In this document: positions 1 to 64,000 of the stretch, piece by piece
How positions within the stretch are numbered: position 1 is the first letter of the stretch
How the letters are laid out: each line of letters begins with the position of its first letter
Origin: Patescibacteria group bacterium
GTDB lineage: Bacteria; Patescibacteriota; Microgenomatia; UBA8517
NCBI GenBank assembly: GCA_022868165.1
Contig: JALHYA010000004.1
Span: 16,457 to 80,456, forward strand
Length of the DNA: 64,000 nt
Direction of reading: 5' to 3'
Made by a program: the position numbers and the translations under genes
Notes under the pieces: model-generated
Seen by the model: only the letters and a program-made list of their open reading frames with translations
Databases searched by the model: none
Told to the model about the DNA's origin: nothing

Positions 1-2
1 TC

Positions 3-128
3 TCTACTGGACTAATAGGTTTGGTTATCGTAATTACTGCAATATTTATTGTCGACCTGGTTGGAACTCTTATCGGAATTCCGAACATTCTTAATATCAG
101 CCAACTTTTCAACCAAATTACTAAATAA
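3..128 (+). CDS. C-terminal fragment of an upstream membrane protein (partial at window edge); hydrophobic ...GLIGLVIVITAIFIVDLVGTLIGIPNILNISQLFNQITK*
   Basis: Open frame from the window edge to TAA at 126-128, TM-like composition; no further support. Confidence 0.3.
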   Translation, partial: STGLIGLVIVITAIFIVDLVGTLIGIPNILNISQLFNQITK

Positions 129-131
129 TAA

Positions 132-461
132 ATGTTACTCGCACAAGAACCTATTTCGAATCCAATCGGTCCTAAATTCTCATCGGGGGTGGGTTTCTTC
201 CAAAAGTTTATTCCCTCATTAATAGGAATCGCTTTTGTTGTTGGCTCCTTGGTTTTCTTTTTTGTTATGATAATCGGAGCAATTCAATGGATTACATCGG
301 GCGGAGATAAGGCAGCAATAGAAGCCGCTAGGGGGAAAATTGCAAATGCAGTAATTGGTTTCGTACTTCTTTTGACGGTTTTCGCAATCATTAAGGTAAT
401 CGAGAGCTTTTTTGGAATAAACATACTAATACTTGACATTGGTATTCTGAAAATTCAATAA
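132..461 (+). CDS. VirB2/TrbC-like T4SS pilin, paralog 1 (CPR-type small membrane pilin)
   Basis: 109 aa, hydrophobic N-terminal segment, conserved 'GGDKAAIEAARGKI..' motif followed by a second TM helix; three tandem paralogs share this architecture. Confidence 0.55.
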   Translation: MLLAQEPISNPIGPKFSSGVGFFQKFIPSLIGIAFVVGSLVFFFVMIIGAIQWITSGGDKAAIEAARGKIANAVIGFVLLLTVFAIIKVIESFFGINILILDIGILKIQ

Positions 462-472
462 TAGTTCATAGC

Positions 473-808
473 ATGCTAAATCTTTTGTACGCAGCCACCG
501 ATATTAATCTTCAGCCCTCCGGCCAATTTTCCCAACTTGGAAACTTAACTATCGGCGGAATTGTGTCGGGACTGATTAGATTTATTCTGGTAGTTGCAGC
601 ACTTGTGTTTTTCTTCATCTTGGTTATCGGCGGAATTCGCTGGATAGCATCAGGGGGTGACAAAGCACAAACGGAAGCCGCTAGAAATCAAATTACGGCA
701 GCATTGGTCGGCTTGGTTATTGTTTTTGCCGCTTGGGCGATAGTCCAGCTAATTAACACATTCTTCGGAATCAACATCTTCCAACTCACAATTCCTTCAG
801 CGGTTTGA
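473..808 (+). CDS. VirB2/TrbC-like T4SS pilin, paralog 2
   Basis: 111 aa; 'SGGDKAQTEAARNQI' motif, two TM helices, paralogous to 132-461 and 1340-1639. Confidence 0.55.
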   Translation: MLNLLYAATDINLQPSGQFSQLGNLTIGGIVSGLIRFILVVAALVFFFILVIGGIRWIASGGDKAQTEAARNQITAALVGLVIVFAAWAIVQLINTFFGINIFQLTIPSAV

Positions 809-864
809 GCTCTAGAGGTTAGAAATTGGAAGCTAGAAACTAGATTATGAAGTTGGATAGTGGA
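809..864. repeat. Palindromic mini-repeat, GAGGTTAGAA/GGAAGTTGGA unit family (copy A), intergenic between convergent genes
   Basis: gaggttagaaattggaagctagaaactagattatgaagttggatagtggattag; related copies at 1255-1310, 3836-3925, 39935-40030, 40553-40636. Confidence 0.6.
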
Positions 865-1230
865 TTAGAACTTTCTCCAATTCTCTTTAAGTTTTGTAAG
901 CTTCCTACCAACAACATTATATCTTTCGATTAGTTCGTCGGCTTTATTGGGCGAAAGATACTTCCTCGCTTTGGCAAAAGCTATGTGATTTATCATCTCA
1001 TTTGCCTCCCCGATTGCGTCTCTGAGAAATTTTTTGAATACGGCCACCGTTTCTCTTTTTGCGTATCCTTCTGCAATAAGGGCGGGAATAGCTCTAGAAG
1101 CTCTTCGCATTTGGTCGGTCAAAAGAAATTCTTCACGTCTCGGGAATTCCTTAATCAGATCCTCAATTTCCAAAGACAACCCGAACGATTCTTCGTAAAC
1201 GTCTAAATCAAGAAAGCTTTTAATTGCCAT
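865..1230 (-). CDS. Four-helix-bundle protein (23S rRNA intervening-sequence protein family)
   Basis: 121 aa; 'LLTDQMRRASRAIPALIAEGYAKR' matches the conserved core of the 23S rRNA-IVS / four-helix-bundle family (TIGR02436-like). Confidence 0.65.
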   Translation of the reverse strand: MAIKSFLDLDVYEESFGLSLEIEDLIKEFPRREEFLLTDQMRRASRAIPALIAEGYAKRETVAVFKKFLRDAIGEANEMINHIAFAKARKYLSPNKADELIERYNVVGRKLTKLKENWRKF

Positions 1231-1254
1231 CTCGTTTCACTATCCCACATCTAT

Positions 1255-1310
1255 CCTCGCTAATCCAGCCTCTCACTTCTAACTTCCAACCTCTAAACCA
1301 GGCTTGCTCA
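1255..1310. repeat. Palindromic mini-repeat, same family (copy B, reverse orientation)
   Basis: tctcacttctaacttccaacctctaaacc is the reverse complement of the ggtttagaggttggaagttagaagtgaga unit. Confidence 0.55.
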
Positions 1311-1339
1311 AAGCACTTCATTAGGTTAAACTTTGCTTA

Positions 1340-1639
1340 ATGTTGGCTCAAGCTGGAAGTTCAGATGTCGCAAAACTCTCAGATCTCGAGGGTGTCTTTG
1401 GAAATGTAGTTGGGATACTTTTAGGGCTAGCAGGTATTGCGCTGTTTATAATGCTTGTGGTCGGGGGTTTTAAATACATCACAGCCGGAGGAGACCCCAA
1501 AGGAATCGAGAGCGCAAAAAAAACCCTGACTTATGCAATCGGCGGAATTGTACTAATTGCTGCAGGATTTTTAATTCTTCAATTCATAAAGCAATTTACG
1601 GGAGTTGATGTAACACAATTTAGAATTTTCCAACCATAA
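1340..1639 (+). CDS. VirB2/TrbC-like T4SS pilin, paralog 3
   Basis: 99 aa; 'AGGDPKGIESAKKTL' motif, two TM helices. Confidence 0.55.
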   Translation: MLAQAGSSDVAKLSDLEGVFGNVVGILLGLAGIALFIMLVVGGFKYITAGGDPKGIESAKKTLTYAIGGIVLIAAGFLILQFIKQFTGVDVTQFRIFQP

Positions 1640-1646
1640 ATGAGTC

Positions 1647-3806
1647 ATGGACTCGTTTAAACCTGCCACCTTAAAAATTTTTAGTCTAATTTCTCTTCTT
1701 TTTTCCCTATATACCCTATACCAAATACTTATCCCTCGCACCGCGTTGGCCCAGGTTCCCCAACCCTATGTTCCCTGCAACGAAACTCGACCAAACGAAT
1801 TCAACTCTTTAAGGCCTTATCAGGCAAGCCCGTGTGTCAAGGAGGTATCCCAAACGGCAAATTTTTGCGGCAACCGCCTGGTTCTAACCGATAGCGTAAC
1901 TGCCGTGCAAACAACCTCCCCTGCCTATGCTCCAAACTGCACTTTTATTGAAAATAATCTTTACCAATGTACATATAAAGTTACCGGCAAAACAGCGAAT
2001 TATAAAATCGACCTTTCTAAAGCAAAGTTTCCAATTCTTGGCAACACCGAAGATAATTTAAACGACGCACAAAAAACAAACGACTATGTCAGCTGGTATC
2101 TTAACGGGGTGAACAATAGGGCCGAGTCGACCTATCTTAATTCAAACAATCCAACGGATTTGGACAAACTTGTAAACTTTTCGGGTCCTTTAAATAAACT
2201 CCTCCCTTGGGAGGTTCAACTCAATGATAGAATTACCTCCATCAAGGCGGCCGGCAATAGCCAACACGACCAGATGGTCGCCTGTGAGGTCGCAGGAATT
2301 CCTGTTCCCTGCAACGACCAAGGTGTAATTGGCTTGATAGATACAAAATTGAGACTCTCCTACTGGAATGGCCATCTTCCCCCTCTTCCGAGTGACTCAA
2401 AATATCAGGGAAAAGACTTCAGTGTTTATTGGAAAGATTATCAAAGATGGAGAGGAAATAGCTGCACCCCCGACTTCACAATCCCTGTTATAAACAAAAA
2501 TATTTATCTCTGTTTTGACAATCCCTTAAAACCAAACTTTTGGTCAAACCTTTTTGCATATATCCCGATGTCTTCGACAGAAGACAGAAAAGGGGAAGTT
2601 GCAGTAGAATCGCAAAACGTAAGTGCTGCTTCCCCCGACTTAAAGATCAGTAACGTTAACCTAACGACCACGCCTGCCGACCTGTTTTTCGCACACACCG
2701 AAGAAGCCAATGGTCTTGCTGAAAAACTACAGATGACTTTCGTTCCGCAAGGCGGAGACACAACCGGGGCCGTAACAGGGGTGTCGCCGGCAGAGGCCTG
2801 CGACTTAACAAATATTCGTTCGAACCCCGGGGACAATCTTTTCGCGGGAACCATCGACGGGAATCTAACCTACGACGCAGAATTTACTTGCAACTTCCAG
2901 GGAATCGCTACCGAGAGTGCCTGTAAAAAAGATGTTTCTGTCGGCCTTGGCGTAACAACAAAAACTCCTTTGGCGGATGATTTATGGTCAAGATTGGTTG
3001 CGGGCCCAGCAGGAATTTTTAAAAGAATATTTCCCAAGGTAGGCGAGGGAGGCGCAATTTTGGGAATTCTTGATATTCCGGCTGCAACCAAGGTTAGTTA
3101 TTCGGGAAGCGGAGTTTCTGCGGCAAACCCAGGCCAGCGTTCCGGGGAAAGCGCGGAACTTTACTTTCCTCACGTCGGAGGAATCTCCGAATATTTCTTA
3201 AAAGGAATTCAAACCATACTTCGGCCAAAAGGCTTCGGTGAACAAATTATATCGGGAGAGCCCGGAACTTTTACCTCAAGCGGGAAAATAAACTGCGATA
3301 CCTCTGCCCCCGATGTTTCTCTTCGAGGAACGATTGATAAGCAGGCCTATTTTCAACTCGCCCTAAACTGGCTCGGGGGCCAACCGGGAACCAATGCTCT
3401 CGAGTGTTATAACGACACTGTTAGAAAAGCGAGGGAAGCCGGAATAAATACGGCACTTACGCTTTGGCTCTGGTTACACGAAAGCGATGCCAGCAACTAC
3501 GACTTGGGATACCTTCAAGATTTCGGCGCGGCCAGTCCTGCTCCTGTTGGTTATGTTGACCAGATAAATGAATTCTTCGCCCGCGCCAGAAGATATACCC
3601 CGAGTAGTCCTCTCTGCTCCGGGAGAAATGTAACCCCCATACAGGCTTTCGCTTACATTTATAAGTCGGGTACGTGCGACCCTAATACGACAGATGCCCA
3701 CGGAGTATCCGCCGCCGATTTTTACCAAGCAATGGTTGACCAGTGGTCTTTGGTATCTAGTTGTCCATTTCCCAATTCTCCGACAGATACCAGTTGTCAG
3801 AATTAA
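1647..3806 (+). CDS. Large secreted/N-terminally anchored Cys-rich protein of unknown function (T4SS-associated)
   Basis: 719 aa, N-terminal hydrophobic anchor, many Cys, no recognisable catalytic motif. Confidence 0.5.
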   Translation: MDSFKPATLKIFSLISLLFSLYTLYQILIPRTALAQVPQPYVPCNETRPNEFNSLRPYQASPCVKEVSQTANFCGNRLVLTDSVTAVQTTSPAYAPNCTFIENNLYQCTYKVTGKTANYKIDLSKAKFPILGNTEDNLNDAQKTNDYVSWYLNGVNNRAESTYLNSNNPTDLDKLVNFSGPLNKLLPWEVQLNDRITSIKAAGNSQHDQMVACEVAGIPVPCNDQGVIGLIDTKLRLSYWNGHLPPLPSDSKYQGKDFSVYWKDYQRWRGNSCTPDFTIPVINKNIYLCFDNPLKPNFWSNLFAYIPMSSTEDRKGEVAVESQNVSAASPDLKISNVNLTTTPADLFFAHTEEANGLAEKLQMTFVPQGGDTTGAVTGVSPAEACDLTNIRSNPGDNLFAGTIDGNLTYDAEFTCNFQGIATESACKKDVSVGLGVTTKTPLADDLWSRLVAGPAGIFKRIFPKVGEGGAILGILDIPAATKVSYSGSGVSAANPGQRSGESAELYFPHVGGISEYFLKGIQTILRPKGFGEQIISGEPGTFTSSGKINCDTSAPDVSLRGTIDKQAYFQLALNWLGGQPGTNALECYNDTVRKAREAGINTALTLWLWLHESDASNYDLGYLQDFGAASPAPVGYVDQINEFFARARRYTPSSPLCSGRNVTPIQAFAYIYKSGTCDPNTTDAHGVSAADFYQAMVDQWSLVSSCPFPNSPTDTSCQN

Positions 3807-3835
3807 GCCATTGTTGGCACTGGTAAGGCTAGTGT

Positions 3836-3925
3836 ATTATTTATTGTTAGAGGTTAGAAGTTTGAAATGGGAAGTTAGAAAATTCCAATATCTAGCATCG
3901 ATGTCTAGCGTCCAGCATCCAACTT
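3836..3925. repeat. Palindromic mini-repeat, same family (copy C) with internal inverted arms
   Basis: gaggttagaagtttgaaatgggaagttagaaaattcc...ctagcatcgatgtctagcgtccagcatccaacttccca (tgggaagtt.. / ..aacttccca inverted). Confidence 0.6.
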
Positions 3926-3943
3926 CCCACATCAAACAAAAAA

Positions 3944-5629
3944 ATGTCAAAAATAAAAAAATTATTAACAAAATCAATTTTGTCCCTGTTTATTTCTCTG
4001 CTTTTTATTTTTTCGTTTGCCCCATCAGCTTATGCTCAAAATTGGTTTAGCCAATCTCCTTCCGAATGGTACACAAAAGTTTATGATACAAATAATCCCA
4101 CAGAAATTTTTGGAGAAAGATATACGGCTGCGCAGGTTGAATGGGTTATCTACACAATTCTTTTCTGGCTTCCAACCAAAATCATTGGACCCCAGGTAAT
4201 GAGCTGTGCACTTTCGGGGGATCTATCCTCTTGCATCGAAAGCCTTTTTTCCTCCTCTACAACCCAGCCCCAGCCGCTAGCGACATCTAGCGAGAGCCTT
4301 TTATCTGCAGTCTTTCTCGAGGAACGTCCAATTTCTGCCATTACATATTTCAAAGACTTGGCCCGCAAATTCAAACTTATTCCGGAAGCCCAAGCACAAG
4401 GTTTTGGTTTCCAGTATGCTCTAAGTCCAGTTCTTGAAATGTGGAAGGCTTCGCGAAATGTTGCTTACGGCCTTATTATTTTGGCAACAATTATTTTGGC
4501 TTTTATGATAATGTTTCGGGTTAAAATATCTCCCCAAGTTGTTATCTCCGTACAGTCCGCAATCCCCAAGCTGGTAATTGCATTAATCTTAATCACTTTT
4601 TCCTATGCAATAGCGGGTTTTCTTATCGATTTGATGTACGTTGTAATTGGACTCGTGAGCCTCGTTGGAAAGGGGTTCTTCCCCTCGGCCCTTCATTTAT
4701 CTTCTACATCAATTTTTAGGTTACTTACCGAGGGACACTTTTTTAATATTAACGTTCCATTGGGCGCAATCGGTTTAATGGCCCTATATCTTTTCTTTTT
4801 CTGTCTAATTCTTGCTCTTACTCTTTTGATGACCCTCGGCACTGTAGGAGTGGGTTTGGGAGCAGTTCTTGGGGCCGTGGGCATTACGTCGATTACAGCT
4901 GGAACGGGAGGTACTTTTGGTATTATTCTTATCATAATCGGTGCTTTGGTTCTCCTTATTCTTTTGGTTAGCCTCCTATGGATGGCGTTTAAAACTCTCT
5001 GGACTATTCTTAAGGCATATGTAACAGTGCTCTTGCTAACCATTTTCGCTCCGTTTCAACTTCTTCTTGGAGTAATTAGTTCTAACTTCGGTTTTGGGGC
5101 CTGGCTAAAAAGTTTCGTTTCGAATCTTTCAACTTTTATTGTCGTTGGGGTTCTTTTCCTTTTGTCTTTCGTTTTTCTTTTTCAAGGCTTCAGCCTAGCA
5201 TTCCAAGAGTTTGTGGGTGGAAACGTTGTTCAGCGTTTTTTTAGTGTGATATTTGGAACGGGGGCAGTAAGCCTTTTTACAGGTTCTACCAACGCCAGCT
5301 GGCCTCCCCTTTTGGGTCTGGGAGGAAATAGCGGAGTCGCGCTTTTGTTTCTTGGGGTAAGTTTTGTCCTCTTCACTATGATTCCAAAGGCGTCTGATAT
5401 AATAAAGTCCATGATTGAAGGAAAACCGTTCGCCTATGGAACAGCAATTGGGGAAGTCGCAGCGCCTTTTAGAATGGTTGCGGGCTCACCTCCTGGCCGG
5501 GTAATCCAGGACGCCTTGACGCGCAAGGGCACATCCCAAACAATTACTAAAGTTGCAACTCGACTTCCAGCAGGTTCAGTTAGGACTTTTCTTGAGGATC
5601 TGGCGGCTGGAACTAGCAGGCGACCTTGA
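3944..5629 (+). CDS. VirB6/TrbL-like polytopic inner-membrane T4SS channel protein
   Basis: 561 aa, signal-like N-terminus followed by >8 predicted TM helices; sits between pilin and VirB4 genes. Confidence 0.5.
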   Translation: MSKIKKLLTKSILSLFISLLFIFSFAPSAYAQNWFSQSPSEWYTKVYDTNNPTEIFGERYTAAQVEWVIYTILFWLPTKIIGPQVMSCALSGDLSSCIESLFSSSTTQPQPLATSSESLLSAVFLEERPISAITYFKDLARKFKLIPEAQAQGFGFQYALSPVLEMWKASRNVAYGLIILATIILAFMIMFRVKISPQVVISVQSAIPKLVIALILITFSYAIAGFLIDLMYVVIGLVSLVGKGFFPSALHLSSTSIFRLLTEGHFFNINVPLGAIGLMALYLFFFCLILALTLLMTLGTVGVGLGAVLGAVGITSITAGTGGTFGIILIIIGALVLLILLVSLLWMAFKTLWTILKAYVTVLLLTIFAPFQLLLGVISSNFGFGAWLKSFVSNLSTFIVVGVLFLLSFVFLFQGFSLAFQEFVGGNVVQRFFSVIFGTGAVSLFTGSTNASWPPLLGLGGNSGVALLFLGVSFVLFTMIPKASDIIKSMIEGKPFAYGTAIGEVAAPFRMVAGSPPGRVIQDALTRKGTSQTITKVATRLPAGSVRTFLEDLAAGTSRRP

Positions 5630-5638
5630 AACAACAAA

Positions 5639-8203
5639 CTACCTTCTAAGGATTGGCTTCAATAAAACAATTCTTTCTTCAATGTTAGCTCCAACCTCTG
5701 CAAATTCCTTGGATAATTCCTTCCTGTACGCGTCACTTGCCATGGCCTCCTCCGCTATCCCAGCAAGCATTCCAGCCCTCGCGACAACGGTGGCATAAAA
5801 TTTCGTCATCCTTGCCATATATTCGCCATAGTGTGCATCAATATCGTCTCTTTTCTCGGGCAAATACCTAAAGGCAGTAATCCATTTAGCAATATCCATT
5901 GCCCAATCACTCCTTCTTGATTTGTCTATACCGGCGGCTCCCCACATCCCATGCTCATATGACGTACGAAGTACTACTAAAAGCGGAACAAGCGAGATGG
6001 TCAAGGCTGTCATTGGCAGCTGTTCGTCCCTTTCACCCAAATCGGACCTTTTAAGTAGCTCCTTTAAGTTGTCGGGGCTGGAAAAGAACACTTCCAACTG
6101 ATCCTTCGCTGCCATTTCTGGATCAAGCATTGTAACAACATAGCGAACGGTTTGCCCAATAGTAATCATCCAACGATAGAGTGCTTGATCTCCCATCTTT
6201 TCCCATTTCAACTCGGACATCTTTTCCCCGGTTCTTAACTGATCCCAGACTGTCTGTTGCCCCGGCCTTTCGACCGGTTCGGCCCCTACGTTGACAAATT
6301 TGGGTTTGATGTCTCTATCGCCCTTAAATGAAATTGTATTCAAAAAGTTTAGAGAGGCTATTTCTGGTGGAAAAAAGAAAGGAATTTTCAAAAAAAGAGG
6401 TTTTTCAATTCCGTTCTCGTCTTTGACCATAATTTTAGAATCTTTTATTGATGTTTCCCAATACCAAGCCATCTTTTCCAATAATTTTCGCGTTTTCGGA
6501 TTCCATTCGAAGTTGCCTTCCGGCACCCAAAGTTTGTTCCATGCAGTTCTTAATTTAGGATCCTGATTAACAATTTTTTCTACCTCAATCCAACCCTGTT
6601 TCCAATCTGGAGCATGATCTCCTAGCTCGCTGCGATAATCAGGGCTCGTGGGTGGCAAAAAACCCTTAGACCAGGCCTTGTTTTGATTAACTCTCTCGGT
6701 CTCTCTCCAATAGGCTGGTGTGCTTATGTCGGTCGCAACAGTAGGTCCCCCGAGAGATTTTTCTCTTTTGACATGTAATTCCCAGGGCTCGCTTTTTCTT
6801 TTTTCAATGTCTTTAGTTTCTCGTACATCAATAGAATAATTCCATCCCCACGACATCTCTGCGGAAGACATATGGCCCCAGTCCATCACTACTCCTGCCC
6901 TGGCTACTACTGCAGCCAGTTTGTCCTCTATTTTTCTTGAAGGGGAAAACCAATCCCCAAGCTTCTCTATGTATTTTGCTTTTACAGTGCTAATTAAGTT
7001 GTCCATTCCGACTTGGTCAAAACCTTTAATCCCGTTTTCTTCTTTTTCCAACTTACTTAACTCTTCCCGAGTATTTCCCGTTAGCAAAGTTTCCATTATT
7101 GCCAAATAGGTTCTTTTCTTTTCTTCAACGCTTCCCATGGCGTACCAATTTAGAAGATTAAGCGGAACAGGAGTATCTCCGGTTTTGCCCTTGTAAATAG
7201 CCCAGCCGCCTTCCACTTTGAAATCGCCAATTTTTTGTATAAGCCCTTCTGCATATACCTTGGCTTTTTCTCTAATCTTATCTTTGAGCTTCTCTTCTTG
7301 TGCCCGTTCGGCATCTGGGTCATAGTCGGTAAATACTTTACGAATGAAATATGTTTCTGCCGGTGTCAATTTCTCCATAAAAGTACTATTTGCCGGATCA
7401 TCAAGGTCAATTTGCTGTACCGCAGCAACATTCATTCTCCAATATGCACTGTCATCCTGATACCGAATTGCTTTCTCCCTCAATCCGTCGGCTTTCTCTT
7501 TTAGGACTACTTTCTCCGTATCCGTTAACTTCAATCCAGGCAGTTCTTTGGCAAATGTCCGCTCGTAAAAAGAAGCAGTCGGATCGCTTCGAAGAGGAAC
7601 GCTGACCCACTGCATCATCTTCTTGCCGTCGTAAAAAGCAGGAAGAACGGATCCTAGTCCTTCCAATAATCGAAAGTTGGCCTCACCCCACGTTGCGTCA
7701 ATTGCTATCCTATCTAACCAAGAATCAATCTTTGTCCGAACGTCTTCTTCTGGGCTCGCGCCTGGAACCTTCTCCGGCCACTCCTCTTGCCGGGCTTTTT
7801 GCACGGCTTCGTGCAAATTATCAAACCACATCTCCTGCCTTCTGGAATCGTAAGGATAAGGGCTCTTAAACCTGAGGAGTTGGTTATCAAGCATTCCCTG
7901 AAGCTCGTTTAGCTGCGCTCCCATCAGTTTCTCAAAATTTTTTGGGATCTCTTTTTCTACCCTTGCTGCCAATTCTTCGGCCTCCCTGATTAACTTATCT
8001 TTCTGAGGCCCACTCGCTTCCCTTCTTACTTTATCCAAGTTTGCCAATGCTCTAAGTCCGTTTAAGGTCGCGAGAAAGCTGGGCTCGACATAAAAATACT
8101 CGCGGCCTTCTCCTCTCAAGGGGTCATATTCTCCACCCCCACCCTCCTTGCCCTGTGCTTGGTAGTTAATTCGGGGGCCGAAATCGGGTCTGTTTTCCAT
8201 CAC
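5639..8203 (-). CDS. Large (854 aa) Trp-rich soluble protein of unknown function, antisense within the T4SS-like cluster
   Basis: Long uninterrupted ORF, no TM segments, no recognisable motifs. Confidence 0.5.
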   Translation of the reverse strand: MMENRPDFGPRINYQAQGKEGGGGEYDPLRGEGREYFYVEPSFLATLNGLRALANLDKVRREASGPQKDKLIREAEELAARVEKEIPKNFEKLMGAQLNELQGMLDNQLLRFKSPYPYDSRRQEMWFDNLHEAVQKARQEEWPEKVPGASPEEDVRTKIDSWLDRIAIDATWGEANFRLLEGLGSVLPAFYDGKKMMQWVSVPLRSDPTASFYERTFAKELPGLKLTDTEKVVLKEKADGLREKAIRYQDDSAYWRMNVAAVQQIDLDDPANSTFMEKLTPAETYFIRKVFTDYDPDAERAQEEKLKDKIREKAKVYAEGLIQKIGDFKVEGGWAIYKGKTGDTPVPLNLLNWYAMGSVEEKKRTYLAIMETLLTGNTREELSKLEKEENGIKGFDQVGMDNLISTVKAKYIEKLGDWFSPSRKIEDKLAAVVARAGVVMDWGHMSSAEMSWGWNYSIDVRETKDIEKRKSEPWELHVKREKSLGGPTVATDISTPAYWRETERVNQNKAWSKGFLPPTSPDYRSELGDHAPDWKQGWIEVEKIVNQDPKLRTAWNKLWVPEGNFEWNPKTRKLLEKMAWYWETSIKDSKIMVKDENGIEKPLFLKIPFFFPPEIASLNFLNTISFKGDRDIKPKFVNVGAEPVERPGQQTVWDQLRTGEKMSELKWEKMGDQALYRWMITIGQTVRYVVTMLDPEMAAKDQLEVFFSSPDNLKELLKRSDLGERDEQLPMTALTISLVPLLVVLRTSYEHGMWGAAGIDKSRRSDWAMDIAKWITAFRYLPEKRDDIDAHYGEYMARMTKFYATVVARAGMLAGIAEEAMASDAYRKELSKEFAEVGANIEERIVLLKPILRR

Positions 8204-8325
8204 TGTTTATTTTAACACTCCCTCTTTTCAACATACAAACGGCTGTTTGTGAAAAAGGGTTGCTCTTGCGCGGAAGGCTTCACATTGTAACCTAGATTTA
8301 GAGTATCAAAGTACTCCTTTGTTTT

Positions 8326-9423
8326 ATGGAACAACACGCCATACCGCAACAAATATCTTCCTACCAATTCCGGTTGGTGGGAGATATGACCCTCAAGCAG
8401 TTCTTTCAGCTTGCAGGGGGAGCTTTGGTTGCACTTCTTTTCTATGCCGCCCCTCTTCCCGGCTATGTTAAATGGCCTTTTATAATTGTTTCGGCTCTTT
8501 TGGGGGCTGCTCTGGCATTTTTGCCTTTTGAAGAAAGACCGCTGGAGCGATGGATTATTGCTTTCTTTAGAGCCGCCTACTCCCCCACAAGCTTTGTCTG
8601 GCAAGAAACAAAAGCCACGCCCGTGTTTTATCGAGAAGAGGCCAAGGCTCCCACGGAAAAGATAATTGCCCCCGGCGGAGAAGCCGCCTTAAATGCATAT
8701 CTTGCCGCAACTGCCCAACCCCAAGGATTTTTGGGAAAACTAGAACTGGGGGAAAGTGGATTTCTGTCTAAGCTCGGCAAGCTTTTTGGGGCACCCGCGC
8801 CGGTTTCCGCACCGACGGTTGCTGTTCAACCTAGTGTTCCCGTTGCCCCAAGCCCAGCTCCCCTTCCCGCAACCGTGCTGGTTGCCAGACCCCAACAACA
8901 AATTGGGGTAAAGATTCCTACAACTCAATATATTAGAGTTGTTCCTTCGGCAAAACCAAAAATGGTTGTCGAGGAAAAACTAGCCGGCGGTAAGCCAATA
9001 ACCGAAAGGCTGCTTGATATTCAACCCATGGCCGGCCGGGGTTTTGCTCCCGGCGGGAAAGCGGCGCAGTTTTCTCCCGAGGCGGCCCCACCCATTCCGC
9101 CGACCACCCCAAACACCATTGTCGGTCAGGTCCTTGATTCTTCCGGCCGAATTATCGAAGGTGCAATTTTGGAAATTCGCGATGCCGCCGGTCGCCCCGT
9201 ACGAGCTCTTAAAAGCAACAAGGTCGGCCACTTTGTCGTTGTCACCCCATTGCAAAACGGCCGATACGAAATTATTACGGAAAAAGACGGATTTAGTTTT
9301 GACCCTGCAACCTTTGAAGCAACGGGAGAAATAATTCCGCCGATTGCCATTCGCGCCAGAATCAACATCGTCGCCGCCGAACTGCCAACAATCAGCAATC
9401 AGCAATCAACAATCGGCCAATGA
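8326..9423 (+). CDS. PrgI/VirB3-like T4SS membrane protein with a C-terminal beta-sandwich (carboxypeptidase-regulatory-like) domain
   Basis: N-terminus 'LVGDMTLKQFFQLAGGALVALLFY' plus two TM helices typical of the PrgI family; C-terminal 'GQVLDSSGRIIEGAILEIRDAAGRPV..' CarD-like beta-sandwich signature. Confidence 0.5.
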   Translation: MEQHAIPQQISSYQFRLVGDMTLKQFFQLAGGALVALLFYAAPLPGYVKWPFIIVSALLGAALAFLPFEERPLERWIIAFFRAAYSPTSFVWQETKATPVFYREEAKAPTEKIIAPGGEAALNAYLAATAQPQGFLGKLELGESGFLSKLGKLFGAPAPVSAPTVAVQPSVPVAPSPAPLPATVLVARPQQQIGVKIPTTQYIRVVPSAKPKMVVEEKLAGGKPITERLLDIQPMAGRGFAPGGKAAQFSPEAAPPIPPTTPNTIVGQVLDSSGRIIEGAILEIRDAAGRPVRALKSNKVGHFVVVTPLQNGRYEIITEKDGFSFDPATFEATGEIIPPIAIRARINIVAAELPTISNQQSTIGQ

Positions 9424-10079
9424 AAATCCCTATAATATCAACTCCCGACAAACCCTTGACCGCTTCCAGCCAAGAATTTCTTCCAATTGCGGACATAACC
9501 GACGATATTGTTCTTTATCGGGACGGCGGAGCTGCTTTGATCATGGAGTCCACTTCTCTCAATTTCAGTCTACTCTCTGAAAAGGAACAGGAGGCCGTCA
9601 TTGCTGCCTACGCCGCTTTAATCAACTCCCTTTCCTTTGCGGTCCAGATTGTCGTCAGAACCAAAAGAAAAGATATTACAAGCTATATAAATTATATTGA
9701 CGAAAATGCTCAAAAAATTAGAAATCCTAAATTGGCACAACTGATGCAAGGTTATAAAGCCTTCATTATGGAATCCGTTAAAAAGAAAAATGTCTTGGGC
9801 AAAAAATTTTATATTGTAATTCCGTTTAGCCAACTTGAGCTGGGAGTAACAAAGGCGCTTTTTTCTTCAACCCGCAGAAAAGGTCCTCTTCCTTTCCCCA
9901 AAAGTTACGTTGTCAAAAAAGCCAAGGTGGTTCTTTATCCCAGACGCGACCATTTAATTCGGCAGACAGGACGGCTGGGCATTCGCTTAAAGCAACTCAC
10001 CACCAACGAATTAATTGAACTTTTTTACAGCGTTTTTAATCCTGAAATTCCGACTGTCAAAAAGGAGGAAACCCAATGA
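9420..10079 (+). CDS. VirB4/TraE N-terminal domain encoded as a separate ORF (split VirB4, part 1)
   Basis: 'FLPIADITDDIVLYRDGGAALIMESTSLNFSLLSEKEQEAVIAAYAALINSLSFAVQIVV' matches the conserved N-terminus of Gram-positive VirB4/TraE; its stop overlaps the next start (ATGA), which has a GGAGG ribosome-binding site. Confidence 0.55.
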   Translation: MKIPIISTPDKPLTASSQEFLPIADITDDIVLYRDGGAALIMESTSLNFSLLSEKEQEAVIAAYAALINSLSFAVQIVVRTKRKDITSYINYIDENAQKIRNPKLAQLMQGYKAFIMESVKKKNVLGKKFYIVIPFSQLELGVTKALFSSTRRKGPLPFPKSYVVKKAKVVLYPRRDHLIRQTGRLGIRLKQLTTNELIELFYSVFNPEIPTVKKEETQ

Positions 10080-11803
10080 AGCCCAAAATCCCGAGCGTGC
10101 AGCTTTCGATTGCCCAAAAGCAAAATCTTTTGGATATTATCGCTCCCCAATCTCTCGATATTGATTTCGACTATATAACCCTAAACGGCGTTTTCTTTAG
10201 AACCATTTTTATTGCCGGCTATCCCAGATTTGTTGCTCCGGGCTGGCTCGAGCCGATCGTCAATTTCAACAACTCCCTGGATATTTCCTTCTCTATTTAC
10301 CCGGTCGAGGGTAAAACGGTCCTTGATGATTTACGAAGAAAAATTGCCGAGATGGAGGCCGAAATCGGAACCGACTTGGAAAGAGGAAAAATCGTTGACC
10401 CCTCAACACAGGCAAAACTTGAGGATGCAAGAAACCTGCAGGAACAACTTGTAAAGGGCGCAGAGCGTTTTTATCAGTTTTCTTTCTACATAACAATTCC
10501 GGCTCCGACACTTGAGGAGCTCAATCACATAACCCACCAGGTTGAATCAACTCTCGGTTCGCTCTTGATTGTTTCCAAGCATGCAATTTTGGACATGGAT
10601 TCGGGTTTCCTATCGACTGCCCCCTTTGGTTTAGACAAGCTGGCAATAACAAGAAACATGGACACAACTTCACTTTCCACAACTTTTCCGCTAACAAGCG
10701 CCGAGCTTTCCAGCGACCGCGGAGTCTTGTATGGAATTAATTCCAAAAACGAATCTTTTATTATTTTCGACCGCTTTTCAATGGAAAACAGCAACATGAC
10801 GATTTTCGCTACTTCGGGTGCGGGAAAATCCTACTTCGTAAAACTTGAGGCCTTAAGAAGTCTAATGCTGGGAACGGAAATAATCGTTCTGGACCCGGAA
10901 AGCGAATACAAAAGCCTTTGCGATGCTGTTGGGGGACAATTTATAACTTTTTCTTTCAACTCTCCTTCAAAAATAAATCCGTTTGACCTTTCGCAAATTT
11001 ATGAGGAAGGAGAAAATCAACTGGGACTAAAAATTCTTTCTCTCCACTCTCTATTTAAGGTAATCATGGGCCAGATTACTCCCATACAAGAAGCTCTTTT
11101 GGATAGGTCGTTGGTTGCGACCTACCGGGCCAAGGGAATAACCCAAGACCCTACAACACAGAAAAAAGAGCCGCCTTTAATGGAAGACCTTTATAAAATG
11201 CTTGTGGGAATGGAAACTCCCGAGGCTTTGGACTTGGCCGCAAGGATTGAAAAATTCGTCAGAGGCTCTTTTGTGGGAATCTTTGACAGGCAAACAAATG
11301 TCGATTTGAATAATCCGTTCACCGTTTTTTCTGTCAAAGACCTTCAGGATGTTCTGCGCCCAATCGCAATGTTTGTAATCCTCGATTATGTTTGGACAAG
11401 AGTCAAAAAGGATATTAAAAAGAGGCTTTTAATTGTAGATGAGGCCTGGCACATGATGAAATACCCGGACTCTGCACAATTTTTGTGGTCGGTGGTCAAA
11501 AGGGCCAGAAAATATTATTTGGGTCTTACAACTATCACCCAAGACGTAGAAGACTTTTTGGGTCAGGATATCGGAAAGGCGATAGTTACCAACTCCGCTT
11601 TGCAGCTTCTTCTTAAACAATCGCCTGCGGCTATAGATAAAATTGCCGAAGTTTTTTATTTGTCGCAGGGAGAAAGACAGCTTCTCTTGGCCGCCAACAT
11701 CGGTGAGGGAATCTTCTTTGCCGGTCCTCACCACGCTCCCATTAGGATTGTTGCCTCGGATGCGGAACATAAACTAATATCCACCAAACCCTTAGCAACA
11801 TGA
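10076..11803 (+). CDS. virB4: VirB4/TrbE-like T4SS ATPase (central + C-terminal ATPase domains)
   Basis: Walker A 'ATSGAGKSYF', Walker B 'LLIVDEAWHMM', 575 aa. Confidence 0.7.
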   Translation: MKPKIPSVQLSIAQKQNLLDIIAPQSLDIDFDYITLNGVFFRTIFIAGYPRFVAPGWLEPIVNFNNSLDISFSIYPVEGKTVLDDLRRKIAEMEAEIGTDLERGKIVDPSTQAKLEDARNLQEQLVKGAERFYQFSFYITIPAPTLEELNHITHQVESTLGSLLIVSKHAILDMDSGFLSTAPFGLDKLAITRNMDTTSLSTTFPLTSAELSSDRGVLYGINSKNESFIIFDRFSMENSNMTIFATSGAGKSYFVKLEALRSLMLGTEIIVLDPESEYKSLCDAVGGQFITFSFNSPSKINPFDLSQIYEEGENQLGLKILSLHSLFKVIMGQITPIQEALLDRSLVATYRAKGITQDPTTQKKEPPLMEDLYKMLVGMETPEALDLAARIEKFVRGSFVGIFDRQTNVDLNNPFTVFSVKDLQDVLRPIAMFVILDYVWTRVKKDIKKRLLIVDEAWHMMKYPDSAQFLWSVVKRARKYYLGLTTITQDVEDFLGQDIGKAIVTNSALQLLLKQSPAAIDKIAEVFYLSQGERQLLLAANIGEGIFFAGPHHAPIRIVASDAEHKLISTKPLAT

Positions 11804-14163
11804 GCCAAGAAGAAGCTCGAAAACTTTTAGATGCATGGGCGTTTTTCGATAAACATCCCGAAGCCAAAAGCTGGGAAGGAATGCCGCGGCCAGAATTTTA
11901 TCGGCTGGTACAAATCATTGCCGGCACTGACAATTTGGTCGATGCCAAGGAATATTTCGAGGGAGTTGCCGCAGGAACCATAACCGGCGACATGCCGACC
12001 GCACTTCTTGAGGCCCAAAAAGAAGGGCAAGATATTTCCACGCGCCTTTCGACTTCCAAAAGTGCTTCGAGAGTCACAAAGGGTTGGTTGGCCAAATTAA
12101 GCACTAAGAGCGCAGAGGAAGTAGCAGAAAAGCAGGTGGCTGCGGCCCAAGTTCGGGCCGTAGTCGAAAGAGCAGAGGAAGAAACTCCCGCACTCAAAGA
12201 GGTTCCAAAGCCTAAAGCAACCAAGACGGTCGTGCCCTCTTCCGCGGAGACCCCGCCCTCGGCACCGGCCACAACACCGTCTACACCCGTTGAGGAAGGC
12301 CTTAGTATAAAAATTTCCAGCGGGGCATTTGGGTCTTTTGAACAAATGGCCGGAAAAGCGGCAGGAACTCCCCTGGCAATAATTTCTATGTTCTCTCCCC
12401 CCAAGAGCTCGATGACTCCCCAAACAAGCGCCGCTGTTTCGAGCGCCCTAAGTCTTTCCCAAGTAGCACAAAGGGCCGAAAAACTTCCTGAGGCGGACAG
12501 AGAGCACATCTTGTCTTTGGTTAACAATCTTAGAAAGGCCGAGTTTTCTTTTGTCCAACAAACCCGGCTTCTTTCCGTTCGAGAAATCACTATTCTCAGC
12601 GGTTCCGAGTTCGGGATGGACCAGGAAAGCATAGTTGCCCTCCTCGGCGGAGGGCGGGGTATTCCCGAAAGAGGCCCTTCTTTCGTTGCTCGGGTAGGAC
12701 AACAGCTTTTCGGCAGCATCGCCAAAAAGGCGGCAAGCAAGGCAATTGCAGGAGCACTAACCAAAGCAGGAATCTCTGTTGCCGGCAAAGCCGTTGCCGG
12801 AGCCGTAGGTCAGGCCGCAATCCCCATTCCCGGAGTCGGTTTTATTGTCGGCCAAATTATCGACTGGATTGCAAATAAAGCAGTGGATCTGGCCTCCCGT
12901 GTAGCTATCTGGATTAAAGAACACGGAAAAGAAGTTGTCGGGGGTCTTTTGATTGGCGGAGGAATCTTAATCGGCGGGTTTGCCGGATTGGCTGCCGGAA
13001 TTGCTGGCGGAGCAATTGCGCTGGGCGGTTCCGGGCTAAGCACAATCGCATCTGGAATTGGGAGTTTCTTTTCATTTATCTTTACCGGAATAATTCTTCC
13101 TTCAATTGGAATTCCGATATTGGTAGCCCTCTTTGCTGTTCCTGCAGTTATTGTAATTATTCTTTTTATTATCAACTCCAGTGCCTATATTGTCCCTCCT
13201 CGGACGGGATTTATAAGCGGAGAAAATCCTTATATAGGCGTAGAAAAAGTAGCCAGCCCCACGGGGCCCTTTAGCAACGACGACCTTTTCAAAACTCCCC
13301 CGATAGTTGTCGAATATACCATCACAATAACGGCGAAAAAGGGTACTCTGACCAATATAAGTTTTGCTTATGACTGCGAGGTTATAAAAAAGGGCTCGAC
13401 AGAGGACTGCCCTAATGCAAATTTAGTCGACTCGCAAGGGAAAGCAATTACAATTGGGCCGCAAGCAAACTTAAGAATCTCTCCGACCGAGCCCTACAAA
13501 ATTACATATCAAGCCCAGTATTCCGGCGGCCGCTTTCAAGACTCTGCAATTATAGATACCCTGACGGTTACCGCGGACGCGGCAGAACAAAACGGGGCGC
13601 AAGCAAGCGGCGGTGCAGCCGTAATAATCGGAAACCCCCCGACCGGCTGTTTCAGGTTTGATGATTCCTGGCCGGCCAATCTAAAGGCAAATGAGGTTAG
13701 AGCAATTACCGAGCTTACAAGGGCCAGTGTATATATGACAAGACTTTGTGCTGCAGGAGAAATTGTTCTGAAATACGGCGGGAACAACGGCGGTGTCGGC
13801 GGAGATGTTATCGCCGGTCCCAACATTATCACCATCTATTCTGCGGGCGTGCAATATGGACCCACAAGCACCCTCTATACCACAACGCACGAATCGGGCC
13901 ACATCTTTGCAAGAAGATATGGAGGAATTTTTAGACAATATGCGGACACGCCTGGCGTTGGCAATGTTCTTATCTGCACTTATCCTTTCAACAACAGCGT
14001 TGGAGAAAGCTTTCCCGAAATGATAGGTCTTTTTGTGGCCAACAGCCCGGGACATGCCCCAATTAATCTCTTCGGCTGTTTGGGTGGAAGTTTTAAAACC
14101 AAATATCCTGCACACTGGCAGTTTGCGCGAAACGTAATTTTTCAGCAAGACCTGGGGTGGTAA
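11800..14163 (+). CDS. Large membrane protein (Ala/Pro-rich N-terminal region, Gly-rich multi-TM core, extracellular C-terminal domain), T4SS-associated, unknown function
   Basis: 787 aa; TM block 'GGLLIGGGILIGGFAGLAAGIAGGAIALGG...'; C-terminal HESGH (HExxH-like) motif of uncertain significance. Confidence 0.5.
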   Translation: MSQEEARKLLDAWAFFDKHPEAKSWEGMPRPEFYRLVQIIAGTDNLVDAKEYFEGVAAGTITGDMPTALLEAQKEGQDISTRLSTSKSASRVTKGWLAKLSTKSAEEVAEKQVAAAQVRAVVERAEEETPALKEVPKPKATKTVVPSSAETPPSAPATTPSTPVEEGLSIKISSGAFGSFEQMAGKAAGTPLAIISMFSPPKSSMTPQTSAAVSSALSLSQVAQRAEKLPEADREHILSLVNNLRKAEFSFVQQTRLLSVREITILSGSEFGMDQESIVALLGGGRGIPERGPSFVARVGQQLFGSIAKKAASKAIAGALTKAGISVAGKAVAGAVGQAAIPIPGVGFIVGQIIDWIANKAVDLASRVAIWIKEHGKEVVGGLLIGGGILIGGFAGLAAGIAGGAIALGGSGLSTIASGIGSFFSFIFTGIILPSIGIPILVALFAVPAVIVIILFIINSSAYIVPPRTGFISGENPYIGVEKVASPTGPFSNDDLFKTPPIVVEYTITITAKKGTLTNISFAYDCEVIKKGSTEDCPNANLVDSQGKAITIGPQANLRISPTEPYKITYQAQYSGGRFQDSAIIDTLTVTADAAEQNGAQASGGAAVIIGNPPTGCFRFDDSWPANLKANEVRAITELTRASVYMTRLCAAGEIVLKYGGNNGGVGGDVIAGPNIITIYSAGVQYGPTSTLYTTTHESGHIFARRYGGIFRQYADTPGVGNVLICTYPFNNSVGESFPEMIGLFVANSPGHAPINLFGCLGGSFKTKYPAHWQFARNVIFQQDLGW

Positions 14164-14164
14164 A

Positions 14165-14737
14165 ATGTTTCGGATGAATAAAAAAATCGTTGTTGTTGGA
14201 ATAATTATTTTTATCTTGCTTTTTGGAGCAATTTTCCTTCTTGGTGCGGGACGTAAAAAAACGCCCACTCCTGTTCCAACTACAACCTCGGGGGTTTCCT
14301 GGCAAGGCCTCGTCGCCGGCAAGAGCACAAAGGACCAGGTCAATGGTGTACTGGGAAACCCTCTCAGTGAAACTTCCTCGGGAAATCAAACTACAAACAC
14401 ATATTCTTCCTTAAGCGAAACCCGACCCAACAGTGCCGTTTTTGACAACAACTCCAATACCGCACTGTTTTTAAGGCAAATCGTTTCCGCTAAAGATACC
14501 AAAACAACAAAAGACATTGTGGATGTGTATGGGGAAACAAACACAAAGCTTTACGGCCTTGATTGGATAAACGGGATTTACCTTTTTGTTTATCTGGACA
14601 AGGGGATTGCATATCTTGCAAACCCGGACAGCAACACCCTATTTGAAGTCTGGTATTTTCCTCCCACAACGCTCGACAATTTCCTAAAGACTTGGGCAAC
14701 CGATTATTCAACTCAACCCAAAAACCAACCCTTCTAG
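14165..14737 (+). CDS. Small N-terminally anchored secreted protein
   Basis: 190 aa, N-terminal TM, Ser/Thr-rich linker. Confidence 0.45.
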   Translation: MFRMNKKIVVVGIIIFILLFGAIFLLGAGRKKTPTPVPTTTSGVSWQGLVAGKSTKDQVNGVLGNPLSETSSGNQTTNTYSSLSETRPNSAVFDNNSNTALFLRQIVSAKDTKTTKDIVDVYGETNTKLYGLDWINGIYLFVYLDKGIAYLANPDSNTLFEVWYFPPTTLDNFLKTWATDYSTQPKNQPF

Positions 14738-15852
14738 CCCTGAAGTCTAACCGGCATTATAAGGTGAAGATAGTTGGGGTCTGTGGCTTCCTGAAACACT
14801 CCAGGAGCGGTGGCGGATGAGAAAGTTAGCGTTATGGCATCTCCTACGGCTGACTGCAAGAATTCTTCAACAAATCGATAATTGAATGCAATTTCAAATC
14901 CCTTACTTTCGCCCTCGACCTTTGCATCAACTACCGCCTTCTGGCTTCCGGTTTGGTTACTTTCGGCGCTTAACGAAAGTCCCCCTTTTGAAGTAGCAAA
15001 TCGAATTATGTTTGCCGAGTCTCTGGCAAAAACCGAGGATGTTTTGACCGCCCTTAAAAGTTCCTCTTTGTCCACTCCGACTTTTACTTGTCCTCCTTTG
15101 GGGATTATTTTTTCAAAATCGGGAAAGTCCCCTTCCAAAATTCTTGTCGAAAAAACACAATCCCCCACTTCAAAAACCACCTGACTGTCTTTTTCTTTAT
15201 AGGAAAGGGAGATCTCTTCTGCCTCCGCCGAAAGCCTGGAAATTTCTCCCAAAGCGCTTTTCGGCAAAATAATCTTTTGCGGCTTTCCTCCCCCACCCAA
15301 AGAAATCTTCTTTTGGGAAAGCCTAAACCCGTCGGTTGCAACCATTGTCAAGAATCCTTTCTGAAAAAGAAAAAGAACCCCCGTAAGAATGGGCCTTGTC
15401 TCGTCTACTGATGCCGAAAAAACAACCTGAGAAAGGGCCCGGGAAAATTCTTCTTTGGGTAGAAGTATTGAGTTTTGTTTATCTACGCTCTGAGGAATTG
15501 AAGGAAAGTCCCCGGCGTTCATTCCGGAAATGTTGCTTTCAAAACCCTGTGCCGAAATTTGAATTTTTTCTTTTTCTACGGATAATTCAATTTGTCCCGG
15601 AGGAAGATTGGCTACAAGTTCCGAGATAACCCTTGCCGGTACTGTAATTTCTCCCTCTTTTTGTACCTGTGCCCCTATGGAAATTGCAACCGAAATTTCT
15701 AAATTTGTTGCCAAAATGGAAAGTTTTGTCTTCTTTGCCGAAAGAAAGATATTTCCCAAGACAGGAAGTTGGGCTTTGCTGGAAGTAAATCTTAAGGCCG
15801 TATTAAGGGCTTTGGATAAGTTCTCCTGAAGAACAGTAAGTTTCATTTCCAT
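14734..15852 (-). CDS. dnaN: DNA polymerase III beta sliding clamp
   Basis: 372 aa, three-domain clamp-like sequence, immediately downstream of dnaA. Confidence 0.85.
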   Translation of the reverse strand: MEMKLTVLQENLSKALNTALRFTSSKAQLPVLGNIFLSAKKTKLSILATNLEISVAISIGAQVQKEGEITVPARVISELVANLPPGQIELSVEKEKIQISAQGFESNISGMNAGDFPSIPQSVDKQNSILLPKEEFSRALSQVVFSASVDETRPILTGVLFLFQKGFLTMVATDGFRLSQKKISLGGGGKPQKIILPKSALGEISRLSAEAEEISLSYKEKDSQVVFEVGDCVFSTRILEGDFPDFEKIIPKGGQVKVGVDKEELLRAVKTSSVFARDSANIIRFATSKGGLSLSAESNQTGSQKAVVDAKVEGESKGFEIAFNYRFVEEFLQSAVGDAITLTFSSATAPGVFQEATDPNYLHLIMPVRLQG

Positions 15853-16176
15853 GAGTATATAAAAAGGTTCTCAAAACACAAGTCGTACTTTTGATTATGA
15901 CAGCATTCAAAAAACCGTGAGTGCAAGCTCTCAAATGAATTGAATGCTGACATGTCATCCTTCAAAACAAAAAAGCCTCAACTGTAAGATCGTAGAAGGA
16001 TGTCATTAAAATAGTCGTGATAGTAGTAGGTGAAGTTGATAAGTGGAAATTTTGACATATATGAATTTAAGTTTCGGGACAAATTCGTGTTGACATCAAA
16101 TATATCAATTTGTGGATTCTTTTGTGGATAGTTTTGAGGCGAGTGTTGATATGTTGGTGCTTTTTGCCAACTATCC
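15853..16176. other. dnaA-dnaN intergenic region with DnaA boxes (candidate oriC segment)
   Basis: TGTGGATTC (16111-16119) and TGTGGATAG (16124-16132), close to the consensus TGTGGATAA; AT-rich; inverted repeat ATGTCATCCTTC...GAAGGATGTCAT. Confidence 0.5.
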
Positions 16177-17538
16177 TCAAAGCCTCTGTTTTATCCCCAA
16201 GATATCCTGGCGGATTTGCACATCGGTCGAAGCCATCTGGGTTATTTTGTCCACAGCGTGCATTACGGTAGTATGATCTCTTCCTCCCACAAGCCTCCCA
16301 ACTTCTTCCAGAGGAAGCCCCAGGTCCCTTCGAAGTAAATACATCAGTATCTGCCGGGGTCTGGCGACGGGCCTTGCTCTGGAATCTCCAAGAAGGGAAC
16401 GTTTTCCTAAGGAGAAGTGTTTGGACACCGCGGAGATGACGTTTTCCGGATTAACCCTTTTTGTTTGCAAAGCTTGCGACTCCCCCTTACCGAGAAGTGA
16501 CTGAATAAGCTCTTCGGTTATTTGTGTATTTTTTAGTTTCGCTTCAGAAGAAAGCCTTACCAAAAACCCTTCAAGCTTTCGGGCTGAGTCGGTGTTGGCT
16601 GCAATAAGCTGAACCAATTCCATAGGAAGCTCTATTCCCCTACCGGCCGCCTTTATCTGCAAAATCGCACAGCGCAACTCAAAATCCGGGGGCGCAATGT
16701 CAACAATTAATCCCGCCTCAAAACGGCTTCTTAATCTTTCCTCGAGTTTTGATATTTCGGAAGGGGGCCTGTCGGAGGTTAAAATAATTTGACCCCCGGC
16801 GCTGGTTACGGCGTTGAATGTGTGGAAGAATTCTTCCTGCACTGCGTCCTTGCCAGCAATAAACTGAATGTCGTCTATTAAAAGGGCATCAAGTTTGCGG
16901 TATTTGTTTCTGAAAGATTGTGTCGTTTTGTTTCTTATTCCCTCCACGATGTCGTTGGTAAAATCTTCTCCGGTACAAAAAAGAACGTTTGGGTTGGGAT
17001 TTTTGCTTAAGATTTCATACCCGACAGCAATCATTAAATGGGTTTTCCCAACCCCAACGCCTCCCCAAATAAAAAGAGGGTTATATGCGCTCCCCGGAGT
17101 TTTTGAAACCGCGTCAGCCGCAGCCCACGCCATTTGATTGGAAGAAGAGACGGCAAAGTTTTCGAAAGTAAACCCCTGTCTAATCCTTGCCCTAGCTAGC
17201 GCCGTAGAAAGCACTTCCAAAGATTCCTTTTCCTGATTAAACAAAGGGGCGAGAGAGTTTTCGATTGCTTTTGTTTTTGGCGCCTGTTTTACTACAAAGA
17301 GGATGTCGCAGGGCTTCCCCAACTGTTTTGTCAAGCTGTCTTGAATCAGTCCAAAATATCTCGACTCAATGGTTGTCTTAACAAAAGGGGAATTGCAACC
17401 GACCTGTGCGGTTGCCCGATCGTTTATGTCGGCAAGATCTATTAGGTGGGTTTGGGAAAACCATGTAGAGAAAATTGCGGGGGAGACTGCAACCTTTATA
17501 CTCTCAAGGACATCGTGCCAGAGTCTATTTGCATCCAT
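16177..17538 (-). CDS. dnaA: Chromosomal replication initiator DnaA
   Basis: AAA+ P-loop 'GGVGVGKTHLM'; C-terminal DnaA-box-binding domain 'RPRQILMYLLRRDLGLPLEEVG..DHTTVMHA'. Confidence 0.9.
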   Translation of the reverse strand: MDANRLWHDVLESIKVAVSPAIFSTWFSQTHLIDLADINDRATAQVGCNSPFVKTTIESRYFGLIQDSLTKQLGKPCDILFVVKQAPKTKAIENSLAPLFNQEKESLEVLSTALARARIRQGFTFENFAVSSSNQMAWAAADAVSKTPGSAYNPLFIWGGVGVGKTHLMIAVGYEILSKNPNPNVLFCTGEDFTNDIVEGIRNKTTQSFRNKYRKLDALLIDDIQFIAGKDAVQEEFFHTFNAVTSAGGQIILTSDRPPSEISKLEERLRSRFEAGLIVDIAPPDFELRCAILQIKAAGRGIELPMELVQLIAANTDSARKLEGFLVRLSSEAKLKNTQITEELIQSLLGKGESQALQTKRVNPENVISAVSKHFSLGKRSLLGDSRARPVARPRQILMYLLRRDLGLPLEEVGRLVGGRDHTTVMHAVDKITQMASTDVQIRQDILGIKQRL

Positions 17539-17884
17539 TGTGGGAGGACAGGAGTAAGGGGATAGTAACTAAGTTATCAACAATCCGTCAATAGTCAAAA
17601 AGTCTCAGTTTTGTTATCCCTCGAGCTTTGTCGTAAACGCATTTTCAAAAAATGCTCGTCGGGTGTAGCACAAAGAAGATTGCAAATCTCACTCCTCGCT
17701 TGACGTTTCACCAGTCGGAATTTCTCTTACGAGATACAACATCCTTTTTATGACTGGTTCGACACATTTTTGAAAATGGTTTCCTCGCGCTCTCGGGGCA
17801 AACAAAGACTTTGGTAGAATTTTCCTTATCAACAATCCGTCAATCCCCAAAAAACTGGAGACTGGAAAATGGAGATTGGAAACT
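17539..17884. other. Region upstream of dnaA with DnaA-box-like repeats and AT-rich palindromes (candidate oriC / DNA-unwinding element)
   Basis: Perfect 19-mer TTATCAACAATCCGTCAAT at 17574-17592 and 17826-17844 (TTATCAACA differs from TTATCCACA by 1 nt); palindromes GCATTTTCAAAAAATGC (17640-17656) and CATTTTTGAAAATG (17769-17782). Confidence 0.5.
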
Positions 17885-18005
17885 TTATGACATCCTCCCC
17901 GCTCCAAAGAGCGGGGTTTCCCTCCAAAGGAGGATGACATATCGGCGTTCAATTCATCTCCGCAACAAATTGCGGAGCGTTCTTGAATGCTGTTATAATA
18001 CCCCT
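17885..18005 (+). promoter_or_regulatory. Repeated promoter/hairpin module (copy 1): long imperfect hairpin, second hairpin, extended -10 (TGtTATAAT), leaderless start for rpmH
   Basis: ~88% identical to 47740-47859; tgtTATAAT at 17992-18000, ATG 6 nt downstream; hairpins catcctcc/ggaggatg, ccccgctc/gagcgggg and ctccgcaa/ttgcggag. Confidence 0.55.
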
Positions 18006-18146
18006 ATGTCAACAAAAAGAACCTATCAACCGAAGAAAAGGAAAAGAGCAAAAACTCACGGATTTCGTGCGAGAGTTAAGTCCGCTTCCGGCCGCAGGGT
18101 CCTTAAAAGAAGGCGCCAAAAAGGCCGAAAAAGGCTGACTCCATAA
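18006..18146 (+). CDS. rpmH: 50S ribosomal protein L34
   Basis: [46 protein letters not shown], canonical L34. Confidence 0.9.
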
Positions 18147-18148
18147 TA

Positions 18149-18493
18149 ATGCTTGCTGCACCATATAGACTTTCAGGCGAAGAAGAATTTGCTCGGGTCG
18201 AAAAAGAGGGAAAGCTTTATCAAAGCAAGTCCTTTGGCTTGCGCTTTTTTGATAGGGGAGACACCCAATACTCGAGGTTTGGAGTTGTTGTTTCAAACAA
18301 GATTTCTAAAGAAGCAACCCAAAGGAATAGAATAAAAAGAGCTTTCAGGGAGGCCATAAGGCAATCGATGGGCTATATTAATAGGGGATTGGACGTAGTC
18401 TTTTTAGCAAAAAAAATAAGCCTGTCGGAGTCTACGGACGAGCTGATGCATGAGGTCGGAAACGCTCTTTCGGCGACAGGAATAATGAAATGA
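18149..18493 (+). CDS. rnpA: Ribonuclease P protein component
   Basis: Follows rpmH; 'RNRIKRAFREAIR' RNR-motif. Confidence 0.85.
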   Translation: MLAAPYRLSGEEEFARVEKEGKLYQSKSFGLRFFDRGDTQYSRFGVVVSNKISKEATQRNRIKRAFREAIRQSMGYINRGLDVVFLAKKISLSESTDELMHEVGNALSATGIMK

Positions 18494-18720
18494 AAAAAAT
18501 ATTTACCTTTTCTTTGACCGCTTACAAAAATACGTTATCTTGGATACTGAAAGTTCTCTTTGGCGGAGGGTGCAGATTCCAGCCAACCTGTAGCGAATAC
18601 GCCAAACAGTCGATTGAAAAATTCGGAGTAATTAACGGAACTGGTCTGGCGCTTAAAAGGTTGATTCACTGCCACCCCTTTGGGAGTTTTGGCTATGACC
18701 CCATTCCGGAAAAGACATGA
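18490..18720 (+). CDS. yidD: Membrane protein insertion efficiency factor YidD
   Basis: 'GGGCRFQPTCSEYAKQSIEKFG' signature. Confidence 0.85.
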   Translation: MKKIFTFSLTAYKNTLSWILKVLFGGGCRFQPTCSEYAKQSIEKFGVINGTGLALKRLIHCHPFGSFGYDPIPEKT

Positions 18721-19529
18721 ATATTTTTAACACATTGTTAATTCAGCCGTTGGCAAACGGCTTGATTCTTTTTTACAAACTTCTTTTTAGCAACATGGGC
18801 CTGGCGATTGTCGGTTTCTCTCTTTTTCTTCGGCTAATTTTAAATCCGCTAACAAAGCCCTATATGCAATCGATGAAGAAAATGAAGGAGTATGAGCCGC
18901 AACTGGCGAAACTAAAAGAGAAGTGGAAGGGAGATAAGACAAAGCTTGTACAGGCGCAGGCAGATTTTTATAAAGAAAAAGGCATAAATCCGGGGGCCGG
19001 GTGCCTTCCTTATATTTTGCAAATAGTCGTTTTAATAGCTCTTTTTAATGTGTTTGCTCGCGCACTTTCTACTTCCAACGAGGCAGTCACAAATTTTAAC
19101 AAGCTTCTTTATTCTCCCCTGAAGTTTGCAGAAAACCAAACAATAAATACGAAATTTTTATATTTGGACGTAACCAAACCGGACATTTTCCATATTCCGG
19201 GAGTACCTTTCCCTTTCCCCGGACCAATTTTGCTTCTTGCGGCCCTGGTGCAGTTTTTGTCCGCAAAGATGATGGCGCCTTTGGTCAAAGCCGAAGAAAA
19301 GGTTGCCGAGAAAACAAAGAGCGGAGTTGACGATATTCAAGTTGCCATGCAGTCTTCGATGACATTTACGTTTCCCCTGTTTACTATTATTTTTGGAATA
19401 AGTTTTCCCGCGGGACTCGCGCTGTATTGGTTCCTATTCTCGCTTTATCAGATGATTCAGCAATATCAAACCTCCGGGTGGGGGTCTCTTTCTCCTTTTG
19501 TACAAAAAGTGAGCTTCTGGCGTAAATAA
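18717..19529 (+). CDS. yidC: Membrane protein insertase YidC (short, Gram-positive/CPR type)
   Basis: 270 aa, 5-TM-like, conserved position in the rpmH-rnpA-yidD-yidC-jag operon. Confidence 0.8.
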   Translation: MNIFNTLLIQPLANGLILFYKLLFSNMGLAIVGFSLFLRLILNPLTKPYMQSMKKMKEYEPQLAKLKEKWKGDKTKLVQAQADFYKEKGINPGAGCLPYILQIVVLIALFNVFARALSTSNEAVTNFNKLLYSPLKFAENQTINTKFLYLDVTKPDIFHIPGVPFPFPGPILLLAALVQFLSAKMMAPLVKAEEKVAEKTKSGVDDIQVAMQSSMTFTFPLFTIIFGISFPAGLALYWFLFSLYQMIQQYQTSGWGSLSPFVQKVSFWRK

Positions 19530-19558
19530 GACATCTCTGCTAGAATTGGGGTTGCAAA

Positions 19559-20035
19559 ATGGCGGCAAAAAATAAAATCCTTGTGCAAGTTGATGAGGCG
19601 GCGAACGGCCTTCTAACCTTGATGGGGACAAAGGCTAAGGCCCGCGTTTATGAAGACAAAGAAAATCAAGCGATTCGGGTGGATATTGAAACAGAAGACG
19701 AAACGGGACTTTTGATAGGCCGACATGGAGAAACACTGGCCTCCATGGAAACGGCACTGGGGATGATGATAAGACAATCGGTCGGCGAATGGGTAAGAAT
19801 AATAGTAAACGTCGGCGATTGGAGAGAGCGCCAGGAAGACCACCTTAAGGAAATTGCCGAGCAGGCAATGGAGAGGGCAATCCAAACAGGAGAGCCGCAA
19901 CCGATTTATAATCTGACTCCGGCACAGAGAAGGATTGTTCACCTTGCCTTGTCGGAAAGCAAAGATGTGGAAACAGAGTCGGTCGGAGAAGGCTTGGAGC
20001 GATATTTGGTAGTTAAGCCCAAAGGCAAAAAGTAA
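19559..20035 (+). CDS. jag: Jag/KhpB RNA-binding protein (KH + R3H domains)
   Basis: 'LIGRHGETLASME' R3H signature; conserved position after yidC. Confidence 0.75.
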   Translation: MAAKNKILVQVDEAANGLLTLMGTKAKARVYEDKENQAIRVDIETEDETGLLIGRHGETLASMETALGMMIRQSVGEWVRIIVNVGDWRERQEDHLKEIAEQAMERAIQTGEPQPIYNLTPAQRRIVHLALSESKDVETESVGEGLERYLVVKPKGKK

Positions 20036-21225
20036 TGAGGTTCCTCGAAAAGATTTTCTTTTTCCTACTTATCTTTTTTCTTCCAACACAAATAGGCTTA
20101 CACCTTTGGCCAAACTGGTCTTTTGTCGCCGGAATTAGGGTCGATTATCTTTCCCCGACAATTTATTTAACGGATTTATTAATTCTGGGGATTTTACTAA
20201 CCTCACTAGTCAATCTCGGGTGGTATAAAAAGAGGAAATTCCTGGTTGTTGTGGCCGGCCTTTTGGTTTTCGCCATCATAAATTCATTGCGGGCGTTAAA
20301 TCCCTTGGTATCAATATTAAAGTGGGGGAAAGTTTTGGAGCTGACACTCTTGGCTTATTATATAATTGCTTCAAACCGCGAGAGAGTAAAGACACTAATA
20401 CTTAAGGCTCTCCCGTTTTCGATTGTAACCTTTGCCCTAATTGGGTTTTTACAGATTATTTTCCAAAAAACATTGGGCGGTCCTTTATATTATTTGGGAG
20501 AGAGAAGTTTCTCTGCGACCACCCCCGGCATCGCGCTTTACAACATTTTCGGGAAACTTCTTCTTAGGCCCTATTCAACCTTTCCTCACCCCAATGTTTT
20601 TGGCGCTTATATGTTTGTGGCAACATTAATATTTGTTGTTTTGAAAAGCAAAAAGTCCAGGTCGGACTATTTAGTTGTTCTAATTGGATTTTTGGCGTCT
20701 TTCTTGTCCGGGTCTTTAGCTGTTTATCTTGGAACAGTTGTTGTTTTATCCCTAAAATTTTTAGGAAAGAGTAGGGAAAAGCTAACAAAACTTATTCCGG
20801 CGGGGGCAATTCTTCTAAGCTTTGCTTTTTTGTTTCTCTCTCCACAACTTCTTTCGCAAAAATTTCCTGAAAGCATAGAAAAAAGAATTCTCTTGGCGAG
20901 AGCATCCGCAACCATGGTCTCAAAGTCGCCGTTATTGGGGGTAGGATTTAACAATTTTATCGTAAACCTTCCGGCCTATGCGGCAAAAGATTCTTCTTTG
21001 TGGATACTCCAACCGGTACACAATATTTTTCTTCTAACTTTTGTCGAGACAGGGATATTTGGCTTGTTATTGTTGGGATATTTATTTCAAAGGACATTAT
21101 CGAAAACATCCCCGCTAGCTTTAGCAATAGTTTTTGTTATCGTGACGGGAATGTTCGACCACTACTGGCTTACTCTCCAGCAACCCCAAATTTTGTTCGC
21201 TCTTTTGATCGGACTCCTGTGGTAA
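20035..21225 (+). CDS. O-antigen ligase (Wzy_C)-family polytopic membrane protein
   Basis: 396 aa, ~10 TM helices, 'HNIFLLTFVETGIFGLLLL' Wzy_C-like loop. Confidence 0.55.
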   Translation: MRFLEKIFFFLLIFFLPTQIGLHLWPNWSFVAGIRVDYLSPTIYLTDLLILGILLTSLVNLGWYKKRKFLVVVAGLLVFAIINSLRALNPLVSILKWGKVLELTLLAYYIIASNRERVKTLILKALPFSIVTFALIGFLQIIFQKTLGGPLYYLGERSFSATTPGIALYNIFGKLLLRPYSTFPHPNVFGAYMFVATLIFVVLKSKKSRSDYLVVLIGFLASFLSGSLAVYLGTVVVLSLKFLGKSREKLTKLIPAGAILLSFAFLFLSPQLLSQKFPESIEKRILLARASATMVSKSPLLGVGFNNFIVNLPAYAAKDSSLWILQPVHNIFLLTFVETGIFGLLLLGYLFQRTLSKTSPLALAIVFVIVTGMFDHYWLTLQQPQILFALLIGLLW

Positions 21226-21237
21226 ACTAGCAAGACA

Positions 21238-21657
21238 ATGGAGAGCAAACTTTCGATTTATTCCGACGGAGGAGCAAGGGGGAATCCCGGGCCCGCAGCC
21301 TGCGGCGTAGTTTTTTCAAAAGACGGTAAAGTAGTTTTTAAAGGCTCAAAATTTTTAGGAGAAACTACAAATAACGTTGCAGAATATCGCGGAGTAATTT
21401 TTGCCTTGGAAACGCTTTCAAAAAACCGTGAGTGGAGTGCAGATGCACCTGTAGATTTATTTCTGGACTCAGAACTAATAGCTCATCAGCTAAACGGAAA
21501 ATACAAAATTAAAAATCAACTGTTGGCAACGCTTTCTTTTGAAGTAAAAAAGTTGGAAAAACACCTTTCGACAAAAATTATTTATCAACACATTCCCCGG
21601 TCCAAAAATTCTATCGCGGATTTTCTGGTTAATGAAGAATTGGACAAACATCAGTGA
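21238..21657 (+). CDS. rnhA: Ribonuclease HI
   Basis: 'YSDGGARGNPGPAACGVV' RNase H N-terminal signature, 139 aa. Confidence 0.8.
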   Translation: MESKLSIYSDGGARGNPGPAACGVVFSKDGKVVFKGSKFLGETTNNVAEYRGVIFALETLSKNREWSADAPVDLFLDSELIAHQLNGKYKIKNQLLATLSFEVKKLEKHLSTKIIYQHIPRSKNSIADFLVNEELDKHQ

Positions 21658-21720
21658 AAATTTCACGTTGCCCGTAATTTTCTTGATAATTCCACGTCTG
21701 TCATTTGGAAAATTGAAAGT

Positions 21721-24462
21721 TTGCGGAGATTGGCCTACGATAAGTCTACAATGAAGAGCTCGAGTAGTCCCTCTTTTGTGATAAGCAACAGACCTGCAGT
21801 TTCTGTCTTTGCCGATTTTGATGTTTTACCACTTAGCTTATTGGAAAAACTTCTTGCCAATTTTTGCAAGGTAAAAATATTTTCAGAAGATATCATGGCT
21901 TGGCAGGAAAAAACATTGCATCTTGGACACGCGAGATACTTTAGTTTTGCAAGCTATAGTGCTTTTTCTGAACTAAAGGGGTCCTCTTACGTGATTTATG
22001 TGAATCTTTACCCCGAGAATCTGGCCAGGGAGGAAAGAATAATTAAAGAAATAATAAAGTATTCTTCCGAAAACTTTGAAAAGGCAATTTTTGTTCTCCC
22101 CTATTTTTTAGAAACCGAAGAGCAGAAAAAACTTTGCACTTTTGTTAAGACTCAAATTGGAAAAGAGGAAAATTTTGAGCTTATTTATGTTGGACAAATT
22201 TTTTCTCCAAGGATGGTATTAAAAAGAGGGATTCTGCTCCATGAAATGTTAAGCGATTTGGAAAGAGGCTCCCGCCTAAAAATTCCCGACAACAATTTTG
22301 AAGTTTATCCAACCTTCGCAGTTGATGTTGCAAGAGAAGTCGTTAAGTCTTTGTTTTCTTTCGGATATTTTGGGCAGGAGGTATCAATGTACTCTGCAAA
22401 AACTACTTTTGATAATTTTGTTAAATATCTCGCCAGATTAAGACAAACCGAAAGCCCTATTGAAGCCGGAACTAAATATGTCAGGGCACCGGGGGTCGAC
22501 AAAGAAATTCATATTGCAAAAAATCTTGAAAGTTTTGTGCCCGACACTGTCGAATGGTTTCAGCAAAACCCCGGCGAAGTTCTTCCTCAAATCAAACCCA
22601 GAGAAGCTAGTAGGGTTAAAGAGGCGGCAGTTAAAGTTTCCTTCCCCAGAATTAAAAGAATATTGACCAACCCCATGTTTGTTTGGGGTGGGGGGTTGGT
22701 AGTTGGTTTCCTTCTGCTGCCGTTTTTGATGCTGATAATTAGCATTCTCAGCTTAGTCATTTTCGGGAAAACATTTGTAACCGGAAAACTTGTTTTGGCC
22801 GAAAGCGCAGCGGGGTTTGTTGGTGTCACGGCCAATTTGGCAAACAAAGAGTCGGGGTTTCTTATGCAAATCCCTCTTTTGGGAATGCCATACAAGGAGA
22901 CGGCTTCTTTGGGAAATATAATTGAAGATTCTTCTGTTATTGCCAAGCGGGCCGTATCAATAGCAAAACAAGGCAAAAGCCTTGTAAAAAACATTTTAGG
23001 AAAAGATTCTTATAACTTAAGTGGCGCATCCGAGTCCTTGGGGCTGGATTTGGATGTTCTCTATAAAGACTTGGGGTTTCTCCAGGGAGAGATCAACGAC
23101 CTAATGCCGATTAGCGCAAGGCTTGTGGCGCCGCTAACCGCACGCATAGATTTGGGCCAACTAAAAGAACGGCTCTTTTTTGGCAAAACCGCTGTCGATA
23201 ACTTACCCGATCTTTTGGGTGCGGACAAACAGAAAAGTTATCTAGTTCTTTTGCAAAACAATATGGAGCTTAGGCCAACCGGGGGATTTATCGGCTCATA
23301 CGCCCTTTTAACATTTGACCAAGGAAAATTGGTTGATACAAACGTCTCCGATATTTACTCTGCAGACGGGCAACTTCAGGGGCATGTTGAACCGCCGGCT
23401 CCTATTAAAAAATACCTGGGAGAAGCGAATTGGTATTTAAGAGACTCTAATTGGGATCCGGACTTTCCAACCTCGGCAACCCGCGCGGAATGGTTTTTGG
23501 GAAAAGAAATCAACAAATCCGTCGATGGAGTTATCGGAATTGACCTCGAGTTTATCAAGGGTCTAATTAAGGTAACCGGGCCAATTACGCTTTCCGATTT
23601 CAATCAAACGATTGGTTCGTCCGACCTTTACGAAAAAACCCAAACCCAGGTCGAAAAAGATTTTTTTCCGGGATCTCAGAAAAAGACAAATTACCTCACG
23701 GCACTTACCCGAACACTTTTGACGAATTTGGAAAATCCTTCGGATTCATTAATCTTGGGATTTTCAAAAGAAACATTCGCAGCCCTTAACGCAAGGCATA
23801 TCCAGGTATTTGTACATAACCGCGACGTACAAAACGCATTGTCAAACATCGGTTGGGATGGCGCAGTCAATCAGCCGACTTGCGAAGGCAACTGTTATCC
23901 TGATTGGGTTGGAATAGTTGATGCAAATGTGGGCGTAAATAAGGCAAATTACTATATAGGGAGAGAATCGTCTTTGGGGGTTAGATTTGACAACGACAAT
24001 ATTACCAGAGAGTTAACAATTAATTATAAAAATAGCGCGAATACAGTACTTGGAGCCGGAGCAAAATATAAAAATTATGTAAGAATCCTAGCCCCAAAAG
24101 GAGCCGACTTTGCAGACGTGCAAGTGACAATTGGAGACAAAACACAAACGATAAAGCCCGAAATTAACGACACACAGGGAAGAAGAGAAGCCGGTGTTTT
24201 GATAGAAATCCCTGCGGGGGCTAAAGCCTCGGCTAAGTTTGTTTGGCAAACTCCACTGGGCATCTCTTTCGGTCAGCCCGGAGAGTACAGACTCTATGTA
24301 CGCAAACAGGCAGGAACAATTGCAGACACAATAACCTTGAAGTTTTCTTTTCCCGAGGGGGTTGTCGCAAAAACCAGCCCAAAGCCTACCTTGACCGTCG
24401 AGGGAAGCCTCGAGTATAATACGACTCTGGCTGGCGATTTATTTGCGCTCAGCCGCTGGTAG
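21721..24462 (+). CDS. Large (913 aa) membrane-anchored protein: ~300-aa cytoplasmic N-domain, one TM, large extracellular domain; unknown function
   Basis: Long ORF, TM 'MFVWGGGLVVGFLLLPFLMLIISILSLVIF'. Confidence 0.5.
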   Translation: MRRLAYDKSTMKSSSSPSFVISNRPAVSVFADFDVLPLSLLEKLLANFCKVKIFSEDIMAWQEKTLHLGHARYFSFASYSAFSELKGSSYVIYVNLYPENLAREERIIKEIIKYSSENFEKAIFVLPYFLETEEQKKLCTFVKTQIGKEENFELIYVGQIFSPRMVLKRGILLHEMLSDLERGSRLKIPDNNFEVYPTFAVDVAREVVKSLFSFGYFGQEVSMYSAKTTFDNFVKYLARLRQTESPIEAGTKYVRAPGVDKEIHIAKNLESFVPDTVEWFQQNPGEVLPQIKPREASRVKEAAVKVSFPRIKRILTNPMFVWGGGLVVGFLLLPFLMLIISILSLVIFGKTFVTGKLVLAESAAGFVGVTANLANKESGFLMQIPLLGMPYKETASLGNIIEDSSVIAKRAVSIAKQGKSLVKNILGKDSYNLSGASESLGLDLDVLYKDLGFLQGEINDLMPISARLVAPLTARIDLGQLKERLFFGKTAVDNLPDLLGADKQKSYLVLLQNNMELRPTGGFIGSYALLTFDQGKLVDTNVSDIYSADGQLQGHVEPPAPIKKYLGEANWYLRDSNWDPDFPTSATRAEWFLGKEINKSVDGVIGIDLEFIKGLIKVTGPITLSDFNQTIGSSDLYEKTQTQVEKDFFPGSQKKTNYLTALTRTLLTNLENPSDSLILGFSKETFAALNARHIQVFVHNRDVQNALSNIGWDGAVNQPTCEGNCYPDWVGIVDANVGVNKANYYIGRESSLGVRFDNDNITRELTINYKNSANTVLGAGAKYKNYVRILAPKGADFADVQVTIGDKTQTIKPEINDTQGRREAGVLIEIPAGAKASAKFVWQTPLGISFGQPGEYRLYVRKQAGTIADTITLKFSFPEGVVAKTSPKPTLTVEGSLEYNTTLAGDLFALSRW

Positions 24463-24466
24463 AAAA

Positions 24467-25174
24467 ATGGACAAAATAACTTTAGCGGCAGAAAAAAGAA
24501 GTGTTGTTGGTAGAAAAGTAAAAACTTTAAGAAAAGAAGGGTATTTGCCAGCAAACGTTTTCGGAAAAGGAATTAAATCCGAATCTTTGCAGGTAAAACT
24601 TTCCGACTTTCAAGATACCTATAAAAAGGTTGGAGAAACTGGACTTCTTTACCTTTCTATCAAAAACGGAAAAGTTGAAGAAAAACCCGTGTTGGTTTCC
24701 AATGTCCAACTTCAGCCCGTATCCGACACTCCCATTCATGTAGATTTCCACCAGGTTGATCTTAAGGAGAAAGTTACGGCTGCGGTTCCCGTAGAGATTA
24801 GCGGGGAAGCGCCGGCGGAAAAAGGAGGAATAGGCACTGTCGTTCAATATATCGACGAAATCGAGGTCGAGGCACTTCCGACCGATCTTCCCGAGAAGTT
24901 TATTTTAGATATCTCAAATTTGACCGAAGTGGACCAGGCGATTTTTGTCAAAGATTTACCGGTCGATAAGGCAAAGGTTGACATTAAGACGGATGCCGAA
25001 GGGATTATTGCTAAAGTAGAACCTCCTCAAAAGGAAGAGGTTGCACCTGTCGCTGAGGTTCCCGTAGAGGGAGCAGTTCCGGCGGAAGGAGCTCCTGAGG
25101 GTGTTGTGCCGGCCGAGGGAGAAGCTCCGGCCGCGGAAGAAAATGAGCCCCAAGAAAAAAAGCCTAAGGAGTAG
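24467..25174 (+). CDS. rplY: 50S ribosomal protein L25 / general stress protein Ctc with acidic Pro/Glu/Ala-rich tail
   Basis: 'MDKITLAAEKRSVVGRKVKTLRKEGYLPANVFGKG' L25 N-terminal signature. Confidence 0.8.
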   Translation: MDKITLAAEKRSVVGRKVKTLRKEGYLPANVFGKGIKSESLQVKLSDFQDTYKKVGETGLLYLSIKNGKVEEKPVLVSNVQLQPVSDTPIHVDFHQVDLKEKVTAAVPVEISGEAPAEKGGIGTVVQYIDEIEVEALPTDLPEKFILDISNLTEVDQAIFVKDLPVDKAKVDIKTDAEGIIAKVEPPQKEEVAPVAEVPVEGAVPAEGAPEGVVPAEGEAPAAEENEPQEKKPKE

Positions 25175-25547
25175 TATTTAAGGCGCTTTCCAAATTTCTG
25201 ACTTCGCTTGAGTTCGGATCTATTTCCTTGGCGCGATCGAGATATGAAAGTGCGGCCTTATTGTCTCCGGACTTTATCTCGAGTTTTGCCAATTCCACCC
25301 ATCCTGACAAATAATTTGGGTACTTTGCTACGAGATTTTGCCAATAGAGAATTTCCTCTTGGGTTGTGGCCCTTTGACTGCTTGTCCCAAGAACCTTCCT
25401 ATTTAAAAAGAAGCTAGCGTTAAAAGTCGAAAGCGAAAAAATTATTATTGCCGCGCAACAGGAGCATAAAAACACGACTTCTTTGCTGAATTTGAGACGC
25501 AATTTCTTTTTCGATTTTTTTGGGGGTTGCTGGACAGGTTCTTTCAT
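25164..25547 (-). CDS. Small TM + TPR-repeat protein (start moved to the internal Met)
   Basis: TPR-like 'YWQNLVAKYPNYLSGWVELAKLEIKSGDNKAALSYLDRAKEIDPNS'. The longer ORF to 25787 has a Gly/Val-rich extension that is the antisense translation of the Pro/Thr-rich region of the + strand gene. Confidence 0.45.
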   Translation of the reverse strand: MKEPVQQPPKKSKKKLRLKFSKEVVFLCSCCAAIIIFSLSTFNASFFLNRKVLGTSSQRATTQEEILYWQNLVAKYPNYLSGWVELAKLEIKSGDNKAALSYLDRAKEIDPNSSEVRNLESALNTTP

Positions 25548-25566
25548 GCTGTATAATAAATTAATT

Positions 25567-26361
25567 ATGGATGACAACCTGCCGAATCCGCAAGGGGATA
25601 CCCAGAACCTTGCCAAAATGACAACTCCACCTACTGGAACACCTCCCATACCTCCAACCACGCCGGCTCCTTCTGCGTCGGTCTTAACTCCGACACCAAC
25701 CCCGCCGCCGACCCCCCCAGTGCCTAGTGCCTCAAAGCCTAATTTGATGCTTTGGATTTCTTTGGGAATTTTGGCGTTGGCCGCCATTGCGGGCGGAGCA
25801 TATTATTTCCTCAAGGGAACCTCGACAAAGCCAGTACCCACGCCGGTACCCGTTGCCCCAACTCCAATCCCAACCCCGGTAGATAGAACCACCGGTTGGC
25901 TGACTTATACAAACACAAAGAATAATTTTTCTTTCAAATATCGCCCGGACGCCAAGGTTCAGGAGCAAACAGACGGAACAATAAATCTTACCCTTTTGGG
26001 ACCGACTCAAAAAACAGGAACCGAATTTTTCGACGGACTAAACATGACTTTTAAGCCGGGAAGTCTAGGAGGCTTAACGCTTAAAACCTTTGTCGACAAA
26101 AAAATGACTGTGCTTTCCACTGAGGGGGTTGTTTCGGCGACAACCAGCGCAACCATAGCCCAAATGGTAGGGTATAAATTCCATTTGGAGACCATTGTGC
26201 CCTCCGATTATTATTATCTTCCCTTGGGAACGACTTCATACTTGGAAATTGTTGATTTGACCAGAGACCCTTCAAGCCAAGGTTTTGAGCAAAACGCCCA
26301 AGACACGCTCTCGACTATTACGTTTGGTGTAGCTAGCCCATCGGCAACTCCCGCGATTTAA
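25567..26361 (+). CDS. Pro/Thr-rich, N-terminally anchored secreted protein
   Basis: PT-rich linker, TM 'LMLWISLGILALAAIAGGAYYFL', globular C-domain; preceded by GCTGTATAAT 9 nt before the ATG (leaderless-type promoter). Confidence 0.55.
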   Translation: MDDNLPNPQGDTQNLAKMTTPPTGTPPIPPTTPAPSASVLTPTPTPPPTPPVPSASKPNLMLWISLGILALAAIAGGAYYFLKGTSTKPVPTPVPVAPTPIPTPVDRTTGWLTYTNTKNNFSFKYRPDAKVQEQTDGTINLTLLGPTQKTGTEFFDGLNMTFKPGSLGGLTLKTFVDKKMTVLSTEGVVSATTSATIAQMVGYKFHLETIVPSDYYYLPLGTTSYLEIVDLTRDPSSQGFEQNAQDTLSTITFGVASPSATPAI

Positions 26362-28511
26362 GTTTTGGGCCAAGAAGCATTAATTAAAATAGGGGAGTCG
26401 AACCGTTCTTTTCCTTCTTGCCAAATTACTTCACTGACAAACGGCATAAACGGATGAATAAGTTTTAGAGATTCTTGTAAAACAAACTCCAAAGTTTTCT
26501 GAGCCTGCTCACGCCTATCTTTGCTTTTTTCGATGTATTCATCCGCAAATTTATGCCAGACAAATTCGTATATTTCTCCTGCAGCCTCATTGAGTCTATA
26601 TTTATCAAGCGCCTTGGTTACTTTGCTTGTCGTGCTTTTGAGCTCTTTTAATATTTTTTTGTCTTCGTCGTTCTTTTTAGCTTTTGAAGACGGTTGGGCC
26701 AGCACAAACCTTGCAATATTCCAAACCTTGTTGGCAAAGTTTCTTTGACCGCGAATATTGTCTTCGGAAAGGGAAATATCGTTTTCCACCAAAGCTCCCC
26801 AGACCATTCCCATTCTCATAGCATCCGCCCCGTATTTATTGGCCATGTCAATCGGGTCAATTACATTTCCCTTTGACTTGGAAATCTTTTGTCCTTCCTT
26901 ATCCCTAACCAATCCATGAATTACAACGTCTCTAAATGGAACATCGCCGGTTGCATAAAGCCCGAGCATGATCATTCTTATGACCCAGAAAGGGAGAATA
27001 TCGTAGGCCGTTTCCATAACTGAGGTTGGATAAAAATAGTTGTAGTCTTCGAATTTTTCTTTATTGGAAATTCCACTCGACGATAGGAGAGTGGCATATG
27101 GCCATTGGCCAGACGAAAACCAGGTGTCGAAGGTGTCCGGGTCCTGAACAAACTTGTCGTGCCCACAACTGGGGCATTTGACAGGCTCAGCCCCGTCTGT
27201 AACGGTCCACTTCATACATTTGTCGCAGCGAAAAGCCGGAATTCTTATTCCCCAGACAATTTGTCTTGAAATATTCCAATCCCTGAGGTTTTTAAGCCAG
27301 TGCTTGGCAATTTTTTCGTAGCGTTCTGAAACAAATTTCACTTGACCTTTAGTTATGGCTTCCAGTGCTTTTTTGGCCAAGGGCGTGATTTTTATAAACC
27401 ATTGTTTTGAAAGCATCGGCTCAATTAGGCCCTTGTCCCTATAGCAAAGTCCAACCACGTGCGCTATTTTTTCTATCTTTTTGATTTTGCCGGCCGCTTC
27501 GAGGTCTTTTACAACTTCTTGTCTTGCTTCTTCCACTTTCATTCCGACATATTTAGAGGGAGTATTCTTCATCCTTCCGGCCTCATCGATTACGCTGACA
27601 ATTTGCAGCTTGTGCTTTTGCCCGATTTCAAAGTCGGTCGCATCATGCCCTGGAGTAATTTTGAGAGCTCCCGTTCCGAAATCTTTATCAACCAAAACAT
27701 CCTCAATTATCGGAAGCTCACGCTCAACCAAGGGTAAGAGGGCGGTTTTGCCGACAATGTCTTTATATCTAGCATCATTGGGATTAACCGCAACCGCAAC
27801 ATCCGCAAATATCGTTTCCGGCCGGGTTGTGGCGATTGTGATTGTTCCGTAGTCCAGATAATACAAATTGTCTTCCCGTTCAACCGAATCAACCTCAAGC
27901 TGTGAATATGCCGTGCCGCAGCGGGGACAATAGTTAACTATTCTTTCGCCCCTATAAACCAACCCTTCGTCATAGAGCTTTTTGAATGTTTTATAGACTA
28001 TCTTGATAATTTCGGGGTCGAGGGTAAATTTGTTTCTTGTCCAGTCGCAGGAAGCACCCAAAATTCTAAGCTGACTTTCCATGGTGGATTTATTTTTTTG
28101 AACATCATCCCAAATCATCTTATAAAGTGTGTCTCGGTCATAGTCGAAGCGGCTTTTGCCTTCGACTCTTAGCTTCCTTTCAAAAACAAACTGCGTTTCA
28201 ATTCCGGCATGGTCTGCGCCCGGAAGCCAAAGCGTGGATTCGCCCTTCATCCTGTGATAACGAATTAAAATATCTTCGATTGCGATAAAACGTGCATGGC
28301 CAACATGTAGAGGGTCGGAAGCATTGGGAGGAGGCATAATTATGGTGAACGGAGGCATCCGACGTCCTGAGCTCTTCGAGTCTGAGCCTGAGGGCTCATC
28401 CCTCAGAGTCGAATGACTTGTCGAAGGAAGGCTTGGGCTAAAGGCGCCGGACTTTTCCCACATTTCATAGATTTTCGCCTCAAAAAGAGCGTGATTATAT
28501 GCCTTGTCCAT
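26358..28511 (-). CDS. valS: Valine--tRNA ligase (compact class I aaRS)
   Basis: HIGH 'PLHVGHARF'; 'IRYHRMKGESTLWLPGADHAGIETQFVFERKL' ValRS-specific block; 'TRPETIFADVAVAVNPNDARY'; KMSKS 'KISKSKGNVIDP'. Confidence 0.75.
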   Translation of the reverse strand: MDKAYNHALFEAKIYEMWEKSGAFSPSLPSTSHSTLRDEPSGSDSKSSGRRMPPFTIIMPPPNASDPLHVGHARFIAIEDILIRYHRMKGESTLWLPGADHAGIETQFVFERKLRVEGKSRFDYDRDTLYKMIWDDVQKNKSTMESQLRILGASCDWTRNKFTLDPEIIKIVYKTFKKLYDEGLVYRGERIVNYCPRCGTAYSQLEVDSVEREDNLYYLDYGTITIATTRPETIFADVAVAVNPNDARYKDIVGKTALLPLVERELPIIEDVLVDKDFGTGALKITPGHDATDFEIGQKHKLQIVSVIDEAGRMKNTPSKYVGMKVEEARQEVVKDLEAAGKIKKIEKIAHVVGLCYRDKGLIEPMLSKQWFIKITPLAKKALEAITKGQVKFVSERYEKIAKHWLKNLRDWNISRQIVWGIRIPAFRCDKCMKWTVTDGAEPVKCPSCGHDKFVQDPDTFDTWFSSGQWPYATLLSSSGISNKEKFEDYNYFYPTSVMETAYDILPFWVIRMIMLGLYATGDVPFRDVVIHGLVRDKEGQKISKSKGNVIDPIDMANKYGADAMRMGMVWGALVENDISLSEDNIRGQRNFANKVWNIARFVLAQPSSKAKKNDEDKKILKELKSTTSKVTKALDKYRLNEAAGEIYEFVWHKFADEYIEKSKDRREQAQKTLEFVLQESLKLIHPFMPFVSEVIWQEGKERFDSPILINASWPKT

Positions 28512-28526
28512 GCTGATGCTATTATA

Positions 28527-29009
28527 TCAGCACCTGGCTTTGGAGAGAATGAATTTACGAATCTCGGGGGCGACATCGGAAGTAAATTTGTTAAGGACTT
28601 CCCCGGCCGGTACCCAGGCAATTTCGGCAATTTCATATGTTTCGCCATTTTTGGGAGTTTGATTTGCCTTGGGGGTGCAATCAAAATATGCAACTTCAAC
28701 AAAAGTATCGGGATGTTTGCGTTCCAAGAGTTTTTTTACAACCTTAACATCCAATCCGACTTCTTCTTTTGCTTCCCGGATAACCGCCTGCTCATCCGTT
28801 TCATCATCCTCAATAACGCCGCCCGGAAATGCCCACTCCAACTTAAGAAGTCTAACCTTTCTTCTTATGAGTAGAAATTTTCCGTCTTTGACAATCAAGG
28901 CAAGGACCACTTTGGGTTTAAAAACCCTTTTCTCTTTACGCATGAGGCTATTATACACCCGCTTTAATAGTTCTTCTTGCTTTTTTTGGACTCTTAATCG
29001 CTGTCGCAA
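28527..29009 (-). CDS. NUDIX hydrolase
   Basis: Nudix box 'GGVIEDDETDEQAVIREAKEEVGLDV'; true start may be the internal Met (~28943). Confidence 0.75.
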   Translation of the reverse strand: MRQRLRVQKKQEELLKRVYNSLMRKEKRVFKPKVVLALIVKDGKFLLIRRKVRLLKLEWAFPGGVIEDDETDEQAVIREAKEEVGLDVKVVKKLLERKHPDTFVEVAYFDCTPKANQTPKNGETYEIAEIAWVPAGEVLNKFTSDVAPEIRKFILSKARC

Positions 29010-29132
29010 TTCTTAGAAAAGAAGCGGTATTGGGGCTTCTGGGAATGCAGGAAAAGGCGGAATAATCTTCAAAGCATCCTTTTTACCGTTCCTTTTTGAT
29101 TATAGGATTAAGAATTGGTACAATTCGCACAT

Positions 29133-29687
29133 ATGGAGAGGATAGGTAGAAGGGACTTCCTTAAAATTATAAAAGTGGCGGGGGGAGGATTGATCTTGGC
29201 AGGCTGCGGGATTCCTACACCCCATCCAACTCCCGAGGCCGAAGAGGGAGAAATTTTTAGAGGAATAGTGGCAGATCCGGAAGATGGCTCTTTATGGGTT
29301 ATCCTTGATGAAGATTACAGAATTGTAGGAAGCTCGGCTGGAAGCTTCTATCGCTGGGTACCGGAAGAATCTATACCCGTAGATGAAAGACAAGATGGGG
29401 TAAGGTGGGGATTGTGGTCGAATAGGGAAGGGCGAGGAAGGATAAGGTTTATGAGGCTGGAAGGTTTTCAGGGAGATTTAAATTCTTCTATTTTCTTGGC
29501 GGATGCGAATAATGGAACTATCTGGAGAATGGTTGATAGAGACTACAAACTAGTTGGTAACTACCAAGGTATATTTGACGGTTGGGTGGATGAGGAAGAG
29601 GGAATTCGTAGCGGCAGATGGTCAAATAGAGAAGGTTATGGCACAGTCGGATTCGTGTGCATAGAAGAGCCGGAAGAGACTAAATAA
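29133..29687 (+). CDS. TAT-signal lipoprotein with two internal ~75-aa repeats, unknown function
   Basis: 'MERIGRRDFLKIIKVAGGGLILAGC' (twin-arginine motif + lipobox LAGC); repeats 'DGSLWVILDEDYRIVGSSAGSFYRWVPEE' / 'NGTIWRMVDRDYKLVGNYQGIFDGWVDEE' and 'WSNREGRGRIRFMRLE' / 'WSNREGYGTVGFVCIE'. Confidence 0.55.
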   Translation: MERIGRRDFLKIIKVAGGGLILAGCGIPTPHPTPEAEEGEIFRGIVADPEDGSLWVILDEDYRIVGSSAGSFYRWVPEESIPVDERQDGVRWGLWSNREGRGRIRFMRLEGFQGDLNSSIFLADANNGTIWRMVDRDYKLVGNYQGIFDGWVDEEEGIRSGRWSNREGYGTVGFVCIEEPEETK

Positions 29688-29750
29688 ATCCTCTAGTGGT
29701 AAAATAGTGACTAACTAAACCACTTGTTGGTTTTGAAGCGTTAACCTAAA

Positions 29751-31076
29751 ATGAGAGAAAGAATGCCTGAACAGAAGTCTGAAATAGTTGAGGTTCCCCA
29801 TGAGGAATTTGTAGCGCGGGCTATTGTCGAAAACGCCAGAAACATGGCCCGTTTTTCAATTGGCCAAACCCCGCCCCCCAACTTTGATTTGGAGAGAGCA
29901 ACCGATTTGGAAGTTGCAAGACATCTTTCTGATGTACAAGTTGACGACAAAAGTCTAGCACAAGATATAAAAGAGGCTCTTGATAGAAATCTCGCAGACC
30001 CGGATGAAGCTTTTCAGGCAGCAAGCCTGACAGTAGCCAAAGCCATAGCTACAGAAGAAGTCGTATTGCCGAATGAAAGAGGATTCTTTAAAAGAGTCTC
30101 CGATAAAGTGGCAAAAGAGATGGGTCAGCTTATCGCCTCAAAATCCGGGAAGAGAGGTTTAGCTGTAGTTTCTGGCCTTTCGCTTGTCGCCACCGCCTGC
30201 GGTCAGGTTGCCCAAGGAGCAGAACCCTTAAGGCCAATAGACCTTGAAACTCCGACTACCGTGGCCACAGAGGTCAGACCTACCAGCACTCCTTTTTCAC
30301 CGGTTCCGCCAACCGAAATAGCCACCCCCACCCCCGAAGCGGTTAGGGATGAGTGGCAGGTATCGGCAGACGGGCTTATTCTTTACAATGAAGCAGAGTT
30401 ATATGACGGGATGTTTACTATAAACCCGGAACGAACAGGATATCTTTACGAACAACTGATGCGGAGTCTTTATCAAATTAACGTGGCGGGGGAAAATATG
30501 CCCTTCTTAAGACAATTTCCGACTCTCGAAGCTTTTATTCAATATGCCCATACTGGACAACCCATAAATAATATGTGGATTGCCATTGACCACCCGGGAA
30601 GCGGGGTAAGGTACCTGTATCAAGCAACTTGGGCTCCAGTTGAACCCGTAGACCTTTCCTCAACGGCCGTTGCTATTGTCCATCTAACCTATGATGATAT
30701 CGTGCATCCTACCACCCGGGACGAAAGGCCATTCTTTCCCGTCGAGGAGGGCGTGGGCGAGCTGGTAATAGAAAGGGTGGAAATAAACGGCGGTTTTGTC
30801 ATAAGGTTTACTTTCCGGCAAAGTCTTTATGATGACTCGGACTATGGCACTTTAGGGCTGTCAGATGATTATCCTTCGGAGCATAATTTGGCGGCAATAA
30901 CCCAGCTTATGAATGCTTGGTCTTGGGAAGTCGACCATATGAGGGATGATGAGGACGATATTCGTATAACTGGTGCGACCCCGCCCATATTCAACATAAC
31001 CAAAAGTTGGCCCAGTGAGGGGGAATTTAGAGAAATGGCAGAAGATGTTGAGAACTCTCCTTTTGTGCTTCGTTAA
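29751..31076 (+). CDS. Hypothetical single-pass membrane protein (cytoplasmic N-domain, extracellular C-domain)
   Basis: 441 aa ORF, TM 'GLAVVSGLSLVATAC'. Confidence 0.45.
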   Translation: MRERMPEQKSEIVEVPHEEFVARAIVENARNMARFSIGQTPPPNFDLERATDLEVARHLSDVQVDDKSLAQDIKEALDRNLADPDEAFQAASLTVAKAIATEEVVLPNERGFFKRVSDKVAKEMGQLIASKSGKRGLAVVSGLSLVATACGQVAQGAEPLRPIDLETPTTVATEVRPTSTPFSPVPPTEIATPTPEAVRDEWQVSADGLILYNEAELYDGMFTINPERTGYLYEQLMRSLYQINVAGENMPFLRQFPTLEAFIQYAHTGQPINNMWIAIDHPGSGVRYLYQATWAPVEPVDLSSTAVAIVHLTYDDIVHPTTRDERPFFPVEEGVGELVIERVEINGGFVIRFTFRQSLYDDSDYGTLGLSDDYPSEHNLAAITQLMNAWSWEVDHMRDDEDDIRITGATPPIFNITKSWPSEGEFREMAEDVENSPFVLR

Positions 31077-31122
31077 GTCACTTGAAAGATTTACCTTTTT
31101 TTGTAAAGATTAAGGTAGGTAT

Positions 31123-31641
31123 ATGAATAAGCTTCTTTATATTCTATTTGGTATAGTATTTGTCCTTGCTACTGTTTTAGGGGTGTTGTATGAAAGACGG
31201 GGAGGCTTGGTATTTTTGAGTAAAGACAAAATAAACTTCATAAGTAGTAAGAGCGGATTTGAGTGGGAAGTAAACGAAGATTTTGTGCGTTCGCTCGAAG
31301 AGTTGATTAGGACGAAAGAGGGCTCCGAATCGAAGAAAGTATTGGTAGTTCTCTCCTCCGAATTCAAACAAACACCCGAAGGTGGGGGATATGGAGAGCT
31401 TGAACCGTTTGTTTATGCAGAGTGGAGTTCTTCTGGAAATCGGGATACTTTAAATATCTACCTTGATGGCAATATTTGGAAGCAAATAGAAGAAAAGAAG
31501 AGAAATACCCCTGTGTCTTATCTGATATCTCAACAAATTCTGCAACACTTTGAGATGACCGATGAACCTTTAGAGAAGATTACTGAAGATATTTTTAACA
31601 ATGGACCAAAAATTTCTATTAAGGAAAGTTCAATTTTTTAA
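31123..31641 (+). CDS. Hypothetical N-terminally anchored protein
   Basis: 172 aa, N-terminal TM. Confidence 0.4.
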   Translation: MNKLLYILFGIVFVLATVLGVLYERRGGLVFLSKDKINFISSKSGFEWEVNEDFVRSLEELIRTKEGSESKKVLVVLSSEFKQTPEGGGYGELEPFVYAEWSSSGNRDTLNIYLDGNIWKQIEEKKRNTPVSYLISQQILQHFEMTDEPLEKITEDIFNNGPKISIKESSIF

Positions 31642-31648
31642 ATTTGCC

Positions 31649-33265
31649 ATGAGGAAACTAATATTGCTAATCTTTTCAGGTTTGATCTTTATTGCATTAT
31701 TTGTTGTCCCCAAAAACATTCAGGCTGCTTGTACTGGTAATACGAAATGCGCACCTTATAGTGGAGGCCATTGTTGGTGGGAGGAGAGTATGTACTATAC
31801 AGTAGGCTGTACCGCCTCGCCACAGTGCGAGGGGAATCCCTGTAATAAGGCCATTTGCCTAGTATCCGATACCTGTGCTTATGTCTGTAATCCTGGTGCA
31901 ACAACTTGTGGTCCTTGTTCCAAAACTTGTGGAGGAGGAATAAGTCTCTGTACGAATGGGTGTAGTTCGTGGAATGTGAATTGTAATACCCAGGCTTGTC
32001 CTCCGCCTGGCTGTCTTTGTGGTAACTGGGTGGACGGCGCCTGCGGTGTTGGTTTATGCGGCTCCAGCGAGCGGCAGCAAACAAGAACCTGTGTCCCTGC
32101 CGCCTGTGCCGCCGAAACCCAATGCGTTGTCGATCCAACTTGTACACTTCCTTCCAGTTGCACCGTTGATCTTCTACCGGCAACAGCCACAACATCAGTG
32201 GGCTCAAGCGTAACGCTTACGGCTTCGGTTACGGTAGGAAGTGGAACCGTTGACCAGGTAAATTTCACTTCTGCCAATACGGGGATTCTTACGGTAAGCC
32301 CGGCTTCCGACAGCACCGTGACGTATCAAACGCAGGCAACAGGGGTGGCCATTGGTTCAACTACCGTATCCACAGAGGTGATTATGGGCGGGGTTTCAAC
32401 TTGCGCTGATAGTGCTGGGTTAGGCGGAGGCACAGTTGTTAATGTGACTTCCGCAGGCCCTTGGTGGCAGGTGATTGATGCGGATATTACAACAAATGGA
32501 AGCATAACATCCAGCATTCCTGGAACTTGCGCCTTGCCGGGATGTAATCCCTTGTTTGATTTGGTCGGCCCCGGAGGCTATCCTGGTGTGCCTGCTTACG
32601 GGGGAACGGCAAGTTTTAGTACAGGCACGGTTTCTACTATTGGATGGCTGGCAAACACTTTAAGTCTAACTTCCAATAACCGGCAATATGCATATGCCTG
32701 GTTTAAGAGACTGATTCCTTCGGATGTAACTATGAATGAGATAACTTCACCTTCCATTGACGGCACCGAGCTTTCTTCAGGGGGAACGGCCAGTGGGGGA
32801 TACTATTATTACCGTTATGACGGCTCAAGCGGGCTGGATTTAACCATAAACACCGATGCTTCGTTGGGCACAAGAAAGGTAATTTTGCTGGTGGACGGGG
32901 CAGATTTGAACCTAAACGCAAGGATTAACTTCACAAAGGGACAGGGATTCTTTATGGCTTTTGTCGGCAAAACCCTGCTGGGGGCCAAGGGTAACATCAA
33001 TGTTTCTTCAACGCTTGGCGGAGGAGTCACACCCCATCTTGAAGGATTGTATGAAGCCGATGGCGCTTTCCATTCAGGAGCAGGAACAACACAGCTTTAT
33101 ATTCGCGGGTCTGTTGCGGCATATGGGGGAATGAATTTGGAACGGAATTTGACCGATAATTCCGCCACCCCGGCCGAAGTCTTTGAATACGCGCCCGATT
33201 TAATCTTCACCTATCCCTATAAACTTAGGGAAAGAAGGATCTTCTGGCAAGAAGTAGCCCCATAG
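31649..33265 (+). CDS. Cys-rich secreted adhesin-like protein (TSP1-like Cys-knot repeats, Ig-like domain, beta-helix-like C-terminus)
   Basis: Signal anchor 'MRKLILLIFSGLIFIALFVVPKNIQA'; 'CGPCSKTCGGGISLCTNGCSSW' resembles thrombospondin type-1 repeat cores; 'LTASVTVGSGTVDQVNFTSANTGILTVSP' Big-2-like. Its last 119 bp are duplicated at 39509-39627. Confidence 0.55.
   Translation: MRKLILLIFSGLIFIALFVVPKNIQAACTGNTKCAPYSGGHCWWEESMYYTVGCTASPQCEGNPCNKAICLVSDTCAYVCNPGATTCGPCSKTCGGGISLCTNGCSSWNVNCNTQACPPPGCLCGNWVDGACGVGLCGSSERQQTRTCVPAACAAETQCVVDPTCTLPSSCTVDLLPATATTSVGSSVTLTASVTVGSGTVDQVNFTSANTGILTVSPASDSTVTYQTQATGVAIGSTTVSTEVIMGGVSTCADSAGLGGGTVVNVTSAGPWWQVIDADITTNGSITSSIPGTCALPGCNPLFDLVGPGGYPGVPAYGGTASFSTGTVSTIGWLANTLSLTSNNRQYAYAWFKRLIPSDVTMNEITSPSIDGTELSSGGTASGGYYYYRYDGSSGLDLTINTDASLGTRKVILLVDGADLNLNARINFTKGQGFFMAFVGKTLLGAKGNINVSSTLGGGVTPHLEGLYEADGAFHSGAGTTQLYIRGSVAAYGGMNLERNLTDNSATPAEVFEYAPDLIFTYPYKLRERRIFWQEVAP
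33147..33265 (+). repeat. 119-bp direct repeat, copy 1 (3' end of the adhesin-like CDS incl. stop) = putative attL
   Basis: 100% identical to 39509-39627. Confidence 0.85.
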
Positions 33266-33306
33266 TCTCAAATCCCGAAGTTCTGAAAGTTGCAGGCGAC
33301 ACAAAA

Positions 33307-33336
33307 TTGGACGATAGGCGAGTTGGGCCTTATAAT
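33307..33336 (+). promoter_or_regulatory. Sigma70-like promoter: TTGGAC (33307-33312) - 18 bp - TATAAT (33331-33336) driving the greA-like/adk operon
   Basis: Good match to the -35/-10 consensus with 18-bp spacer, 20 nt upstream of ATG 33357. Confidence 0.5.
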
Positions 33337-33356
33337 AGTTTCTCAATAGTATATAT

Positions 33357-33923
33357 ATGGTAGACATCGACAGACTCAGGACATTGCCTGGAGAGGAATT
33401 GGTAAGGCTCGCTTTAAAAGGTGAGGTTATTCTAGCCAGCGAAGAAGGCATTGGAATTCTTGATGGCCAAATCGACCGAACAAAAAATGAAGCAGCTTCG
33501 CTTAAGCTAAGGCTAGGAGAAGTCGCTCGCCAGGACCCAGATTTGCCGGAAAATATAGAATTTAAGGAAATCAAAACCAAGTTACAGTTTGAGATCCCCA
33601 GAAAATTAGACGACTTGGGAAGGAAAAAAGCAAAAACAATAGTCTTTCAAGAAAACCAGGATGGAGCTATCCGTTTTGGAACTCTATTTGAAGCTCGGAT
33701 AGAGTATCCCACTGAGACTACCTCTGGGGTATTTGTTTTTTTGGGACCCATAGAAGCAGCCGCCGGAAAAATTGAGGCCAAACCTGAGGCCCAAGTTATT
33801 TCTTACCTGTCTGTAGTCGGAAAGGCTTTATGGGGTTATGATCCAAATAGTGGTAAACCGGTTCAGTTTGAGACGCCAGCTGGCAAGGCTACTTGTATTG
33901 TTAAAAAAGTTTTCAAGCCGTAA
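33357..33923 (+). CDS. GreA/GreB-family transcript cleavage factor homolog with divergent N-terminal coiled coil
   Basis: C-terminal FKBP-like domain: 'ISYLSVVGKALWGYDPNSGKPVQFETPAGKATCIVKKV' vs GreA '[36 protein letters not shown]'. Confidence 0.55.
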   Translation: MVDIDRLRTLPGEELVRLALKGEVILASEEGIGILDGQIDRTKNEAASLKLRLGEVARQDPDLPENIEFKEIKTKLQFEIPRKLDDLGRKKAKTIVFQENQDGAIRFGTLFEARIEYPTETTSGVFVFLGPIEAAAGKIEAKPEAQVISYLSVVGKALWGYDPNSGKPVQFETPAGKATCIVKKVFKP

Positions 33924-34585
33924 TGATCGAGTCCAAAGAAAGTTCATATCTTTTGTATGGTCCTCCCGCAAGTGGTAAAACTGCACTTGCCCTCGAATTA
34001 AGCAGGAGGATTGCCAAGGAGTACATTTCAGTTGGCGAGCTTACTCGTAGGGAAATCGAATTAGGAACACCTAGGGGTAAAAGACTTCAGAGGTGTTTAG
34101 ACGAAGTTACCGAATATCCAATAGAGTTAATTACAGGATTGGTAGAGGAGAGCATTGTTGCTTGTATGTCGGCGGGCGAGAATTTCATTTTAGATGGTTT
34201 TCCTAAATATGCCCAAGAGGCTCGAGCGTTCGTAAAACTATTAGAAAAACACAGGATTCTCCTAGATGCAGCAATTGTAATTGACCTACCCGTTGAAGGA
34301 GCTTTTGTGCGAGTTCTTAACAGAAGAATTTGTGTTTCCTGTCTAGCGCAAACAGAAGATGGCGGACAAATATGTCCGCAATGTGGAGATGCCCTTACTA
34401 TAAGAGACGACGATATCCCACCCATATTTAAAAGAAGGTATAATGACTATAAGGACTCAATAGACGAAACACTTAGAATTATCGGACCATTTTGTAAGAG
34501 GATAATCCACATACAGGGCTCACAAAGCAAAGAAGATTTATTTAATTTGCTGTATATAAAATTATCCCTTTCCATGCCCGAGTAG
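33923..34585 (+). CDS. adk: Adenylate kinase-like NMP kinase with Zn-binding LID
   Basis: P-loop 'GPPASGKT', 'DGFPK', LID 'CVSCLAQTEDGGQICPQCG...RDDD'. Confidence 0.6.
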   Translation: MIESKESSYLLYGPPASGKTALALELSRRIAKEYISVGELTRREIELGTPRGKRLQRCLDEVTEYPIELITGLVEESIVACMSAGENFILDGFPKYAQEARAFVKLLEKHRILLDAAIVIDLPVEGAFVRVLNRRICVSCLAQTEDGGQICPQCGDALTIRDDDIPPIFKRRYNDYKDSIDETLRIIGPFCKRIIHIQGSQSKEDLFNLLYIKLSLSMPE

Positions 34586-34651
34586 CTCAGCAGAGAGAGC
34601 GGTTGCGTTGTAAGCAACAGGTCGATGGTTCAAGTCCATCCTCGGGCTCCA
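34576..34651 (+). tRNA. tRNA-Thr (anticodon TGT), CCA encoded
   Basis: Cloverleaf: acceptor gcccgag/ctcgggc, anticodon stem gttgc/gcaac with loop gtTGTaa, T-arm gatgg-ttcaagt-ccatc; 76 nt. Confidence 0.85.
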
Positions 34652-34658
34652 ACAGTTT

Positions 34659-35576
34659 ATGAAAAATAAGGCCATTTTTACTTGGAAAGAGATCGTAGAA
34701 CTTTTAACTGGAAATGGTCACGCGGTTTCTTGTGCAGACATGAGTTCTCTGATTACATACTCCAGACAGCGTGGAATAGGCACGGCTATTTCTTATCAAA
34801 AAACCTCGTACTCAGAAGAAGGCTTGAAAAATCTTAAACGACTTGTTCGGTGGTGGATTTATCTAGACGATTTCACTATCCCCGAGTGGAGAAACGCTAT
34901 TATTACAAAAAAGATTCAAAAAATAGTTGTCGGCTCGTTAAAAAATAACTTACCTCTGACTTTGTACGCAGTATTCTGTCCTTCCTACAAAAAAGGGGTT
35001 GGAGTATCTGGATATACTGGGAAATTAGGAATGCATACCAAAAGGTATATTCAAAAAATGTCAGAATTCGTTCTTTCCACGGAAGATGCGGGCTTGAAAG
35101 TAAAAGGGACAGCCTTTTTTAGCGACCTTCTTTTAGAAAATTACAAAAGACTTGTCGGAACGAACTATAAAAAGGATCTCGCGTCCAACTTTCGAGAATT
35201 CAAAAAAGATATTAAAAAAAACAGTAAAGGAAAAATAAAAAGTGCTCTTTTGTCATCTATCATGGCCCTTAAGCGTGATGTCGGGGAGAAAGGGATAAAG
35301 ACTGGCCCTTTGGGGATATCAGGTGAGCTTTTTAATACGGTCTTTAAGAGGAATAGAGTTTTTTATACAAACCAGCTTGGCTGGTCGGAGCCCATGGTAA
35401 AAGAAAGAACGGAGGTCTTGGCCAGAAGTTACGCAAAACTTGGGGAATACTTTAGGAAGAAATATCCCGAGGGAATTATGTTTTGGGTAGAGAGTGCTTA
35501 CGAGAGGGGTGCCATGTATAGCGGAAACAATCAGCAGGACCCTATTCCAATAATTTATCCCAAAAAAGATGAATGA
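34659..35576 (+). CDS. Hypothetical protein (305 aa), first gene of a tightly packed 5-gene operon
   Basis: ORF with 8-bp overlap to the next gene; no recognisable motif. Confidence 0.45.
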   Translation: MKNKAIFTWKEIVELLTGNGHAVSCADMSSLITYSRQRGIGTAISYQKTSYSEEGLKNLKRLVRWWIYLDDFTIPEWRNAIITKKIQKIVVGSLKNNLPLTLYAVFCPSYKKGVGVSGYTGKLGMHTKRYIQKMSEFVLSTEDAGLKVKGTAFFSDLLLENYKRLVGTNYKKDLASNFREFKKDIKKNSKGKIKSALLSSIMALKRDVGEKGIKTGPLGISGELFNTVFKRNRVFYTNQLGWSEPMVKERTEVLARSYAKLGEYFRKKYPEGIMFWVESAYERGAMYSGNNQQDPIPIIYPKKDE

Positions 35577-36546
35577 CAATTCCAAAATAGAGGGGCTTCT
35601 AAGCAACTTGGAACTTGAGTGGTTTAGGCTGGGCCGAGATTTCCACCTCGATTTTGAATTTCTTACAAATCTTTACAGCAAGGAGAAAAAACATATTTTC
35701 GAACATAGCCCCTATCATGTACTCTCCTATTTACGATTCAAAAACCAGCTCTACGGTATTTCAGGCAGATTTGGTTCTCTAGTTTTGGTTTCGAGAAAAG
35801 ATGACAAATTTCTATTTACCCCTCGCATTGACGACTTTAAATCATTCGAGCTTTTTATCAAAGCAATTAAAAGGAGCCTCGGGGTTACCAAAATTGAAAT
35901 TCGGAACGTCAGTGAGCAATGGTTACAATCATTCCTGGTGAATGTATCAAATGTTGCGAAAAGGGGGATGTCTGTGAAAGAGCGCTCAAGGGAGGAGGCT
36001 ATCTATGATGTCGACCTGTTGTGCGAACTCCGCGGAAAAGATTTTGCAGGGATTAGACAATCCAGAAATAAGTTGTTAAACAGTGGAAGTATTCAGTTTA
36101 AGCCCTTTACTAAAATTTCCTTAAAGGACGGTGTAGGGGTCTTAAATAAATGGCAGAAAGTCCAAGGTTGGAAGTATGTTAAAGAGAGAATAGAGAAAGA
36201 GAAATATGTACTTGCGAGATTTTTTGATTTTTCTCGGTTAACAAAGAATGTATTGTGTGGGGTTGGCTATTATAAGGAAGTGCCTTTAAGTATTCTGGTT
36301 ATGCACCTTGTTCCAAACGGGGAAAAAAGCGGAACAATCTACCTACTTAAAGGAATAAACAGGCCTTCTGACGGGGGCACCCATGGAATATCAGATGCTA
36401 CTTACTGTTACGCTTTCCTTAGAGCTAAGGAGATGGGTATAAAATACCTCAATGATGGAGAATTGGGAACAGAAGAGGGTACAAGGAGACACAAACTCAA
36501 TTTTAAGCCGATAGAATTTCTCAAATCCTACGACGTTTTGCTCTAA
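35569..36546 (+). CDS. Hypothetical protein (325 aa); weak resemblance to GNAT-fold/aminoacyl-transferase-like (DUF2156-type) proteins
   Basis: ORF in operon; similarity judged by eye only. Confidence 0.4.
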   Translation: MNDNSKIEGLLSNLELEWFRLGRDFHLDFEFLTNLYSKEKKHIFEHSPYHVLSYLRFKNQLYGISGRFGSLVLVSRKDDKFLFTPRIDDFKSFELFIKAIKRSLGVTKIEIRNVSEQWLQSFLVNVSNVAKRGMSVKERSREEAIYDVDLLCELRGKDFAGIRQSRNKLLNSGSIQFKPFTKISLKDGVGVLNKWQKVQGWKYVKERIEKEKYVLARFFDFSRLTKNVLCGVGYYKEVPLSILVMHLVPNGEKSGTIYLLKGINRPSDGGTHGISDATYCYAFLRAKEMGIKYLNDGELGTEEGTRRHKLNFKPIEFLKSYDVLL

Positions 36547-36548
36547 AT

Positions 36549-37688
36549 ATGAAACAGCTAAGAACGAATGAGTTTTATAACGAGATCGAATTTGAAAAAA
36601 TTTTCCCCCCTCAACTTTATGAAAATTTCAACTCTGAATTGCCAGCACCACTAAATGGACGGACAACAATTTTCACCTTATATGGCAGAAATGCTCTGTA
36701 CCTTGGTGCGAGAGAGATGTTAAATTTGACTAAAAGAAACATTGTGCTAGTTCCGGCCTACTCGTGTGGGGATGAAATAGCTCCATTTGTAGCTTCCGGT
36801 TGCAGAATTAAAGCTTACCGTGTACACCCTGAAACCTTGCAGGTAGATAAAAAGGATATTGAGCAGAAATTGGATCAGAATGTTTCTGCGGTTTTGATAA
36901 CACACTATTTTGGTTTTCCTCAAAAGGAAATAGAAATTATAAAAAAGATATGTGGAGAAAGGGGAGTCGTACTTATTGAAGACTGTGCCCACGCTTTTGC
37001 GGGTGGATTTAAAAACATCCCCCTAGGTGCTTTTGGGGACTTTTCCATTTTTAGTTTAAGAAAGTTTTTGCCTATTCCGCATGGGGGAGCTCTGGTCATA
37101 AATAACACGAAGATAAACAGACCAAATCCCCTCCCGCCACCGGCTACGGCAGTAAATCTTGACCTTTTTCTTTATTCGGGTTACCAGGCTGGTATTTTTA
37201 CGCGAGGAATAAACATTCAGGACACACTCGATATGGTAGGTGTCAAACAAAAAGATTTACATGGCCCACGGCTAAAAGAGTTTGGTGGTTATAATTTAGG
37301 TCTTTCCAATGTTGCAAAAGTTCTAATCGCATTTATTGCAAAGCAGAAATTGTGGACAAAGAGAAGATCAAACTTTCTTTATTATTTGGACTTTTTCGAA
37401 AAGAATTCGCATAAATCGGTGCAACCGCTGTTTGAATTCCTTGAGAAAGGGGTAGTACCTTTATTTTTTCCTGTTCTAGTAAACGACTCTGAAGAGATAT
37501 ATAAAAGATTGAGAGACAAGGGCCTTTTTGCTGGACAACCATTCTGGTCTGATTCCCATACCTATTTCAACTGGGCTGATTTTTCGCCCTTAAACGAGCT
37601 GAAGAAGAAGGTTATGGTTTTGCCAGTGAATCATAGAGTCCATTATCGAGACTTAAAGCGTTTCCTTGAAGTTTCAGACTATAGGTAG
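36549..37688 (+). CDS. DegT/DnrJ/EryC1/StrS-family PLP-dependent aminotransferase-like protein
   Basis: 'VPAYSCGDEIAPFVASGCRIKAYRV...VSAVLITHYFGFPQKEIEIIKKICGERGVVLIEDCAHAFAG' matches the DegT-family core. Confidence 0.6.
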   Translation: MKQLRTNEFYNEIEFEKIFPPQLYENFNSELPAPLNGRTTIFTLYGRNALYLGAREMLNLTKRNIVLVPAYSCGDEIAPFVASGCRIKAYRVHPETLQVDKKDIEQKLDQNVSAVLITHYFGFPQKEIEIIKKICGERGVVLIEDCAHAFAGGFKNIPLGAFGDFSIFSLRKFLPIPHGGALVINNTKINRPNPLPPPATAVNLDLFLYSGYQAGIFTRGINIQDTLDMVGVKQKDLHGPRLKEFGGYNLGLSNVAKVLIAFIAKQKLWTKRRSNFLYYLDFFEKNSHKSVQPLFEFLEKGVVPLFFPVLVNDSEEIYKRLRDKGLFAGQPFWSDSHTYFNWADFSPLNELKKKVMVLPVNHRVHYRDLKRFLEVSDYR

Positions 37689-37700
37689 TATAATTCTTTT

Positions 37701-38978
37701 ATGTGTAGAGACATGTATATACTGTTTGGGCCTCCTGGAAGTGGTAAAACTGTCCAGGCGAGATTTTTGTCCCAAAGGTTGAAACTGGACGGTATTTCAT
37801 GGGGTGACATCTACTGGGGTACAAAGTTTAACAAGAAGTACAAGGGACAAATTGCTGTAATAAAGAAGGAGGCTATCTCTGACAGAACTCGCTCGAAGGA
37901 GATAGCAAAGATAATTGACAAGGAAATTGGCAGCCTTACTTTACGAAATAAAGGCGGGAAGCGGGGGTTGGTTTTGGACGGATTTCCTAGAAGATTGGGA
38001 GAGGCTAGACTCCTTCTTAAAATATGCAAGAAAAGGGGATACAGAATAAAATCCTTGATTCGCATAAATCCATCTTTAGATTTTTCAGCGAACCGCTTCA
38101 AAAAAAGGCTTTTTTGTGAAAAATGCCGCGCTTATTACGATGAACTCAATCTACCCAAGAAGAAGGGTCGTTGTGATTTAGACGGCGGAAGGCTATCTCA
38201 TATGGATATTTCAAAGGAGAGTGTGGCGAAAGAATTTAACACCTATTTAGACGAATGTCTCGAAACATTTGAATATCTCAAAGATTATGCAGACATTTTT
38301 TTTGATGTAACTGGCGACGATGAAGATATGGTTATTTCTTCAAATATTCTTATTAAAATAAAGAATAGAATTCGAGAAAATTATAGTCTCTTTTCAAGAA
38401 AGCCCTCTACATCTATTATGACTAAGTACGGTAGTTTTAAGCTTGTACCCTATCAATCACGACTAGATTATTCCTACCACTTAGCGCTTGTAAAGGGAAA
38501 CGTTAGAGATGGAAAACGAGTACTGGTTAGGGTTCATTCCTCTTGCATAACCGGAGATATTTTTGGGTCCTATATGTGTGATTGCGGAGAACAACTAGAG
38601 GAATCCATGAAAAGAATCGAGCACGAAAAGAGGGGAGTTTTAATATATTTATTTCAGGAAGGCAGGGGCATAAACATGATTAACAAAATTCAAGCTTACA
38701 GGTTACAACGCAATGGGTATGACACAGTGGATGCTAATGAAGCCATCGGTTTTCCAGCCGAAATGAGGGACTACCGGTTAGTGAAGGAGGTTTTGGAGGA
38801 TTTGGGGGTAAAAACAATTAGATTGTTGTCCAATAGTCCCGAGAAGATCAATAAACTTACAGACCAGGGAGTTATTATAGAAGAAATGGTTGGAGTCGAA
38901 GTAGAGCCTCGAAAGTGGAACAGAGGATACTTGCTTACAAAAAAGGAGAAAATGGGTCATAAGTTGGATGTTTCATAA
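37701..38978 (+). CDS. Fusion protein: N-terminal adenylate-kinase-like NMP kinase + C-terminal GTP cyclohydrolase II (RibA)
   Basis: N: 'FGPPGSGKT', 'DGFPRR', Cys LID 'CEKCRAYYDEL...RCDLDGG'. C: 'VRVHSSCITGDIFGSYMCDCGEQLEES...LFQEGRGINMINKIQAYRLQRNGYDTVDANEAIGFPAEMRDY...IRLLSNSPEKINKLTDQGV' aligns with RibA incl. Zn ligands C-x10-CxC and EGRG. Confidence 0.7.
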   Translation: MCRDMYILFGPPGSGKTVQARFLSQRLKLDGISWGDIYWGTKFNKKYKGQIAVIKKEAISDRTRSKEIAKIIDKEIGSLTLRNKGGKRGLVLDGFPRRLGEARLLLKICKKRGYRIKSLIRINPSLDFSANRFKKRLFCEKCRAYYDELNLPKKKGRCDLDGGRLSHMDISKESVAKEFNTYLDECLETFEYLKDYADIFFDVTGDDEDMVISSNILIKIKNRIRENYSLFSRKPSTSIMTKYGSFKLVPYQSRLDYSYHLALVKGNVRDGKRVLVRVHSSCITGDIFGSYMCDCGEQLEESMKRIEHEKRGVLIYLFQEGRGINMINKIQAYRLQRNGYDTVDANEAIGFPAEMRDYRLVKEVLEDLGVKTIRLLSNSPEKINKLTDQGVIIEEMVGVEVEPRKWNRGYLLTKKEKMGHKLDVS

Positions 38979-39507
38979 TAATATGAAAGTTGTTTTAGGG
39001 TCCACAAGTGATGATAAAAAAAGAATTGTAAAGGCAGCCCTGAAATCTCTTGGTGTAAAGGCTGTGATTGAGGGGGTTACTGTCTCTTCGGGGATAAGTG
39101 AGCAGCCTTTAGATAAAAAGACCACGATTTGCGGTGCAGTGAATCGGGCGGTAGAAGCCTTGAAAATTAAAACCGATTCGGACCTCGCTGTGGGGTTAGA
39201 GGGGGGCTTGGATCGAGTAAAAGATTCAGGCTTTTTTCTTGTGTGTGCGGCTGCTATATATGACAAAAGCGGAGGAATCTATCTGGGAACGAGCAGGAAA
39301 ATAAAACTTCCCAAAGAAGTATCTGAAAAAATAGAGGAGGGGGCATTTTTCGGAACGGTAATTAGAGAATATAGAAAGAAAGTAAGAAAAAATAAGGCAT
39401 TGTTTAATCTTTCAGACCAACTTATAACAAGAAATGTCCCTTTTTCAGAGGCAATACGAAACGCCTATAAATCTTTCAAAGAAGGTACACTCTATCAAAA
39501 GTTTTAG
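38968..39507 (+). CDS. YjjX-family non-canonical purine NTP phosphatase (ITPase/XTPase, DUF84)
   Basis: 'MKVVLGSTSDDKKRIVKAALKSLG....VSSGISEQPLDKKTTICGAVNRA' parallels YjjX '..[23 protein letters not shown]'; start may be Met at 38983. Confidence 0.55.
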   Translation: MFHNNMKVVLGSTSDDKKRIVKAALKSLGVKAVIEGVTVSSGISEQPLDKKTTICGAVNRAVEALKIKTDSDLAVGLEGGLDRVKDSGFFLVCAAAIYDKSGGIYLGTSRKIKLPKEVSEKIEEGAFFGTVIREYRKKVRKNKALFNLSDQLITRNVPFSEAIRNAYKSFKEGTLYQKF

Positions 39508-39508
39508 G

Positions 39509-39627
39509 ATTTGACCGATAATTCCGCCACCCCGGCCGAAGTCTTTGAATACGCGCCCGATTTAATCTTCACCTATCCCTATAAACTTAGGGAAAGAAGG
39601 ATCTTCTGGCAAGAAGTAGCCCCATAG
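39509..39627 (+). pseudogene. 119-bp direct repeat, copy 2: orphan 3' fragment (last 39 codons + stop) of the adhesin-like gene 31649-33265 = putative attR
   Basis: 100% identical to 33147-33265; an in-frame TAG two codons upstream, no start codon. Confidence 0.85.
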
Positions 39628-39629
39628 GT

Positions 39630-40835
39630 TTAGGCTGAATCGACAATCGTCATCTCCGCGTTAGCTGAAATCTTTTCCAAGGAAGCGGGTTTGTTGTTGA
39701 AAAAGGCATATGAGGCGATATATGCGGCGTTGTCCGTGCAGAGATTTGCGGGAGGAAATCGTAAATCAACTTTTAACTTTTCACTTTTCACTTTTAACTC
39801 AAATACTTGTCGAAGACGAGTATTAGCCGATACTCCTCCAGCTAAAAGAAGGGATTTGGGCTTGAATTTCTTTACTGCGTCCAGAGTCTTTTTAACTAAA
39901 ACGTCAACGATTGCCTCCTGTATTTCTGCTGCCAGCCTGGAAGTTAGAGGTGGGAAGCTTGAAGCTGGATGTAGATGTTGGAGTTTAGATTTATTCCAAC
40001 TTCTAACTTCTTTGTCCAGCTTCTCACCTCTATTTTCCAATTTCTCTGTTTCCCTAAGCACCGCTGTCTTAAGGCCCGAAAAACTGAAGTCAAAATTATC
40101 CTCATCAATCATCGGTCTGGGAAGTAGATTTAGTTGGAAGTGGGAGGCAGGAGGCTGGAAGTTCGCTGCGGCGGCGGCGATGGCTGGTCCTCCCGGGTAG
40201 GGAAGTCCCAAAAGACGGGCGGACTTGTCAAAAGCCTCGCCGGCCGCATCATCCCTTGTTCCTCCAATCCACTCTATTTTTCCCCGCCCGCCAGCGCTAC
40301 GCGCAAGCGTTGCGGGCGCGGCGTGGCCTTTCATCAGAACCAAATCCGTATGTCCTCCGGAAACAACCAGTGCCAGTGCCGGAAATTCCGGCCGACTATC
40401 CGTTAGCCAGTTGGCGTATATGTGTGCCACAAGATGGTTAACCGGAATAACAGGCTTTTTCCATAAATAGGAAAGGGTTTTGGCCGTTTCTACTCCGACC
40501 AAAAGGGAACCAATAAGGCCCGGCCCGACGGTTACGGCAATGGCGTCTATATTGGAAGATAGAAGATGGAGGTTTGAAGCTAGATTTTGATGTTGGATAT
40601 TAGATTTTTCCTCCAACTTCGAACTTCTAACTTCAGAGACAGTACTTAGTGCTTCGGAGATAACAGGAAGAACGCTGAGAACCTGCTGGCGTGCAGCCTG
40701 CTCCGGGATTACGCCGCCAAATTTGGCCTGCATTTCCGCGCTCGATGCAACAACATTGGAAAGAATTTTTGTTCCGTCTTCGACAACTGCCGCTGCAGTT
40801 TCATCACATGAGGTCTCTATCCCCAGAATTTTCAT
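39630..40835 (-). CDS. tsaD: tRNA N6-adenosine threonylcarbamoyltransferase TsaD carrying two in-frame low-complexity insertions derived from palindromic mini-repeats
   Basis: 'MKILGIETSCDETAAAVV', 'VTVGPGLIGSLLVG', 'LVVSGGHTDL', 'DFSFSGLKTAV' TsaD/Kae1 blocks; 401 aa vs ~340 typical; extra segments coincide with repeats at 39935-40030 and 40553-40636. Confidence 0.8.
   Translation of the reverse strand: MKILGIETSCDETAAAVVEDGTKILSNVVASSAEMQAKFGGVIPEQAARQQVLSVLPVISEALSTVSEVRSSKLEEKSNIQHQNLASNLHLLSSNIDAIAVTVGPGLIGSLLVGVETAKTLSYLWKKPVIPVNHLVAHIYANWLTDSRPEFPALALVVSGGHTDLVLMKGHAAPATLARSAGGRGKIEWIGGTRDDAAGEAFDKSARLLGLPYPGGPAIAAAAANFQPPASHFQLNLLPRPMIDEDNFDFSFSGLKTAVLRETEKLENRGEKLDKEVRSWNKSKLQHLHPASSFPPLTSRLAAEIQEAIVDVLVKKTLDAVKKFKPKSLLLAGGVSANTRLRQVFELKVKSEKLKVDLRFPPANLCTDNAAYIASYAFFNNKPASLEKISANAEMTIVDSA
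39935..40030. repeat. Palindromic mini-repeat (copy D) inserted in frame in tsaD
   Basis: ggaagttagaggtgggaagcttgaagctggat...tccaacttctaacttctttgtccagcttctcacctc; arms gaggtgggaagcttgaagctgga / tccagcttctcacctc. Confidence 0.7.
40553..40636. repeat. Palindromic mini-repeat (copy E) inserted in frame in tsaD
   Basis: gaagatagaagatggaggtttgaagctagattttgatgttggatattagatttttcctccaacttcgaacttctaacttc. Confidence 0.7.
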
Positions 40836-40884
40836 TTCCCAATTATACTATTGAATCTGCCTTCCCGGTGCTAAAATTTAGTCC

Positions 40885-41409
40885 ATGAAAGAGGGGCACA
40901 GAGACGACGACTGTATAAACTGGCTTCTGGGAGATTCTTCCGTCTTTCCGGAAAAGAGGGTTTTGAGTGACAATTCCCGACCTCCCTCAAAGGAAGAGTT
41001 AACAGGCCGTGACGCATTTATAAAGGTTGTTTTTGACAAGATTGATAATCTAGTATTTCGACTATCGCGATATAAACATGAACACGTTCGAGGGTATTCG
41101 ACCATAGAAGGGGAATTTTTTATAAACCCAGGTGTCGCCAAAAAAACTTTGAGTTTTTTAGGTTTAGATCAAGAATCTTCCAGGGCCGGAGAGATAACGG
41201 TTGGTGTTTCTGTTTTAGACATAAAAGGTAAACAGGATGGAGCAAAAATATCGGTGAGAGCTCGGGACAAAGAAGCAATTTTTGCCTTTCAGAGAGATAC
41301 AACCGGTTCCAAAATTACTTTTAGCTGGTTTCCCTCCGGCGATGATGCTTTAAGGGGAGACTTCACTCAAAAAGCCCTCGAGGTAGTGGAGGAGATAGAG
41401 AATTTGTAA
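40885..41409 (+). CDS. Hypothetical protein (174 aa)
   Basis: ORF divergent from tsaD. Confidence 0.4.
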   Translation: MKEGHRDDDCINWLLGDSSVFPEKRVLSDNSRPPSKEELTGRDAFIKVVFDKIDNLVFRLSRYKHEHVRGYSTIEGEFFINPGVAKKTLSFLGLDQESSRAGEITVGVSVLDIKGKQDGAKISVRARDKEAIFAFQRDTTGSKITFSWFPSGDDALRGDFTQKALEVVEEIENL

Positions 41410-41416
41410 AAATAAA

Positions 41417-43159
41417 TCAGTTTGCTGGGCCTGTCCCTCGAAGGTAGACAGCCTGCCAGGGTCGAAAATTTGAAACAAAAGTTTTCTGATAGATTGTCTC
41501 TCCGCCCCTTTCGACGGAATAGTTGAAAGTTACGGTTGCTCCCCAGGCGGTAAAATCAACCTGTTTTACCGTTCCTGTGGGCAGAGTCGGGTCGTCCTGA
41601 TAAAGATCCGGCGGTGGGGGAGATTGATTGGTGATAATCGGCTTGGTTACGGTTGCTACCCTACTGTCTTTGGTTCCGTAGAGCTCGAAAACAAGATTCA
41701 TAGTATTTAAGTCGACCGAAGTTTGAATGAGGATATATCCGGGAGTATCGTTTTTGAATTTCAAATCCGGCGAAGGAGAGTAAACCGTTGCATCAAGGCC
41801 GGGAGGAGAGTCCTGTTCGTAGTAGCCGACGCGATAGGCATGTGCGGCTCTCTCGGCAATTGGGAGTCCGGCATTTAATATTGCCCTAAAAAGGGTTGTC
41901 GAAACCTGGCAAACCCCACCGCCGTCTCCAAGGACGGTTTTTCCGTCTTTTATTATGTAGGCCTGTTTGTAGCCGGTGTAGGGGGAAACGTCTCCCAGAA
42001 CGTCATTGAAGGAAAAAGTATCTCCGGGTTTTACCAAGACTCCGTTGAATCTTGAGGAAGCGAGAACAATATTGTGAATCCTTCCCGGGATAGAGTGGAA
42101 GAAAAGCGAGGAGCCCCGGCCGATTAGCTCCTTTATTCCCAAATTGTTTATGTCTCCTGTTTTAATTTCCGGGGGAGTTGTAACAACGGGAATATCAACG
42201 GATGCCGTTTTTGCATCAGTTGATTCGAGAGTCTGGAGATTTCCGACGACTCGAGTTTCAAGAGCCGAAATATCTACTTTTGCGCCGTCTTTTGAAGGCT
42301 TAAACTCCTGAACCTTTCCGCCCTGAAAGACAAACACAGAATCTTGGGGTTCCCGGTTTACGGATTTGGCAATAGTCTCTTCTTCGGCCTCAATTGCACT
42401 TGTCGAATATTTTCCTTGGGGATTTAAAAACTTGAACAACTCTTCGGAAGAGAAAGAAAACCTTTGAAATTCAAAGCTTAGGTTCAGGGTTTTGCCCACA
42501 AGATTTTGGGCTCTTTCTTTAAATTTATTGGTCTGTTCGGTGTCAAGCGAAGGATCTACTTTGACAATCGGAACATTTATCGGAGAGGTTTTGGCAAAAG
42601 CCAGGTTTTGGCCTATTTCCACGCGAAGAAGCTGGTTATCCAAATTTGTCCCTTTCTTTCCGTTATCTATGACTACATTTCCTCCCACAAGTTTCGCCGT
42701 AGGATATATGGGGTCAACGGTTACTTGGCCCGCGAGAACCGAAATTTGGCTGTTTAATTTGTCCTCGTTGAGATTTATTCTTGAGCCAAGATTTATATGC
42801 CTAAAAAAGCCAAGTGAGCGGCAGTAAAAGTCGGCAAGAATATTTCCGGTTCTGTCCAAGTTGTAAGCCGCCCGGGCGGACTCATTAAAGTTATAAGAAA
42901 AATCAAAAGAGCCGGTTTCGATGTCAAAGTTTTGTCCGTTTGCGCTCAAGGTTAGCTTTGCCGGAGGGACCAATGATTTTTCCAAAGTACTTTGGGCTTC
43001 CTCGGGAGTTTTGCCTCCCAGATAAATTCCGGCGACGGATATGCCCGGAAAAATTCTTCCGGCAAATGCGATGTTATAAGCAGCAAAAAGGACAAGGACC
43101 GAGGTAAAAGAAATTAGAATTTTTTGCAGGTTTTTTTGTTTTTTTCGGGAAAACTTCAT
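41417..43159 (-). CDS. VanW-domain protein (YoaR-like), N-terminally membrane anchored
   Basis: 'GDGGGVCQVSTTLFRAILNAGLPIAERAAHAYRVGYY' VanW signature; start set at MKFSRKK.. (43159) ahead of the TM. Confidence 0.65.
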   Translation of the reverse strand: MKFSRKKQKNLQKILISFTSVLVLFAAYNIAFAGRIFPGISVAGIYLGGKTPEEAQSTLEKSLVPPAKLTLSANGQNFDIETGSFDFSYNFNESARAAYNLDRTGNILADFYCRSLGFFRHINLGSRINLNEDKLNSQISVLAGQVTVDPIYPTAKLVGGNVVIDNGKKGTNLDNQLLRVEIGQNLAFAKTSPINVPIVKVDPSLDTEQTNKFKERAQNLVGKTLNLSFEFQRFSFSSEELFKFLNPQGKYSTSAIEAEEETIAKSVNREPQDSVFVFQGGKVQEFKPSKDGAKVDISALETRVVGNLQTLESTDAKTASVDIPVVTTPPEIKTGDINNLGIKELIGRGSSLFFHSIPGRIHNIVLASSRFNGVLVKPGDTFSFNDVLGDVSPYTGYKQAYIIKDGKTVLGDGGGVCQVSTTLFRAILNAGLPIAERAAHAYRVGYYEQDSPPGLDATVYSPSPDLKFKNDTPGYILIQTSVDLNTMNLVFELYGTKDSRVATVTKPIITNQSPPPPDLYQDDPTLPTGTVKQVDFTAWGATVTFNYSVERGGETIYQKTFVSNFRPWQAVYLRGTGPAN

Positions 43160-43195
43160 GGCTAGTAAATATGATAACATTAAGTTTGAAATTAT

Positions 43196-44578
43196 ATGGA
43201 CGGACAAAATATTTACCAGCCTCAAACTCCAACACCGGTTGTTCCGGTACCTCAAGTTACACCTCCAGCACCAAAAAGGAGAATTCCAAAGATAATTATT
43301 TTTATTTTGCTTGGGCTTGTCTTGCTTTCTTTGATTTTTGCAGCGATTAAATTTTTGCCTAAAAAGACAGCGGGCGGAGGTGAAATTACAATGTGGGGTC
43401 TTTGGGAAGACGAACCAACATTTGCACCACTAATTGCAGAATACCAACAGCAAAATCCCGGCGTAAAAATAACATATGTAAGACAATCCCAACAGGATTA
43501 CCGCGAAAGGCTTACAAATTCTTTGGCCAAGGGAGACGGCCCCGATATTTTCCGTTTCCACAATTCTTGGGTTCCGATGCTTAAAAGCAGTTTGGATTAT
43601 GTTCCGGCGTCGGTAATAAGCCCGGCCGATTTTGCCAAGAATTACTACCCCGTAATGACAAGCGATTTGTCCAGCGGAACCGGTATTGTAGGAATTCCTT
43701 TAATGTATGACGGCTTGGCGCTATTTATTAACCAGGATATTTTTGACAAAGCCGGAAAAATCCCACCGACCACATGGGATGAGCTAAGGATTACCGCTAA
43801 GGCGCTGACCCAAAAAGACGATCAAGGAGTTATCACACAAGCGGGAGTTGCATTGGGTAAAACTGGGAATGTCGACAATTGGCCGGAAATTTTGGCCTTG
43901 ATGATGCTTCAGAACGGAGTTTCTCTTTTTAAACCGACGGGCAAATTGGCTGAAGACGCCTTAACTTTCTACACCCTTTTTTCTACCGTAGACGGGGTGT
44001 GGGACGATACACAGCCGCCTTCGACCGTCGCCTTTGCTACCGGGAAACTTGCAATGTATATTGGACCTTCGTGGCGGGCCTTTGAAATAATGCAGCAAAA
44101 TCCGTCTTTGAAGTTTACAGTTGCACCTGTTCCTCAAGTTCCTAAAGTAAGCCAAAACCAGCCCGGCATTACCTATGCGACATATTGGGTAGAAGGGGTT
44201 TGGGCAAAGAGCAAAAACACGCAGGCCGCCTGGGATTTTCTGAAATTTCTTTCGAGCAAGGATTCATTGACCAAGCTTTACACCAACGCTTCGGCCCAGA
44301 GGCAATTCGGCGAACCCTATCCGAGAACGGATATGGCGGACCTACTCAAGGACCAGCCGATTTTGGCTCCGATTATTTCTCAGGCGCCCAACGCCGAAAG
44401 CTGGTATCTTGATTCGAGAACTTTTGACGGCCCGACAGGAATCAATTCGCAAATAAACAAGTATTTCGAAGATGCTGTAAATGCGGTAGGAAGCGGAACG
44501 CCGGCCGCAAAGGCCCTCGAAACCGTAGCCTCGGGAGTATCCCAAGTTCTTGCCCAATACGGTATGATTGCAAAATGA
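43196..44578 (+). CDS. Extracellular solute-binding protein (ABC transporter SBP family 1), membrane-anchored, no adjacent permease/ATPase
   Basis: N-terminal TM anchor + 'ITMWGLWEDEPTFAPLIAEYQQQNPGVKITYV' SBP_bac_1-like. Confidence 0.6.
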   Translation: MDGQNIYQPQTPTPVVPVPQVTPPAPKRRIPKIIIFILLGLVLLSLIFAAIKFLPKKTAGGGEITMWGLWEDEPTFAPLIAEYQQQNPGVKITYVRQSQQDYRERLTNSLAKGDGPDIFRFHNSWVPMLKSSLDYVPASVISPADFAKNYYPVMTSDLSSGTGIVGIPLMYDGLALFINQDIFDKAGKIPPTTWDELRITAKALTQKDDQGVITQAGVALGKTGNVDNWPEILALMMLQNGVSLFKPTGKLAEDALTFYTLFSTVDGVWDDTQPPSTVAFATGKLAMYIGPSWRAFEIMQQNPSLKFTVAPVPQVPKVSQNQPGITYATYWVEGVWAKSKNTQAAWDFLKFLSSKDSLTKLYTNASAQRQFGEPYPRTDMADLLKDQPILAPIISQAPNAESWYLDSRTFDGPTGINSQINKYFEDAVNAVGSGTPAAKALETVASGVSQVLAQYGMIAK

Positions 44579-45384
44579 AGCTTGAAGCCGGCGAGGTTGC
44601 CTCGATTTATTATCACGACATTTTTGATTATCCTCTAACCCCTTTTGATTTAATCCGCTGGCGGGCGGGGGAAAAGGTAAGACCTAAAGATTTGAATTTT
44701 GAGATTACCCAAGAGAGGGGATACCTTTTTGTCAAAGGCCGCAAGGGACTGATTTTCAAAAGAACGATTCGCGAGAAAAACTTCCAGAGGAAAAAGGAAA
44801 TTGCCCAAAGCGCGGCAAGACTTCTTGCCAAACTTCCGACAATAAAAGTAATCGGACTTACGGGTTCGTTGGCAATGCAAAATGCACCGGATTCGTCCGA
44901 TATAGATTTTTTGATAATCACACGGAAGGGAACTCTTTGGACAACAAGGCTTTTGTCGTTTTTGCTTTTGAAATTGGCAGGTATTCCCACCAGAAGATTT
45001 GGAGACAAAAAGGAAAAGGACAAGATTTGTTTAAATTTGTGGCTCGACGAAACCGCACTTAACTGGCCAAAAACGCAAAGAAACGCTTATACAGCCCACG
45101 AAATCGCACAAATAATCCCGGTGGCGGATAAAGACAAGGTATTCGAAAAATTCCTGTGGCTGAACCGCTGGATAGAGAAGTATTGGCCCAACGCGATTAA
45201 GATAAGAAAAGCTATATTCCGTTCTGGAAAAAAGTCAGGCCCGAGCTTTATCGAGTTTATCGCCAGAAATTTTCAGTTCTGGCACATGAGAGGTAAGATT
45301 ACCCGGGAAAGAGTTTCCAAGAAAAAAGCTCTTTTTCATCCTCAGGATTGGGGAGAAATAGTTAAAACGCGATTTTACACTTGA
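44575..45384 (+). CDS. Polymerase-beta-superfamily nucleotidyltransferase-domain protein
   Basis: 'IGLTGSLAMQNAPDSSDIDFLII' (GS...DxD NTase motif). Confidence 0.5.
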   Translation: MKLEAGEVASIYYHDIFDYPLTPFDLIRWRAGEKVRPKDLNFEITQERGYLFVKGRKGLIFKRTIREKNFQRKKEIAQSAARLLAKLPTIKVIGLTGSLAMQNAPDSSDIDFLIITRKGTLWTTRLLSFLLLKLAGIPTRRFGDKKEKDKICLNLWLDETALNWPKTQRNAYTAHEIAQIIPVADKDKVFEKFLWLNRWIEKYWPNAIKIRKAIFRSGKKSGPSFIEFIARNFQFWHMRGKITRERVSKKKALFHPQDWGEIVKTRFYT

Positions 45385-45440
45385 CAATATCCGCCCACCC
45401 CGTATAAAATAGCACTCGCTGTTGGTATTTGCTAACAGTT
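45381..45440 (+). promoter_or_regulatory. groES promoter (TTGACA-16-TATAAA) followed by a degenerate CIRCE-like inverted repeat
   Basis: TTGACA 45381-45386, TATAAA 45403-45408; 'TAGCACTC-gctgttggt-atttGCTAA' vs CIRCE TTAGCACTC-N9-GAGTGCTAA. Confidence 0.45.
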
Positions 45441-45450
45441 TTTCTAGTAT

Positions 45451-45759
45451 ATGGCAGCCAAATCTTCAAAACCTAATTTTAAGCCCACTGCGGGCTACGT
45501 TCTTATTGAGCCTTTAGAAGCCGAGACAAAAACAGCCTCGGGCATTTATCTTCCCGACACAGCCAGTGAAAAACCCCTAAAAGGAAAAGTCTTGGCAGTA
45601 GGCCCCGACGAGATAACAGATTCCGGTGCCAAAAGGTCGGCTCCGGTAAAAGCGGGGGATTATGTCATTTACAAAAAATGGGGAGGAAACGAAGTCAAAA
45701 TTGACGGCAAAGAATATCTTTTTGCAAAATTCGAGGACGTTTTAGCTGTTGAAGGCTAA
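45451..45759 (+). CDS. groES: Co-chaperonin GroES
   Basis: '[37 protein letters not shown]'. Confidence 0.9.
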
Positions 45760-45782
45760 AACGTGGTGAGCGAAGTCGAACC

Positions 45783-47420
45783 ATGGCTAAACAATTAAAA
45801 TTCAGCGAAGACGCAAGACAAGCCCTACTTAAGGGAATGGAAGTCGTATCCAAGGCTGTCGTAACAACTTTGGGTCCAAAAGGCAGAAATATTGCTTTGG
45901 ATAAAAAGTGGGGAGCTCCAAACATAGTCCACGATGGAGTTTCCGTTGCCAAAGAAATTGATCTGGCCGACCCATTCGAAAATATGGGCGCACAATTGGT
46001 CAAAGAAGCCGCTTCAAAGACCAACGATGATGCCGGAGACGGAACGACTACAGCTACCCTTCTTGCCTATTCTATGACCAGAGACGGAATGAAGAATGTA
46101 GCTGCCGGAGCAAACCCGATGATTGTCAAAAAAGGAATTGAAAAAGCAGTTGCGGCTGTCGTTGAGGGCCTTAAGAAAATCTCCAAACCTATCAAAAACA
46201 GGGAAGAAATTACACAGGTTGCCACAATTTCCGCGGGAGACAGCGAGATTGGTGCCAAAATTGCCGAGGCTTTGGACAAAGTCGGAAGAGACGGAGTAGT
46301 TACAGTTGAAGAAGGAAAGGGCCTAACAATCGATATTGAATACAAAGAAGGAATGGAATTCGATAAAGGATATGCTTCGGCATACTTTGTCACGGAACCC
46401 GAAAAAATGGAGGCAGAGATTGAAAATCCATATATTTTGCTTACCGACAAGAAGATCTCCGCAATTGCCGACCTCCTTCCTTTCTTAGAAAAGTTTGTTA
46501 AAGTTTCCAAAAACCTCGTAATAATTGCCGACGAAATAGAAGGCGAAGCCCTAGCTACATTGGTTGTAAATAAACTTCGCGGAACCTTCAATATTTTGGC
46601 CATAAAGGCTCCGGGATTTGGCGACAGGCGCAAGGAAATGCTTGAGGACATAGCAATACTAACTGGCGGTTCGGTAATTAGCGAAGATACGGGCAAAACC
46701 TTCGAAAATATTGAAGTTGCGGATTTGGGACAGGCAGAAAAAGTTTGGGCCGACAAGGAAAACGCTCGAATAATCGGCGGAAAAGGCTCAAAAGCGGCAA
46801 TTAGTGCCAGAATAAGTCTTGTCAAAAACCAAATAGAAGAGTCCGACTCGGATTTCGACAAGGAGAAATTTGAGGAAAGATTGGCAAAGCTTTCCGGAGG
46901 AGTTGCTCAAATTAATGTTGGTGCAGCAACCGAGATTGAACTTAACGAGAAAAAAGAGAGAGTAAAAGATGCGGTTGGAGCGACAAAGGCTGCCGTAGAA
47001 GAGGGAATTTTGCCCGGCGGAGGAGTTGCACTTTTAAGAGCCAGGGAAGTTTTAAAAACCTTAACTGTTGAAAAAGGTATTAATAATAAAGATGAGCAGA
47101 CCGCCAAGGATATTGTATATGAAGCCTTGGAGCAGCCTCTCCGCTGGTTGGCTAAAAATGCCGGGGAGGACGATGGGTATGTTCTTAAGAAAATTGAAGA
47201 AGCAAAAGACGGTGATTATGGTTTCAATGCGCTAACCGGAGAATTCGGTTCAATGACCAAATTTGGAATTTTGGATCCCCTTAAGGTGACCAGGACCGCT
47301 CTTCAAAACGCCGCATCGGTTGCAATGATGGTTCTGACGACCGAAGGATTGGTTACGGATATCCCGGAAAAAGAAAAATCCACCCCGACTCCTGATATGG
47401 GTGGGGGAATGGAGTATTAA
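45783..47420 (+). CDS. groEL: Chaperonin GroEL
   Basis: '[60 protein letters not shown]'; C-terminal GGM tail 'MGGGMEY'. Confidence 0.95.
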
Positions 47421-47732
47421 TTAGTTTTTGCTAGGCAATGGATAAACCCCCAAGGGGGCAGAATAAATTCTTTTATCTTCGCTTACCCCAAGATCTCTGG
47501 CGAGTTTTTCTATTTCCTGCTTACCTCTCACTGCGTGTTTTGGTGAAACTAAATAACCAGAATCCGGATGTCGCGGATGGGGAGAGACAAGAGAAAGGAA
47601 ATCATATATCTGTTCAGTTGCTTGCAGCTCGTTTTCAACACGCTCTCGGCCATCGGGGATGGGGGTAACCATATGTGGTTGGCCGAAAGGGTCTTCGGCT
47701 ACAGGATAGTAGTTTTTGATTCTTTCTGGCAT
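47421..47732 (-). CDS. Hypothetical small protein (103 aa) abutting the groEL stop tail-to-tail
   Basis: ORF only; start lies directly next to repeated module copy 2. Confidence 0.3.
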   Translation of the reverse strand: MPERIKNYYPVAEDPFGQPHMVTPIPDGRERVENELQATEQIYDFLSLVSPHPRHPDSGYLVSPKHAVRGKQEIEKLARDLGVSEDKRIYSAPLGVYPLPSKN

Positions 47733-47739
47733 GGGTGAA

Positions 47740-47859
47740 TTATGACATCCTCCCCGCTCAAAAGAGCGGGGTTCCCTCTAAAGGAGGATGACATATCAGC
47801 GTTCAATTCATCCCCGACTAAGTCGGGGTTTTCTTGAATGCTGTTATAATATACGCCCT
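47740..47859 (+). promoter_or_regulatory. Repeated promoter/hairpin module (copy 2) in front of a hypothetical gene; extended -10 TGtTATAAT, near-leaderless ATG
   Basis: ~88% identical to 17885-18005; second hairpin differs in sequence but keeps pairing (ccccgact/agtcgggg vs ctccgcaa/ttgcggag). Confidence 0.55.
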
Positions 47860-48267
47860 ATGGGAAAAGAAAGAAAAAACGATTTTATGCCCCAGGAAAT
47901 TTATGGCGATACGCCGGCGACAAGACGCTGGTTTGCGATTTCCATATGTGAGGTAGCCAAGTACAAGCTTAAAATTAGAGGCGTTCATGAGCCTTCTTGT
48001 GAGGAAATCGAAGCTTTCGTTAAACGGATTAAAGAAAAGCATCCGGGAGAGTGGGCGGTGTTGAGGGATAAGGCCTCGCAACTCCGAAGGAACGAATTCC
48101 TAAAAATAAAAAGAGAGCTCTTTGGGGAAGCCGCGTTTTCTAAGGATGTTTTGATAGGTGTTGGCGAAAAAGTAGAGGAAATTTATCAGGAAATAGACAA
48201 AGATTTGTCAAGAAACTGTGCATTTTTAGATAAAATAATTTTTCCCGAACAAGAGGAAGAAGAATAG
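47860..48267 (+). CDS. Hypothetical protein (136 aa), acidic C-terminus
   Basis: ATG placed 9 nt after the TATAAT of the repeated module (same geometry as rpmH); the longer ORF from 47788 would overlap the promoter module. Confidence 0.45.
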   Translation: MGKERKNDFMPQEIYGDTPATRRWFAISICEVAKYKLKIRGVHEPSCEEIEAFVKRIKEKHPGEWAVLRDKASQLRRNEFLKIKRELFGEAAFSKDVLIGVGEKVEEIYQEIDKDLSRNCAFLDKIIFPEQEEEE

Positions 48268-48356
48268 GAATCTTACTCAAAAAGTCTTTTAATGGCCGAA
48301 AGTTAGGACAAATTGCCACCAAATGGATTCCTTACCGAACGGTTGCTTCTTGGTAC

Positions 48357-48938
48357 TTATGGCATTGGGACTATTGCCCAGGGGTTCATAGGAATTCCGT
48401 TCTGTCTAACTTCAAGGTGGACATGAGGCCCGGTTGCGTGCCCCGTAGCACCCATTTTACCGACTTCGATGATAGTTGTGACATACTGGCCTTCAGCCAC
48501 TTCAATTTCCGATAGATGAGCATAAAGAGAAGTAATTTCGTTCCCATGGCCGATGATTATGGCGTTTCCGTAGCCGTATCTCGAATGGTCGACAGCCTCA
48601 ATAACGCCTCCCATAATAGGGTAGACCGGTTCGCCCAAGTTTCCCGCAAGGTCAACTCCGGGGTGGAAAAAGCTAAATCCCTGGCTAATCATAAACTCCT
48701 TAACAGGAGTTTGGATTTTGCGTTCGGTTGTAAGCGGAGCAATATTTTCCTGAATAACTGCCGAGTCCGGCGCCGTTGTGTCTATGGTTTTGATGGGAAG
48801 AAAAGAGGACAAAATAATGCCCATGGCAAGGTTTGCGCCCAGAAGTTTTTTAACACTTCTGTGCTCAAAGACATGCCTGAAAAACCTCGAGATTTTACTA
48901 CCCTTTCTGGCCTTCTTGATGTCTTCAAGGCTAGGCAT
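48357..48938 (-). CDS. M23/LytM-family metallo-endopeptidase, membrane-anchored (start uncertain; ORF open to 49100)
   Basis: 'GHGNEITSLYAHLSEIEVAEGQYV..GATGHATGPHVHLEVRQNGIPMNP' M23 signature. Confidence 0.65.
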   Translation of the reverse strand: MPSLEDIKKARKGSKISRFFRHVFEHRSVKKLLGANLAMGIILSSFLPIKTIDTTAPDSAVIQENIAPLTTERKIQTPVKEFMISQGFSFFHPGVDLAGNLGEPVYPIMGGVIEAVDHSRYGYGNAIIIGHGNEITSLYAHLSEIEVAEGQYVTTIIEVGKMGATGHATGPHVHLEVRQNGIPMNPWAIVPMP

Positions 48939-49158
48939 AAGGGGTAAATCATCAGAGGATTTTCGCCTTCTTACAAGATGAAGACGAAGGCGATATTTGG
49001 ACAGATTTAGCGATAGTTGTACCATATTGGGCAGATTTGTTGGGACAAAAAAATCCCGCATTTGTGCGGGACGCGTGAGTTTAGCTGATGAAGAGCCCAA
49101 AAGTCAAGTTTTAAAGTTTTGTATCCGGAAGTGAGTTAAGATACAATATCAGTGTTTC

Positions 49159-49230
49159 GGCCTGGTGGCGAAGTGGAAACGCTGCGGTCTGCAAAACCGC
49201 GATGCGAGGGTTCGATTCCCTCCCAGGCCT
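49159..49230 (+). tRNA. tRNA-Cys (anticodon GCA)
   Basis: Acceptor ggcctgg/ccaggcc, anticodon stem gcggt/accgc with loop ctGCAaa, T-arm gaggg-ttcgatt-ccctc. Confidence 0.8.
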
Positions 49231-49295
49231 CAGACTCCGTCTTCGGCCAGTTCGGTCATCGATAGTGCTGGATAAAGTACTTCGTGCCGTGCACA

Positions 49296-49316
49296 CGATT
49301 CCCTCCCAGGCCTCAG
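49296..49316 (+). repeat. 21-bp direct duplicate of the tRNA-Cys 3' end (cgattccctcccaggcctcag), 62 bp downstream of the tRNA
   Basis: Identical to 49213-49233. Confidence 0.8.
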
Positions 49317-49335
49317 TTGTCAAGCGCAAACCTCT

Positions 49336-50232
49336 TTGCTACACTTGGAGCTCGTGAGAAAGCTTCTTCCGATTTTAGGGATAATAGTTTTAGTATTGGC
49401 CATTATCGGTTTGGTCTACTTCGTAATTGCCTATACAAAACCAAAGGCGGCAGGAATTTACATAACCTCCAATCCGCCGGCTACAGTTTATATAAACGGC
49501 CAGCAGGTGGGCAAAACTCCCTACGATGCTACCCGAAAACCGGGGGAAATAGTGGTTAAGCTTATCCCTATTTCGACGGGTAAGCCTTTAGCCTCATTTG
49601 AAACCAAAGTAATTTTGAGCCCCGATATCCAAACGGTAATTAGGAGAGATTTCGGAGATTCTGATGATACCTCCGCAGGGGAGGTAACCTCTTTTGTCAG
49701 AGTCGGCGGAAAGGATGCGCAGATTGCAATTATTTCTGTTCCGGACGCCGCAGCCGTCACCATCGATGGCCAAAAGGTTGGATATGCTCCTTATAAAGAC
49801 TCCGCGGTCTCTCCCGGAGATCATCAAATGATTGTTTCCGCAAGCGGGTTTTTTGAAAGAACTTTTTCCGCCAAAGCAATTGCCGGTTATAAATTAACCG
49901 TTGTGGTTAAGTTGGCCCAAAGCTCCGCCAATCAAGTTAGCGAAAAGCCGAAAGAAGTTCCTAAGCCAATGGTGCAAATCTTGGACACACCCACAGGGTT
50001 TTTACGGGTAAGGGTTGCGCCGAAGACCGATTCGGATGAAGTCGGCCAGGTAAAACCGGGGGACACCTTTGTACTGTTAGGTGAGGACAAAGACAGCGGC
50101 TGGTTTCAGATAGAATATCAAAAAGGAAAAAGCGGCTGGATTTCCAATCAATTTGCCAAGAAACTCGAGACAAATCCTTCGGGGAGTCCTACGCCATCGC
50201 CGACTTCTACATCTTCCGCGACCCCGGCCTGA
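49336..50232 (+). CDS. Membrane-anchored protein with two PEGA domains and a C-terminal bacterial SH3 domain
   Basis: 'GIYITSNPPATVYINGQQVGKTPYDAT' and 'IAIISVPDAAAVTIDGQKVGYAPYKDS' PEGA-like; 'VKPGDTFVLLGEDKDSGWFQIEYQKGKSGWI' SH3b-like. Confidence 0.6.
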   Translation: MLHLELVRKLLPILGIIVLVLAIIGLVYFVIAYTKPKAAGIYITSNPPATVYINGQQVGKTPYDATRKPGEIVVKLIPISTGKPLASFETKVILSPDIQTVIRRDFGDSDDTSAGEVTSFVRVGGKDAQIAIISVPDAAAVTIDGQKVGYAPYKDSAVSPGDHQMIVSASGFFERTFSAKAIAGYKLTVVVKLAQSSANQVSEKPKEVPKPMVQILDTPTGFLRVRVAPKTDSDEVGQVKPGDTFVLLGEDKDSGWFQIEYQKGKSGWISNQFAKKLETNPSGSPTPSPTSTSSATPA

Positions 50233-50234
50233 AG

Positions 50235-51212
50235 TTAGGCAACGGTTGAAACTCCGCTATATAAAATCCAGATCACAAGTCCTATCCAGATGGCAACCGA
50301 AGCAAGAAGGGGAATGTCTGTTAAGAGAATCTTTTCCGGAGCTTCGGTTCTATCTTCAAAAATCAAGCTTTCATATCTCATTATTCCGAAAATAACCAAG
50401 GGGATTGTAATCATTAACATTTTATTGATAGTTGTGGTTTTTGATATTTCGGCCAAAAAAAGCCAAACGGGCACGGTTGCCTGAGGGGACTCGAAAAAGG
50501 TAAAAAGCGCCCAAGATAGCCAGGCCGCGTTTCCGAACATGGTAACATAGGAATCCAAGAGGCTTTTGGAATATTTGGTAAGACTTTGGCGTGTTGCCCC
50601 AGATGAAGCAGAAATTACCCCAAGCTCGGCCCTTCTTTTTCCTGAAGCCAAAAATAGAGCAACAGAGATTACACACAATAGAAACCAAACCGAAAGATGA
50701 GCATTAATGACAAATGCGCCGGCATAAACCCTTAAAATGAATCCGGCCGCAATGATAAGAATATCTATTATCGCCAAATTCTTAAGAACCAGAGAATAGA
50801 GCGCCTGCATAACTAAATAGCCGATAATCGAAAAGAGAAATAGGGGATTTAGCTTTGCCGCAAGAAAGATGGAAGCCGCAGCGAAGATAAACGCTTCGGC
50901 GAATGCAACCGAAATTGGAAGCTCCCCGGAAGCAATTGGCCTGAATTTTTTATGTGGATGGAGCCTGTCTCTTTTTATATCCCAAACATCATTGAAAATA
51001 TAGGTAGCCGATGTTGCCAAACAGAAAGCTATAAAAGCCAAAACTGTTCTATCTAAAAATATTTTGGTATAGAGGTTCCCGGTAAATATCAGGGCCGCAA
51101 AAAGAGCAAAATTTTTGACCCAATGAAGAGGTCTTGCCACTCGGATAAACGACGGCAAGAAAGAGAGAGTCTCTAGGTTTTCTTTGTAAGATTCGGTCGA
51201 TAAGTTAGCCAC
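50235..51212 (-). CDS. UbiA-superfamily polyprenyl-phosphate phosphoribosyltransferase (decaprenyl-phosphate 5-phosphoribosyltransferase-like)
   Basis: 'RPLHWVKNFALFAAL' and 'NDVWDIKRDRLHPHKKFRPIASGELP' parallel mycobacterial Rv3806c 'RPKQWVKN..' and 'NDVRDVEADREHPTKRFRPIAAG'. Confidence 0.65.
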   Translation of the reverse strand: MANLSTESYKENLETLSFLPSFIRVARPLHWVKNFALFAALIFTGNLYTKIFLDRTVLAFIAFCLATSATYIFNDVWDIKRDRLHPHKKFRPIASGELPISVAFAEAFIFAAASIFLAAKLNPLFLFSIIGYLVMQALYSLVLKNLAIIDILIIAAGFILRVYAGAFVINAHLSVWFLLCVISVALFLASGKRRAELGVISASSGATRQSLTKYSKSLLDSYVTMFGNAAWLSWALFTFFESPQATVPVWLFLAEISKTTTINKMLMITIPLVIFGIMRYESLIFEDRTEAPEKILLTDIPLLASVAIWIGLVIWILYSGVSTVA

Positions 51213-52255
51213 AAAATTAAGCCCCCTAAAGCGATTGCGACACCCACAATTGTATAGAACTTGGTCTTTGTATTCAAATTAATTGCCATAAATCCCAACA
51301 GGGCAGTGATTGCCCAGTAAAAAGACGCAACTTTTCTTTTGCTCCAACCCAAATCCAATAGCCTGTGGTGAAGGTGACCGCGGTCGCCCCACACCGGAGA
51401 CCTGCCCCCTATTATGCGTCGCACAATAGTATAGCCGGTGTCAATCAAAGGTACGCCCAAAACTACAATCAAGGTGCCAACTTTGGTTGTTGCCAGAATT
51501 GAAAGAACCGCCAAAAGATATCCGGCCAATGCGGCGCCTCCATAGCTCGGCATTATTTTTTGCGGATAAATGTGCCAAGGTAAAAATCCCAAATAAGCCC
51601 CGGCGGTTATTGCGGCAAGAATTATAACCGGCCATTGAGTGATATCGGCCGAAAACTTTAGGGAAAGAACGGCTATGGTTGCTGCGGCAATCACAACAAC
51701 TCCCGAAAGCTGGCCGTCAACCCCCTTGGCTCCCATATTGAGCATGTTCATCATAAAAACTATCCAAAAAAGAGCGAACAAATCCGACAGCACCCAGATG
51801 CTTTTTGCATCCCCGAAAAGGCTAAAGTGCAGTTGTGGCTGGGAAAGATTAATTATCCCGCCCAAAGGATTTGAAATGAATGCTATTCCGATTCCTGCGG
51901 CAATCGGGAAAAGTGCGGCCACAAAGCCAATGAGTAGCCTGAAATATGGGTTTAGGTCATATTTGTCATCCAGTAGCCCCATGATGATAATTACGGCTCC
52001 CCCGCCCAAAATCGCCAAAATATATTTGTCGTTGGGTAGAAACAGGAAGGAGGCAACGGCTATTGCCGCAAAAATCGCCAAACCTCCGGCTCGCGGCGTA
52101 GGGTGAATATGGATAATCGCGGGGTGCTTATGTTTTTTAGGGTCGTCCATAAGCCCAAATTTTTTAGCAAACCTGATTACCAGGGGTGTTGCAGCAAAGG
52201 CGATAAGTGCGGAAACTAAAGCCGGCAGAAGAGCCAGATTAAATATGCTATTCAT
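51173..52255 (-). CDS. Glycosyltransferase family 4 polyprenyl-phosphate phospho-sugar transferase (MraY/WecA-like)
   Basis: 360 aa, ~10 TM, 'FMMNMLNMGAKGVDGQLSG' corresponding to the MraY/WecA 'N..DG(L)DGL' motif region. Confidence 0.55.
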   Translation of the reverse strand: MNSIFNLALLPALVSALIAFAATPLVIRFAKKFGLMDDPKKHKHPAIIHIHPTPRAGGLAIFAAIAVASFLFLPNDKYILAILGGGAVIIIMGLLDDKYDLNPYFRLLIGFVAALFPIAAGIGIAFISNPLGGIINLSQPQLHFSLFGDAKSIWVLSDLFALFWIVFMMNMLNMGAKGVDGQLSGVVVIAAATIAVLSLKFSADITQWPVIILAAITAGAYLGFLPWHIYPQKIMPSYGGAALAGYLLAVLSILATTKVGTLIVVLGVPLIDTGYTIVRRIIGGRSPVWGDRGHLHHRLLDLGWSKRKVASFYWAITALLGFMAINLNTKTKFYTIVGVAIALGGLILWLTYRPNLTKKT

Positions 52256-52261
52256 AGCAGT

Positions 52262-52400
52262 TTCAAGGATACCACGAATTTTATTCGTGGAGGAATTGAA
52301 CCTGATATATCATACTTCGATGGTACTCAGTATGATACTGAGCTTGCCGAAGTATCATCCTTCCCTCAAGGGAAACCGCAAACTTTAGTTTGCTTAAGGA
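52262..52400. repeat. Cluster of four adjacent hairpins/palindromes between the GT4 gene start and the upstream small membrane-protein gene
   Basis: ccacgaattttattcgtgg; atcatacttcg..[ctcagtat/atactgag]..cgaagtatcat; ttccctcaagggaa; gcaaactttagtttgc. Confidence 0.5.
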
Positions 52401-52410
52401 TGTTATAAAG

Positions 52411-52812
52411 TTAAAAACTTCCTACCAAGAAAATTATCTTGATAGTTGTAATCACCGTAAAAAAAGTAACGCCGATGCTTGTTAAAATCAGTGCCTTTTT
52501 GAGGAATTCATCTTCCATCAAAAAACATGCCATAACATTGATAATCAGGATTCCTAAAGATACCAAACTTGGTAAGATTAGCCCCAATGCCGGGGCGAGC
52601 TGTGCTTCTCCTTCGGGAAGACTGTAATAAAGAGGTACCTGAGGAGGCAGTCTTTTAAGAAGAAGGACAACGGCCAAAATAGTGGCCAAGCTTGCGAAAA
52701 GCGAAAAATAGGCATAGTTCCTAAAAGGAATTAGGTCCGTGTCGAACCGGACATTTGTGGACAGTTTGGCAGGCCAAAATTTTCTTTTTGGGCCCTTCTT
52801 GGAGTTAGTCAT
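52411..52812 (-). CDS. Small polytopic membrane protein (133 aa)
   Basis: ORF with 3 predicted TM helices; 4-bp overlap with upstream gene. Confidence 0.45.
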   Translation of the reverse strand: MTNSKKGPKRKFWPAKLSTNVRFDTDLIPFRNYAYFSLFASLATILAVVLLLKRLPPQVPLYYSLPEGEAQLAPALGLILPSLVSLGILIINVMACFLMEDEFLKKALILTSIGVTFFTVITTIKIIFLVGSF

Positions 52813-54287
52813 TTAGCTTTAGTCCTAATGAACCTCCAGACTTCAGCGCCCTCAACGCTGGCAATCCGGATATAAGAGGTTCTGATAAGCGGAGTCAGTT
52901 CCGTAAAGGCTTGTGCATCCGGAAGAAGAACTATAAATGTCGGCTTATTTTTCTCAAACTGCTTCTCAACATCGGCTTTGGAGGAAAAGTCGTTTATATG
53001 ATAGCCTGCAACATATTTTATCGGAGGAAACTTCCGGGAAAGCGCATAAATTGACGGACTGTCTCCCCAAACAAACACGGTTTCTCCCGGCATCATGGAT
53101 TTAACCAGAAAATCCGCAATTTTATAATCTCTGGGTACGGAGGCTCCGAAAGAAGCAAGATATGTCTGCTTGTCCATTTTCATAGAAGCAAAGCTCGCAA
53201 ACCTTTGGTAGTAAGTAGCTGTCGGGTAATACCAGAATTTGTAGTAAACGGGGACCAGAAAGAAAATAGCCAAAGGCAAAATCACCAAAGATTGTTCCAG
53301 TGTTTTGTCGGCAACAAGCACTCCAAACAAAAGTGCGGTTGGCGCCAACGATTGAATCAGATAATGAGGATAAGGTCGTTCCGAAAGCGTTACGGCAAAA
53401 AGAGAGAACAGAAGCCACAGACAAAGGAAAATAAATTGTTTGGAGAATTTTGCGCGTTTCCAATAAAGAAGCCCCGCGCCAATCAAAACGACAAAGCCCC
53501 TTATAAATAGGGGCAAATTTTTAAGTAGAGACTTGCCCTGGGTCCCTACCCTCCAGCTCGAAAGATAACCAAGGTTTTGCAAAAAGGCCGCGGTGAAGTA
53601 GTCTTTTAAACTTCCCTTAAAGGCAAACCAAAGAAAGGTTAAACCGATCGGAACAATAAAGCCCAAGACCAGCGGCCAGGTTTTCTTTGCAACAGCCTTT
53701 ATTCCATTTATATTTATGCCGTCTTTGATTAGCCACAAAAAGACTATCGCAGGGACATCAAAGGCAGCAGGAATTTTAAAAAGTGTCGCAATCGAAAAAA
53801 GCACCCCCGCCCAAAATATATTTTTGAATGTTTCGGGTTTGGAAAAAAGAATAAGAAAAGCCGCAATAATAGGCCCAATCATAAATATCTCGGCGTTTGC
53901 GATATTTCCTTCAAAAAGGGGAATTGTGGTTATTAAGGCAAAAATTGCGGTCGCTACTTTATGAAGCTTTTCTTTCCCGGGGAAAAGGGTTTTGGAAAGA
54001 TGCCAGAAAAGGACTATTGTACCCAGGCTCCAGAAGGCCAAAATCACCTTAAACCAAAACAAGCTTCCGGCAACGGCTGCGGTGATATAAAGAAGCGGAG
54101 GCTTGTTGTCGTAAATCCCGCTATATAGGGTAATCCCCTGTCTTATTCCGTTGCCCAAAGTTAAGTAAACCATCTCGTCGCCGTAGGAATAAGGCTCAAA
54201 GAAAGATGGAATCCTAAGAATTAAGACGATACCCAGAAGAATTGTCAACCAATTTGGTGTGTGAATTTTGTTCAAAATTTTTTTCAT
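52809..54287 (-). CDS. GT-C fold glycosyltransferase (ArnT/PMT, GT39/GT83-like), paralog 1
   Basis: 'YSYGDEMVYLTLGNGIRQGITLYSGIYDNKPPLLYI' matches the ArnT/PMT N-terminal loop (DE motif, 'KPPL'); >10 TM. Confidence 0.6.
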   Translation of the reverse strand: MKKILNKIHTPNWLTILLGIVLILRIPSFFEPYSYGDEMVYLTLGNGIRQGITLYSGIYDNKPPLLYITAAVAGSLFWFKVILAFWSLGTIVLFWHLSKTLFPGKEKLHKVATAIFALITTIPLFEGNIANAEIFMIGPIIAAFLILFSKPETFKNIFWAGVLFSIATLFKIPAAFDVPAIVFLWLIKDGININGIKAVAKKTWPLVLGFIVPIGLTFLWFAFKGSLKDYFTAAFLQNLGYLSSWRVGTQGKSLLKNLPLFIRGFVVLIGAGLLYWKRAKFSKQFIFLCLWLLFSLFAVTLSERPYPHYLIQSLAPTALLFGVLVADKTLEQSLVILPLAIFFLVPVYYKFWYYPTATYYQRFASFASMKMDKQTYLASFGASVPRDYKIADFLVKSMMPGETVFVWGDSPSIYALSRKFPPIKYVAGYHINDFSSKADVEKQFEKNKPTFIVLLPDAQAFTELTPLIRTSYIRIASVEGAEVWRFIRTKAK

Positions 54288-55594
54288 ATTTTGTCAAACC
54301 AGACAAATTTTAAGTCCGAAAAAGTCTTTGCTTCACCTCTAGTATAGCCAGGTAGAGATGTCTCATCAATGCTCCCGCTCGTTATTACTCCTACTCTGGC
54401 CACCGTATGCGAATCCACCTTTTTTGGAATGGACGAAACAACATCGTCTTTTGTCATAAGCGCAGTGCCGACAAAAAACGGCAATGTTCCTCCGGGATTA
54501 TATAAGGGAGCGTTGAGGCCGTAGTATTTTGATTCCCACAAATGGTGCGAGGCGGAGTTCCAATTGATAAGATAGTCGTCTCCTTTTTGGACTTCGCGGG
54601 CGTAAGATGCCAAATCTCTAAACGGCAATTTGGTGGGATGGGTGAAATAAAAAGCGTCCATAATCACAAAAAAGATGACTAAGGGAGTTAAAAAGATATA
54701 CGAATATCTTCTTATGTTTGAGCCCAATAGAAGCATTGCCGCCGGAATTGTATAAAGTAAGTATCTATCGAAAAAGATAGATTGAAACTTTTGGGAAACA
54801 ATCCAGGTCAAGACAATAGGGACAAAAAACCAGGACAACAGAACAAGCGATTTTTCTTTGTCCGCGAGCCATCTTCGCAGGATAAGGATGGCAAAAGTCA
54901 GGTAAAGAGCAGGCTGGGCAAGCCTGTGCTTGATTCCCTCGGCCAAATAGTTGTAAATCAGATTTCTTAGGTCGACGAGTGTCGGTCTTCCCAACCAGAA
55001 ACCTCCGCCAACCATTTTGGTTTGCCCGTAAAGCGGGAGAATCCAGGGGGAATACAAAACTGCTACTAACGCGAAAGATTTGAGAATCGAATATGCAACC
55101 TTTCTTTTACCGAAGAAAAACTCTTTAAGGAACCAAAGGCCATGGGTAAATACGGCAAAAATTGCGAAGTGGTGCGTATATAAAGCTAGAGTCGTTGCTA
55201 CGACATACCACTTCCATTTTTTAGAAAGGAAAAAGTAAAAAGAGGCGGTAACGGTTGCCGCAAGCAGAGAATACATCCTTCCCTCGAAAGCGTAGGTGAA
55301 GAAAAACGGATTTAATAAAGTTAAAATGGCGGCCATAAATCCTGTTTTTTTGTCCCAAAGGTATTTGCCGATTAGATAAACAAAAAAGACGGCTATCAGA
55401 AAATAAAGCGAAGAAAGTGTTCTTATTGCGACCTCGGAATTCCCGAAGAGCTTAAACCAAAAATGTTCGGTTAGATTGTATAGGGGCGGAGAGGTGTCGT
55501 GAATTATGATTGAAATAATTTGGGGCACGCTCTTTTGAGATAAAACGGCCGAGAATGCCTCGTCTCCCCAAATACTGACGGTAAATTGGTTCAC
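54284..55594 (-). CDS. GT-C fold glycosyltransferase (ArnT/PMT-like), paralog 2
   Basis: 'GDEAFSAVLSQ...IIHDTSPPLYN' analogous loop; >10 TM. Confidence 0.55.
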   Translation of the reverse strand: MNQFTVSIWGDEAFSAVLSQKSVPQIISIIIHDTSPPLYNLTEHFWFKLFGNSEVAIRTLSSLYFLIAVFFVYLIGKYLWDKKTGFMAAILTLLNPFFFTYAFEGRMYSLLAATVTASFYFFLSKKWKWYVVATTLALYTHHFAIFAVFTHGLWFLKEFFFGKRKVAYSILKSFALVAVLYSPWILPLYGQTKMVGGGFWLGRPTLVDLRNLIYNYLAEGIKHRLAQPALYLTFAILILRRWLADKEKSLVLLSWFFVPIVLTWIVSQKFQSIFFDRYLLYTIPAAMLLLGSNIRRYSYIFLTPLVIFFVIMDAFYFTHPTKLPFRDLASYAREVQKGDDYLINWNSASHHLWESKYYGLNAPLYNPGGTLPFFVGTALMTKDDVVSSIPKKVDSHTVARVGVITSGSIDETSLPGYTRGEAKTFSDLKFVWFDKI

Positions 55595-55600
55595 AATTTA

Positions 55601-57091
55601 CTATACCTTTTCTGTTACCTTGTACTCAAGATACTTTCCCAGCATAAGCCGGGTGTGGGCGTCAAGCCCCGGAAGGGCTGAAAAGAAAAATCCGGCAATA
55701 GGCATTAGGACGAACTCCAAGGGAGTCAAAAGAGCTTTCCATAAAGGAACTTCTTTGGGCCTTTTTGGTCTATAGATGTTATCAATGATTATCATGATTA
55801 CAAGGAATATGAGGGCAAGAGACAGGACAAACGAGGAAAGTCTTGGAATCGTATAGCCAAGAGCTGTTCTTCTAAAAGCCGGGTTTAAAAGAGACGGAAG
55901 GGTTAACCCTATGGTGATGATGAACCAGTTAACTGGCCAGAGAAAGTGCGACCAGAGGACATAAATAAGCCTCATTGTCTTATCCCAAAAAGGAACACCG
56001 GGAGTAAGAAGATAATTTTTAATAATCCAGGGGTCATCGGATACCCCCCAAGACCAGCGTTTATATTGTTCATATTGGTTTTTAAGAGTTTTCCAAAAAG
56101 ATGTTGATTGTGCAGCATCAGCATGCAGGGGAAGATAAATCGGTTCAACCTCCACATCGCCCCGTTTTTTGTAGTAAGCTTTAAAAAATATTCCCCAGTC
56201 TTCAGGAATTTTATCCGGGTCCCAGTAGCCTACTTCATCCAGAAGTTTGAAAGAAAGGGAATAATTTTGTTGATTGATGAGCCTGTCCTTTCTGGGGAGT
56301 TGAGAAAGATTCCAAATGGTAGAGAAAGTATTGGGAACTCTGGTGATTGCCGGAAGTTCCCAGATGTTATTGTAAAACATTACCGCCGGTTGCCAGAAAT
56401 AGTTATAGCGCTTGGGGTTATCCAGAAATCTGAAAGTAAGAACGGCAAAATGCTGCGGGTGATATTTATGGTCGGCATCGCAACTGGTGACGGTAATATA
56501 GTTAATATCCATTTTTTCCTTATCGATAAGTTCCTTTTTAACCCAAACGGCGGCGAAACGCTCATTAGAGGCTTTCCCTACGACCTCTCCGGGGATAAGC
56601 TCATGAACAGTTACGAAAAAATTAGCAAAAACATTTTTAAACTTAGACTGGAGCTCCTGGACTTTTTTGGCTCTATCTTCTTCCGGTTCTTTTTTCTCCA
56701 TTGCCAAAACAAGGGTTATTTGCTTTCTAGGCAGGGTTTGGGCGGCAAGGGAGGCGAAGGTGCGCTCAAGAATGTGAATAGGCTCTTTATAAGTGGGGAT
56801 TATTATTATGTGATGGACTTTTTGCCAATCAGGGAAAGCTTTTATATCTTTCATCCAATCGTATTGCATCGATGCCTGAATTCTTAAGTGCGAGATAATC
56901 GCGGCCAAGGCAATTTGGAAGGATTGGTAAAACCAGTAGATGTTGAATAGAAGTACGAAGTATGCAACCGCCGAGGGCATAACGAAAATTCCCCAGTAAG
57001 GAAAAAGAATTAAATTCCAAGAGGTAAACCCTGGAAGTATTTCCAGAAAACGGCGAACGAGCCTATCGTGCTTAATAATAAAATCGCGCAT
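55601..57091 (-). CDS. Processive family-2 glycosyltransferase (membrane-embedded synthase type)
   Basis: 'IIIPTYKEPIHILERTFASLAAQT', 'VTSCDADH', 'QYKRWSWG' (QxxRW) motifs; N- and C-terminal TM helices; start set at Met 57091 to avoid overlap with metG. Confidence 0.65.
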   Translation of the reverse strand: MRDFIIKHDRLVRRFLEILPGFTSWNLILFPYWGIFVMPSAVAYFVLLFNIYWFYQSFQIALAAIISHLRIQASMQYDWMKDIKAFPDWQKVHHIIIIPTYKEPIHILERTFASLAAQTLPRKQITLVLAMEKKEPEEDRAKKVQELQSKFKNVFANFFVTVHELIPGEVVGKASNERFAAVWVKKELIDKEKMDINYITVTSCDADHKYHPQHFAVLTFRFLDNPKRYNYFWQPAVMFYNNIWELPAITRVPNTFSTIWNLSQLPRKDRLINQQNYSLSFKLLDEVGYWDPDKIPEDWGIFFKAYYKKRGDVEVEPIYLPLHADAAQSTSFWKTLKNQYEQYKRWSWGVSDDPWIIKNYLLTPGVPFWDKTMRLIYVLWSHFLWPVNWFIITIGLTLPSLLNPAFRRTALGYTIPRLSSFVLSLALIFLVIMIIIDNIYRPKRPKEVPLWKALLTPLEFVLMPIAGFFFSALPGLDAHTRLMLGKYLEYKVTEKV

Positions 57092-57092
57092 T

Positions 57093-58523
57093 TTATTTGA
57101 TGCGGGGAAAAAGCGGCGCTTCGGATTTAATTTTCGGTCCGGCAAACTGCTTTTCGATTTTCTCGGCTGTTTGGGGCAAGAAAGACACAAGACAATCAGC
57201 AATAGAACGGATAGCAGAAACCGCGGATTCCAAAGTTTTTTTGAGGTTCTCTCCGGTTTGCTCCCACGGCTTTTGGTCGTTGATATATTTATCGAGTTCG
57301 GAAACTTTTTTCCAAATAGATTCCAATGCCCCATCAAACCTAAATTCTTGCATATGTTTTTCTACGTCTTTATTTAGACTTCGATGAATCGATTCATCGA
57401 AGCGGAAGTCGTCTTTCTCACATAACTTTGCGACTCTGGCAACCAAATTTCCAATGCCATTTGCCAAGTCGGCATTGTAGGTTTCTTTTAATTTTTCCTC
57501 CGAGAAATCGCCATCGGCAAACGGAGAAACTTTTGCCAAAAGATAGTAGCGCAGGGCATCGACACCGTATTTTTCGATAATTCCGAATGGGTCGATTACA
57601 TTACCTAAAGTTTTCGAGATTTTCTGGCCGTTAACCGTCAAATAACCGTGTACAAATAGAGCTTTGGGAAGCTTCAGCTTTGCCGAAAGAAGAAATGCCG
57701 GCCAGTAAATTGCATGGAAGCGTGTAATGCCTTTCCCGATAACATGAACGTCTGCGGGCCAGTATTTGTTATATTTTTCTTCGTCCCAGCCGAAGCCGAT
57801 TCCGGATTGATAAATGTTCAGTGCATCAAACCAAACATAAATTTTTTGGTTTGGGTCACCCGGAACAGGAACACCCCAATTTTTTGCACGGTCGTTTGTT
57901 CGGGAAATGCTGATATCCTGCAAAGGCTCTTTCAGAAAAGCCAAGACTTCGTTTTTCCTGGTTTCGGGAACAATTTTTAATTCATCCGATTCGACGAGTT
58001 TTATTAATTGGTCTTGATATTTTGATAGTTTGAAGAAGTAGTTTTCCTCCGCTACCTTCTCGAGTTTTTTGCCCGGGTGCTCGAAACATTCCCCGTTTTC
58101 GTCAAGTTCATCGGGTGTATAAAATGCCTCGCAGCCGACGCAGTAAAGTCCCTCATAAGTTTTTTTGTAAATATCCTTCTCGCATAATTTCCAAAGTTTT
58201 TGTACAGAGGAATAATGATGGGTTTTGTCGCTGCCTTTTTGCCAAACTCCGAATTCGGCATTCATGGCAATGGCAAGCTTGCGGAAGGCCTCGGTGTTTC
58301 TGTCGACAAATTCCTGAATAGGAACTCCTTCTTCCTCGGCTGCCTGGACATTTTTGACCGCATTTTCATCTCCTCCGGAAAGCGAAAGAGTATCCTTGCC
58401 CAAAAGCTTATGGTATCGGGCTATTGTGTCCGTTTGTACGAACTCCAAAGCGTGCCCGATATGAGGCTTAGCGTTAACATATGGAATGGCAGCAGTGATA
58501 TAAAATTTCTTGGCCATAGGCAT
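57093..58523 (-). CDS. metG: Methionine--tRNA ligase (minimal, 476 aa, no C-terminal tRNA-binding extension)
   Basis: HIGH 'PHIGHALE', 'ARYHKLLGKDT', KMSKS 'KISKTLGNVIDP'. Confidence 0.8.
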   Translation of the reverse strand: MPMAKKFYITAAIPYVNAKPHIGHALEFVQTDTIARYHKLLGKDTLSLSGGDENAVKNVQAAEEEGVPIQEFVDRNTEAFRKLAIAMNAEFGVWQKGSDKTHHYSSVQKLWKLCEKDIYKKTYEGLYCVGCEAFYTPDELDENGECFEHPGKKLEKVAEENYFFKLSKYQDQLIKLVESDELKIVPETRKNEVLAFLKEPLQDISISRTNDRAKNWGVPVPGDPNQKIYVWFDALNIYQSGIGFGWDEEKYNKYWPADVHVIGKGITRFHAIYWPAFLLSAKLKLPKALFVHGYLTVNGQKISKTLGNVIDPFGIIEKYGVDALRYYLLAKVSPFADGDFSEEKLKETYNADLANGIGNLVARVAKLCEKDDFRFDESIHRSLNKDVEKHMQEFRFDGALESIWKKVSELDKYINDQKPWEQTGENLKKTLESAVSAIRSIADCLVSFLPQTAEKIEKQFAGPKIKSEAPLFPRIK

Positions 58524-58549
58524 ATTTTACCTTCTAAAGGGGATTCTAG

Positions 58550-58903
58550 CTACTTGCGGACGAACTTGCGGATTTTTTCGGCCCATTGATTCGCCCATTC
58601 TTCGGCCTCGATTTTTTTGATTGCGGAGGCAAATCCCGGCTTTTTCATCTGCTTTTCAACGGTAGCAATTGTGGCGGAAGAGACTTTTAAATTCTCTCTT
58701 ATATTGGAATAGCTTCTTTTCTTTTTTAACCAATAGGCGATAGATAGGCGTTTGGCAAAAGTTTCTAGCTCGCTGTCGTTAAAAAAATCGGAAAGAAACA
58801 AATAAAGCTCGTCGAGGTTTTTGAAATCCAAAATAGTTTGGGCAAAGGTTTTTTCTATTTGATTTTTAAGAGACGGATTTAGTTTTCTGTTTGAAATGCG
58901 CAT
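58550..58903 (-). CDS. TrpR/YerC/YecD-family helix-turn-helix protein
   Basis: 117 aa; '..FAKRLSIAYWLKKKRSYSNIRENLKVSSATIATVEK' resembles the TrpR-like YerC/YecD family. Confidence 0.5.
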   Translation of the reverse strand: MRISNRKLNPSLKNQIEKTFAQTILDFKNLDELYLFLSDFFNDSELETFAKRLSIAYWLKKKRSYSNIRENLKVSSATIATVEKQMKKPGFASAIKKIEAEEWANQWAEKIRKFVRK

Positions 58904-58932
58904 CGCTTCGTTCGATTAAACCGCAGTATAGC

Positions 58933-59274
58933 CTATTTTCTTGAGAAGTAAAATTCTATTGTTCCCCCAAGAGCAAAGATAAAAAGAAGATTGAGAATGT
59001 TGCCAATTCCGAAATATCTAAGAATCAAAAATATCATTACACACAAGGTAGTAATGATCCCTCTTCTTGTATTTGCGAAAAGAATCGACAAGGTAAAAAG
59101 AAGAGAAAGAATAACCATAAAGAAAAAGACCGGAATAGCGCCAAACGTTTGTGGGTCTACAAAGTAAACGATCCCTGCAGTAACAACCCAGAGAACCATG
59201 GTGACAATCAGCGAAGGCAAAAAATTCTTTCTTCGAAGAATGGCCTGTTTTCTGAGTTCTTTCTTCATAACCAT
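58933..59274 (-). CDS. Small membrane protein (113 aa, 3 TM)
   Basis: ORF, hydrophobic. Confidence 0.4.
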   Translation of the reverse strand: MVMKKELRKQAILRRKNFLPSLIVTMVLWVVTAGIVYFVDPQTFGAIPVFFFMVILSLLFTLSILFANTRRGIITTLCVMIFLILRYFGIGNILNLLFIFALGGTIEFYFSRK

Positions 59275-59304
59275 ATTTTAACGGAAATGATACAATTGCG
59301 TACG

Positions 59305-60309
59305 ATGGACCCTCTTATTACTCTTGTTGTAGTTCTGGCGGCGCTGGTCGTCATCGCAGTTTTTATTAACAGAAAGCTGTCGGAATTGAAAGAGGCGCAG
59401 AAACCTTCGGAAGAACTTTTAGAAATAATTAAAATGCTTCAGACGGGTTCCAAAGAAGACAGAAGGGTTCTGTTGGATTCCCTACAGAAAAATACCCAAA
59501 GCCTGAATGAAAGGCTTGATAATGCCGCAAGGGTTATTTCCCAGGTCCAAAGAAATTTGGGTGAAATGAGCGAAGTTGGAAAGGGAATAAGAACTTTGCA
59601 GGAATTTTTACAATCTCCAAAATTAAGAGGAGGTTTGGGAGAAGAAGTTTTGAAGGAAATGATTAGCCAAACCTTTCCCAAGAACGCCTTTCATTTGCAA
59701 TATCCTTTCAAATCTGGGTTTAAGGTTGATGCTGTTTTGAAAACCGAAGCAGGGCTTTTGTGTATCGACTCGAAATTTCCCATGGAGAACTTTAACGTCA
59801 TGCTTAAAGGGGAAACCGAAGCTGAAAGAAATGCTGGGAAAAAACAATTTGCCGCCGACGTTAAGAAACACATAGAAGATATCTCAAGAAAATACATCTT
59901 GCCCGAAGAAGGAACAATGGATTTTGCCCTAATGTATATCCCCTCCGAGGCGGTTTATTACGAAGTTGTAAACATCCAGGAGCTAAGCAATTTTGCCAGA
60001 AGATTAAGGGTCTATCCCGTATCTCCAAACACCCTCTATGCGCATCTTCAGGTCTTACTTTTATCCTTTGAAGGAAAAGATTTGGAGACAAAATCGCGCG
60101 AGGTATTCAGAATCCTTAGGGCAATTCAGAAAGATTACTCAAAGGTTGGGGAGAATTTGGGAGTTCTGCAAAAGCACCTAAACAACGCTTACAACATAAT
60201 GAGTTCCGTTATTACATCTTTTGTCCAGCTTGGACAAAAGATTACTTCAACCCAAAGCCTGGGGGCGGGAGTTAAAAAAGAAAAGCTTTTGGAAACCAAA
60301 GAGAAGTGA
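59305..60309 (+). CDS. rmuC: DNA recombination protein RmuC
   Basis: N-terminal TM + coiled coil; 'YILPEEGTMDFALMYIPSEAVYYE...RVYPVSPNTLYAHLQVL' RmuC core. Confidence 0.7.
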   Translation: MDPLITLVVVLAALVVIAVFINRKLSELKEAQKPSEELLEIIKMLQTGSKEDRRVLLDSLQKNTQSLNERLDNAARVISQVQRNLGEMSEVGKGIRTLQEFLQSPKLRGGLGEEVLKEMISQTFPKNAFHLQYPFKSGFKVDAVLKTEAGLLCIDSKFPMENFNVMLKGETEAERNAGKKQFAADVKKHIEDISRKYILPEEGTMDFALMYIPSEAVYYEVVNIQELSNFARRLRVYPVSPNTLYAHLQVLLLSFEGKDLETKSREVFRILRAIQKDYSKVGENLGVLQKHLNNAYNIMSSVITSFVQLGQKITSTQSLGAGVKKEKLLETKEK

Positions 60310-63227
60310 GCAACTTCGAAAAAAAATTAAACAAAGAACAGCAGGAAGCGATAAAACATAAGGCAGGCCCACTTTTGATTATCGCCGGTGCGGGAACCGG
60401 CAAAACCACAGTTATAACCGAACGGATTAAATATATTATTCTTTCCAAGCTTGCCAAACCCGACGAAATTTTAGCACTTACATTTACGGAGAAAGCGGCA
60501 AGAGAAATGGAAGAAAGAGTCGACGTTGCAATGCCCTACGGATATACCCAGATGTGGATTTCTACATTTCATTCCTTTTGCGACAGGATTTTAAGAAGAG
60601 AGGCGCTTCATATTGGTCTTGACCCGAAATACAAATTAATGGGCGAGGCGGAAACTATCCAGCTAATCCGGAATAATTTATTTAAATTCGACCTGGATTA
60701 TTTTAGACCGCTAGGAAATCCCAATAAATTTATTGGAGGAATGCTTCAACATTTTTCCAGACTTCAGGACGAAGATGTTTCCCCAATTCAATATATGGAC
60801 TGGGTCAAAAAACAAAAAACCAAAGCCAAAAGAAAAAGCAAAGAAGAAAAATTGGAAATAACAAAATGGGAGGAACTTGCCAAAGCTTATAAGGCTTACG
60901 ATGAACTGAAAGTAAAAGAGGGATTCATGGATTATGGAGATTTGATAGTCAAAGCCTTAAAACTTTTTAAAGAAAGGAAAAATATTTTGAGGCAGTATCA
61001 AGAACAATTTAGATATCTTCTAATTGATGAATTTCAGGACACAAACTTTGCTCAAAATGGGTTGTCCGTGCTTTTATCAGGACTTAAGAAAAACATAACG
61101 GTGGTTGGGGATGATGACCAATCAATTTACCGCTTTAGGGGCGCCGCAGTCTCCAACATTATCCAGTTTCGCAAAAATTTCCCAAGGACGAAAGTTATTG
61201 TTCTTACTAAAAACTATCGTTCTACCCAGGAAATTTTGGACAAATCCTACGCTCTTATCCAACACAATAATCCGGATAGGTTGGAGTCGGTTGAAAAAAT
61301 AGACAAGCATCTGGTTTCCCAAGTCGCAAAAGATGGGGAGGAGATTAAATTTATTCATTCCGACAGAGTTGAAAACGAAGCGGACTCGGTTGCCAAAAAA
61401 ATTCAGGAACTTATTAAAGAAGAAGACTATGAATTTAGACATTTTGCTATTTTGGTTCGTGCCAATAATCACGCGGAGCCTTTCGTCCGCGCATTTCAAC
61501 GCCACGGAATCCCCTCTCAATTTTTGGGACCGGGGAGGCTTTTTAAACAGCCGGAGGTAGTGGATCTGATTTCATATTTGAAGGTTCTTTACAACTTCGG
61601 GGATTCGGTGGCTTTTTACAGATTATTATCGATTGAATATTTTGATATATCGGCCAGGGACCTGGCGATGGTAGGCAACTATGCGAAACGGCTCAGACTT
61701 TCTCTTTTTGAGGCCTGCGAAAAAGTTGACGATATTTTTGTTTCAAACGAAACAAAGGAAAAAGTAAAAAAAGTAATTGGCGTTATCGATAAACACCTGA
61801 AGCTTGTAAGAAAAGAAACTGCGGGGCAGCTTCTTTATTATTTTCTGGAAGATACGGGGCTCTTGCAAAAACTTCTTAATCCCAACTCTCCCGATACGGA
61901 AAAAAGGGCAGCAAACATTTCCAAGTTTTTCGACAGATTAAAAACTTATGAAGTCGACCACGAAGATGCGACCATTCCGGCAGTAGTTGATTGGATAGAA
62001 CTTTCGTCGGAATTGGGCGAATCTCCGTTGGCTGCGGATACGGATTGGACAGACATAAATGCCGTAAATATTTTAACGGCCCATTCTGCAAAGGGATTGG
62101 AGTTTCCAGTAGTGTTTTTGGTTAATCTTGTGGCGCAGCGATTCCCGACGATTGAAAGAAGGGAACAAATTCCGATTCCGGACGCTTTGGTTAAAGAAAT
62201 TTTGCCGGTCGGGGATTATCACCTGGAAGAAGAAAGAAGACTTTTCTATGTTGGAATGACCCGGGCCAAAGATTTGCTGTTCTTTACTGCTGCAGATTAT
62301 TACGGAGAAGGCAAAAGGGAAAAACGTCTCTCCCCTTTTATTTTTGAAACACTTGGAGATGAAGTTATTTCTTCCGAACAACTAACCTCCAACGTTAAGC
62401 AGCTGTCTTTCTTGGATTATGCCGCCCCCAAGATACCAGATACAAGATACGAAATACCTTCATTACACGTCGACTATCTTTCTTATTCCCAGATTGAAAC
62501 TTTCAGAACCTGCCCTTTGCATTACAAGCTTAAATATATTGTCAAGATTCCGACTCCGCCGTCTGCCTCTCAAAGTTTTGGAATTTCTATACATGCCGCC
62601 ATCAAAAGGTTTTTCGATTTAGTTGCTTTAGGTGAAAGGGCAAACGAGAAACTGATTTATAAATGTTTGGAAGGCAGTTGGGTGAAGGAAGGGTATTTGG
62701 ATAAAATCCATGAGAAAAAATTCTTCGAGAAAGGAAAAATTTATTTGTCGGGATTTCTAAAGGAAGGTTTTGACCCAGAAAATTTGCCGGAGGCGATGGA
62801 GCAGATGTTTACCGTTCCGATAATTTCAAAAGACAAAAAACAATATTTAAGAGTTGGCGGAAAGATTGATAGACTGGATGTTTTCCCTGACGGCTCAATA
62901 GAAATAATCGATTACAAAACCGGCGCGAGTATGCCTAAACAAAAAGAGCTGGAAAACAATCTTCAACTTTCGTTTTATGCACTTGCCGCGACTAGTATTC
63001 CAGATAAACCATTCGGAAGACTGCCGGAAAAAATAAAACTTACACTTTATTTTCTTGACCAGCAACAGAAGTTTTCGACCACAAGAACAAAAGAAGACTT
63101 GGAAAAGGCGAAGGAAGAAATTTTCAAAACTAAAGAGGAAATAGAAAAATCAGATTTCAAATGTTCTGGCCACATGTTTTGCCAAAACAACTGTGAGTAT
63201 TCACTTTTCTGTAGGGTCCAAGAGTAA
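60306..63227 (+). CDS. UvrD/PcrA-like SF1 helicase fused to a C-terminal PD-(D/E)XK nuclease with Cys4 (Cas4/AddB-like Fe-S) cluster
   Basis: Walker A 'GAGTGKTTVI', 'LIDEFQDTN', 'VGDDDQSIYRFRGA' helicase motifs; C-terminus 'IEIIDYKTG' nuclease motif and 'CSGHMFCQNNCEYSLFC'. Confidence 0.7.
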   Translation: MSNFEKKLNKEQQEAIKHKAGPLLIIAGAGTGKTTVITERIKYIILSKLAKPDEILALTFTEKAAREMEERVDVAMPYGYTQMWISTFHSFCDRILRREALHIGLDPKYKLMGEAETIQLIRNNLFKFDLDYFRPLGNPNKFIGGMLQHFSRLQDEDVSPIQYMDWVKKQKTKAKRKSKEEKLEITKWEELAKAYKAYDELKVKEGFMDYGDLIVKALKLFKERKNILRQYQEQFRYLLIDEFQDTNFAQNGLSVLLSGLKKNITVVGDDDQSIYRFRGAAVSNIIQFRKNFPRTKVIVLTKNYRSTQEILDKSYALIQHNNPDRLESVEKIDKHLVSQVAKDGEEIKFIHSDRVENEADSVAKKIQELIKEEDYEFRHFAILVRANNHAEPFVRAFQRHGIPSQFLGPGRLFKQPEVVDLISYLKVLYNFGDSVAFYRLLSIEYFDISARDLAMVGNYAKRLRLSLFEACEKVDDIFVSNETKEKVKKVIGVIDKHLKLVRKETAGQLLYYFLEDTGLLQKLLNPNSPDTEKRAANISKFFDRLKTYEVDHEDATIPAVVDWIELSSELGESPLAADTDWTDINAVNILTAHSAKGLEFPVVFLVNLVAQRFPTIERREQIPIPDALVKEILPVGDYHLEEERRLFYVGMTRAKDLLFFTAADYYGEGKREKRLSPFIFETLGDEVISSEQLTSNVKQLSFLDYAAPKIPDTRYEIPSLHVDYLSYSQIETFRTCPLHYKLKYIVKIPTPPSASQSFGISIHAAIKRFFDLVALGERANEKLIYKCLEGSWVKEGYLDKIHEKKFFEKGKIYLSGFLKEGFDPENLPEAMEQMFTVPIISKDKKQYLRVGGKIDRLDVFPDGSIEIIDYKTGASMPKQKELENNLQLSFYALAATSIPDKPFGRLPEKIKLTLYFLDQQQKFSTTRTKEDLEKAKEEIFKTKEEIEKSDFKCSGHMFCQNNCEYSLFCRVQE

Positions 63228-63548
63228 GTCAAAAATTCCAAGACTTCCTTTAATATTAATCGGTGGGTTAATAGGGCGAATATTTCTAAGAAACCAACTG
63301 TAAGCTCCGGGATAAATTTTTATACAAGCTTTCTTTTCGTGCCCTTTCGTCATTCGTTTTATATCGTAAAGCTCGACTATACACAGCGCTTTTCCGAAAG
63401 GTTCTATTTTGGGGTTTTGTGAAGAGCAGATTACCAAATCACCGCGATAGTTCGTTGACCATTTTCTGGTTTCAATGGTTTTCTTTCCGGAAGTCACCAA
63501 ATTTGCCCAGGGCTGCTTCAACGAAATTGCCTTATGAACTCTTTTCAT
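63201..63548 (-). CDS. ASCH-domain protein
   Basis: 'AISLKQPWANLVTSGKKTIETRKW' ASCH N-terminal signature. Confidence 0.5.
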   Translation of the reverse strand: MKRVHKAISLKQPWANLVTSGKKTIETRKWSTNYRGDLVICSSQNPKIEPFGKALCIVELYDIKRMTKGHEKKACIKIYPGAYSWFLRNIRPINPPINIKGSLGIFDLLLDPTEK

Positions 63549-64000
63549 AATAGAGCTATTCTACTTTTAACAAATGCTCCCGAATATTCAACCTCATATC
63601 CTCCAAAACTTTTCTTGAAATGGGTAAAGCCCAGCCAGGTTTTATTGGGAAACCGTTCATCATAAATTCCTTCAAAATCAAAAATTCTTGCACCTTTTTT
63701 TTTCGCCCAGAGAATTCCTTCCCAAACTACTTTGTATTGATAAAGTTTCTTGCGCCCTTCTTTGTTTGCAAAAGCTTGCCAGTAATAAGCAATGCCGTCG
63801 GCCAATAAAAATATTGCCCCGGATGAACCGTCGGCCGTCATTATAAACAAAGAGTTTTTCTTAAAAGATTTCTTGAGAGCTTTTAAATGAGCAAGTGGCG
63901 GAACATAGCGTTTTAATCCGACTGACCTTTTCCAGGCATTTCTAAAATCTTCCGGAGAGGCAAAACCAGTGGCGATGTTCTCATTTTGCCGGACTGCGCG
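63545..64000 (-). CDS. FemAB-family aminoacyltransferase (C-terminal part; gene continues beyond the window)
   Basis: 'GFTHFKKSFGGYEVEYSGAF' FemAB C-terminal signature; the frame stays open upstream to the window edge. Confidence 0.55.
   Translation of the reverse strand, partial: RAVRQNENIATGFASPEDFRNAWKRSVGLKRYVPPLAHLKALKKSFKKNSLFIMTADGSSGAIFLLADGIAYYWQAFANKEGRKKLYQYKVVWEGILWAKKKGARIFDFEGIYDERFPNKTWLGFTHFKKSFGGYEVEYSGAFVKSRIALL

Follow-up and report, generated by a model that had tools for sequence, protein, structure and literature searches.

The question raised by this locus is why a GTP cyclohydrolase II should be fused to an adenylate kinase-like domain, and which pathway such a protein serves. 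The CPR/Patescibacteria account for a large share of bacterial diversity, and the majority of the conserved genes that are specific to their lineages lack an assigned function. The present gene is counted as riboflavin biosynthesis; should the fusion instead be the entry to a pathway of its own from GTP, reconstructions of CPR metabolism are wrong at this point. A sequence-only reading of the locus had proposed a dedicated pathway in which a kinase makes or channels GTP. We analyzed the gene within a 64-kb stretch of one contig, called the window here (Table 1), and in related loci.

The fusion gene is an uninterrupted frame of 425 codons with an ATG start. Its product carries GPPGSGKT (residues 10-17), DGFPRR (93-98), a Cys-containing LID (C139, C142 and C158 with D161), the cysteine cluster C282...C293-D-C295-G and EGRG (320-323). 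Pfam recognizes ADK (PF00406) at residues 8-194 (47.6 bits, gathering score 26.8), ADK_lid (PF05191) at 136-165 and GTP_cyclohydro2 (PF00925) at 236-397 (205 bits, gathering score 23.3), and the NCBIfam model TIGR00505 (ribA) scores 220.9 bits against a cut-off of 205.85. The sequence-only reading, an NMP kinase with P-loop, DGFPRR and LID joined to a RibA-like part with Zn ligands and EGRG, is borne out on these points: ORF and Pfam agree, every motif was located, both domains exceed their gathering scores and the RibA profile is passed. AlphaFold2 also returned a single compact two-domain model (mean pLDDT 92.7, pTM 0.90). The ADK plus GTP_cyclohydro2 architecture is common to about 90 clusters (clustering at 90% identity), nearly all from Patescibacteria, whose members are 34-54% identical to the fusion over the full length. 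A second, independent Logan assembly contig holds the identical gene with the same seven neighbors. That a frameshift or assembly error welded two genes, the risk named at the outset, is thus practically excluded: the frame is continuous, the architecture recurs in some 90 independent clusters drawn from many different samples, an independent assembly repeats the gene, the linker too is conserved, and the model of the single chain has high confidence. We dropped this reading on the strength of the clusters and the second assembly. The fusion is a genuine, conserved two-domain protein almost confined to Patescibacteria.

Table 1. Features of the fusion locus, with positions in the window.
Feature	Position	Strand	Basis
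GreA/GreB-like protein (188 aa), first syntenic gene of the block	33357..33923	+	weak GreA matches below cut-offs
Stand-alone ADK-like paralogue ADK220 (220 aa)	33923..34585	+	Pfam ADK 75.4 bits; alignment
tRNA-Thr(UGU) within the operon	34576..34651	+	ARAGORN; Rfam tRNA 63.3 bits
Orphan protein w305 (305 aa)	34659..35576	+	no family match; AF2; Foldseek
LPG_synthase_C (DUF2156)-like protein (325 aa)	35569..36546	+	Pfam PF09924 34 bits vs gathering score 27.5
Distant DegT/DnrJ/EryC1-family PLP aminotransferase-like protein (379 aa)	36549..37688	+	Pfam 76.7 bits
ADK-like::GTP cyclohydrolase II fusion gene	37701..38978	+	ORF, Pfam, NCBIfam, family alignment, AlphaFold2, Foldseek
Zinc-lid adenylate-kinase-fold domain of the fusion (aa 8-194)	37722..38282	+	HMMER alignments to PDB adenylate kinases, family statistics, MAFFT
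GTP cyclohydrolase II catalytic domain of the fusion (aa 236-397)	38406..38891	+	alignment to 2bz0, 4i14, 4rl4; Foldseek
NTPase_I-T (DUF84, inosine/xanthosine triphosphatase family), 179 aa	38968..39507	+	Pfam 98 bits

Per-column residue statistics were taken from an alignment of 82 family members (A1). A scan of a genome collection with this alignment drew its patterns from the GTP cyclohydrolase II domain and returned ordinary RibBA loci almost throughout; the only fusions among its hits are L005 and L006. The RibBA loci were used solely as positive controls in the riboflavin gene queries described below. Our literature searches on an ADK/GTP cyclohydrolase II fusion and on RibA in CPR bacteria found nothing specific.

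The C-terminal domain is conserved at every catalytic position considered. Alignment to 2bz0, 4i14 and 4rl4 places C282, C293 and C295 as Zn ligands and pairs Y333 with Tyr105 and R356 with Arg128. These five residues are invariant in all 82 relatives. In the E. coli RibA numbering of the 2bz0 literature, we take Cys54, Cys65 and Cys67 to be the Zn ligands, Tyr105 to be catalytic and Arg128 to be the nucleophile. The predicted fold matches that of E. coli RibA itself (Foldseek to 2bz0_B, TM 0.94, rmsd 1.6 Å). Alignment and model together give the domain all the sequence and fold features of an active GTP cyclohydrolase II, an enzyme that converts GTP to 2,5-diamino-6-(5-phosphoribosylamino)pyrimidin-4-one (DARP), formate and PPi.

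The simplest reading of such a domain is the one that the public annotation ('GTP cyclohydrolase II', 'RibBA') implies, a housekeeping RibA for riboflavin to which an adenylate kinase was fused fortuitously. The domain does pass the ribA equivalog cut-off and is 50-55% identical to the C-domains of RibBA proteins, and published papers name 'riboflavin biosynthesis' genes in Patescibacteria. However, tblastn with RibD, RibH, RibE (RibC), RibB and RibF gave no match in the 64-kb window, and the same queries found nothing up to 8-10 kb away from the fusion at 11 related CPR loci. The queries did match the non-CPR control loci. The fusion has neither a fused RibB domain (PF00926) nor riboflavin genes as neighbors. 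The partners with which it forms a conserved operon are unrelated enzymes and a tRNA. In sister cassettes the place of the gene is filled by GTP cyclohydrolase IA or IB, neither of which can feed riboflavin synthesis, and the N-domain lacks residues expected of an adenylate kinase, as set out below. Riboflavin genes, like ndk or gmk, may be present in parts of the genome beyond the 64 kb. We consider a housekeeping role very improbable and dropped it given the lack of riboflavin genes nearby and the conserved operon of another kind. The claim of a dedicated pathway stands on the same two observations.

The operon runs in the order GreA-like, ADK-like, tRNA-Thr, w305, DUF2156-like, DegT-like, fusion, ITP/XTPase. 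It is tightly packed and conserved across divergent CPR lineages, and the fusion is counted as its fifth protein gene. The last 11 nt of the fusion gene are also the first 11 nt of the NTPase_I-T gene. This NTPase_I-T is fused to the GTP cyclohydrolase II protein in P0091, and a Ham1 takes its place in L088. The DegT-like protein has the Schiff-base Lys and an EDCAHA motif (alignment to 4zwv). The DUF2156-like protein is a putative aminoacyl-tRNA-dependent or acyl transferase, and its domain is fused to w305 in P0311, P0312, P0316, P0330 and P0353. Orthologues of the GreA-like gene adjoin the cassette in L085, L090, L091, L093, L101, L127 and L130. Its functional link to the cassette is uncertain; we considered an Rnk-type regulator of nucleoside diphosphate kinase, but the scores are weak and GreA models fit better, so that we cite the gene for synteny only. 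A scan for promoters and terminators gave no more sites than shuffled sequence.

The orphan member of the operon is w305. It has no Pfam or NCBIfam match, and no PF05141 match even at E<=1. The family counts only 116 representatives among 1.84 billion. AF2 modeled the protein with a pLDDT of 95.7, and the best PDB match of the model is the isonitrile synthase PIsnA (Foldseek, E 2.4e-5, TM 0.58). After PIsnA/PvcA, the order of likeness continues with the catalytic domains of TyrRS/TrpRS and with cyclodipeptide synthases. Cyclodipeptide synthases use aminoacyl-tRNA. A literature search on PIsnA returned nothing specific, and the association of an isonitrile-synthase/aaRS-fold protein with GTP cyclohydrolases is new. 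As reported in PMC7949033, IsnA couples an amine to ribulose-5-phosphate. The unk376 family, which occupies the place of w305 in CYTH-fused cassettes, was rejected as a w305 relative (hhalign probability 1%), and the w305 profile misses a 323-aa neighbor in L088.

The tRNA-Thr gene lies between ADK220 and w305. It shares its first 10 nt with the 3′ end of the ADK220 ORF, the stop codon of which (TAG) forms nucleotides 8-10 of the tRNA, and w305 begins 7 nt past its 3′ end. Every type-A locus whose sequence covers this site (17/17, the window included) has the tRNA there. Its D-loop reads AGCAGAGA, lacks G18G19 and is invariant in the 12 copies aligned; other tRNAs on the same contigs have the GG. 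Position 37 is U in 8/12 copies, position 33 is A in 2/12 and position 34 varies (U/A/C). The copy in the window has U33 and A37. Invariant are G1-C72, C2-G71, G35 and U36, which we take to be the ThrRS identity set. Decoding and tertiary elements have been lost and the acceptor stem and G35-U36 kept, the pattern of a dedicated non-proteinogenic tRNA. Judged by these features, the operon tRNA-Thr is a candidate non-decoding tRNA.

The w305 gene leads to a wider set of cassettes. In every locus checked with sufficient contig, it adjoins a GTP cyclohydrolase of type II, IA or IB. The fusion is present in all nine type-A loci that are long enough. FolE is directly upstream in 20 of 24 type-B loci, and FolE2 is found in L103 and L119. 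L126 encodes a GTP cyclohydrolase II followed by an NDK::w305 fusion, and the IB cassette of L129 encodes FolE2, CYTH, w305::ADK, NDK and NUDIX. A parallel ADK::GCH-I architecture is found in about 31 clusters. An ADK-like domain with Glu at the position of Gln92 is fused or adjacent to GTP cyclohydrolases II and IA and, in L129, fused to w305. In some cassettes NDK replaces or joins the ADK-like kinase. GTP cyclohydrolases II, IA and IB share GTP as substrate, the release of C8 as formate and a ring-opened early intermediate, but their products differ, so that no single chemistry of w305 downstream of all three suggests itself. An Amadori rearrangement and cyclization of DARP to dihydroneopterin phosphate by w305 was kept as an idea only, because w305 also lies beside GCH I/IB, which already carry out that step. 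CYTH also accompanies GTP cyclohydrolase II, whose product carries no triphosphate; a literature search on CYTH with GTP cyclohydrolase found nothing specific.

Gln92 of adenylate kinase reads the adenine of AMP. The fused kinase domain has Glu (E101) at this position, as do all 82 relatives and 15/15 aligned cassette kinases that are stand-alone or fused to GCH-I. By alignment, the fused domain belongs to a clade in which an invariant Glu replaces the reader of the AMP adenine. By analogy with the role of Gln92, the Glu would confer a preference for guanine. The fused domain otherwise keeps the core/LID fold with a structural Zn site of the long bacterial type (PF05191, Cys3Asp C139/C142/C158/D161), and its model resembles the zinc-lid adenylate kinases 1p3j and 1zin (Foldseek, TM ~0.76). 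It scores 80.7 against a cut-off of 168 with TIGR01351 and far under the cut-offs of all adk equivalogs.

Closer alignment shows a loss of catalytic residues in the kinase half, one of the outcomes that the sequence-only reading itself had named as refuting it. HMMER alignments to PDB adenylate kinases, the per-column family statistics and a MAFFT alignment with E. coli and B. subtilis Adk show that P-loop K16, W34, R97 (=R88) and R132/R136 (=R119/R123) are kept. The full set of R36, R88, R123, R156, R167 and Lys13 is not: R36 is W39, R156 is H167/M168, R167 is E178 and D159 is gone. In E. coli Adk, R156K and R167A retain <1% of activity and R36A retains 17% (PMC8297476). The R156 and R167 positions are unconserved throughout the clade of the fusion. 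CYTH-fused and P0039-type sister clades keep the full catalytic residue set.

The losses mostly go with the presence of a second kinase. About 3 kb upstream of the fusion, ADK220 keeps R36, R123, the R-D-D-D lid motif and R167, with K at R88 and Glu at the Gln92 position, and its orthologues are found in this place in all type-A loci. Of the kinases in the cassette, ADK220 is the one likely to be active. Wherever a stand-alone gene is present as well (9/9 loci), the fused domain lacks R156, D158/D159 and R167, and it is complete in 3/4 loci without one. L006 has a degenerate fused domain and no stand-alone kinase nearby. With R156, D159 and R167 (here also R36) lost and LID arginines present in the paralogue, the fused domain is most likely a nucleotide-binding remnant, catalytically weak or dead, with a regulatory or scaffolding role, and not a channelling kinase. 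It is under clear purifying selection (40-44% identity between lineages), which has kept the P-loop, R88, R119, R123, E101 and the Zn lid; the domain could accordingly still be active, with a changed mechanism or substrate.

A rival reading is that both halves are active, and that GMP or GDP is phosphorylated by the N-domain, with GTP passed straight on to the attached cyclohydrolase. The residues and Zn lid kept under selection would suit such a role, the pTM of the model suggests a fixed inter-domain geometry, the sister clades have full catalytic sets, and the parallel ADK::GCH-I fusions and NDK substitutions point to GTP supply. Yet R36, R156 and R167 are absent, single substitutions of R156 or R167 suffice to all but abolish the E. 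coli enzyme, neither position is conserved in the clade, and the operon also encodes a paralogue that has the LID residues. We regard direct channelling as unlikely. What holds of the original claim that the kinase makes or channels GTP is the link to GTP at the level of the family, seen in the fusions to GCH II and IA and in the NDK swaps; channelling by this fused domain is not supported, given the loss of R36, R156, D159 and R167. The product of an NMP kinase from GMP is also GDP, not GTP.

We therefore favor, at somewhat better than even confidence, a kinase-fed, GTP-consuming first step of a CPR pathway in which the fused kinase copy is probably catalytically degenerate. Three lines of observation suggest that the kinases supply GTP: they are fused to, or lie next to, mutually unrelated GTP cyclohydrolases, NDK or Gmk takes their place or is added to them, and ITP/XTP-type triphosphatases lie alongside. 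Glu92-type kinases would raise guanine (6-oxopurine) nucleotides to the triphosphate, the triphosphatases would remove mis-phosphorylated IMP/XMP products, and the GTP cyclohydrolase would commit GTP to the specialized pathway. Then w305, the DUF2156-like transferase and the DegT-like aminotransferase would build on the ring-opened product, probably with threonyl-tRNA from the atypical tRNA-Thr of the operon. A more detailed version is offered tentatively. It is a CPR-restricted pathway with on-the-spot GTP formation (ADK-like/NDK/Gmk), ring opening by GCH II/IA/IB and modification by w305, DUF2156 and DegT, in which the operon tRNA either donates Thr or itself receives a GTP-derived modification, and the product would be a nucleotide- or pterin-amino-acid conjugate.

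The kinases could instead act on the product side, raising DARP, an NMP analogue with a guanine-like face, to a di- or triphosphate, a non-canonical nucleotide controlled by NTPase_I-T, Ham1, CYTH and NUDIX. A Glu at the Gln92 position would suit the 2-amino-4-oxo face that DARP retains, triphosphate and diphosphate hydrolases recur in the cassettes, and NDK is fused to w305. But the same kinases accompany GCH IA/IB, where the product is already a triphosphate and no NMP analogue is formed, and the fused domain lacks the catalytic arginines, so that we find this role improbable. Just as doubtful is nucleotide catabolism or pool sanitation, in which the breakdown of guanine nucleotides would yield ribose phosphate or formate, or would reduce the GTP level. 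CPR bacteria live by scavenging nucleotides, nucleotide kinases and hydrolases are numerous in the cassette, and groundwater CPR have been noted to carry a COG3236-type N-glycosidase that acts on riboflavin intermediates. The cassette itself has no N-glycosidase, however, and it would be costly to spend ATP on making GTP merely to destroy it. Biosynthesis is what the PLP aminotransferase, the DUF2156 transferase, the enzyme of aaRS/IsnA fold and the dedicated tRNA point to.

The cassette is a defined set of 6-7 genes and one tRNA that could be expressed heterologously. Within it are an orphan enzyme family, GTP cyclohydrolases of three interchangeable types and a tRNA that is a candidate for a non-decoding role. 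The family series from fully equipped to degenerate fused kinase domains is also a natural experiment on domain decay, in which a fused catalytic domain turns into a binding or regulatory module after a paralogue takes over.

Among known systems, the kinase half is closest to the zinc-lid adenylate kinases of B. subtilis (1p3j) and G. stearothermophilus (1zin). It shares with them the fold, P-loop, DGFPR and R119/R123, and with the B. subtilis enzyme the Cys3Asp zinc lid. It differs in the invariant Glu for Gln92, a near-invariant Trp for Thr31 and the missing R36, R156, D159 and R167. The C-terminal half shares its fold and 42-43% identity with E. coli RibA (2bz0; EC 3.5.4.25) and M. tuberculosis RibBA (4i14), keeps their Zn ligands and catalytic Tyr and Arg, and scores above the ribA equivalog cut-off. 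In RibBA the N-terminal partner is DHBP synthase, whereas in the fusion it is an ADK-fold domain, and the fusion stands outside the riboflavin gene context. The fusion family also reads EGRGIN where the 78 canonical RibBA loci from the genome-collection scan have mostly EGRGIG.

ToxB of toxoflavin biosynthesis is a GTP cyclohydrolase II in a non-riboflavin pathway. The likeness lies in a RibA-type enzyme taken up as the first step of a specialized GTP-derived pathway. The toxoflavin partners ToxA, ToxC, ToxD, ToxE and the RibD-like protein are absent from the cassette, which instead has the IsnA/aaRS-fold orphan, the DUF2156 transferase, DegT, kinases and a tRNA. IsnA/PvcA (9dh4, 3e59) and the CDPS/class-Ic aaRS fold are the best structural matches of the w305 model, but w305 is only 10-14% identical to these matches and has no IsnB/PvcB-type oxygenase partner in the cassette. 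Dedicated non-proteinogenic tRNAs are represented by the staphylococcal tRNA-Gly for FemXAB and are used by aminoacyl-tRNA transferases of the VlmA/MprF-C type. The cassette tRNA resembles them in lacking G18G19 and, in most lineages, purine 37, and in adjoining an aaRS-fold protein and a DUF2156 transferase. It would differ from them in that the amino acid would be threonine and the acceptor would be derived from GTP, not peptidoglycan or lipid.

The 425-aa protein that joins an adenylate kinase (ADK)-like domain to GTP cyclohydrolase II (GCHII) is a genuine fusion rather than an artefact, because about 90 clusters (90% identity clustering) share the ADK + GTP_cyclohydro2 architecture over the full length at 34-54% identity, an identical copy flanked by the same genes occurs in an independent Logan assembly, and AlphaFold2 (82-sequence alignment) gave a single compact model (pLDDT 92.7, pTM 0.90). 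By name, the clusters come from Patescibacteria lineages (Amesbacteria, Blackburnbacteria, Taylorbacteria, Uhrbacteria, Shapirobacteria, Saccharibacteria, and others). The fusion had been proposed in the sequence-only reading and is borne out by the Pfam domains, the clusters, and the Logan assembly; all of the motifs quoted there are found in the ORF. In NCBIfam, TIGR00505 (ribA) reaches 220.9, above its cut-off of 205.85, and the adenylate-kinase models all score far under theirs. One half of the model resembles E. coli RibA (TM 0.94), the other the zinc-lid adenylate kinases (TM about 0.76).

Coordinates of the fusion, its cassette, and related features (window positions unless a locus or residues are given)
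Feature	Location	Remarks
GreA-like	33357..33923	
ADK-like (ADK220)	33923..34585 (+)	220 aa
tRNA-Thr	34576..34651 (+)	
Orphan w305	34659..35576 (+)	305 aa
LPG_synthase_C/DUF2156-like	35569..36546	
DegT-like aminotransferase	36549..37688	Schiff-base Lys present
Fusion	37701..38978 (+)	425 aa
ADK, in fusion	residues 8-194	Pfam, 47.6 bits
ADK_lid, in fusion	residues 136-165	Pfam
GTP_cyclohydro2, in fusion	residues 236-397	Pfam, 205 bits
NTPase_I-T	38968..39507	
TsaD	39630-40835 (-)	401 aa
Four consecutive ORFs	29115-33265 (+)	190, 441, 172, 554 aa
tRNA-Thr	L001 5012-5085	
tRNA-Thr	L085 4915-4988	
tRNA-Thr	L086 4904-4978	
tRNA-Thr	L090 9921-9993	
tRNA-Thr	L130 5918-5993	further copies in others
tRNA-like	L112 4415-4489	8-nt anticodon loop; no ARAGORN assignment
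tRNA-like ('Val')	L129 4529-4604	TGCAAGA T-loop; under Rfam tRNA gathering score
tRNA-like ('Gly')	L116 11380-11454	TGCAAGA T-loop; under Rfam tRNA gathering score
ADK::GCH I	L108 1041-2276	
NDK::w305	L126 1043-2341	after stand-alone GCHII
w305::ADK	L129 6001-7413	cassette with FolE2, CYTH, NDK, NUDIX
w305::LPG_synthase_C	L130 6001-7893	
1041-aa protein	L088 10783-13908	
RT-16 RNA	L129 2095-3436	Rfam RF03019, 86 bits
Second orphan family	L003 10732-11862	
Second orphan family	L087 10634-11788	
Second orphan family	L005 11902-12960	
Second orphan family	L006 7898-9007	

Aligned to 2bz0, 4i14, and 4rl4, the cyclohydrolase half has its zinc cysteines (C282, C293, C295) in place, with Y333 and R356 equivalent to Tyr105 and Arg128 of E. 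coli RibA. These residues and some 40 further positions are invariant in 82/82 relatives, and we infer normal GTP cyclohydrolase II chemistry. The sequence-only reading had put weight on the catalytic residues of both domains; the cyclohydrolase half keeps all of them, but the kinase half has lost several.

The N-domain retains the P-loop Lys, R88 (DGFPR), R119, R123 (E. coli Adk numbering here and below), and a Cys3Asp zinc lid, and its ATP-site residues are intact. The family is marked by Trp at the Thr31 position (79/82 fused domains) and Glu at the Gln92 position (82/82). Gln92 of Adk reads the adenine of AMP; a carboxylate there would pair well with the N1-H/2-NH2 face that guanine-like bases present. 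The fused domains fall into three states. The full Adk set (R36, R88, R123, K-R-x-D-D, R167) is kept in CYTH-fused proteins of about 650 aa and in some proteins of 420-433 aa, a second group, the clade of the window protein, has lost R156, D158/D159, and R167, and the lid is wholly absent in a third. The lost positions are unconserved inside that clade, and W occupies the R36 position in the window protein. The activity of E. coli Adk falls to <1% with R88A, R123A, R156K, or R167A and to 17% with R36A (PMC8297476). Because mutants at the lost arginines keep little activity, the fused domain is unlikely to be an efficient phosphotransferase, and with these residues gone the proposal that it channels substrate finds no support.

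The stand-alone paralogue ADK220 also has Glu at the Gln92 position, with R36, R123, R-D-D-D, and R167 present and R88 replaced by K. Where a locus also bears a stand-alone ADK-like gene, the fused domain is without the lid arginines (9/9 loci); where there is no such gene, it is complete in 3/4 loci (the exception is L006). This correlation is consistent with subfunctionalisation.

From w305 onward the genes are tightly packed (intergenic gaps or overlaps <=12 nt), and the gene order of the window recurs in many loci at 35-55% protein identity. Parts of the cassette are also fused to one another, as GCHII::NTPase_I-T (P0091) and ADK::GCHII::CYTH, and to w305, as w305::DUF2156, w305::ADK, and NDK::w305. 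A metagenome scan with the w305 family yielded 36 loci. In type A, the window arrangement, the ADK::GCHII fusion is present in 9/9 loci of sufficient length; DUF2156 and DegT are missing from L090. Type B cassettes contain GTP cyclohydrolase I (FolE, in 20/24 loci), CYTH, a w305-like gene, and often an ADK-like gene, with FolE2 replacing FolE in L103, L119, and L129. L108 and L109 have the ADK-like domain joined to GCH I. This architecture (about 31 clusters, about 400 aa, P0191-P0221) is a second fusion family, parallel to ADK::GCHII. An RVT_1 reverse-transcriptase gene lies beside the RT-16 RNA, 1-2 kb upstream of the FolE2-type cassette of L129.

Wherever the contig reached in the loci checked, w305 adjoins GTP cyclohydrolase II, IA (FolE), or IB (FolE2). 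Its partners are thus three unrelated GTP cyclohydrolases, interchangeable nucleotide kinases, and triphosphate/diphosphate hydrolases. All three cyclohydrolases act on GTP, release C8 as formate, and pass through an early ring-opened intermediate, but their products differ. Since only substrate and early chemistry are common, the simplest role for the cassette kinases would be to supply the substrate by phosphorylating guanine nucleotides to GTP. ITP/XTP-type hydrolases could clear IMP-/XMP-derived by-products of a Glu-based, 6-oxopurine-reading kinase. The kinase-GTP link suggested earlier stands at the family level, where ADK-like domains are fused or adjacent to several cyclohydrolases, but not for this fused domain, which is probably degenerate.

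The w305 protein has no match in Pfam or NCBIfam, and its family has 116 representatives among 1.84 billion. The closest folds to its confident model (pLDDT 95.7) are those of PIsnA and PvcA, both isonitrile synthases (E 2.4e-5, TM 0.58); the catalytic domains of TyrRS and TrpRS, and cyclodipeptide synthases, come next. Where the fusion has a CYTH domain attached or next to it, w305 gives way to a second orphan family (about 350-385 aa), which has no Pfam match and for which hhalign found no link to w305.

Every type-A locus that spans the site (17/17, window included) has a tRNA-Thr after the stand-alone ADK-like gene and before w305. Twelve copies compared have 89% mean identity, far above the conservation of the flanking proteins. 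Their D-loop, AGCAGAGA, lacks G18G19 and is invariant, whereas GG is present in five other tRNAs from those contigs. G35, U36, and the acceptor stem are also invariant, but the first anticodon base varies (UGU 4, AGU 6, CGU 2), 8/12 copies carry U37, 2/12 carry A33, and the anticodon stem shows compensatory changes. The window copy (63.3 bits, Rfam tRNA) has canonical U33 and A37, yet the same odd D-loop. The TAG stop codon of ADK220 (34583-34585) forms tRNA nucleotides 8-10, an ending of the form 'P-[G/E]-stop' that recurs in most of the other aligned type-A loci; the w305 start lies 7 nt past the tRNA 3' end. RNase P processing would cut the mRNA upstream of that stop codon. These features make the tRNA a candidate dedicated, non-decoding molecule that would work with the w305 protein (aaRS/CDPS fold), the DUF2156 transferase, or both; alternatively, it could be a target of modification. 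Aberrant tRNA-like genes flank some type-B cassettes.

The TsaD gene (t6A synthesis), convergent to the operon, aligns with its Pfam model in two separate parts and so may carry an inserted segment. The position of this gene beside a tRNA-Thr cassette is probably coincidental because it is not conserved in related loci. Upstream of the cassette, the four consecutive ORFs have no Pfam match at E<=0.001. G+C is about 0.40 across 34001-40000 and 0.48 in flanking 2-kb bins, a weak sign of transfer, since G+C is just as low elsewhere in the window.

Homology queries for RibD, RibH, RibE, RibB, RibF, Ndk, and Gmk found no homologue within the 64-kb window, and around the fusion in 11 related loci no rib-gene homologue lay within 8-10 kb, although L088 has a Gmk close to its fusion. 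The rib-gene queries were validated by matches in non-CPR loci. Together with the conserved cassette, this upholds the earlier preference for a dedicated pathway over housekeeping riboflavin synthesis; the earlier interpretation as a whole is partly supported. In L088 the order is ADK, fusion, CYTH, a 323-aa orphan, and the 1041-aa protein, with Gmk and Ham1 next. The 1041-aa protein has a partial match to PRAI (31.4 bits, gathering score 22.7) and a weak phosphoribosyltransferase match. PRAI, phosphoribosylanthranilate isomerase, is an Amadori-rearrangement enzyme.

Our literature search found no description of the fusion or cassette; published work only lists 'riboflavin biosynthesis' genes in Patescibacteria, and one survey places them among those exchanged only between Patescibacteria (PMC12455944). 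The gene context of the fusion speaks against a housekeeping riboflavin role. The N-domain is like adenylate kinases in fold, but we do not class it as one because it departs from them at the catalytic arginines and at Gln92. By sequence and by fold, all comparisons made place the C-domain in the RibA family.

Follow-up and report, generated by a model that had tools for sequence, protein, structure and literature searches.

Introduction

Protein-coding palindromes have so far been treated as a peculiarity of Rickettsia. The Rickettsia palindromic elements (RPE; Ogata et al. 2000, 2002) are short palindromes that occur in intergenic as well as in coding DNA, where they lie in frame within unrelated housekeeping genes. 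According to a 2024 review of MITEs (PMC10969869), each RPE family has a fixed frame and a family-typical peptide, and host proteins accommodate the insertions in their loops. The same review only speculates on protein-coding palindromes outside Rickettsia. Bacterial MITEs that overlap or fuse with ORFs include QMITE1 of Coxiella (PMC5896051) and, according to the review, the ERIC, BOX, and Correia elements.

A second group of comparable elements is formed by the intervening sequences (IVS) of 23S rRNA. IVS containing an S23p/PF05635 ORF are described in Coxiella and Leptospira, and ORF-less and ORF-bearing forms coexist; in the Coxiella IVS, terminal inverted repeats enclose a loop with the S23p ORF, and the number of tandem heptamers (GACAGAT) differs from strain to strain (PMC4990558). 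PF05635 ORFs also occur in rRNA insertions of CPR bacteria (10.1101/2024.02.27.582315). Finally, tandem heptamers such as the STRR and TAACTGA repeats are known from Cyanobacteria, Beggiatoaceae, and Bacteroidetes, mostly as direct, intergenic arrays (PMC4679880).

This work concerns a 64-kb stretch of DNA (hereafter, the window) whose host is annotated as Patescibacteria (CPR). A first-pass annotation of the window had proposed that copies of a dispersed palindromic mini-repeat have inserted in frame into tsaD, with a behaviour similar to that of RPE. The features discussed below are collected in Table 1.

Table 1. Position of tsaD, its inserts and arrays, and related repeats in the window.
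Feature	Position	Strand	Remarks
Cassette arm	809-866		Adjoins the stop codon of the PF05635 gene
PF05635 gene (23S rRNA intervening-sequence protein, four-helix bundle)	865-1230	(-)	E 3.1e-27; in cassette loop
Second cassette arm	1243-1300		Forms a long stem with 809-866
Solo hairpin repeat E, member of the arm family	3846-3937		Intergenic, ORF-less
tsaD	39630-40835	(-)	401 aa; Pfam TsaD match; His134/His138/Asp368
Tandem heptamer array (AACTTTT)x4.6	39768-39799	(-)	Encodes ELKVKSEKLKV
Hairpin repeat A	39938-40039	(-)	102 nt, in frame, aa 266-300, site 5
Older, short array of about 4 heptamers	40132-40164	(-)	NFQPPASHFQ, site 4; also in P0002 and P0003
GC-rich 39-nt palindrome, family distinct from A and B	40284-40322	(-)	In frame, aa 172-184, AAPATLARSAGGR, +13 aa
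Hairpin repeat B	40553-40636	(-)	84 nt, in frame, aa 67-95, site 1

The tsaD Gene and Its Inserts

The essential tRNA-modification gene tsaD is present as a single copy in the window. Its ORF is intact, and the product matches the Pfam TsaD profile PF00814 with E=7.9e-75 (252 bits; cut-off 24.8). Solved TsaD structures comprise 327–354 aa, in agreement with the earlier remark that this protein of 401 aa exceeds the roughly 340 aa of a typical TsaD. All catalytic residues conserved in TsaD are found in the protein, the HxxxH motif and the Asp residue that bind the metal are invariant in the alignment, and the core of the predicted model superimposes on YgjD/TsaD with a TMt of 0.84, displaying the ASKHA fold.

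The approximately 60 extra residues originate from three inserts, namely hairpin B, hairpin A, and a GC-rich palindrome of 39 nt. The first-pass annotation had recognised two extra segments; both palindromic inserts stand, but the third one contributes an additional 13 aa. Peptides encoded by the insert regions include EVRSSKLEEK, KSKLQHLHPASSF, and AAPATLARSAGGR. Alignment of orthologues agrees with the previous suggestion that the inserts fall between conserved TsaD blocks, and the structural model places them between secondary-structure elements: site 1 (hairpin B) lies between helix 45-66 and strand 98-103 and shows low pLDDT, site 5 (hairpin A) lies between helices 255-268 and 297-324 with pLDDT below 50 for aa 276-292, and the GC-rich palindrome occupies a beta-hairpin turn. 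In a model that is otherwise TsaD-like and confident in its core, the inserted segments are the low-pLDDT loops and are predicted to be disordered.

In the palindrome of hairpin A, a loop of 12 nt separates two 45-nt arms with 73% complementarity; hairpin A shares 80% identity over 76 nt with hairpin B (E 7e-14 within the window). Palindromes had been reported at 39935-40030 and 40553-40636; both are real, but the bounds of the first one have to be moved to those given in Table 1. The lengths of A and B are each divisible by 3, stop-free reading is possible in two of the six frames of A and in one of the six of B, and the two are read in the identical element frame, giving the common peptide pattern EVRS...KS.(I/L)QH...AS. 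The earlier statement that both insertions keep the reading frame is thereby borne out. Folding of each copy, a check proposed by the first-pass annotation, predicts stable structures on the mRNA strand, hairpin A having a z-score of -4.9 and hairpin B one of -3.3.

The GC-rich palindrome has a z-score of only -1.1. It is missing in P0002, P0003, P0004, P0012, and P0047, while P0008 carries it at the identical tsaD site with 38/39 nucleotides unchanged. When a GC-rich 33-mer was used as query, the JGI metagenome collection yielded a single exact match, in L016, which contains the same 42 nt in intergenic DNA. Near-identical 39-mers recur at the same tsaD codon junction (His–Gly) in distant lineages. 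At the level of sequence, these comparisons establish that a third loop of tsaD received a palindrome of a second, GC-rich family in the same way as A and B.

Heptamer Architecture of the Repeats

The arms of the hairpins are degenerate heptamer arrays of approximately seven units each; one arm consists of (TRGARGT)n and the opposite one of the complementary units. The periodicity is apparent in a lag-7 self-identity of 0.54 versus a background of 0.26. Hairpins A, B, and the intergenic hairpin E are 73–80% identical over their full length, including a non-periodic part close to the loop (AAATCTAA..TCCAACATC..ATC.AGCTTCAA). The exact 12-mer GGAAGTTAGAGG alone is not significant, with two one-mismatch matches that were equalled in 6/100 shuffles, and the significance of the kinship among the repeats derives from the long alignments. 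No repeat copy matches an Rfam family at gathering score. A peak of word density at 44773-44832, considered as a further copy, proved to be ordinary coding DNA.

Two other arrays of period 7 are located in tsaD. The array at site 4 was detected by nhmmer with E 0.015, and an orthologous match in L004 with E 0.005. The (AACTTTT) array does not differ in length from its orthologues, and nucleotide identity to P0002 drops to about 49% within it. Additional period-7 arrays were found within ORFs of the window, and an aminoacyl-tRNA synthetase gene (L006) contains a coding array with no net change in length. Two otherwise identical loci, L023 and L024, differ by a 46-nt heptamer-array indel between direct repeats, of the type caused by slippage.

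A Related Cassette Encoding a PF05635 Protein

The first-pass annotation had pointed to related units in intergenic DNA at 809-864, 1255-1310, and 3836-3925. A profile derived from the arms recovers all three places at E 1e-9 to 1e-11, but the first two do not count as separate copies, since they belong to one cassette of roughly 490 bp (809-1300), where they form the inverted stem arms that flank a PF05635 gene. Folding of 795-1320(-) pairs these arms around the PF05635 ORF with a z-score of -4.0, and the gene is under purifying selection (pN 0.13 versus saturated pS). Hairpin B aligns with 815-866 (77% over 52 nt, E 1e-7) and with 3850-3926 (73% over 77 nt, E 1e-7). The repeat family occupies four loci in the 64 kb, with hairpins A and B in tsaD and the cassette and hairpin E in operon spacers.

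The cassette lies in a spacer of a pilin operon, is absent from the syntenic L017/L018, where the native spacers are preserved, and is present in L026-L028. Similarly, hairpin E is absent from L017/L018, whose spacer at this position measures only 35 nt and contains no hairpin. A scan of a collection of genome contigs with the PF05635 protein gave 6 loci only, and many contigs bearing PF05635 are short. In other genomes, PF05635 genes lie between inverted heptamer arrays that match the arm profile of the window (L010 with E 1e-7 and 1e-5; L019/L011, L014, and L026), and a stem enclosing the PF05635 ORF is also found in L010, L014, L019, and L026. The cassette of L019 lies in a spacer of an ATP synthase operon; L025, regarded as a candidate for the empty site in this operon, was discarded because the alignment places the beginning of its contig inside the gene. 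Rfam detects no rRNA in the window, which contains two tRNAs only, or in L010-L014. For this reason, L010, in which PF05635 is the sole long ORF, was rejected as an rRNA gene with a true IVS.

Since the same arms form the stem of the cassette, the tsaD copies are best read as gene-less (miniature) forms of a hairpin cassette of the IVS type, the tie between solo hairpins and cassette resting on arm similarity with E 1e-7 to 1e-8 in the window.

Empty and Filled Sites in Orthologous tsaD Genes

Codon-level alignment reveals that both the A and B sites are empty in P0003, with 85% core identity. In P0002 (88%), B is absent and A is represented by its left arm only, 33 nt of the right arm being missing, which is read here as a deletion. 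This left arm is present in three separate P0002 assemblies. In a tree of 120 TsaD proteins, the window protein is placed among about 20 short, insert-free relatives of 77–88% identity. Because the two closest orthologues and about 20 nearest relatives are short, A and B are, as far as these comparisons reach, lineage-specific gains. Comparing filled with empty sites yields no recognisable target-site duplication, with boundaries blurred by relatives that are only 63–88% identical.

Third-codon positions are identical to P0002 in 24/25 cases inside the shared arm versus 214/330 outside it, so that the insert is either younger than the divergence of the genes or constrained. The tract of high identity extends about 80 nt upstream of insert A, a pattern that fits recombination as well as recent insertion. 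Local alignment scores of the site-1 copy of the window reach 44 against the site-5 copy and 33 against the intergenic hairpin E, versus 26 and 21 against inserts at orthologous sites of other genomes (null 8 +/- 1.4).

Many TsaD proteins of Patescibacteria contain repeat-derived inserts at the same few loops. Peptides resembling those of the window (EV.NWKLE...S.L..L.S) appear in the scattered lineages P0004, P0012, P0047, P0099, P0066, P0100, and P0118, with site and frame unchanged, and other units are found at the same TsaD sites, such as (AGTGCCT)4 at site 1 of P0002 and GGCTGGA/TCTAATC in P0047. The inserts of orthologues fold stably (z -3.5 to -4.4), and the hairpin of P0012 is decayed (z -1.5). 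A repeat search with an 8-nt seed missed degenerate inserts in the orthologous loci. Homologous inserts of non-repeat origin in other lineages had been named as a finding that would speak against insertion of a repeat. Distant Patescibacteria do carry inserts at the same sites, but these are heptamer-array hairpins of repeat origin, and inserts are absent from the non-CPR TsaD proteins compared. Inserts at the same codon in distant lineages could be ancient or could reflect exchange of tsaD segments between lineages.

Origin of the Inserts

Probably, a dispersed hairpin repeat, which would be the gene-less form of an IVS-type cassette, inserted recently and in frame at the two tsaD sites. The core of the proposal made in the first-pass annotation, that is, a dispersed palindromic mini-repeat inserted in frame in an essential gene in the manner of RPE, is supported by the empty sites, the tree, the resemblance of the copies, the intact residues of the enzyme, and the position of the inserts in low-confidence loops of the model. 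The comparisons indicate clearly that this lineage gained the pair of tsaD copies as well as the pair in operon spacers, four additions in total, and that copies decay via deletion and slippage. Nevertheless, the copies are 70–80% alike, so that none is demonstrably very recent. The hairpins would spread by a copy-and-paste process at the DNA level, with the PF05635 cassette as likely parent or helper. No defined termini were identified, nor any transposase or other mobility enzyme linked to the arms, whose sole associated gene encodes PF05635, which is no known transposase. In an essential gene, the insertions surviving selection would be those with a length divisible by 3 that lie in the one stop-free frame and hit a permissive loop, a filter that would explain the repeated use of the same few TsaD loops in Patescibacteria. 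Once translated, the inserts may constitute flexible surface segments that spare catalysis.

An unlikely alternative is that the inserts arose locally and never moved, with arrays expanding by slippage at fragile loops and hairpins generated through template switching (inverted duplication). The different unit sequences at the same TsaD sites across lineages (P0002 and P0047) speak in its favour, as do the coding arrays lacking net length change in tsaD and in the aminoacyl-tRNA synthetase gene, the slippage-type indel of 46 nt, and the other period-7 arrays inside ORFs of the window. However, A, B, and E are alike over their full length, including the non-periodic part, which indicates that all three were copied from one source; the same type of arm stands beside PF05635 genes in several genomes, and identical GC-rich 39-mers occur in contexts unrelated to one another. 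Less probable still is the idea that the inserts are old, lineage-wide extensions of TsaD loops with a function at the protein level that were lost repeatedly, the palindromy and the intergenic resemblance being secondary. The similar peptides at the same site and frame in scattered lineages are in line with it, and the site-1 copies of P0004 and P0012 score 33 with each other, higher than the two copies of P0004 itself (22). Yet, this scenario needs at least 5 independent precise losses in the clade of the window, and the two copies of the window most resemble one another and an intergenic copy. Furthermore, synonymous sites have diverged from P0002 far more than the insert has, the hairpin is kept despite unit sequences that differ between lineages, and the inserts are predicted to be disordered.

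A role of the hairpins in the tsaD mRNA, for instance as RNase III or stability sites comparable to the stems of rRNA IVS, with translation being incidental, is very improbable as the reason for their retention. The stable folds of the mRNA in the window and in orthologue inserts would suit such a role, and RNase III acts on IVS stems built in this way (PMC4990558). On the other hand, close relatives manage without the hairpins, one arm is lost in P0002 and the hairpin of P0012 is decayed, cutting within an essential ORF would be costly, and a role in RNA is in any case compatible with an origin by insertion. The possibility that repeat-induced chimeric joins in assembly or binning created the inserts can practically be dismissed: repeats are a classic cause of misassembly and the PF05635-bearing contigs are often short, but no stop codon interrupts the ORF in any of its three inserts, which conserved blocks border on either side, the identical protein is found in the NCBI and Logan assemblies, the left arm at site 5 recurs in the separate assemblies of P0002, and analogous inserts exist in many independent assemblies.

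Insertion of a dispersed hairpin repeat, the reading preferred here, might be part of a broader phenomenon, which is proposed only tentatively. IVS-type hairpin cassettes, with or without PF05635, might form one mobile class in Patescibacteria that resides in rRNA helices, in operon spacers, and, in ORF-less form, in loops of essential proteins. PF05635 might then act as a mobility or maintenance factor recognising heptamer arrays, and re-insertion at identical codon junctions, of which the GC-rich 39-mer and the one-sided tract of high identity beside hairpin A would be examples, might reflect target preference or homing-like co-conversion rather than selection alone.

In the portion of the literature that was covered, no prior description was found of in-frame palindromes in CPR bacteria, of heptamer repeats in Patescibacteria, or of repeats flanking PF05635 genes, consistent with the initial impression that this behaviour is undocumented in CPR. 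The tsaD locus provides a clear case from a free-standing CPR lineage in an essential gene, with empty-site controls. If other proteins behave likewise, this would affect protein-length and domain statistics, orthology calls, and structure prediction in CPR bacteria. Moreover, the link to PF05635 offers a lead on the nature and spread of rRNA intervening sequences and on the role of the widespread four-helix-bundle IVS protein.

Comparison with Known Systems

With the STRR and TAACTGA repeats, the arrays of the window share over-represented, horizontally scattered arrays of period 7, whose frames in genes are limited by stop codons. In contrast to them, the arrays of the window are inverted, form hairpins, and lie in frame in essential genes. 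The GC-rich 39-mer resembles REP/BIME elements (PMC3733652) in being a GC-rich imperfect palindrome of 20–40 nt found in unrelated contexts; it differs in its intragenic location, its translated frame, its identical tsaD junction in distant lineages, and an apparently low copy number, REP/BIME elements being extragenic, high-copy palindromes linked to a RAYT transposase. Like MITEs, the hairpins are small non-autonomous inverted-repeat elements able to add peptide to host ORFs, whereas the whole element is a heptamer-array hairpin for which no distinct short terminal inverted repeats, recognisable target-site duplication, or arm-linked transposase were identified.

The PF05635-encoding IVS are paralleled by the inverted-repeat stem enclosing the ORF, the heptamer arms of variable number, and the existence of ORF-less forms. 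Unlike these IVS, the elements described here are located in operon spacers and in the translated tsaD gene, with no rRNA context, and excision by RNase III inside the ORF would be harmful. As for RPE, the differences concern the host, Patescibacteria instead of Rickettsia, the length of 84-102 nt versus 100-150 bp or so, the heptamer-array arms, the association with a PF05635 cassette, and the presence of several unrelated repeat families in one gene. By analogy, the tsaD repeats would nevertheless work like RPE, being dispersed hairpins inserted in frame, read in one element frame, and positioned in loops of TsaD, with no membership in an RPE family claimed. The tsaD case would thus tie protein-coding palindromes of the Rickettsia style to hairpin cassettes of the rRNA IVS type.

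In-Frame Palindromes in TsaD

The minus-strand tsaD ORF (39630-40835) is intact and encodes a 401-aa product that matches Pfam TsaD (E 7.9e-75) and can be aligned over its whole length to solved TsaD structures (327-354 aa), relative to which extra residues are found at aa ~65-94, 171-184, 226-231 and 265-300. The metal-binding residues His134 and His138, together with Asp368, do not vary across 30 aligned relatives, and both the reading frame and the catalytic residues are preserved despite the inserts. In the AlphaFold model, the core is confident (pTM 0.79) and resembles E. coli/Salmonella YgjD (TMt 0.84), the low-confidence stretches (aa 75-77, 175-183 and 276-292) coincide exactly with the insert positions, and all inserts are placed between secondary-structure elements. 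The first-pass annotation had located the inserts between conserved TsaD blocks.

The two imperfect palindromes that it had described in frame within an intact tsaD, here A and B, are indeed present at slightly different coordinates (see the table), and their reading as in-frame insertions is supported by lengths that are multiples of three and by empty sites in close orthologues. A and B share 80% identity over 76 nt and are read by tsaD in the same element frame, stop-free frames numbering two of six in A and one of six in B. On the mRNA strand, both fold better than shuffled controls (z -4.9 for A, -3.3 for B). Elsewhere in the gene, a (AACTTTT)x4.6 array at 39768-39799 (aa ~345-356) codes for 'ELKVKSEKLKV' with unchanged length; its counterpart in the homologues P0002 and P0003 looks heptamer-periodic by eye with other units, and nucleotide identity falls to ~49%, as though new sequence had replaced the old.

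Repeat features of the window
Feature	Position	Strand	Description
Cassette arms	809-866 and 1243-1300		inverted; flank ORF 865-1230(-)
PF05635 "23S rRNA intervening-sequence protein"	865-1230	-	four-helix bundle; E 3.1e-27
Solo hairpin	3846-3937		resembles A and B
Palindrome A (TsaD loop site 5)	39938-40039		102 nt; arms 45 nt, 73% complementary, loop 12 nt
Third in-frame palindrome, other family	40284-40322		GCCGCGCCCGCAACGCTTGCGCGTAGCGCTGGCGGGCGG; +13 aa
Palindrome B (TsaD loop site 1)	40553-40636		84 nt
(CAATCAG)x3.7 array	9389-9414		C-terminus of ORF 8326-9423
(AAACTGG)x4.7 array	17852-17884		within ORF 17811-18146
(AGATACC)x4 array	62431-62458		within 973-aa ORF 60306-63227
Three similar ~55-nt hairpins (ATATCRGCGTTCAATTCATC...GTTCTTGAATGCTGTTAT)	17939-17996; 47793-47847; 52254-52308		separate repeat family; two of three overlap small-ORF starts, one follows groEL

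The third, GC-rich 39-nt palindrome lies between His171 and Gly185, at a beta-hairpin turn. By codon alignment it is not in P0002, P0003, P0004, P0012 or P0047, and P0008 carries a palindrome identical at 38 of 39 positions at the identical codon junction, with TsaD core columns only ~70% identical (60% by BLASTP) and visibly diverged flanking DNA. Variants occupy the same place in P0017 and P0093. That the palindrome recurs at a single junction points to a preferred target or to an exchange of gene segments. The JGI metagenome collection yielded one exact match (42 identical nucleotides) at locus L016, between gatB and the next gene; since the palindrome is thus intergenic there and coding in tsaD, it is a dispersed element as well. 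The intergenic region of L016 holding the 39-mer (2155-2250 and 2330-2460) also contains further GC-rich palindromes and a hairpin of heptamer arrays (GGCTCTA units, z -7.7) in whose loop two small GC hairpins are nested.

Heptamer Arms and the PF05635 Cassette

The hairpins are built as degenerate heptamer arrays, with the consensus TRGARGT on the purine-rich strand and an arm self-identity of 0.54 at lag 7 and 0.49 at lag 14, against a whole-window background of 0.26. The intergenic copies reported by the first-pass annotation are related to the tsaD inserts, but two of them turn out to be the arms of a single cassette and the third is a solo hairpin. The cassette ORF also has a weak bAvd match, and pairing of the arms gives a long stem whose loop holds the ORF (795-1320, z -4.0).

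A profile of the window arms alone finds arms around PF05635 genes in other genomes, namely at L010 (1e-7 and 1e-5), L011/L019, L012 and L026, as well as the tsaD inserts of P0002, P0047 and P0004. When the loci are inspected directly, inverted heptamer arrays are seen around the PF05635 genes of L010, L014, L019 and L026; one arm only is visible in L012, and the second arm of L011 is masked. Between the window and L010, the PF05635 gene has a pN of 0.13 with saturated pS and is under purifying selection. Since the arms are still recognisably alike despite this saturation, they and the gene act as a single unit; the hairpin arms are associated with the PF05635 cassette. In L010 (1-3363), this gene is the sole ORF of at least 70 aa in 3.3 kb, with flanks that look coding and lack rRNA; an alternative genetic code or degradation of the region may be the cause. 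Moreover, an (GGAAGTTA)n array stands immediately upstream of a PF05635-like ORF in L015 (Bacteroidales, ~1410-1470), and the link of GAAGTTA-type arrays to this family may extend beyond Patescibacteria (CPR) to this Bacteroidales MAG.

Judging from synteny, cassette and solo hairpin are insertions too. In L017 and L018 (identity of the adjacent 719-aa protein 63% and 61%), the last two pilin genes are separated by a 65-nt spacer, a spacer that the window keeps to the right of the cassette, and at the following gene junction there are just 35 nt without hairpin. In a closer relative (L026-L028, PF05635 protein 86% identical), the cassette is present at the same pilin junction. In L019, two different PF05635 genes, as cassettes, are inserted into a single ATP synthase operon, one following atpD (1653-2030, the start overlapping the atpD stop) and one following atpC (2501-2863). 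Deletion and slippage both erode repeat copies; L023 and L024, identical in other respects, differ by a 46-nt heptamer-array indel bounded by 12-nt direct repeats.

Origin of the tsaD Inserts

A public protein search returned many Patescibacteria TsaD of 327-416 aa, and six syntenic orthologues (VanW-tsaD neighbourhood) were aligned by codon from their DNA. P0003 (85% core identity) is without any insert. P0002 (88%) is missing both B and the GC-rich insert; palindrome A is represented there by its left arm, with 33 nt gone from the right one, which is read as an in-frame deletion. A neighbour-joining tree of 120 homologues nests the window TsaD in a clade of ~20 short, insert-free proteins (77-88% identity), so that ancestral inserts would require no fewer than five independent precise losses. 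The scores of the site-1 copy in local alignments agree with gain in the window lineage, being higher against its own site-5 copy (44) and the intergenic hairpin 3846-3937 (33) than against orthologous-site inserts of P0004 (26) and P0012 (21; null 8 +/- 1.4). A, B, the cassette and the hairpin 3846-3937 represent four insertion events of one family in this lineage, and a second family was inserted at one site. For some arrays at least, a purely local origin by slippage and template switching is a serious alternative. No target duplication was recognisable between filled and empty sites, the empty-site relatives being 63-88% identical with blurred boundaries.

Third-codon identity between the window and P0002 is 214/330 (65%) outside the insert and 24/25 inside the shared arm of A, so that the insert is younger than the gene divergence, or recombined, or constrained at the DNA level. 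The tract of high identity (93-100%, against 84-89% in adjacent DNA) extends from ~80 nt upstream of A to the hairpin loop, with none downstream (alignment columns 721-875, window ~39960-40115), and could be a recombination or co-conversion tract ending in A.

Lineage-specific insertion would involve a non-autonomous hairpin copied and pasted at the DNA level, with the PF05635 cassette as putative parent or helper; a selective filter would then act on frame, absence of stops and loop position, and the inserts would be translated as flexible surface segments.

Recurrence in Other Genomes and Genes

In scattered Patescibacteria, the inserts of TsaD fall in the same five or six loops. Extensions of 12 residues or more are present at site 1 in 21 of the 120 homologues, at site 2 in eight, at site 3 in six and at site 5 in eight, and repeat-like peptides recur at the variable sites. 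Where DNA was at hand, the inserts at sites 1 and 5 likewise proved to be heptamer-array hairpins, with units differing by lineage; folds are significant in P0004 (z -3.5 and -4.4) and P0047 (z -4.1), and the P0012 hairpin has decayed (z -1.5). Because the arrays carry stops in most frames, selection alone forces orientation and frame, and such selection, together with few permissive loops, can explain most of the coincidence without site-specific integration.

Loop peptides recurring in scattered lineages include 'SNPT(T/S)LKLRRA', 'VKEQESKRVKEKL', 'SK(V/L)K(S/T)QxSK(V/L)P' and 'HPSTG...SSGQA', their carriers forming three groups (P0017, P0038, P0081, P0086, P0104, P0112; P0019, P0049, P0067, P0071, P0076, P0082; and P0027, P0040, P0067, P0071, P0086). 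The sequences suggest several more in-frame repeat families in Patescibacteria. Since period-7 arrays occur in three other ORFs of the window, coding heptamer arrays are not confined to tsaD. In L006 (20527-20559), a class-I aminoacyl-tRNA synthetase gene has an in-frame five-unit array (CCTCTAG TCTCTAA CCTCCAG TCTCCAA CCTCTAA) where the protein forms a variable loop, with no net length gain relative to L009; the tsaD of this genome also has hairpin inserts.

Relation to Known Systems

The repeat feature of tsaD is real, and its in-frame reading after the manner of Rickettsia palindromic elements is supported. A literature search with incomplete journal coverage found no account of heptamer-array hairpins in frame in CPR genes, nor of any flanking PF05635 genes outside rRNA. 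The behaviour proposed by the first-pass annotation matches that of the Rickettsia elements, whereas build and host differ; likeness is meant, not membership. The window element is typical of neither MITE nor REP sequences. In architecture, the cassette resembles the PF05635-bearing intervening sequences (IVS) of rRNA, a link that adds to the interest of the tsaD feature; however, such IVS are defined by their rRNA location, which the cassette lacks. The heptamer number of the Coxiella IVS varies between strains (PMC4990558), like the 46-nt indel between L023 and L024.
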